IMG/VR virus record: IMGVR_UViG_3300032248_000756
Coordinates: 1 to 24,882 of that record
DNA: 24,882 nt
Strand: one strand, 5' to 3'
Source of the DNA: a virus
Taxonomy: Duplodnaviria > Caudoviricetes
Each line of letters starts with the position of its first letter. The first letter of the stretch is position 1. The position numbers and the translations under genes were made by a program. The notes under the pieces were generated by a model. The model saw only the letters and a list, made by a program, of their open reading frames with translations. It was not told the DNA's origin and made no database searches. Below are positions 1 through 24,882 of this stretch, piece by piece.

Positions 1-1
1 A

Positions 2-1171
2 TCCGGCATTTTAGGGGCTGCAGGTACTCTTGCTTTAGGTACCCAGCAAATTCTTGGCATGGTCCTTCCGTCGCCGGAAAAAGCCATGTACACCGAGATG
101 CTCGGGCAAAGAATGAACTTTTACAATAGAAATACAAGTTTGCCCCAAGCCTACAATATGCAATATAAAGCGGGGGCTATGGGGATGGCCACCAGTGATA
201 TGGATGCGATGTACGCATCTAATGTGGGTATTAGTAGGGGTCTCACACCTGGTTTAAGTAACTTCGGGCCTACGGAGGGGTTTGGCGGAGTTATGGGGGG
301 CGCCGCTTTATTCTCCAACTTAAGCCCTGGCGTTGGTTTACAAGGAGGCATGGGGGCTGTTGCTTCTTTAAACCAGGCTAGAAGCGTTAATCGCCTGCGT
401 ATGATTGGCATCAATGTTAGAAATACAGATGGCTCTGGTATGCGGGATGTCCCAGCTATTATTGATGATTTGTACAATATTTTAAAAAACGCCGCCGGGG
501 GCGAGCTCACAGAACAGGCAATCGCTGTATCGGCAATGTCTGGTAACGCCTTAGACAGCATATTGAACCAATACTTCGGGGATGATGAGGTTCTTCGCCA
601 ATCTGTCTTAGCAGCGCTTGTTCAAAAAGCCCGCACAGGTGGAAAGAAAATGGCAATTGCTGGGACTAAAGAAGAGCTAATGGGCACAGGGGGGTTAACT
701 CAGACAGCAATTAGTACCGCTAATAGAAATGTTCTTGGAACTCGTTTGACTCAGGCTTTTTCCACCCCTGTTAATACTGGAACTATTCAGGCAAACACCG
801 CTATCTCAAGTTTGAATAACCTTGTGACAAACATGAGTAGTAATGATTTAATTAAAGGTGTTAGTGCTCTGCAATCTTTTCTTGAAGTGCTAGGAGGTGC
901 TGGAGGGGGAGCTGGGGCAGGTCTTATTGGGCTTTTAACAGGGGTAGGCTCTGACGTGGGCTCTTTGTTTGGAGGCACCGGAGGCGGCGCGTTCTTAGAT
1001 GTGTTTAAAGGCATCCTTGGAATGGGCACTCTAGCTGTGGCACCCTCTATCGGGCAATCTATAAGTAACCCTGCCTCAGTGGCAACTACAGGTTTGTATG
1101 GAAGTGCGCCTGCCAATATTAATGTAAACGTTCAATGGGATTGGGTAAAGCAAGGAACAGGTAAAAAGTAA
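2..1171 (+). CDS. Tail tape-measure protein, C-terminal part (5'-truncated)
   Basis: The frame is open from base 2 through the ATG at 59 to TAA at 1169-1171. The sequence is Gly/Ala/Leu-rich and helical (GGAGGGAGAGLIGLLTG) and lies directly upstream of baseplate genes. Confidence 0.7.
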   Translation, partial: SGILGAAGTLALGTQQILGMVLPSPEKAMYTEMLGQRMNFYNRNTSLPQAYNMQYKAGAMGMATSDMDAMYASNVGISRGLTPGLSNFGPTEGFGGVMGGAALFSNLSPGVGLQGGMGAVASLNQARSVNRLRMIGINVRNTDGSGMRDVPAIIDDLYNILKNAAGGELTEQAIAVSAMSGNALDSILNQYFGDDEVLRQSVLAALVQKARTGGKKMAIAGTKEELMGTGGLTQTAISTANRNVLGTRLTQAFSTPVNTGTIQANTAISSLNNLVTNMSSNDLIKGVSALQSFLEVLGGAGGGAGAGLIGLLTGVGSDVGSLFGGTGGGAFLDVFKGILGMGTLAVAPSIGQSISNPASVATTGLYGSAPANINVNVQWDWVKQGTGKK

Positions 1172-2202
1172 TGACTGCCTCAGGTAAAAGCACAGCTGCT
1201 AACTACAAAGCAAAAGTTACATCTGGTATGCCTAAAAGCTCTGCGGGAGCACAAAGCTTGATTAGAAGCACTGCTGGAGGGCCCTTGACACTTCCTCCTA
1301 ATAAGGTCCCAGATGTTAAAGGAACTAGTTTCTCAGGAAACGCCGATGACGCAAAAATAACAAAACCAAGTTTTGCCGAAATTCAAACGCAATACAACTG
1401 GAACTTGCCCCCGCATATTTCAAGCCTACCCGTTGACCACACCTACCTAGATGGGCTGACCGTAGATAGCGTCGGCATCGGTGATGAAGACGCCAGCCAT
1501 GTAAAAAGGCGCGGAAGAATCTTTTATTACTCACGCGTGAACACATCTTACGCGGGGGATTTTCAAGGCGGCGAAGACCCCCGTTACGGGTTTCAGTTTC
1601 TTTGGAACCCAGTTAGTTTTCAAACGTCTGTGTCTGTCAATTTAGATATCACGCCGACTTCTTTTGATAAGTTTGTGGGTGTTGTAGGAGCTTTTCCAAG
1701 CGGCGAGGCGCTCAGCGTTACTATTAAATTAGATAGACGCAATGACTTTTTTGCATTGCGCTCATACAGGCAGGCCGAGGGAGACGCTAAAAAGTTTAAT
1801 GTTACGTCGCAAAACTTGGGAGTTCTTAAAGAGTCTTATAAATACGGTCTCAATTCCGCGCAAGATAATAACGAGACTTTTATAAAAAAGCTAAATGACC
1901 TTGCTCTTAGAGGCACTGTTTCAGATGTCGAATACCTGTACAAGGCTATAAACGGTCCTGGGTGGTTTAACGATGCCCTCTCAAAGGAAATGGCAGTTAG
2001 CTCCGACATCGGATTCTTAACCCCAACTCTTTTAAGAATTGATATCGGCCCTATTTCGTATCTTGGCTACGTAAGCAGCATGGTGGTTTCCCATATCGGC
2101 TTTACTAAAGGCATGATTCCGATTGAAACCGACGTGTCATTGAGCTTTAACTTGATGGCCACCGCCGGTAAAGCCTCTCAAGGGAAGTTGGTGTCTCAGT
2201 AA
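1171..2202 (+). CDS. Tail tube initiator / CIS-tube-like baseplate protein
   Basis: 343 aa with a TAATG overlap to the previous gene. The motifs YGFQFLWNPxS and GYVSSMVVSH..F...MIPIETDVSLSF resemble tube-initiator folds. It sits between the tape measure and the LysM/gpX gene. Confidence 0.55.
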   Translation: MTASGKSTAANYKAKVTSGMPKSSAGAQSLIRSTAGGPLTLPPNKVPDVKGTSFSGNADDAKITKPSFAEIQTQYNWNLPPHISSLPVDHTYLDGLTVDSVGIGDEDASHVKRRGRIFYYSRVNTSYAGDFQGGEDPRYGFQFLWNPVSFQTSVSVNLDITPTSFDKFVGVVGAFPSGEALSVTIKLDRRNDFFALRSYRQAEGDAKKFNVTSQNLGVLKESYKYGLNSAQDNNETFIKKLNDLALRGTVSDVEYLYKAINGPGWFNDALSKEMAVSSDIGFLTPTLLRIDIGPISYLGYVSSMVVSHIGFTKGMIPIETDVSLSFNLMATAGKASQGKLVSQ

Positions 2203-2483
2203 TGGCTATCAACCCGCAGTCTAGATACTACAGCTCCAAGGTGGGGTACGTTAGAAAGACTTATGACGGGGACTACACCCCTATAGTTTTTTACTCCCCT
2301 GATTCTTTAACGGAGATAATTTACCGTGACCATATATATAAGCAGGGTGAGCGCTTAGAAAGCATTGCTTATAAGTATTTTAATCGCCCTGATTTATGGT
2401 GGACAATTGTAGAGTACAATCCTGATATTAAAGATTTTTTTAATATCACCCCCGGAACAGTATTAAGAATTCCAAATGTTTGA
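2202..2483 (+). CDS. LysM/gpX-like (T4 gp53-like) baseplate protein
   Basis: HIYKQGERLESIAYKYFNRPDLWWTIVEYNP...ITPGTVLRIP is a typical LysM/gpX signature; TAATG coupling. Confidence 0.85.
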   Translation: MAINPQSRYYSSKVGYVRKTYDGDYTPIVFYSPDSLTEIIYRDHIYKQGERLESIAYKYFNRPDLWWTIVEYNPDIKDFFNITPGTVLRIPNV

Positions 2484-3798
2484 TTATCTAACCATTGATT
2501 TTCCTTTATCTAATATTGGCCCTGGGAGAGTTTACGCGTTCGAGCTTTACACACAGCGTTACGCCCATGAAATGGTCAAAGTTTCATTCAGGGATTGGGA
2601 CATTAATTTTCTGTCTATAAAACCGGGCACCCCTGTGCAATGCCAGCTTAAAAGTAATTCCTCCTCTCGCATGTTCTATGGGTATGTGCACAATATTGAA
2701 ACTAAAACAACCCCAAATCAGAATTTTGCGGAATTGCTGTTAATCGGGGCTTCGTACAAATTAAAACAGGCAGACCAGAAAATTTATACTGATGTGACTG
2801 CCGACCAGGTAGTCAAACAGATTGCCGAGAAGCATGGGTTTGCTTACTACACAGAGGCTCATCCGCGTGTCTACGACCAAATAGCACAAGCAGGCCACAC
2901 TGACCTGGAGCTGATGGTTAGACTGGCGCGGCAATCAGGTTACTCACTTAGGCTTCAAAACACCGAAATTTATTTTTTGCCTTTGATGACTGACTACACC
3001 TCAATGAGAGCCAGCGCCCCTTCTTTTATTATGACAGAGGCCAGCAACCCAGGAGGCTCAACTGTTTACTCATTCAACATGTTAGCTGGCGAATCGATAT
3101 TATTTGAAGATGCCTTCAAGTCAGCTGTGAAAGTATCTGGTGTTGACCCTCTAGCTAAAACTATTTTTAGCGAGACCAACAAGGATAGGCTAGCCGTTAC
3201 TAGGAATATTTCTAGCACTGAGTTCTTTGACAGTTTTGCCACCAATGTCGTAGCACCCACATCGTCCGTCGCTCAAAGCGAGGCTTTGGCTGCAGATGTT
3301 AGAAACAGGTTTCCTTATAGAGCCTCTGCAGAAGTAATTGGCGACCCTCAATTGCGCCCAGATATGCCTGTTTATATAAACGGCGTAAATAAATATTACG
3401 ATGGCTATTGGACTGTTATCAGCGCTACCCATAAGGTAGTCGAAAAAAATAGAAATATGTATACTTACATAACTGAGCTTGAGTTAGGCACTGACTCTCT
3501 AGGAGGAGCTTTAATCTGGGAAGACGGTAAAACTATCGGAAAGCCCACGACTAGCTCCAGAGTGCTGATTAAAAATGAAAACACTGCGACCATCACTCCG
3601 ACCTCAAAACTGACTTCTGTAATTAATCCTGTGAATGCTTTAGAAACCAGTGGGTTTACTGAGGCTTCTAATAGACCTCAAGAAGCTGCTGCAAGAAGAT
3701 ACTGGCAAAGTGATTCTAGTAATTTAAGACAAGTATTATTTGAGTCTAATAGATTACCGGGAACTGTGGCAAGATTGAGGTCTAAAAATGTCATCTAA
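2476..3798 (+). CDS. Baseplate hub protein (P2 gpD / T4 gp27 / VgrG N-terminal-like)
   Basis: Motifs TADQVVKQIAEKHGF, QAGHTDLELMVRLARQSGY and GDPQLRPDMPVYINGV...DGYWTVISATH; gene order in the baseplate module. Confidence 0.85.
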   Translation: MFDYLTIDFPLSNIGPGRVYAFELYTQRYAHEMVKVSFRDWDINFLSIKPGTPVQCQLKSNSSSRMFYGYVHNIETKTTPNQNFAELLLIGASYKLKQADQKIYTDVTADQVVKQIAEKHGFAYYTEAHPRVYDQIAQAGHTDLELMVRLARQSGYSLRLQNTEIYFLPLMTDYTSMRASAPSFIMTEASNPGGSTVYSFNMLAGESILFEDAFKSAVKVSGVDPLAKTIFSETNKDRLAVTRNISSTEFFDSFATNVVAPTSSVAQSEALAADVRNRFPYRASAEVIGDPQLRPDMPVYINGVNKYYDGYWTVISATHKVVEKNRNMYTYITELELGTDSLGGALIWEDGKTIGKPTTSSRVLIKNENTATITPTSKLTSVINPVNALETSGFTEASNRPQEAAARRYWQSDSSNLRQVLFESNRLPGTVARLRSKNVI

Positions 3799-4573
3799 TT
3801 TTTATGATACTTTATTTAATGCCCCTGAAGATAAAAGATTTTATGGAATTTATAGGGGTATTGTAGTTGATAGCAATGACCCTTTGAAAAAAAATCGGTT
3901 AAAAATTAAAGTTCCTCAAATTACGGGGGATGCTGTAACCAACTGGGCATGGCCTTGTTTGACTGTTGCCGGAGTTGCTAATTCTTTTGCAAATGGTGCT
4001 TATGGGTCTTTCCAGAGTTTTGTTACTCAAACTACTACCGCCAACACCGCTACTAAAATGACGCTTAACCAAGTGGATGCTAGTAATGGGGTTACGCTTA
4101 CTGCTGACACGGGAGAAACTACTAACAAATCAAAAATAGTTTTTGAGCAGGCAGGTCTTTATAACATTCAATGGTCAGGGCAGTTTCAAAACACAGACAA
4201 CCAACTCCATGACGTATCTGTTTGGATACGTAAAGGTAACGACGGCGGTACAAGCGAAGATGTCGTAGGTAGTACGGGTTTGATTTCTGTTCCTAATAAA
4301 CATGGTGGTGTAGATGGTCATACTATTGCTGGATGGAATTATCTTCTTAACGTAAATAAAGATGATTATTTGCAATTTTATTGGTCAACTGATAGTACGC
4401 AAGTATCTATTCAGTTTTACGCTGCTGGTACTAGCCCCACAAGGCCTACGACAGCAAGCCTCATTGTTACGGTTGACCCAGTTTCCACTTCTCTTTCCGC
4501 TGCCGGTAATGGTGTGTGGGTTATGTATGAGGGTGGAGACCCTAACTTTCCAGTATGGATGGGAGTATTTTAA
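3788..4573 (+). CDS. Baseplate spike, gp5/gpV OB-fold with an inserted beta-sandwich domain
   Basis: The N-terminal YGIYRGIVVDSNDPLKKNRLKIKVPQ...WAWPC and the C-terminal GNGVWVMYEGGDPNFPVWMG are the two halves of the gp5 OB-fold, separated by about 175 aa. Confidence 0.8.
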   Translation: MSSNFYDTLFNAPEDKRFYGIYRGIVVDSNDPLKKNRLKIKVPQITGDAVTNWAWPCLTVAGVANSFANGAYGSFQSFVTQTTTANTATKMTLNQVDASNGVTLTADTGETTNKSKIVFEQAGLYNIQWSGQFQNTDNQLHDVSVWIRKGNDGGTSEDVVGSTGLISVPNKHGGVDGHTIAGWNYLLNVNKDDYLQFYWSTDSTQVSIQFYAAGTSPTRPTTASLIVTVDPVSTSLSAAGNGVWVMYEGGDPNFPVWMGVF

Positions 4574-4993
4574 ATGACATATTCAATTCCTTCAAAGCCG
4601 ACTAAATATGTATCTATAGATTTGCCTTTTAGATTTGTTGGCGGAAATGTCGGGTATGTAGACACCAATAATAAAAAATACTGGCAAAATAAAGTAGCTG
4701 CTGTTATTGGGTCTGAAAAAGGCGAACGTATTTGGAAACCTTTATATGGGGCCTCCATAACTGCTCTTACTGCTTTTGAACCCTCAGGAGCCTTAATGAG
4801 CTCAATTGCAGAGGCTATAAGTGAGGCTCTTCGTAGATGGTTACCTGAAGTGCTATTTGATGACGTAGAAGGTGTGTATAATTATCAAACAGCTACGGTA
4901 ATTTTAACCGTGACGTTTAAATCACCTGGCGGTTCAAAAGAGTCTGTTAAAATTAGGTCGGGTAATTTTTCAATAACTGGAGAGGCACACTAG
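4574..4993 (+). CDS. gp25/gpW-like baseplate wedge / sheath initiator
   Basis: IDLPFRF, GERIWKPLYGA and ISEALRRWLPEV match the GPW_gp25 pattern. Confidence 0.85.
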   Translation: MTYSIPSKPTKYVSIDLPFRFVGGNVGYVDTNNKKYWQNKVAAVIGSEKGERIWKPLYGASITALTAFEPSGALMSSIAEAISEALRRWLPEVLFDDVEGVYNYQTATVILTVTFKSPGGSKESVKIRSGNFSITGEAH

Positions 4994-5003
4994 GTAATAA
5001 ATC

Positions 5004-6476
5004 ATGGCAACTAATTTACCCCCTGTACCCCAAATAGACTACACGTCTCGAGATTACACGGCCCTCCGTGATGACATGATTGGTCTTATTGAAAACTTTG
5101 CTCCTCAATGGACCTCCCGAGATTCCTCAGATTTCGGCATCGTCCTTATTGAGCTATTCTCGTACATGGGAGACCTTCTTAATTATTACATTGACCGTGC
5201 GGCTAATGAAGCCTTCTTAAGCTCTGCTACCCAGCGCGAAACTGTAATTAACATGGCGCGGTTGTTAAACTACACGCCTACCAATGTTTTAGCAGCCTCT
5301 GGAACTGTTAAGTTTTTCAATAACACAAATGCTTCTAAAGACATTCCTAAAGGAACTATAGTAGCTACTGACCCAGACCAAGACGGCAACCGAGTTTACT
5401 TTGAAACCCAAAGTATTGTTACGGGTCTTGCTTCAGGTGCACAGTCGGCTGCTATTAATATTCTTCAGGGAATAACAGTAGCTCAAGAGCAGATGGGCAC
5501 GTCTACAGGCGACCCTAATCAAATTTTTAAAATTAGCAAAACCCCCGTAATTCAAAGCAGTGTGACCGTGACAGTTGCTAACCGCCCTTACACTGTGAAA
5601 GAGCACTTGGTTGACTACGGCCCTACAGATGAAGTGTGCTCTTTAATAACTGACGGAGCAGGATACACCTATGTAGTTTTTGGCAACGGGGTCTCTGGAA
5701 AGATTCCGCCTGTCGGTTCTGTGATTTACTGCACTTACAGATACGGCGGAGGAAAACTAGGCAATCTCGGCTCAGGTTCCATCACCACGATTACCAGCAC
5801 CGGTTTTTACGGCATTGAGGTTACTCAAGAGCTTGAGACTTCTGGCGGAGCTGACGCGGAGTCTACCGACTCTATTAGAATGAACGCCCCCTCGTCTCTC
5901 AGGAGCGTGAATAGGGCAGTTTCCTTGCTTGACTACGCCCAGATAGCAATTCAGGTTACAGGTATTGCAAAAGCTATTGCAGCATCAGACGTATTTACGT
6001 CAGTTAATTTGTATGTTGCATGTTTTGATGGGGCTTCTTTAAGTTCTCAAACAGGGCTTGAGCAAACTATAAAAGATTATTTTGTAAATAAAACGCCCCC
6101 TAACACCACCTTGACCGTATCTGATTTCACCCCAATTTATCCTGTGGTGCATGTAGAAGTGACCACAAGAGCAGGGTATGACTCCACAGATATTAAAGAA
6201 CAGGTTAAAGCGGCGCTGTTTAATCTTTTTGCTTTTGATAACGTCAGTTTTAATGACACTATAACTCAAGAAGACATCCTCAACGCTGCGGGAACTTACT
6301 CTATTCCAGGTGTGCAGGGGTTGAAGATAACGCGTATGGAAAACCAAGCTAACCAAACGGACCCAACATCCGCCGACGGGACTGTTACGTCCACAACTAA
6401 ATTAATTTACGCAATAAATGAGATTCCGATTCCTTTAACAGCCGATAACTTCTTCTTGGTCAAGGACCCGACATGA
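5004..6476 (+). CDS. Baseplate J-like wedge protein
   Basis: IDYTSRDY, SDFGIVLIELFSYMGDLLNYYIDRAANEAFLSSA, GGADAESTDSIR and RAVSLLDY are baseplate-J / T4 gp6 motifs. Confidence 0.9.
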   Translation: MATNLPPVPQIDYTSRDYTALRDDMIGLIENFAPQWTSRDSSDFGIVLIELFSYMGDLLNYYIDRAANEAFLSSATQRETVINMARLLNYTPTNVLAASGTVKFFNNTNASKDIPKGTIVATDPDQDGNRVYFETQSIVTGLASGAQSAAINILQGITVAQEQMGTSTGDPNQIFKISKTPVIQSSVTVTVANRPYTVKEHLVDYGPTDEVCSLITDGAGYTYVVFGNGVSGKIPPVGSVIYCTYRYGGGKLGNLGSGSITTITSTGFYGIEVTQELETSGGADAESTDSIRMNAPSSLRSVNRAVSLLDYAQIAIQVTGIAKAIAASDVFTSVNLYVACFDGASLSSQTGLEQTIKDYFVNKTPPNTTLTVSDFTPIYPVVHVEVTTRAGYDSTDIKEQVKAALFNLFAFDNVSFNDTITQEDILNAAGTYSIPGVQGLKITRMENQANQTDPTSADGTVTSTTKLIYAINEIPIPLTADNFFLVKDPT

Positions 6477-9400
6477 CAGACGCCTCTGCTTTAGCTTCTA
6501 AAGCTAAAACTACTTTAAAGGTCAGACCCGCTAATTACGGGGTCACTCACTTATACTGGTCTTTCCTGTCCTCCGGTTGGGATAGCGTAACTTTAGTTAG
6601 AAATTTAAACGGCTACCCGACCGCTATAACTGATGGGGAGACTCTTTATACCTGGACAAGCGACCCCAGCACATCTAAAACATACTTAGGCGTTACTTCT
6701 AAGTATCACTTTTTTGACACCGGGTCCGCTATAACTTCCAGCACTATAAATCCTGGAAAAGGCGTGACAGGGACCTCATTGCAGGGTAAGACCGCTTACT
6801 ACGCGTTATTCATGACTTACACGGTCAGTTCAAATCAATACGTTACTAGAAGTGCTTTTGCCTCAACTCCTGTTATCAAAGATGATGGTATGTTAAACGC
6901 TTTGATGAATAGCATTCCTGCCGTTTACAAAGCTGACGGAACTGATTTGCAAGACTTTATAGGGCTCTTTGCGTTTCACCTCTCTTTATACAAACAACAG
7001 GCAACCAATGTTTTCGACATGCACAACCCCCTGACAGTTGACTCAAAGTTGTTAGCGGAGTTGTTAAATCAGTTTGGCGCGTCTTTATATGGAGGTATGA
7101 GCGTCGCCCAAGGAAGAACGCTCCTTGCTAATTTGATAGAGTCTTATACTCAGTCAGGGTCCACTGCCGGAATTAAAAACTTCATTGAGCTTTATTCTGG
7201 ATACAGTTCTTATATTGCAACCAGCCCCGTCCCAGGAGGCGGGGTTAACATGGTGCTCGACTACAACTCGGCTAGCTTTGTTGAGTCCACAGGTAATTGG
7301 TACCCGAGTATTGTCACAGGAAGCACCGCGTTCAATGCGTCCGCTCCTTATGCTCCTTTTATCTCTTGGATTAAATCCAGTGAAGCCTCCGTAGTGCCCT
7401 ACGGCACTAATGTTAGCGACGCTTATCAAGGAATATTCAAAGATAAAGGGTTCCTTAAAATAACTGCTGTACTAGGAGCTACACAAGATGTGACCCTTCG
7501 CCTGGGGTCTAAAATAACAATAGCTGCTACCACTGCTGCCACTGCAGCCACCTCTGTTGTTTGCAAGCCTCTGATTGCTAAAGTCGGGGATTATGTAATC
7601 CACCCTTCTGTTGAGGCAGGGACCTACGTAACCGCTGTTAACACAACAACAGCGGCTTTGACGTTGTCTAATAAGTTGAACAGCAATGTCGCTACTAATG
7701 ACGAGATTCGTTTTTCAGCGGTCGCTTTAGACAGGCAGTCTTCTTTAGAGGCGCATATCCCAGTAGCGGCAAGCACTGCCTACACATTTAGTGCTTTTTT
7801 CAACAGAGGTTCTTACACAGGTAAAAGTGTGAAACTTGCTGTCATGTGGTACGACAAAGCAGGGACGCTGTTAAGCACCTCAACTTACGGAACTACCCTG
7901 AACACAGCTTCTGGGAGCGCTAACACTTGGCAAGGCGCCTCTGTTACTGCTACATCTCCCGTTAACTCAAAGTACGCAATGCCTATTATCACGTTTATAA
8001 GTTGCGTAAACGGCGACATTATGTATGTAGACGGTGTTCAATTTGAGGCGGGGTCTGGAGCAACAACATTCCAGGATGCTCGTGTAGTCAATATTACAGT
8101 GCAACCTAACCGGATTAACGAAGTTTTAAACCCAAGTTTTGAAACTAACACAACTTATTGGTGGACTTCAAATGATATTGCACCTGTTTTATCTTCCGCA
8201 TCAGGAGCTGCTGTAACAACCAGAACTACTGCAGCACACGTCACTGGGTCTTACGCAGGCTCTGTAACATTAACAACCCCAGCTGTTAAATCAGGTAATA
8301 TAACTAAAGGAAGTGTTTCTGCGACAGCTACTGTAACTACAGTTGGGGCGCATGGGTACACCACAGGAGACACAGTTTATATTAAAGTTACTGGAAGCGA
8401 ACTTATTGGCGGGGGAGTAATTACCACAACAAGCACAAATGTATTCACAGTTGGAGCATTTGCGGGAACGGCTTTTAGTTCTGCATCATGCATAATGTAC
8501 AAAGCAAACGCTGCAGGAATTAATATTAGAGCTATAAAACCTTCGTTTAATGAACTTGTACCTGTAAGCAGTGCTTCTTATGATTTAAGCGGAAACATTG
8601 TAGTTAACACTGCTTGGCCTATTTATTTTACGGCAGGCTCCACTGTAACGGGTGGTTCTACCGTGCCTAATGATATGACGGATACAAATGATGTCCAAAC
8701 TACCATTATCTCTGTAGATAGTGCTACTACTTTTACCACAAGTTCCTCTGGAACAAACACGTCTTCATTATTTGATAATAATGCCTATGTGTTTTCTACC
8801 GTCTTAACTAATTTTTTCATGTCAAAAAATATTTACTTCAATAACTCTACAACCAGCGCTACTGTTTCGGGAATCACAATCGATGCTAATAGTCAATACG
8901 TTTTTAATTTAAGCGCAAAGTTAGCAGCTGCTACTACCGGCGTGGGAGTAGCCGCGTTACCTTACATAATTACCAATCCAAATGACAACACAAATTACAG
9001 AATTGACAATTTACCCACAATCTCAGGGGTTTCATGCGTCAATAATGTGGCTACTTTCTACACTAACACCCCACACCAGTTCTTAAAAAGCGACAAGGTG
9101 CAGATATTCGGGTTGCCGTCAACTTATTATGTTGACGCAGCTAATACTGTTACCGCTGCAAGTTTCAACACCACTAACGCCAATACTATCTACACCATAA
9201 CTGAGGTGGGAGATAAGTATTTCAAGGCAACTAGAACCACTGCTATGACCACTACAGCTGTGGGGAGAGTTTATTTTAACGCGGGAGTAGCTAATGCAAG
9301 TATTGCCTACGCTATGTGGGATATATCAACAAACTGGGTCAGGATGTCGGTGCCTGGTAACTCCATTGGGTTGACATTGGGGGCTAATAACTACACTAAA

Positions 9401-9736
9401 GCTATTGCAGGTCTTTATGTGGTGCAAACGTTCGACACCAACAACACCGGCGCAACTTTAAACGTCCTTGTAGACAATGCGTTATTAGAAAAAGGCGGCT
9501 CAAGGAATTTTTACTTTGATGGTCATTATGACGGCCACGCCTTGTATGACGCTGCTGATAGAGACACCCGATGGGAAGGCACAGCTGACGCCTCCAGGTC
9601 TTATTACTACAAAGATTTAGCGTACGCACAAGCGAGGTTGAAGGATATTTTGCCTGATTCAATTTTGTACGGGTCGGGGACTTTGGGTGTAGGCCCAGGG
9701 TGGGCTGCTATTTATAACTTAATTTACTCTGCATAG
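6473..9736 (+). CDS. Large tail protein: P2 gpI-like wedge domain plus carbohydrate-binding (CBM-like) modules; probable tail fibre / receptor-binding protein
   Basis: 1087 aa, Thr/Ser/Ala-rich. It contains a gpI-like segment (SIPAVYK...DLQDFIGLF...GSTAGIKNFIELYSGY) and CBM-like signatures (NSASFVESTGNW, YTFSAFF, YVDGVQFEAG, LNPSFETNTTYW, VDNALLEKG..YFDG). ATGA overlap with the J gene. Confidence 0.75.
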   Translation: MTDASALASKAKTTLKVRPANYGVTHLYWSFLSSGWDSVTLVRNLNGYPTAITDGETLYTWTSDPSTSKTYLGVTSKYHFFDTGSAITSSTINPGKGVTGTSLQGKTAYYALFMTYTVSSNQYVTRSAFASTPVIKDDGMLNALMNSIPAVYKADGTDLQDFIGLFAFHLSLYKQQATNVFDMHNPLTVDSKLLAELLNQFGASLYGGMSVAQGRTLLANLIESYTQSGSTAGIKNFIELYSGYSSYIATSPVPGGGVNMVLDYNSASFVESTGNWYPSIVTGSTAFNASAPYAPFISWIKSSEASVVPYGTNVSDAYQGIFKDKGFLKITAVLGATQDVTLRLGSKITIAATTAATAATSVVCKPLIAKVGDYVIHPSVEAGTYVTAVNTTTAALTLSNKLNSNVATNDEIRFSAVALDRQSSLEAHIPVAASTAYTFSAFFNRGSYTGKSVKLAVMWYDKAGTLLSTSTYGTTLNTASGSANTWQGASVTATSPVNSKYAMPIITFISCVNGDIMYVDGVQFEAGSGATTFQDARVVNITVQPNRINEVLNPSFETNTTYWWTSNDIAPVLSSASGAAVTTRTTAAHVTGSYAGSVTLTTPAVKSGNITKGSVSATATVTTVGAHGYTTGDTVYIKVTGSELIGGGVITTTSTNVFTVGAFAGTAFSSASCIMYKANAAGINIRAIKPSFNELVPVSSASYDLSGNIVVNTAWPIYFTAGSTVTGGSTVPNDMTDTNDVQTTIISVDSATTFTTSSSGTNTSSLFDNNAYVFSTVLTNFFMSKNIYFNNSTTSATVSGITIDANSQYVFNLSAKLAAATTGVGVAALPYIITNPNDNTNYRIDNLPTISGVSCVNNVATFYTNTPHQFLKSDKVQIFGLPSTYYVDAANTVTAASFNTTNANTIYTITEVGDKYFKATRTTAMTTTAVGRVYFNAGVANASIAYAMWDISTNWVRMSVPGNSIGLTLGANNYTKAIAGLYVVQTFDTNNTGATLNVLVDNALLEKGGSRNFYFDGHYDGHALYDAADRDTRWEGTADASRSYYYKDLAYAQARLKDILPDSILYGSGTLGVGPGWAAIYNLIYSA

Positions 9737-9809
9737 TGCCCTCGGTGGGATTCGGACCCACGCTGTACCGAGTTTAAGTCGGTTGCCTCTACCGCTGGGC
9801 TACAAGGGC
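9737..9809 (-). tRNA. tRNA-Leu (anticodon TAA), short variable loop, no encoded CCA
   Basis: The reverse complement folds as a cloverleaf: GCCCTTG TA GCCCAGCGGTAGAGGC A ACCGA CTTAAAC TCGGT ACAGC GTGGG TCCGAAT CCCAC CGAGGGC A. Confidence 0.85.
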
Positions 9810-9810
9810 T

Positions 9811-9886
<76 letters not shown>

Positions 9887-9890
9887 TTAG

Positions 9891-9963
9891 TGCGCCATGT
9901 AGGGCTCGAACCTACGACCTACGGATTAAAAGTCCGCAGCTCTACCAACTGAGCTAATGGCGC
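9891..9963 (-). tRNA. tRNA-Lys (anticodon TTT), no encoded CCA
   Basis: GCGCCAT TAGCTCAGTTGGTAGAGC T GCGGA CTTTTAA TCCGT AGGTC GTAGG TTCGAGC CCTAC ATGGCGC A. Confidence 0.95.
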
Positions 9964-10160
9964 TAGCTTTCAGGAAACTTCTCCACAAAGACCTTGGCGG
10001 CCTTAGCAAGCGACTTTACATCACGCTCATTAAGAACTGTCAAATCGGTTGTTTGGATAATCTCCGCAAACCGGAAAACTTCCCTGACCCACCAAGGCTG
10101 AAAATAGTAATCAACTGCTGGCTTATCAGAACTTGGGCGAATACCTGAACTCATAATCAC
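9963..10160 (-). CDS. Small hypothetical protein inside the tRNA operon (start GTG 10160 or ATG 10154)
   Basis: The 65-aa ORF fills the gap between tRNA-Arg and tRNA-Lys on the same strand. An AGGA lies upstream of the ATG and the C-terminus is amphipathic and helical. Confidence 0.55.
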   Translation of the reverse strand: MIMSSGIRPSSDKPAVDYYFQPWWVREVFRFAEIIQTTDLTVLNERDVKSLAKAAKVFVEKFPES

Positions 10161-10170
10161 ATCCTATCAG

Positions 10171-10243
10171 TCCCCTCGGCTGGAATCGAACCAGCGGCCA
10201 AGAGATTAGAAAGCTCTTGCTCTATCCACTGAGCTACGAGGGG
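10171..10243 (-). tRNA. tRNA-Arg (anticodon TCT), no encoded CCA
   Basis: CCCCTCG TAGCTCAGTGGATAGAGC A AGAGC TTTCTAA TCTCT TGGCC GCTGG TTCGATT CCAGC CGAGGGG A. The A20 Arg identity element is present and there is a C31-U39 mismatch. Confidence 0.9.
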
Positions 10244-10249
10244 CTTGAT

Positions 10250-10278
10250 TTGCTAGACTTACCTCACTTGTTTATAGT
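10250..10278 (+). promoter_or_regulatory. Putative sigma70/SigA-type promoter for the replication operon
   Basis: TTGCTA (10250-10255), a 17-bp spacer and TATAGT (10273-10278), in the only divergent intergenic region of the window. It precedes the RBS AGGAG (10296-10300). Confidence 0.55.
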
Positions 10279-10306
10279 GCGGCTTCCCTACTTACAGGAG
10301 AACCAA

Positions 10307-10948
10307 ATGGAATACTACATCTTAGTTGCTGGTAATGGCAACACTACTAGGGCTAATGTTGAAGCCCTGATTGACGACCACTTTATTGCCAACGGCGATG
10401 AGGGTACCTTGGTGCTGGCGTTCGAGTCAACCCCGACCCAAGGGCAGAAGTGGGCGGCGCAGTTTGCCAAGGACAACAACAAGAAAACCATCACATATTC
10501 GCTTAAAGAGCACAACACCTTGGAGTGCCCTAGAACATCCGCAGTGATTAGCGATACTCCTTTTGAGGAGGCTGTCAAAGACATTGCGGGTAAGAACTCC
10601 GTCGGGTTCTTATTGTGGGATGACGAGGACATGGAATCTGCGGAAGTTTTGCGACTATGTAAAAATGCGGGAATTAAGTGTTTTGACTTGACAACAGGGT
10701 TATATGAAATCACCCCCGCCGATAATATTGAGCAAGAAGTAGCGCCTATTATCCCGTTGATGGAGAGGCTTTCAGAAGCAGAGGTCTTGAAAGAGGAACC
10801 CCAGGAGGAAGATGAAGATGTCGAGGAGGATGAGGAGGAGGTTGAAGAAGTCGGGGTCGAAGAGACTCTGACGGATGCAGTCACTTTTATTGCCCAAATC
10901 TTCGCCCGTGAGTTGGCCGCTGAGTTTAAGAAGCTGCTGGATAAGTGA
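10307..10948 (+). CDS. Hypothetical protein; Rossmann/SLOG-like N-terminal domain and acidic C-terminal tract
   Basis: ATG 10307 with RBS AGGAG; the ORF-track start at 10217 overlaps tRNA-Arg and is unlikely. Contains an ILVAGNG strand-loop and an EEPQEEDEDVEEDEEEVEE tract. Confidence 0.65.
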   Translation: MEYYILVAGNGNTTRANVEALIDDHFIANGDEGTLVLAFESTPTQGQKWAAQFAKDNNKKTITYSLKEHNTLECPRTSAVISDTPFEEAVKDIAGKNSVGFLLWDDEDMESAEVLRLCKNAGIKCFDLTTGLYEITPADNIEQEVAPIIPLMERLSEAEVLKEEPQEEDEDVEEDEEEVEEVGVEETLTDAVTFIAQIFARELAAEFKKLLDK

Positions 10949-11811
10949 TACCTTTGAGAGCTCTCGGAGTGCTCATAGATATGGTTTCCCACAGCCCCAC
11001 GCCGACGGTCAAAGACATGATGAAAAGGCATAACGTGGGCAGGGATTTACTGCAGAAAGACCTTAAATTCTTGCGCGATAACGGCTATGCTATGCTTGAA
11101 AAAAGCAAGGTCAACGACCGTGTGGTTAGTTATTACAGGGTCACCGATAAGGGTATCAAAGCCGCTATGGAGCCCTTTTTCAATAGTTTGTCGTCCGAGG
11201 ACAACTATCGGATTTTCCGGTCCCTGTATGAGCAGACATTGCAGACTAGCCATAGTCTTTTAGAAGCTAATAAAGTAATAAAATCTCTCTCACGAGGGGA
11301 AGAGACCATGCCTTACGAATTTTTTGAAAAGACCTCGAGCGAAGACGAAGATGTCAAGCGCGACCGAGATAAGTATCTAGCAAAGAAAATGGCCGATAAG
11401 CAGGCTGTGTATGACCGCAAACAAACCAACAAGCGTGACAAGCGGAGGTACATCCGCCGAGAGGAGACCCCAAAGAGGGTCTGGCGTCCTCTGGACATAG
11501 CCCGTGAGTTCGCGGACAGATTGGAGGAGTATTGGCACATTAGCCCCCTTAACCTGGTCGAGAGCAGGTTCGTCCCCGCCTTAGCCGACAAGCGGCTTCA
11601 TTACAACACCGACGGCGAGATAGAGTTTATGATGCTGGATTTGTACTTCCAGTCTATGGATTTCCAGAAGCACACAGATTCAGAGCGGCTTTGGAAAACT
11701 TTCCTCACCCGCTTCAACGAGCTTGCTGTCAAAGCTAGGGCGATGCTAGTGTCCGATGAGCAGGTAGAGCAGGCTAAAGAGCAAGCAGATAAGTCTTGGG
11801 AGAATTTTTAA
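10945..11811 (+). CDS. Winged-HTH protein, putative replication initiator / replisome organiser
   Basis: N-terminal wHTH pattern (TVKDMMKRHNVGRDLLQKDLKFLRDNGY...YYRVTDKG); lies immediately upstream of a DnaC-like ATPase; GTGA overlap. Confidence 0.55.
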   Translation: MIPLRALGVLIDMVSHSPTPTVKDMMKRHNVGRDLLQKDLKFLRDNGYAMLEKSKVNDRVVSYYRVTDKGIKAAMEPFFNSLSSEDNYRIFRSLYEQTLQTSHSLLEANKVIKSLSRGEETMPYEFFEKTSSEDEDVKRDRDKYLAKKMADKQAVYDRKQTNKRDKRRYIRREETPKRVWRPLDIAREFADRLEEYWHISPLNLVESRFVPALADKRLHYNTDGEIEFMMLDLYFQSMDFQKHTDSERLWKTFLTRFNELAVKARAMLVSDEQVEQAKEQADKSWENF

Positions 11812-12503
11812 TGTACAAACTAGATGAATTGCCTATCAGGCGCCGTTCATGGATGAAGATTGCCGCCATCCCCAAGGCCCGCCAGGGCTGGCTTATCGAG
11901 GACTGCAGCGACTTGTTCCCCAACGATATCCAGAGGGTCTTCCGATGGGTTGAGAAGGTCAAGGAGGGCCGCGTAATCAGGTCCGTAGGGGACCCTTTAT
12001 GCGGCAAGGGGCTGCTTTTCTACGGCACTCCTGGGCAGGGTAAGACGACCTTGGCATTGAGCGTCATCCAGCAGTTGGTCAAGGACATGCCTCTTAAGGC
12101 GTTTGATGTCAAGCCTGACCGCACTTTGATTGCCCCCTGCTACTTTGCCACTTACAACAATATCCTCGATTTAAAGGGCTCCTTGATGTCGGCAGATAAG
12201 ACTGACGAGGACTCCCAGCGCTTTGATGGTATCTTGGGCGAAGCAGAGGATGACGCCTACAACGTCAGGGTTTTAATCATCGATGACGTGGGCAAGGAGC
12301 ATTTGTCCGGTTCCGGCTGGCAACAGTCCCTCCTGCACCACATAATCAGAACCCGCTTTAATAACGGGTTGCCCACCATTGTGACCACGAATATTGAATT
12401 AAATAACTGGGCGGCCACATATGGACCAGCAATGGAGTCGTTTGCCCGAGAAGCATTTGCCTATATTGTTCTAGAATCTACTAAGGGAGATTTACGACGA
12501 TGA
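11811..12503 (+). CDS. DnaC/IstB-like AAA+ ATPase (helicase loader)
   Basis: Walker A GLLFYGTPGQGKT, Walker B VLIIDDVGKE and RFNNGLPTIVTTN. Start ATG 11811 through a TAATG overlap. Confidence 0.85.
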   Translation: MYKLDELPIRRRSWMKIAAIPKARQGWLIEDCSDLFPNDIQRVFRWVEKVKEGRVIRSVGDPLCGKGLLFYGTPGQGKTTLALSVIQQLVKDMPLKAFDVKPDRTLIAPCYFATYNNILDLKGSLMSADKTDEDSQRFDGILGEAEDDAYNVRVLIIDDVGKEHLSGSGWQQSLLHHIIRTRFNNGLPTIVTTNIELNNWAATYGPAMESFAREAFAYIVLESTKGDLRR

Positions 12504-12817
12504 GGAATGTTAATGTGAATAACACCGACCTTAAACTGGTTCAGATATTTTTGAGTCAGTCAACAGCTTCCGCTCCTGCCGTTTTTGAGGTGAGCCTCAC
12601 GCCGTACGACAGCTTTCATTGCACTTGCCCCGGCTACAGGAGTAAGGAAGCCTGTATACACATTAATTTCGTAGAGACGCGCATCGCCGGAAACAACGGC
12701 GTGTATCCTCTAGAGATTTCTAATAAAGCTTCGCAAGAGGAACTCGATAAGTCTTCTGAGTCCAATGAGGAATTCAGAAAATTTATCCTTAAGTTTGGAA
12801 AAATAGAGGTTTACTAA
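12500..12817 (+). CDS. SWIM zinc-finger protein
   Basis: FHCTCPGYRSKEACIHI matches the CxC-xn-CxH SWIM motif. Confidence 0.7.
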   Translation: MRNVNVNNTDLKLVQIFLSQSTASAPAVFEVSLTPYDSFHCTCPGYRSKEACIHINFVETRIAGNNGVYPLEISNKASQEELDKSSESNEEFRKFILKFGKIEVY

Positions 12818-12818
12818 A

Positions 12819-13214
12819 ATGTACAAAGGGGACTTGAGCAATGACATGCCTAAGAGAACCCTCGTGGTTGATTTGCTGTTCACGGATATGTCGGAGACTG
12901 TGACGCGAAAGTGGCTCAAGAAAAAGGTCGCTAAAGATGTCTCCTACGACCGTCTCTTGCTGAACAAGTTATACCACTACACAGTCACCTCAGGTGTGAC
13001 ATTGGAGCTTGTCTCCTTCGAGCTTAATGAGGACGAGCTTACCAAGCTCTACAACGAACTTGACAGAGTGGGCGTCAATCCTTTTAGATACCACTCGTCT
13101 TACAAAACCATAAACGAGTTAGTCTCCTTGCTTCCCTACAGACCGGAAGTTCTAGGGGTTCTGGACTTACCGCAAAGACAACTCATGTACGGCCATTGGG
13201 GACTAGACCTTTAA
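12819..13214 (+). CDS. Hypothetical phage protein
   Basis: 131 aa with RBS GAGG, packed between the SWIM and helicase genes; no function recognised. Confidence 0.65.
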   Translation: MYKGDLSNDMPKRTLVVDLLFTDMSETVTRKWLKKKVAKDVSYDRLLLNKLYHYTVTSGVTLELVSFELNEDELTKLYNELDRVGVNPFRYHSSYKTINELVSLLPYRPEVLGVLDLPQRQLMYGHWGLDL

Positions 13215-13222
13215 GGATTACA

Positions 13223-14452
13223 GTGAACAGCGAAACACGTCTACTAAGTCGGGCTATCTCAGACAAAAGTCTGGTCAAGCTTTACCAGCGCGGGGTCAAC
13301 GAGACCTGGTTCTCTGATGAGGACGACAGGCGCCTATGGACATTCCTGCGCGACCATCACGGCAAGTACGGCCAGATTCCCAGCCTCGAGGTGGTGGTCG
13401 AGAATTTCCCCACCTACAAGTTGCTCGATGTCGAGGACCCTCTTGAGTTCCTGCTTGACGATTTGATTAAGCGTCGCAGGAAATCCGCGACAAGCCTCAT
13501 GATGCACGAGGCTATCAACAAAATTGAGCAAGACCACGACCACGAGGCTGCCTTGAGCACCTTGAGGTCGGGTTTGATGAAACTCGAGCAGGACTCCAGT
13601 TCATCCGCAACAGATGTGGATATTACAAACGTTCCCATGCAGCGGTGGGACGACTACCTTGAATTGAAGAGCCTGCCAGGGGGCTTGCGTGGGCTTCCCA
13701 CAGGATTCCCCACTATCGATAAGGCTACCAGCGGGCTTCAGAAGGGCCAGCTAATCACTATTGTGGCTACTCCTAAAACAGGAAAGTCCACGTTGGCCTT
13801 GCAGATTGCGCACAACATCCACTTGCGCGGAGCAGTGCCTCTTTTCCAGTCTTTCGAGATGCTGAACCACGAGCAAATCAGCCGCTACGACTCAATGAGA
13901 GCCCGTATCTCCCATAACCGCTTGACCACAGGTACTTTGACCCCCGATGAAGAGGCCCGTTATCAGACCAAGCTTCGTAACTTGGAGAAGATGGAGACAG
14001 AGTTCTGGTTCTCGGAGTCATCCACGGCATCCACTATCTCAGGTATCGACGCCAAACTAGAGTTACATAAGCCCGACGTGCTTTTCATTGACGGTGTGTA
14101 CTTGATGACCGACGAGATGACAGGCAAGATGAACGAGTCGATTGCTCTGACTAACATCACCCGCTCATTAAAAAAATTGGCCCAGAAATATCAGATTCCC
14201 GTTATCATCACAACCCAGGTTCTAAGTTGGAAACTCAAGGGAGGAAAGCTTAATACTGACGGTATTGGTTACTCTTCGTCCTTTGCCCAAGACTCAGACG
14301 TTATCTTTGGTCTTCACAGAGAAGACGAGGAAGTTGACGACACCCGTGTGCTGAAGATTCTTGCCAGCCGTAACTGCGGCCCTGGCGAGGTATCTATGCT
14401 TTGGGATTGGGAGACAGGGCACTTCCGGGAACTTGACGAAACAGATTTGTGA
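13223..14452 (+). CDS. dnaB: DnaB-like replicative helicase
   Basis: GLPTGFPTIDKATSGLQKGQLITIVATPKTGKS, SFEM, VLFIDGVYLM, ITRSLKKLAQKYQIPVIITTQ and SSSFAQDSDVIFGL. GTG start at 13223 with RBS AAGGA. Confidence 0.92.
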   Translation: MNSETRLLSRAISDKSLVKLYQRGVNETWFSDEDDRRLWTFLRDHHGKYGQIPSLEVVVENFPTYKLLDVEDPLEFLLDDLIKRRRKSATSLMMHEAINKIEQDHDHEAALSTLRSGLMKLEQDSSSSATDVDITNVPMQRWDDYLELKSLPGGLRGLPTGFPTIDKATSGLQKGQLITIVATPKTGKSTLALQIAHNIHLRGAVPLFQSFEMLNHEQISRYDSMRARISHNRLTTGTLTPDEEARYQTKLRNLEKMETEFWFSESSTASTISGIDAKLELHKPDVLFIDGVYLMTDEMTGKMNESIALTNITRSLKKLAQKYQIPVIITTQVLSWKLKGGKLNTDGIGYSSSFAQDSDVIFGLHREDEEVDDTRVLKILASRNCGPGEVSMLWDWETGHFRELDETDL

Positions 14453-14459
14453 GCCTTCT

Positions 14460-15401
14460 ATGAATAACGTGGAGTCTGTTTTAAACAGGTTAGGTATCGA
14501 CGCAATCTCAGAGACTGGTTCTGAGATGAGGGCTCTATGCCCTGGGCACTTGGATAGGACTGGCAAGGCAGATAACAATCCTTCTTGGTATATAAACATT
14601 GAGACAGGAGCGCATATTTGTTTTTCTTGCGGGTTTAAAGGAGGGCTTTATTACTTAGTTTGCTATCTGAAAGGCTTTTTTGGCCAGGAGGGGGCTAACT
14701 TTGACCAAGCCCGCAAATGGCTTGGCGACCTTGATGAAGGGATGTCCGAAGCCCTAGAAAAGGCGGAGACTAAAAAACTCGGTTTTGAGGACCTTTCTTA
14801 TATTTCAGAAGCAACTTTGTCAGCTTTTGACGCCCCTCCTGTTGAAGCCCTTTGTTCTAGAGGGCTAACCCAAGAGGCTGCCAAGGATTATTGTATTTTA
14901 TGGGATACAAGACAAGAAAATTGGATAATTCCTATTAGAGACCCTTATACAGGGGCTCTTATGGGGTGGCAAGAAAAAGGCTATAAATCTAGGTACTTTA
15001 AAAATTACCCCACAGGTATGAAGAAGAGCCTCTCAATCTTCGGCTACGGGCTTTATGAAGGAGGGGACATGATAGTAGTAGAGTCGCCTCTTGATGCCGT
15101 TAGATTGCGTTCTGTGGGCATCCAGGGGGGAGTAGCCCTATACGGCGCTCTGCCCAGCAAAGAACAAGTCAATATTATCAAGGGGGCTGACCGCATTATT
15201 TTTGCTTTAGACAATGACGAGGCTGGAAAGTCCTCTGCTTATAATTTGGCAAAAATGGGGTTTTCAAGTAACTTTGACTCCTGGTTCTTTAATTACGATT
15301 ACACCGACCAAAAAGATATTGGTGGCATGAGTAAGCCTGAGATTATTACCGGACTTGACACAGCCCGCCATGTTCTAAGACACTTACGCCACTTACGATA
15401 G
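14460..15401 (+). CDS. dnaG: DnaG-like primase (zinc finger + TOPRIM)
   Basis: CPGH...CFSCG zinc finger; TOPRIM motifs IVVESPLD and ALDNDEAG. The likely start is ATG 14460. Confidence 0.9.
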   Translation: MNNVESVLNRLGIDAISETGSEMRALCPGHLDRTGKADNNPSWYINIETGAHICFSCGFKGGLYYLVCYLKGFFGQEGANFDQARKWLGDLDEGMSEALEKAETKKLGFEDLSYISEATLSAFDAPPVEALCSRGLTQEAAKDYCILWDTRQENWIIPIRDPYTGALMGWQEKGYKSRYFKNYPTGMKKSLSIFGYGLYEGGDMIVVESPLDAVRLRSVGIQGGVALYGALPSKEQVNIIKGADRIIFALDNDEAGKSSAYNLAKMGFSSNFDSWFFNYDYTDQKDIGGMSKPEIITGLDTARHVLRHLRHLR

Positions 15402-15410
15402 GAGATTAAA

Positions 15411-15872
15411 ATGTCCAATGTTTTTCCACATTCTAATAACTGGGATGAAGAGCGCCACAGGAAGTTTGAAGAGGATTCCCGCCGTCGTTGGGATGAGACT
15501 CGCAAAGAAATTAAAGAATGGCAAAAAGAAGAAGCAAAGCGTAGAAACCCAAATAAAAGTAATCAGTTCAGCTTTACTTCAACTCCCCCGCCAACTTCTT
15601 TTGAACAAGCCGTCAAGGCTATTGCTATGGAAGCCGCTGAATTACTCATCCGCAAGCACCAAGACTACGGTCCGGATAATATCAATAACGCTCCCGGCGG
15701 CGCTATCAACGGGCTTCTTGTCCGTATGCACGACAAGATGGAACGTTTGAAGACCCTTATTTTGAGCAAGAATACCCCGAAGTACGAAAGCATTGAGGAT
15801 ACCTTCATCGATATGCTCAACTACTCCGTCATCGCTCTTATGGTTCAACGCGGAAAGTGGCCTAAGAAGTAA
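15411..15872 (+). CDS. Nucleotide-modification-associated domain 1 (Nmad1 / DUF1599-like) protein
   Basis: KHQDYGPDNI...GLLVRMHDKMERL...ESIEDTFIDMLNYSVIALMV is the family pattern. RBS AGGAG; charged N-terminal extension. Confidence 0.75.
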   Translation: MSNVFPHSNNWDEERHRKFEEDSRRRWDETRKEIKEWQKEEAKRRNPNKSNQFSFTSTPPPTSFEQAVKAIAMEAAELLIRKHQDYGPDNINNAPGGAINGLLVRMHDKMERLKTLILSKNTPKYESIEDTFIDMLNYSVIALMVQRGKWPKK

Positions 15873-16045
15873 TGCCTATGTACGAGTACCAGTGTCCGAA
15901 GTGCGAGACACTGACAGAGTTCAACGTCCCTATTGACCAACGTGATGGGTACGTGTTCTGCCCTGACTGTACTTCTAATATGAAGCGCCTTATCAGCCCC
16001 CCGGGCGTTATATTCAAAGGCGGCGGATGGGGAGGACAGGGATGA
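15872..16045 (+). CDS. FmdB-family zinc-ribbon protein (57 aa; not in the ORF track)
   Basis: Translated by hand: MPMYEYQCPKCETLTEFNVPIDQRDGYVFCPDCTSNMKRLISPPGVIFKGGGWGGQG, showing the MPxYEYxCxxC...CPxC...FKGxG signature; TAATG overlap. Confidence 0.88.
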   Translation: MPMYEYQCPKCETLTEFNVPIDQRDGYVFCPDCTSNMKRLISPPGVIFKGGGWGGQG

Positions 16046-16290
16046 GTGACCAAGTACCGGTGCATGAAGTTGAATGCGAGAACTCTTTCGCAAGGGAAAA
16101 GTTACGGATGTGCCTTTGCACTGTGTTGCGTTTGGCGTATGAACGCGGACGTGCAGATGAACAAGCGAAAGCAGTGAAGCGCGTCAATGACGCAGCAATG
16201 AAGATTGCATTGGTTGGAATCAGGAGCTTTGAGACCGCTGACTTCCTTGACCTCATGGATGCCGCTGTGCGGGACGGTGAACAGGGATGA
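16042..16290 (+). CDS. Cassette ORF 1, hypothetical (82 aa, ends GEQG)
   Basis: ATG in repeat 1 and stop in repeat 2; contains H..EC...CLC..LRLAYERGRADE. Confidence 0.7.
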   Translation: MSDQVPVHEVECENSFAREKLRMCLCTVLRLAYERGRADEQAKAVKRVNDAAMKIALVGIRSFETADFLDLMDAAVRDGEQG

Positions 16291-16436
16291 GTAAAGAGCC
16301 AAAACTTACGTTGGGATTCTGGAACATTATTGCCGACCGTCTCCTATCCATTGAAGATGAGGTTTTTGGCAATAACTTACAAACTGGTGACGCTACGACC
16401 ACCAATATGGTTACGTTGGAAGGTGAGCAGGAATGA
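16287..16436 (+). CDS. Cassette ORF 2, hypothetical (49 aa, ends GEQE)
   Basis: MSKEPKLTLGFWNIIADRLLSIEDEVFGNNLQTGDATTTNMVTLEGEQE runs exactly from repeat 2 to repeat 3. Confidence 0.65.
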   Translation: MSKEPKLTLGFWNIIADRLLSIEDEVFGNNLQTGDATTTNMVTLEGEQE

Positions 16437-16573
16437 AGCACACATGCACAGTTTTCAACAAAACCGCATGGGCATTCCAAGAACACGAGGTACTTGGTTG
16501 CGAATGCGGGCTACTGTGGATTTCCTACCAAGGCAAATGGATTCCAGCCCGTATTGGCGGTGAGCAGGGATGA
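16433..16573 (+). CDS. Cassette ORF 3, small putative zinc-binding protein (46 aa, ends GEQG)
   Basis: MKHTCTVFNKTAWAFQEHEVLGCECGLLWISYQGKWIPARIGGEQG has HxC...CxCG and runs from repeat 3 to repeat 4. Confidence 0.65.
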   Translation: MKHTCTVFNKTAWAFQEHEVLGCECGLLWISYQGKWIPARIGGEQG

Positions 16574-16773
16574 AACTACTAATCTTCAAGTTGTTTATCG
16601 CCACCTTGTGCATCCCATCCCCATCCCCGTGCTATGACCATTGCGGAACCGTTGTCGTGAATCAGGGGCATTGGAACGCCCCGGTAGTCGGTCAGGCGTT
16701 AGTTCATGGGCATTGGGTGAAGACGAAGGTTCGCACATGGAGTCCCACCTCTACTGTCAGTAAGTGCTGGTGA
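16570..16773 (+). CDS. Cassette ORF 4, hypothetical with signal-peptide-like N-terminus (67 aa)
   Basis: Starts in repeat 4 and stops at the first TGA of repeat 5. Hydrophobic N-terminus MKLLIFKLFIATLC; four Cys. Confidence 0.55.
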   Translation: MKLLIFKLFIATLCIPSPSPCYDHCGTVVVNQGHWNAPVVGQALVHGHWVKTKVRTWSPTSTVSKCW

Positions 16774-16779
16774 ACAGGG

Positions 16780-16839
16780 ATGAACTATACAATCCGCAGA
16801 GGTCAAACTATACAATCCGCAGAGGGTGAGCAGGGATGA
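16780..16839 (+). CDS. Cassette ORF 5, 19-aa mini-ORF (MNYTIRRGQTIQSAEGEQG)
   Basis: Open from the ATG in repeat 5 to the TGA in repeat 6, and coupled to the SNF2 start by ATGA. Confidence 0.4.
   Translation: MNYTIRRGQTIQSAEGEQG
16783..16825 (+). repeat. Tandem 20-bp direct repeat AACTATACAATCCGCAGAGG x2
   Basis: Perfect copies at 16783-16802 and 16806-16825, separated by TCA. Confidence 0.9.
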
Positions 16840-18422
16840 GTTTCACTGGAACACTTCTGCCTTATCAACCTGAAGCCGTAGATAAAATGTGCGAACGTGG
16901 TTCCATGCTGGTTGCCTATGATTTGGGCTTGGGCAAGACCGTCCTTACCATCGCTGCTATTGAGCAAATGATGGATGAAAAAGGTATTTTAGAGCCAGGT
17001 CTTATTATTTGTCTTTCCAGTTTGAAGTACCAGTGGGCTAGTCAAATTGAAAAGTTTACTAATGGCAGTGTTCCTTTAGTAATAGATGGCACCCCCTCGA
17101 AAAGGGCAGAGCAATATCAAACTGCTATAGACTGGAAAGAAACCGGTGTTGATTACGTTATTCTCAATTACGAGCAAGTTGTTAATGACTGGGAGTACAT
17201 AAAGTATTTACCCAAAGGGTTCATAGTTCTTGACGAGGCCACTGCCATAAAAAGTTTTAAGTCCAAAAGGTCTAAGCAAATTAAAAAGCTCTCTTCTCCT
17301 ATTAGATTTGCTTTAACAGGCACCCCTATAGAAAACGGGCGGCCTGAGGAATTGTTCTCAATTATGCAATTTGTAGATTCCAGCGTTTTAGGAAGGTTTG
17401 ACCAGTTTGATAAGACCTTCATTCTTAGAGGTTGGAATGGCTGGGTGGACGGGTACAAAAACTTGGATAAGTTCCACGAGTTAATGAAGCAGGCATCAGT
17501 GAGAAAATCTCAAACAGACCCAGATGTGTCTCCTTATCTTCCAAAGACTATTCATAGAGCCCCTGTCTTGGTGTCTTTTGATAGGGCTTCTGCAAAACTT
17601 TATAAAGCTATCTCCTCTGAGGTAGTGCAAGATATTAAAAACGCTATGGAGAATTTTGGCTCATCTTTCAGTTTGGCTGAGCACTACGGGGATTCCTCCT
17701 CCTCTAAAAGATACTCAGACATGGATGAGGCTAGAGGGCAAATCATGTCTAAAGTTGGGTGCCTTAGAATGCTGTGCAGCCACCCTGATTTATTGAAGCT
17801 TAGCGCTGATAAATTTAAAACTTTGCAAGGAGGTTCTGCTTACGCACACTTTTTAGCAGAAGAAGGTTTATTAGATAATTTAAAGTCTTGCCCAAAACTT
17901 GACTTTTTAGTGTCTTATGTAAAAGACTTTTTAGCTACTTCAGAGCAAAATAAGTTGGTTATATTCGCTTCATATATCGGTATGGTTGATATGATTGCTG
18001 ACTCACTAGGGCGAGATATTTGCGTTACTTATACAGGAGCTATGGATGCAAAGACAAAAGAACTCACTAAAGAAAACTTCAATAACAATCCCGCTGTACG
18101 GGTGTTTGTTAGTTCTGACGCTGGTGGTTACGGGGTTGATTTGCCTTCTGCTAATCTGTTGATAAACTACGACCTACCTTGGAGTGCTGGTACAGCAGCC
18201 CAGAGAAACGGCAGGATTAGGCGGGCTTCCTCAAAGTGGCCCGTCATAGTTATCCAAGACATTCTCATGGGCGGCTCTATTGAACAACGGCAGTACGAAG
18301 TTCTTCAACAAAAAAGTTCCGTGGCCTCAGCCATCATAGATGGTAGCGGATTTGACGAGCACGGTAGTTTGACGATTAATATAGACAGCCTAACAAAATT
18401 CCTAGAAGGGGAATCAACATGA
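16836..18422 (+). CDS. SNF2/SWI2-family (SF2) helicase
   Basis: LLPYQ, YDLGLGKT, IVLDEA, ALTGTPIENGRPEELFS, SSDAGGYGVDL and QRNGRIRR motifs. Confidence 0.92.
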   Translation: MSFTGTLLPYQPEAVDKMCERGSMLVAYDLGLGKTVLTIAAIEQMMDEKGILEPGLIICLSSLKYQWASQIEKFTNGSVPLVIDGTPSKRAEQYQTAIDWKETGVDYVILNYEQVVNDWEYIKYLPKGFIVLDEATAIKSFKSKRSKQIKKLSSPIRFALTGTPIENGRPEELFSIMQFVDSSVLGRFDQFDKTFILRGWNGWVDGYKNLDKFHELMKQASVRKSQTDPDVSPYLPKTIHRAPVLVSFDRASAKLYKAISSEVVQDIKNAMENFGSSFSLAEHYGDSSSSKRYSDMDEARGQIMSKVGCLRMLCSHPDLLKLSADKFKTLQGGSAYAHFLAEEGLLDNLKSCPKLDFLVSYVKDFLATSEQNKLVIFASYIGMVDMIADSLGRDICVTYTGAMDAKTKELTKENFNNNPAVRVFVSSDAGGYGVDLPSANLLINYDLPWSAGTAAQRNGRIRRASSKWPVIVIQDILMGGSIEQRQYEVLQQKSSVASAIIDGSGFDEHGSLTINIDSLTKFLEGEST

Positions 18423-18880
18423 CGGAAAACATTGAACTAGAAGCTTTTAGCCCGCTGGAGCCTGTTGTAGACGTTTCAGTAGATGTAGCGTCTCTTACCC
18501 AGCTTATCCGCCAACACGAGCACATTAAGAAAAACATGGACATGCTTAATGACCGTAAGTCTTTCGTGCGTACTAAGATTGACGAGTTAACGGTGGCTTT
18601 GGGTGAGGAAGACAGCAAGGGCCACGTTTATGTGAACATCGACGACCCACTGACGGGGGTTTCAAAGGTAACTCGCCAGCGCCGCGTGTCGAAGAACCTC
18701 GACCAGAATATTGCTTATAACATTCTTTTTGCAAAGAAATTGCACGAGCGTTGCATTAAGAAAATTGTGGTTATTGATGAAGAGGCAATTATGGCTGCTT
18801 ATAATGAGGATTTGTTGACTGACGAAGACATCGATAAGATGTTCCCTGAAAAAATTACTTGGGCTACAGTGATTAAGTGA
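18419..18880 (+). CDS. Hypothetical phage protein (coiled-coil N-terminus)
   Basis: 153 aa with RBS AAGGGGA and ATGA overlap; no family recognised with confidence. Confidence 0.65.
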   Translation: MTENIELEAFSPLEPVVDVSVDVASLTQLIRQHEHIKKNMDMLNDRKSFVRTKIDELTVALGEEDSKGHVYVNIDDPLTGVSKVTRQRRVSKNLDQNIAYNILFAKKLHERCIKKIVVIDEEAIMAAYNEDLLTDEDIDKMFPEKITWATVIK

Positions 18881-19290
18881 AAAACTCAGATTTTGATTTA
18901 GACCTAACCGTAGGTAAGGTGGGGGAAGAGTATGTCTCTTCTCTGCTTGGCATGGACACGGTGGAGGTCAAAAGAGACCTCAAGTGGTTTAAGACAGAGA
19001 ATCTGTATATCGAGTATTCTTGTTATAGCACTTTGCAAGGCACTTATGTGGCTAGCGGAATCAGCATAACCAAAGCAACTCACTGGGCTTTTGTTTTAGG
19101 AGACTCAGTGGTTATCGTCCCAACCAGCCACATCAAGGGCATCATCGAGTTGAACAGCAAAATCAACATGCTTAGGGAAGTTCCTTGCAATATCCCACCC
19201 AACCCCAGCAAGGGTTACTTGATTACAATTAATGACTTGATGACTTACCAGAAATACAAAGGCGCTGAGATGGAGGTTCAAGATGTCTGA
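18877..19290 (+). CDS. Putative PD-(D/E)XK-type nuclease
   Basis: FDLDLTVGKVGEEYV...TVEVKRD...TENLYIEY...SGISITKATHWAF is a restriction-endonuclease-like pattern common in phages; GTGA overlap. Confidence 0.6.
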   Translation: MKNSDFDLDLTVGKVGEEYVSSLLGMDTVEVKRDLKWFKTENLYIEYSCYSTLQGTYVASGISITKATHWAFVLGDSVVIVPTSHIKGIIELNSKINMLREVPCNIPPNPSKGYLITINDLMTYQKYKGAEMEVQDV

Positions 19291-19759
19291 AGATTTTATC
19301 GAGAAGACTTTTTCCGACCTTGAGAACTTCTACCCAGGTAGCAAGCAAAAACGCCGTTTGTTAGATGAGTACCCTGTTTCTTTTAAGGAAGTTGACTCTT
19401 CTTGGGAGTTAAATTTCTATGAAAAGACCCTGCCCAATGGTGCAAAAGTGCACATGTATACTTTGGGGTCGCTCGCACAGGCTCTTGGCCGTCCTGTGAT
19501 TACAGTGCGAACTTGGATTAAGGAAGGTTACCTTCCAGCATCCCCGTACCGCTTGCCCACGAAACCCGACAAAAACGGAGTTGCGCGAGCAGGCCGTCGC
19601 CTGTATAGTAAGGCCATGATAGATTCAGCAGTTCAGGTATTCAAGCAGGCAGGCCTATTTGACATACCGAGGGTCGAGTGGAAGAATCACTCTCAAGTTC
19701 CTCTGGACCTTGCTGAAGCGTGGAATAAAATCCGCGACATTGAAAAAGAAAACAACTAA
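19283..19759 (+). CDS. MerR-like HTH DNA-binding protein
   Basis: MYTLGSLAQALGRPVITVRTWIKEGYLP...GRRLYS. Confidence 0.7.
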   Translation: MSEDFIEKTFSDLENFYPGSKQKRRLLDEYPVSFKEVDSSWELNFYEKTLPNGAKVHMYTLGSLAQALGRPVITVRTWIKEGYLPASPYRLPTKPDKNGVARAGRRLYSKAMIDSAVQVFKQAGLFDIPRVEWKNHSQVPLDLAEAWNKIRDIEKENN

Positions 19760-19785
19760 ACCAATAAAAATAAGGAATGATGACT

Positions 19786-20451
19786 ATGCCAATCCAAAAG
19801 ACTACAGAGACTGCGGCGAAGTACATTGATGCTGCGAACGAAGACTTCGATGTTGACGCTCGCCCTTCGCAAGCCGCTAGCACCGCAATCAACTCCGGTT
19901 GGGACGCAGCAGAGAAGCTGAGCGCCCCGACTGGTGATTACCCCGTGGAGTTCAAGCACTCCGAGGACTTCCAGATTATCAAGATTCTGGACCCGGATGG
20001 CCCGTTCGCCTCTTACAAGTTGCACTTCCTGCAGCAGAAGACCTCTGGCAAGCGCTCGTATGTTTGCTTGCAGACCAACTGCCCGCTGTGCGACATTCTC
20101 AAGCACCGCCCAGAAGTGAAGCGTGCCTTCACTATTGCGAACTTGAGCACCAACCCCGTAGAGCGTCAGTTGCTTATTGCGACTCCTCGCCTTTACAAGA
20201 CCATGCACTCCGCGCATTTCTCCCCCCAAGGCCCTTTGAACAAGAACTTCTGGGCCGTCAGCCGCACAGGCATCAAGCAGACCACGGTCTACCACTTCAA
20301 CGCGGTCAAGGGCCGCGACCTTGAGGAAGACTGGAAAATTCAGGAGGCAACTGCCAACGCGGCAATTGCTGAGTTGGAATGCTATGACAGCTCGATTATC
20401 CGAGAGACCTCTTACCAGGACCTCTTGGAAATTGCTGAATCCTTGCGCTGA
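19786..20451 (+). CDS. Single-stranded DNA-binding protein (gp32-like, zinc-binding)
   Basis: H...SYVCLQTNCPLC zinc motif, OB-like strands, position before polA and codon bias typical of high expression. Alternative starts at 19777/19780; RBS AAGGA at 19772. Confidence 0.65.
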   Translation: MPIQKTTETAAKYIDAANEDFDVDARPSQAASTAINSGWDAAEKLSAPTGDYPVEFKHSEDFQIIKILDPDGPFASYKLHFLQQKTSGKRSYVCLQTNCPLCDILKHRPEVKRAFTIANLSTNPVERQLLIATPRLYKTMHSAHFSPQGPLNKNFWAVSRTGIKQTTVYHFNAVKGRDLEEDWKIQEATANAAIAELECYDSSIIRETSYQDLLEIAESLR

Positions 20452-20464
20452 TAACATCTAAGCT

Positions 20465-20502
20465 GCCTGGGGCAGGGTGCTCCCCTTCACCCTGTCCCAG
20501 GC
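20465..20502 (+). promoter_or_regulatory. 15-bp stem-loop between ssb and polA (terminator/attenuator or translational operator)
   Basis: GCCTGGGGCAGGGTG pairs with CACCCTGTCCCAGGC (one G-U) around the loop CTCCCCTT. It is followed by only CTTT and then the polA RBS. Confidence 0.75.
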
Positions 20503-20516
20503 CTTTAAGGGGAAAT

Positions 20517-22502
20517 ATGAATATCGTCACGACCCACGAGCAACTAAATGAGATGGTTGCTTATTACCTAGCTCAACCTGCTTTTGCGTTTGATGTGGAA
20601 ACTGTGGGGCCTCGAAGAGGTATGCCTGTAGTCAATGAGATTCTTTGGATTAGTTTTGCCGCGCATGGCCGTTGTGATGTTATCCCAATGGGGCATCCAA
20701 ACGGAGACCTCGCAGACGTTGTTTACCCGTTGACAAGCGCTGGTCAAAAACGCCGTGAAAAGGGCTTACCCCCCAAACCGAGTGACTACTCTAAAAGTGA
20801 TAAGAACGCTACAAAGGTGTTTGGCTCTCCGCCACCACAGTTGTTTCCCGCTGAAGTTTTCAAGGTTCTTGAGCCCTTGATGTTCAATGAGAGCATCTTA
20901 ACCGTAGGTCACAATCTCATATTTGACTTATGCTCTGTCTCAAAGTATTTTCAAAATAGGATTCCTTCGGGCCCTTACTTTGACACCATGATTGGCTCCT
21001 TCCTCTACGATAACCGCAACAAAAATAAGTGCGGCCTTGATGACTGTCTCAAGCGCGAGTTCGGCTATGAAATGGTCAAGGGCGTTGGTAAGGAAGTAGA
21101 GAAGTACACATTCAACGAGGTTGCCAAGTATGCGTACCTTGATGCCAAGTACACATTCCTTTTGTGGAAAGTTGTCCAGCAAAAAGTCACAGACGCCGAA
21201 GTACAGGTGGTCATGGACTTGGAGATGGATGTTTTACGGGTTCTTTGCGATATGAAGTTAACAGGCGCCCCAGTTGATATGGAAGCCTTGAACGAGCTAG
21301 ACGCCCGCTTGAAGGAAGATGTGGAAGAAGCCCGCTCGGCTATCTTTGCCCTTGCTAAGAAGCCCTTCAACATCAACTCAAATGCTGATAAGCAGATGAT
21401 TTTATTTGGGCCTAAAGATGAGGGCAATAGAGGATTGACCCCTAAAATTCTTACCATTAAAGGGCAGAAGAAACTTGATGAGGGGCAGAAGCCTGAGTTC
21501 TCAGAGTATTCAGTGTCTGCCGAGGCTCTTGAAGTTTGGAGAGGCAAGGATGAACTTGTCGATTCGCTGCTCCACTACTCGGAATTGAACAAGCTGAACA
21601 CGGCCTATGTTATCCCTTACAAGGGCGGCGAGGTTGTCCGCACAGTCATGGGCAAAGAGAAGCGAGAGATGAAGGAGAGCTTGCTCATAAATGGGCGGGT
21701 ATATTGTGACTTTATTCAAAACGGTGCTGAGACCGGTCGTTTTTCTAGCCGTAATCCTAACCTTCAAAATGTGCCCGCCCCAAATACTGAGCATGGCCGT
21801 GCAATTAGAAACCTCTTTGCTGCCCCTGAAGGCCACTGTTTGGTCGTGGCAGACTACTCGCAAATTGAGCCTCGTATCATTGCGTCTTTTTCGCAGGATG
21901 AGGTCATGATGAACAATTACTTGTCGGGCGGGGATATCTACACCACTGTTGGCGAGGTAATGGGCGTAGATAGAAAAGCTGGTAAGGTGTTGGTCCTGTC
22001 TATGGCTTACGGAGTGGGGCCAGATAAAATTGCCCGCCAAATTGGTTGCTCAGTAAAGGAAGCTAAAGACCTATTATCAGGGTTCAGTGACAAATTCCCC
22101 ACAGTTAACCGCTACAAAACTATGGTTGTCGGGGCGGCTAAGTCCAGCAAAAACCGCGTTCCCTGTGTAAAGACTATTTTAGGCCGGAAACGATTCCTGC
22201 CGGAGCTTTTATCCAGAGATATAGGATTAAGGTCACAGGCTGAACGCCAGGCTTTTAATACCCGCATTCAAGGTTCCGCTGCGGATATTATTAAAATTGC
22301 TATGGTTTCAGCTCATACTTTAATTCCAAAGGACGCCCGCCTGCTTTTGACAGTTCACGATGAACTTGTTACATTATGTCCTACAGACATGGCAGAAGAA
22401 ACCGCTGAGGCTATTCGGGCTGCTATGGAAGGAGTGAACGTTTTGAAGGTACCTTTAATTGCCGATGTTAAAACTGTTAAAAGATGGGGGGAGGCCAAAT
22501 GA
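20517..22502 (+). CDS. polA: Family A DNA polymerase with 3'-5' exonuclease
   Basis: ExoI FDVET, ExoII GHNLIFD, ExoIII YAYLD; ETGRFSSRNPNLQN; motif A ADYSQIEPR; motif B RKAGKVLVLSMAYG; IQGSAAD; motif C VHDEL. Confidence 0.95.
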   Translation: MNIVTTHEQLNEMVAYYLAQPAFAFDVETVGPRRGMPVVNEILWISFAAHGRCDVIPMGHPNGDLADVVYPLTSAGQKRREKGLPPKPSDYSKSDKNATKVFGSPPPQLFPAEVFKVLEPLMFNESILTVGHNLIFDLCSVSKYFQNRIPSGPYFDTMIGSFLYDNRNKNKCGLDDCLKREFGYEMVKGVGKEVEKYTFNEVAKYAYLDAKYTFLLWKVVQQKVTDAEVQVVMDLEMDVLRVLCDMKLTGAPVDMEALNELDARLKEDVEEARSAIFALAKKPFNINSNADKQMILFGPKDEGNRGLTPKILTIKGQKKLDEGQKPEFSEYSVSAEALEVWRGKDELVDSLLHYSELNKLNTAYVIPYKGGEVVRTVMGKEKREMKESLLINGRVYCDFIQNGAETGRFSSRNPNLQNVPAPNTEHGRAIRNLFAAPEGHCLVVADYSQIEPRIIASFSQDEVMMNNYLSGGDIYTTVGEVMGVDRKAGKVLVLSMAYGVGPDKIARQIGCSVKEAKDLLSGFSDKFPTVNRYKTMVVGAAKSSKNRVPCVKTILGRKRFLPELLSRDIGLRSQAERQAFNTRIQGSAADIIKIAMVSAHTLIPKDARLLLTVHDELVTLCPTDMAEETAEAIRAAMEGVNVLKVPLIADVKTVKRWGEAK

Positions 22503-22996
22503 GTTGGAAATTTTGGAAAAAAAAGCGCTTAGAAAACGTTATGTTCGAGGTTATCTCTACAGAGCGCCCCTCCTCTATTCCTATGAGCACTTTGTTCAGA
22601 TGGTATTGCTACGACATGGAGATTCCTAACCCTAACAAGCTTGCAGCTTTATTAGGGTTAAACGGCATCAGTGAGGATGTTGAGGAGATGGAGAAAGAGG
22701 ATAGCCTTGAAAGACTGAAGGCTATTGTTCCCATCCTTCCCTTCCTAACCTCGATTGCCAGTGTTAATTCTATGGTCATCTCGGAGGTTCAAGGAGAGAG
22801 CATTAAGTCTCAAATGAACCTTAATGATAAAGACCTAGATGATATGCTCGCCCCAGTCCGCGATATCATCGGGCATATTTCCATCTCGGCCCTTATTACA
22901 GGGTTTTCTGCCGCTATTGCTCTTGGTGTAGTGCATTCTTCAGGAGCCATTGCAAGTGAAGTTGATATTACAAAGGAGCTAGGTCATAATGAATAA
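22499..22996 (+). CDS. Hypothetical phage protein
   Basis: ATG 22499 overlaps the polA stop (ATGA); RBS GGAGG; hydrophobic C-terminal helix. Confidence 0.65.
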   Translation: MSWKFWKKKRLENVMFEVISTERPSSIPMSTLFRWYCYDMEIPNPNKLAALLGLNGISEDVEEMEKEDSLERLKAIVPILPFLTSIASVNSMVISEVQGESIKSQMNLNDKDLDDMLAPVRDIIGHISISALITGFSAAIALGVVHSSGAIASEVDITKELGHNE

Positions 22997-23372
22997 CGCT
23001 AATTGGTGGGCCCAGAAACTGACTACCCCGCAAGCGCCCCCATCCCTTCCTCCTATGCAGCCCCAAAGCCGCCCGCAGGCTTTTACACAGGGTAACGAAG
23101 AGGTCTACAACGCCTCCAAGCCCCCCGTGGTTTCTGCACCAGCAGAGACTTGCCCAGGGTGCGGTAGTGGTAACTACACCAAAGTGGGGTCGATTGCCAC
23201 CGCTAACGGCACTGTGCACTCGTACCAGTGCTACGACTGCGGGTACCCTGTGATTCAGCAAGGTAGCGGCGCAGGAGGAATGGCTTCCTCTTCTAATGGC
23301 CCCGCTCAGGCTGCTCGTCAGGTTGAGGGCGGCGGTTGGAACCCTAATGTCATTATAGATAGGATTCAGTAA
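22989..23372 (+). CDS. Zinc-ribbon protein
   Basis: CPGCGSGNY...CYDCGYP; Pro/Gln-rich N-terminus; RBS AAGGAG. Confidence 0.7.
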   Translation: MNNANWWAQKLTTPQAPPSLPPMQPQSRPQAFTQGNEEVYNASKPPVVSAPAETCPGCGSGNYTKVGSIATANGTVHSYQCYDCGYPVIQQGSGAGGMASSSNGPAQAARQVEGGGWNPNVIIDRIQ

Positions 23373-24430
23373 TGAATATCGATTTAGTCAAAGTCATCAA
23401 AGACTTAAATAAAAAATTTGGCAATGAGACTGTTGTATTAGGTGCGGATATACGAGATGACATTGTAGGGCGCACGACCACAGGTTCTCTGGCCCTTGAT
23501 GTTACATTAGGTGGCGGTTGGCCTACTAACCAATGGCATGAGATTGTCGGTGAAGCTAGCAATGGCAAGACGGCGTTGGCCCTTAAAACAATTGCCGCCA
23601 ATCAAGAAAAGGACCCCAATTTCACCACCGTATGGGTAGCTGCCGAGCAATGGGTGCCCGCTTATGCTGAAATGTGCGGCGTTGATTTATCTCGCGTTTA
23701 TGTGATTAACACTAATATTATGGAGGAAGCTTATGAAGCGGTTATTTCTTTTGTGGAATCAAAAGCTGTCGATTGCGTTGTTATCGACTCTCTTCCTGCT
23801 CTTGTCCCAGGTGCTGAAGATGAAAAAACTATGGATGAAGCGACCGTTGGTCGGGGCGCTTTTCTTACCGGTAAATTTTTCCGGAAGGTGGGTAAAGCGA
23901 GCAAAAGAAGCCTTACAGAAATTGAACGCCCTTTCATAGGTCTTGTTATTAACCAATACCGTATGAAGATTGGTGTTATGTATGGTGACCCGAGGACTAC
24001 CCCCGGTGGAGAAGCTAAGAACTATGCCTTTTTCACTCGTATTGAGGTTAAGCGAGATGATTGGCTTGAATGCGGTACTGGACAAGATAAGCGCCGCGTG
24101 GGGCAAACTATCAAAATTCGCACGCTCAAGAACAAATCGGCTCCTCCTGGGCAGGTCGCGTACCTCGACTTCTACTTTGCAGACGGAGATTCCTGTCATG
24201 CGGGAGACTACGACTTCGCTAAGGAGATTGTTGCCTTAGGTATCTTGAACAAGGTTATTATCCGTGCTGGTGCTTATTACCGTTATGGTGGGCGCCAATG
24301 GCAGGGAGCGGAAGCAGTTGTGCAAGCTATCCGCGAGGAGATTGACCTTAAAGAAGCCCTTGAAAAAGATGTCATGGGAGCCGTCAAGGCTTCTTCAAAG
24401 GGCGTAGTGCAGGATGACGATGAAGAGTGA
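23372..24430 (+). CDS. recA: RecA/UvsX-like recombinase
   Basis: TGSLALDVTLGGGWP, Walker A GEASNGKT, VVIDSLPAL, INQYRMKIGVMYGDPRTTPGG and KNKSAPP. Confidence 0.95.
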   Translation: MNIDLVKVIKDLNKKFGNETVVLGADIRDDIVGRTTTGSLALDVTLGGGWPTNQWHEIVGEASNGKTALALKTIAANQEKDPNFTTVWVAAEQWVPAYAEMCGVDLSRVYVINTNIMEEAYEAVISFVESKAVDCVVIDSLPALVPGAEDEKTMDEATVGRGAFLTGKFFRKVGKASKRSLTEIERPFIGLVINQYRMKIGVMYGDPRTTPGGEAKNYAFFTRIEVKRDDWLECGTGQDKRRVGQTIKIRTLKNKSAPPGQVAYLDFYFADGDSCHAGDYDFAKEIVALGILNKVIIRAGAYYRYGGRQWQGAEAVVQAIREEIDLKEALEKDVMGAVKASSKGVVQDDDEE

Positions 24431-24767
24431 AGGCCAGAAACAGTCACAAAAGCATGAAAAAAGGCTTGCTAAGTTAATTGGCGGGTCAACCATTGCTGCT
24501 AGCGGGGCTTTCTGGAGCCGTAAAGGCGACGTGCGGTCTGACGACTTACTTATAGAGCACAAGTGGACTGGCAAAACCCAGTTCTCATTGAGAGCTGTTG
24601 TTTTGGAGAAGATTGTTAAAGAGGCCATTTTAGACGGTCGCCTCCCTGTGTTAGGCTTCTCTTTGAATAATAATAATTATGTTGTTCTTACAGAGGACGA
24701 CTTTCTAGAAATCCGCCACGCTTTACAGGAGACCAAGTGCGAAGAAACGAAAGCTGGAGAAAACTAG
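24420..24767 (+). CDS. Holliday-junction-resolvase-like PD-(D/E)XK nuclease
   Basis: HEKRLAK...SGA...KGDV...LLIEHK catalytic pattern; follows recA; alternative start at 24414. Confidence 0.7.
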   Translation: MKSEGQKQSQKHEKRLAKLIGGSTIAASGAFWSRKGDVRSDDLLIEHKWTGKTQFSLRAVVLEKIVKEAILDGRLPVLGFSLNNNNYVVLTEDDFLEIRHALQETKCEETKAGEN

Positions 24768-24882
24768 CAAAGTGCGATGGGATGGACGTGGAGATGTTCT
24801 TCCCCCCTCGTGACAAAGATAAGTACAAAGACATAGCAGACAAAGCTAAGAGTGTTTGCTGGGGTAAAGACGGGAAGCCCGA
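24737..24882 (+). CDS. whiB: WhiB-family Fe-S transcription factor (3'-truncated; not in the ORF track)
   Basis: GTG 24737 with RBS AGGAG. Translation MRRNESWRKLAKCDGMDVEMFFPPRDKDKYKDIADKAKSVCWGKDGKP... shows the WhiB W..A.C...D...FFP...AK.VC pattern. Confidence 0.8.
   Translation, partial: MRRNESWRKLAKCDGMDVEMFFPPRDKDKYKDIADKAKSVCWGKDGKP

Follow-up and report, generated by a model that had tools for sequence, protein, structure and literature searches.

The locus described here raises the question of how five very small genes came to stand between two larger genes of a phage replication operon, and what the short repeat at their junctions is for. The window, by which we mean the whole analysed stretch of 24,882 nt, carries baseplate and tail genes, four tRNA genes and then genes for a DnaC-like protein, DnaB, primase, DUF1599, FmdB, SNF2, DNA polymerase A, RecA and a resolvase. 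The genes that bear on the question are the following.

Positions 15872 to 16045, plus strand: FmdB-like zinc-ribbon protein of 57 aa (Pfam PF09723, E 5e-10; phrog_1076), whose GGWGGQG end makes copy 1 of the repeat.
Positions 16836 to 18422, plus strand: SNF2-family helicase (PF00176, E 7e-35), a core gene and the right flank of the array.
Positions 23372 to 24430, plus strand: phage RecA-like recombinase (PF00154, E 1e-49), a candidate general recombinase.
Positions 24414 to 24767, plus strand: Holliday junction resolvase (phrog_2002, E 3e-24), a protein of general recombination.

The SNF2 protein shares 37.9% identity with its counterpart in Streptomyces phage BRock and 63–67% with those of 80 IMG/VR loci. 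From the resemblance to BRock and from the WhiB genes of the cassette-sharing phages L204 and L205, we infer an actinobacterial host. The runs in which parts of the array occur carry the label of freshwater metagenomes; none of those listed is an RNA data set, which has no bearing on expression. Across 72 related loci, the interval between primase and SNF2 varies from 12 to 1530 bp.

Six same-strand copies of a 15-bp motif, GGTGARCAGGGATGA, lie between FmdB and SNF2, at copy-to-copy spacings of 245, 146, 137, 210 and 56 bp. Four are exact.

Copy 1, 16031 to 16045, plus strand: two mismatches, GGAGG-type Shine–Dalgarno; left boundary of the array, at the native end of FmdB.
Copy 2, 16276 to 16290, plus strand: exact; homology to other runs stops at 16284–16292.
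Copy 3, 16422 to 16436, plus strand: one mismatch; left side of the joint 16427 to 16775 (below).
Copy 4, 16559 to 16573, plus strand: exact; left side of the joint 16564 to 16775 (below).
Copy 5, 16769 to 16783, plus strand: exact; acceptor for three different joints.
Copy 6, 16825 to 16839, plus strand: exact; gives SNF2 its Shine–Dalgarno and ATG.

In 100 shuffled versions of the window, the motif was matched 0.05 times on average and six matches were never reached (0/100). A seventh copy was absent from the 24.9-kb window even when up to three mismatches were allowed, which confirms the number, spacing and confinement of the copies reported in the first-pass annotation. Exact identity between window copies spans 4–15 bp, and copies 1 and 6 have an exact run of 11 bp in common.

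Each copy supplies the Shine–Dalgarno and ATG of the next ORF, as had been stated. Five of the six also encode the C-terminal residues of the preceding ORF (GGQG, GEQG, GEQE, GEQG, and GEQG) together with an ATGA stop/start overlap. The exception is copy 5, at which the ORF4 stop is the TGA within GGTGA, 6 nt upstream of the next ATG, so the claim that cassettes always arrive translationally coupled does not hold as regards coupling by overlap. The five ORFs (82, 49, 46, 67, and 19 aa) share nothing but the GEQG tail, in agreement with their earlier description as unrelated.

ORF1, 16042 to 16290, plus strand: 82 aa, GEQG end; no family; three helices predicted with low confidence.
ORF2, 16287 to 16436, plus strand: 49 aa, GEQE end; no family; in X4 and X5, two of the runs, it comes directly after ORF1.
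ORF3, 16433 to 16573, plus strand: 46 aa, GEQG end; included in a contig from run X8.
ORF4, 16570 to 16773, plus strand: 67 aa, hydrophobic N-terminus; its TGA lies inside the GGTGA of copy 5, in a frame that differs from that of GEQG.
ORF5, 16780 to 16839, plus strand: 19 aa, GEQG end; 20-bp direct repeat at 16783–16802 and 16806–16825.

No Pfam or PHROG family was found for ORF1 to ORF4 (ORF5 is below scannable length), no Rfam family within the array, and no match to the array DNA among 50,697 GenBank phage records. Four homologues of ORF1 were found, with C-termini GEQL, GELG, GEQR, and GEQE. Its structure model (pLDDT 62, five sequences in the alignment) had no fold match in BFVD at E ≤ 0.001; in the ESM Atlas, ORF1 led to unnamed clusters only, at 0.89, and ORF4 to no usable match. 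ORF2 has a single homologue (96%, C-terminus GEQG), and its IMG/VR search gave no locus. No homologue of ORF3 was found among proteins of 25–81 aa. ORF4 has a 93% homologue sharing its KCW end; in homologue P0006, the second half is replaced from about position 16666. The hydrophobic N-terminus of ORF4 ends in Cys and the tail is beta-like, and its product is possibly exported. ORF5 consists mostly of its direct repeat (16783–16825, period 23 bp), of which unit 1 is diverged in locus L037 and unit 2 (QTIQSAE) is preceded by other DNA in runs X5 and X9; ORF5 may be the scar left by a gene that was once longer, or else a second tail module that is mobile. Because the array sits in the replication operon, the cassette proteins are likely to be early accessory proteins.

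One explanation of the repeat is that it is kept only for co-ordinated translation or as a C-terminal GEQG/E peptide tag. The copies pair with an anti-Shine–Dalgarno consensus at −7.6 to −12.6 kcal/mol, compared to −0.4 to −10.5 kcal/mol for 17 other window genes, most of which are equalled or exceeded. The motif lies exactly at ribosome-binding sites, as does the highly conserved SAS at non-structural genes of actinobacteriophages. In passages of the paper on SAS (PMC7302621), that motif is linked to intergenic upstream elements and is genome-wide, whereas here the upstream DNA is coding and unconserved, and the motif overlaps the last codons and stop of the upstream gene, occurs in a cluster, and stands where genes are gained and lost. 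The distribution of the motif also argues against a role in translation alone. With up to two mismatches it occurs in none of the 81 related loci around SNF2, and ORF1 to ORF5 are likewise found in none of them. Among five near-complete relatives (82–96 kb), one (G005) carries two motif clusters elsewhere, two have one near match and two have none. In this the motif differs from an SAS, which is conserved in related genomes. The motif is not the general ribosome site of this phage, and the refuting case named earlier, a genome-wide ribosome-site consensus, is answered by the lack of any further window copy and by the 81 related loci. As to a tag, the 201 non-redundant sites among the matches listed elsewhere include 13 at which the upstream stop lies within GGTGA; at these, as at copy 5, none is made. 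Homologues also differ in their last residues. Since the tail peptide is variable and sometimes unmade, the conserved unit is the nucleic acid. Conservation for translation or tagging only would also leave unexplained the in-register empty and filled sites described below, and we consider it very improbable.

The occurrence of the motif in other viruses was compared with that of a control in which the spacer was shuffled and the Shine–Dalgarno and ATGA were kept. IMG/VR held at least 150 matches to the GEQG variant, at least 240 to the GEQE variant and at least 180 to the control (all approximate). Because the control was matched about as often, the raw counts were not taken to show spread. 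Among the matches listed, non-redundant sites bounding a single ORF numbered 11 of 78 (GEQG) and 23 of 125 (GEQE), versus 0 of 83 for the control (Fisher test, p-value 2e-4 and 5e-6, respectively). ORF–ORF junctions, counted in the same non-redundant way among the matches listed, were found at 34/78, 82/125, and 17/83 sites. A search for the host among genomes, with a 19-base pattern, returned 68 matches over many phyla; two of these bound a single ORF and none of the 68 had a cassette homologue, so the search was uninformative.

How the array came to its present place was approached via the end of FmdB. A pattern for this end matched at least 119 loci in IMG/VR, 80 of them with long flanks, and the C-termini among the 119 matches listed were GGQ (64), GGQG (35), GGQK (13), and GGQR (7). 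Among the matches listed, 28 FmdB ends lead into an ATGA overlap, and ORF1 to ORF5 occur in none of the FmdB loci listed. Judged by these ends, copy 1 is the native, conserved end of FmdB, and hence a target site and not the cassette repeat for which it had been taken. In genome G001 (locus L436), which carries DUF1599, FmdB, and SNF2, FmdB is joined directly to SNF2 without window positions 16048–16830. The FmdB genes of G001 and the window are identical at 168 of 176 nt, and blastn homology stops at 16047 and restarts at 16831. The array therefore occupies a pre-existing look-alike site and is flanked by the 11-bp exact duplication. It had been predicted that recombination between copies 1 and 6 would join FmdB to SNF2, and a direct join exists both in G001 and in run X3 (16039 to 16834).

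FmdB ends with GG and an ATGA overlap read CAA in 27 of 28 cases (among the matches listed), and so does the G001 empty site, whereas both window flank copies read CAG. This difference favours insertion over deletion as the probable origin of the array. With CAG in both flanks, the two copies are not accounted for by one clean crossover at a site like that of G001.

Two further observations concern FmdB. Many different genes follow the FmdB ends (FKGGGWGGQ) of loci L332–L450, via ATGA, TGA, or TAATG overlaps, and within this family of phages the FmdB end may itself be a general point of exchange. Compared to G001, FmdB (15872–16047) is 95% identical and SNF2 and primase merely 65–72%, so FmdB itself has probably been exchanged recently.

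The cleanest empty/filled pair is that of loci L204 and L206. Where L204 has a single copy, L206 has an additional 218-bp gene, and the two copies on either side of it are identical over an exact run of 16 bp. The flanks of the two loci are 98.7% identical over 151 bp and 99.7% identical over 2797 bp. L204, an unrelated phage, carries exonuclease and WhiB genes and, besides ORF1, has only a DUF1599-like gene in common with the window. In L203 and L204, ORF1 is 94.8% identical to the window at the nucleotide level over 16041–16290, with homology bounded by window copies 1 and 2; the junction upstream of ORF1 in these loci is not the motif. In L205, the ORF1 homologue differs in its first third and extends into ORF2 by 36 nt, which indicates exchange within genes as well. 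ORF5 recurs in L036 and L037 (91.9% nucleotide identity over 16772–16845) with motif-like junctions on both sides, and L037 is a third genome type, an unrelated phage. Cassette homologues elsewhere, a search for which had been suggested as a check, were found and are motif-bounded. Loci L024 and L205 are syntenic but differ in the genes that stand at the motif, and L222 and L254 carry the same 73-aa gene (87%, motif at its end) at different loci. Motif-bounded cassettes, with the motif on both sides, are also shared among the GEQE arrays of L233, L248, L288, and L296. Only named pairs were used here, as the all-against-all comparison of loci was dominated by one redundant phage cluster.

Arrays of four to seven copies in which the junction reads KAGEQE or RGEQE were seen in L233/L234, L236, L283/L284, L279, and L232, in phages that resemble gut or rumen types and have motif-bounded cassettes in common. 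By gene content, many KAGEQE-ending GEQE arrays look like those of gut or rumen phages. A 54% homologue of a 65-aa window ORF (9963–10160), which lies between the tRNA genes (Leu-TAA, Asn, Lys, and Arg-TCT; 9737–10243, minus strand), stands directly after a motif copy in L050. A small gene, DDxERYWKD..GDDD, is common to L204 (2910–3008) and L037 (3560–3661, reverse strand), where it adjoins window cassettes; its junction is GGTGA-based but different from the motif. Upstream of the motif, 11 distinct genes end in [YW]PC.T..GE[QR]x and form a small Cys-rich family. Proteins of the form RVRxLH..CxxC..[YW]PCxT..ALDGEQ are widespread and are a candidate source of the junction.

L645, 1112 to 1742, and L648, 911 to 2125, reverse strand: loci of the Cys-rich family with RVRxLH..CxxC..[YW]PCxT..ALDGEQ ends.
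L031, L016, L052, L222, L253, L254, L256, and L311: further loci of the family, with the same C-terminal pattern.

Joints within the array itself were sought in metagenomes, with eight of ten listed runs compared as assembled contigs (X6 and X10 were left out). Run X1 matches the array throughout. In-register joints connect copy 1 to copy 6 (16039 to 16834, X3), copy 3 to copy 5 (16427 to 16775; X3, X4, and X5) and copy 4 to copy 5 (16564 to 16775, X8), and come from three studies (P1, P2, and P4). A loose end of 15 letters in X9 suggests a skip from copy 2 to copy 5. Two joint rows carry the flag "between: not known". Several joint contigs run into genes other than SNF2 and therefore represent other phages with the same cassettes. 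Misassembly at the repeat was judged unlikely because 15 bp is below usual assembly word lengths and because one joint was found in two studies. The stretch from 16000 to 16860 has 24 distinct homology ends. Of these, 13 fall within copies, which make up 10.5% of the stretch, 18 lie at most 6 nt from a copy and six lie off copies. These ends are non-independent, and 32 loose-end rows were left out. The end at 16783 probably reflects the 20-bp duplication of ORF5 itself. Some homology breaks fall inside genes, away from copies, and a back-joint in one contig (16824 to 16356) lands in the middle of ORF2, off the repeat; no excised circle was seen among the contigs. The view that cassettes are added, deleted, and shuffled with breakpoints in the repeat is thus upheld in that number and content vary at the repeat, and in the 13 ends within copies. 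It is not upheld for some of the breaks, nor for the reordering of the same cassettes, which was unseen apart from that back-joint.

These ends bring in the explanation that breaks are illegitimate and independent of sequence, with selection for whole coupled genes, the motif being the inherited tail and ribosome site of a widespread family. Because all gene boundaries in the array are copies, the enrichment of ends does not separate homology-guided crossover from random breakage followed by selection. Off-repeat ends and chimeric genes do occur, the anti-Shine–Dalgarno match of the motif is good, and most mosaic joints are without boundary sequences according to passages of PMC3029335. Other results speak for crossover in the motif: in two independent pairs the empty site has exactly one copy and the filled site two, in register; each of the three forward joints seen within the array keeps register and falls within copies; and the control, with an equal Shine–Dalgarno and ATGA, bounds a single ORF at none of its 83 sites. 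Random breakage with selection probably explains how new genes first acquire the tail, but as an account of the array we find it unlikely.

We consider it likely that the 15-base motif is a shared crossover site for low-frequency, homology-guided recombination by general machinery, filtered by selection. Empty and filled sites differ in having the motif once or twice, and the same cassettes stand between different neighbours across phage families. The motif would have spread as the 3′ tail of the small Cys-rich family (..PC.T..ALDGEQG/E), which is common in phages, and would have become fused to the bodies of other genes, and the array would have entered here since the native end of FmdB was already motif-like. 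Crossover could proceed by general means, such as replication slippage or template switching, strand annealing, or low-efficiency phage RecA. The partners would be co-infecting genomes or excised circles, and no dedicated recombinase would be needed. A crossover within the motif would rebuild stop, Shine–Dalgarno, and start, so that the downstream core helicase would stay translated, and it is because of this regeneration that recombinants would persist.

The identity available for such exchange is short. Minimal lengths for efficient exchange are 31–34 bp for RecA and 23–27 bp for Red-beta, as quoted in a portion of PMC3945230, and identity at the junctions, about 9–16 bp, is below both. At such lengths, slippage, annealing, or a specific factor may be at work. 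A dedicated, sequence-specific, integron-like system run by an unrecognised phage or host protein would account for exchange over lengths too short for efficient RecA or Red-type recombination; the same 15-mer at the arrays of several phage groups and the recency of exchange point the same way. Against such a system, all 12 junction strands (both strands of the six junctions) fell within the range of shuffled sequences for hairpin formation (z −1.2 to +1.4), and tyrosine and serine recombinases (PF00589 and PF00239) were found in none of the five near-complete relatives, with positive controls, nor among the 31 proteins of the window, which is a genome fragment. Crossover positions differ, within and beside the motif, and its last bases vary (GEQL, GELG, GEQR, GEQA, GEQV, and GERG). 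We regard this system as quite improbable, and the likeness to integrons drawn in the first-pass annotation is an analogy only. In a wider form of the idea, GGTGARCAGGRATGA would be a standard connector across families, by which Actinobacteria phages and, separately, gut-type phages share a pool of single-gene cassettes whose circles excise and reinsert at look-alike gene ends with the help of a specific factor. We hold this to be rather unlikely; if true, the factor would make 11–16 bp recombine efficiently, and the whole would amount to an integron that lacks hairpins and has no known integrase.

The preferred reading, general recombination at a shared short site, has precedents. Boundary sequences reportedly go back to an original paper on lambdoid phages. 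Features of boundary or linker sequences were found here, namely a short shared sequence between unrelated modules and in-register alleles with one and two copies. In passages of PMC3029335, gene 68 of Island3 is present between shared gene ends of 60 bp and a relative has one recombinant copy, and genes 43–46 of mycobacteriophage LRRHood provide a 29-bp case within one subcluster. The likeness extends to the position of the gene between two copies at gene 3′ ends versus one recombinant copy, to the general recombination proposed there and to the actinobacterial phages involved. Those are single events at about 60 and 29 bp, whereas here about 9–16 bp serve five successive genes, the motif spans unrelated phage families, and stop, Shine–Dalgarno, and start lie in one site. 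The PeSLs of T4-type phages (Arbiol et al. 2010) are similarly repeated expression signals between small accessory genes that act as crossover sites. In the relevant portions of that paper (PMC2839356), no dedicated recombinase was found, a comparison to integrons is made and mini-circles are shown. A PeSL combines an intergenic promoter with a stem-loop, whereas the motif lies in coding sequence without promoter, terminator, or hairpin. In our scans, no plus-strand sigma-70-like promoter was found in 15300–17100 (other promoter types were outside the scan), and there was no terminator-like site. Integron and CALIN arrays, as presented by Qi et al. 2023 (PMC9892861), likewise have unrelated single genes separated by a recombination-linked repeat; unlike theirs, the motif is 15 bp, asymmetric, and protein-coding, with no attC-like fold and no integrase. 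No published description of the motif was found in the literature searched by concept terms. The principle is already in print, and the motif junction is not a new class of system; what sets it apart is an unusually short site that is shared across phage families.

How phage mosaics come about, through homology at short shared sites or through random breaks followed by selection, is still debated according to PMC3945230. Matched empty and filled alleles at 11–16 identical bases, one pair being 99.7% identical, bear on this debate. Recent transfer between unrelated phage families is seen at the motif. The locus illustrates how a signal for translation may at the same time act as a scarless joint, and how an ordinary gene end, that of FmdB, may become an entry point.
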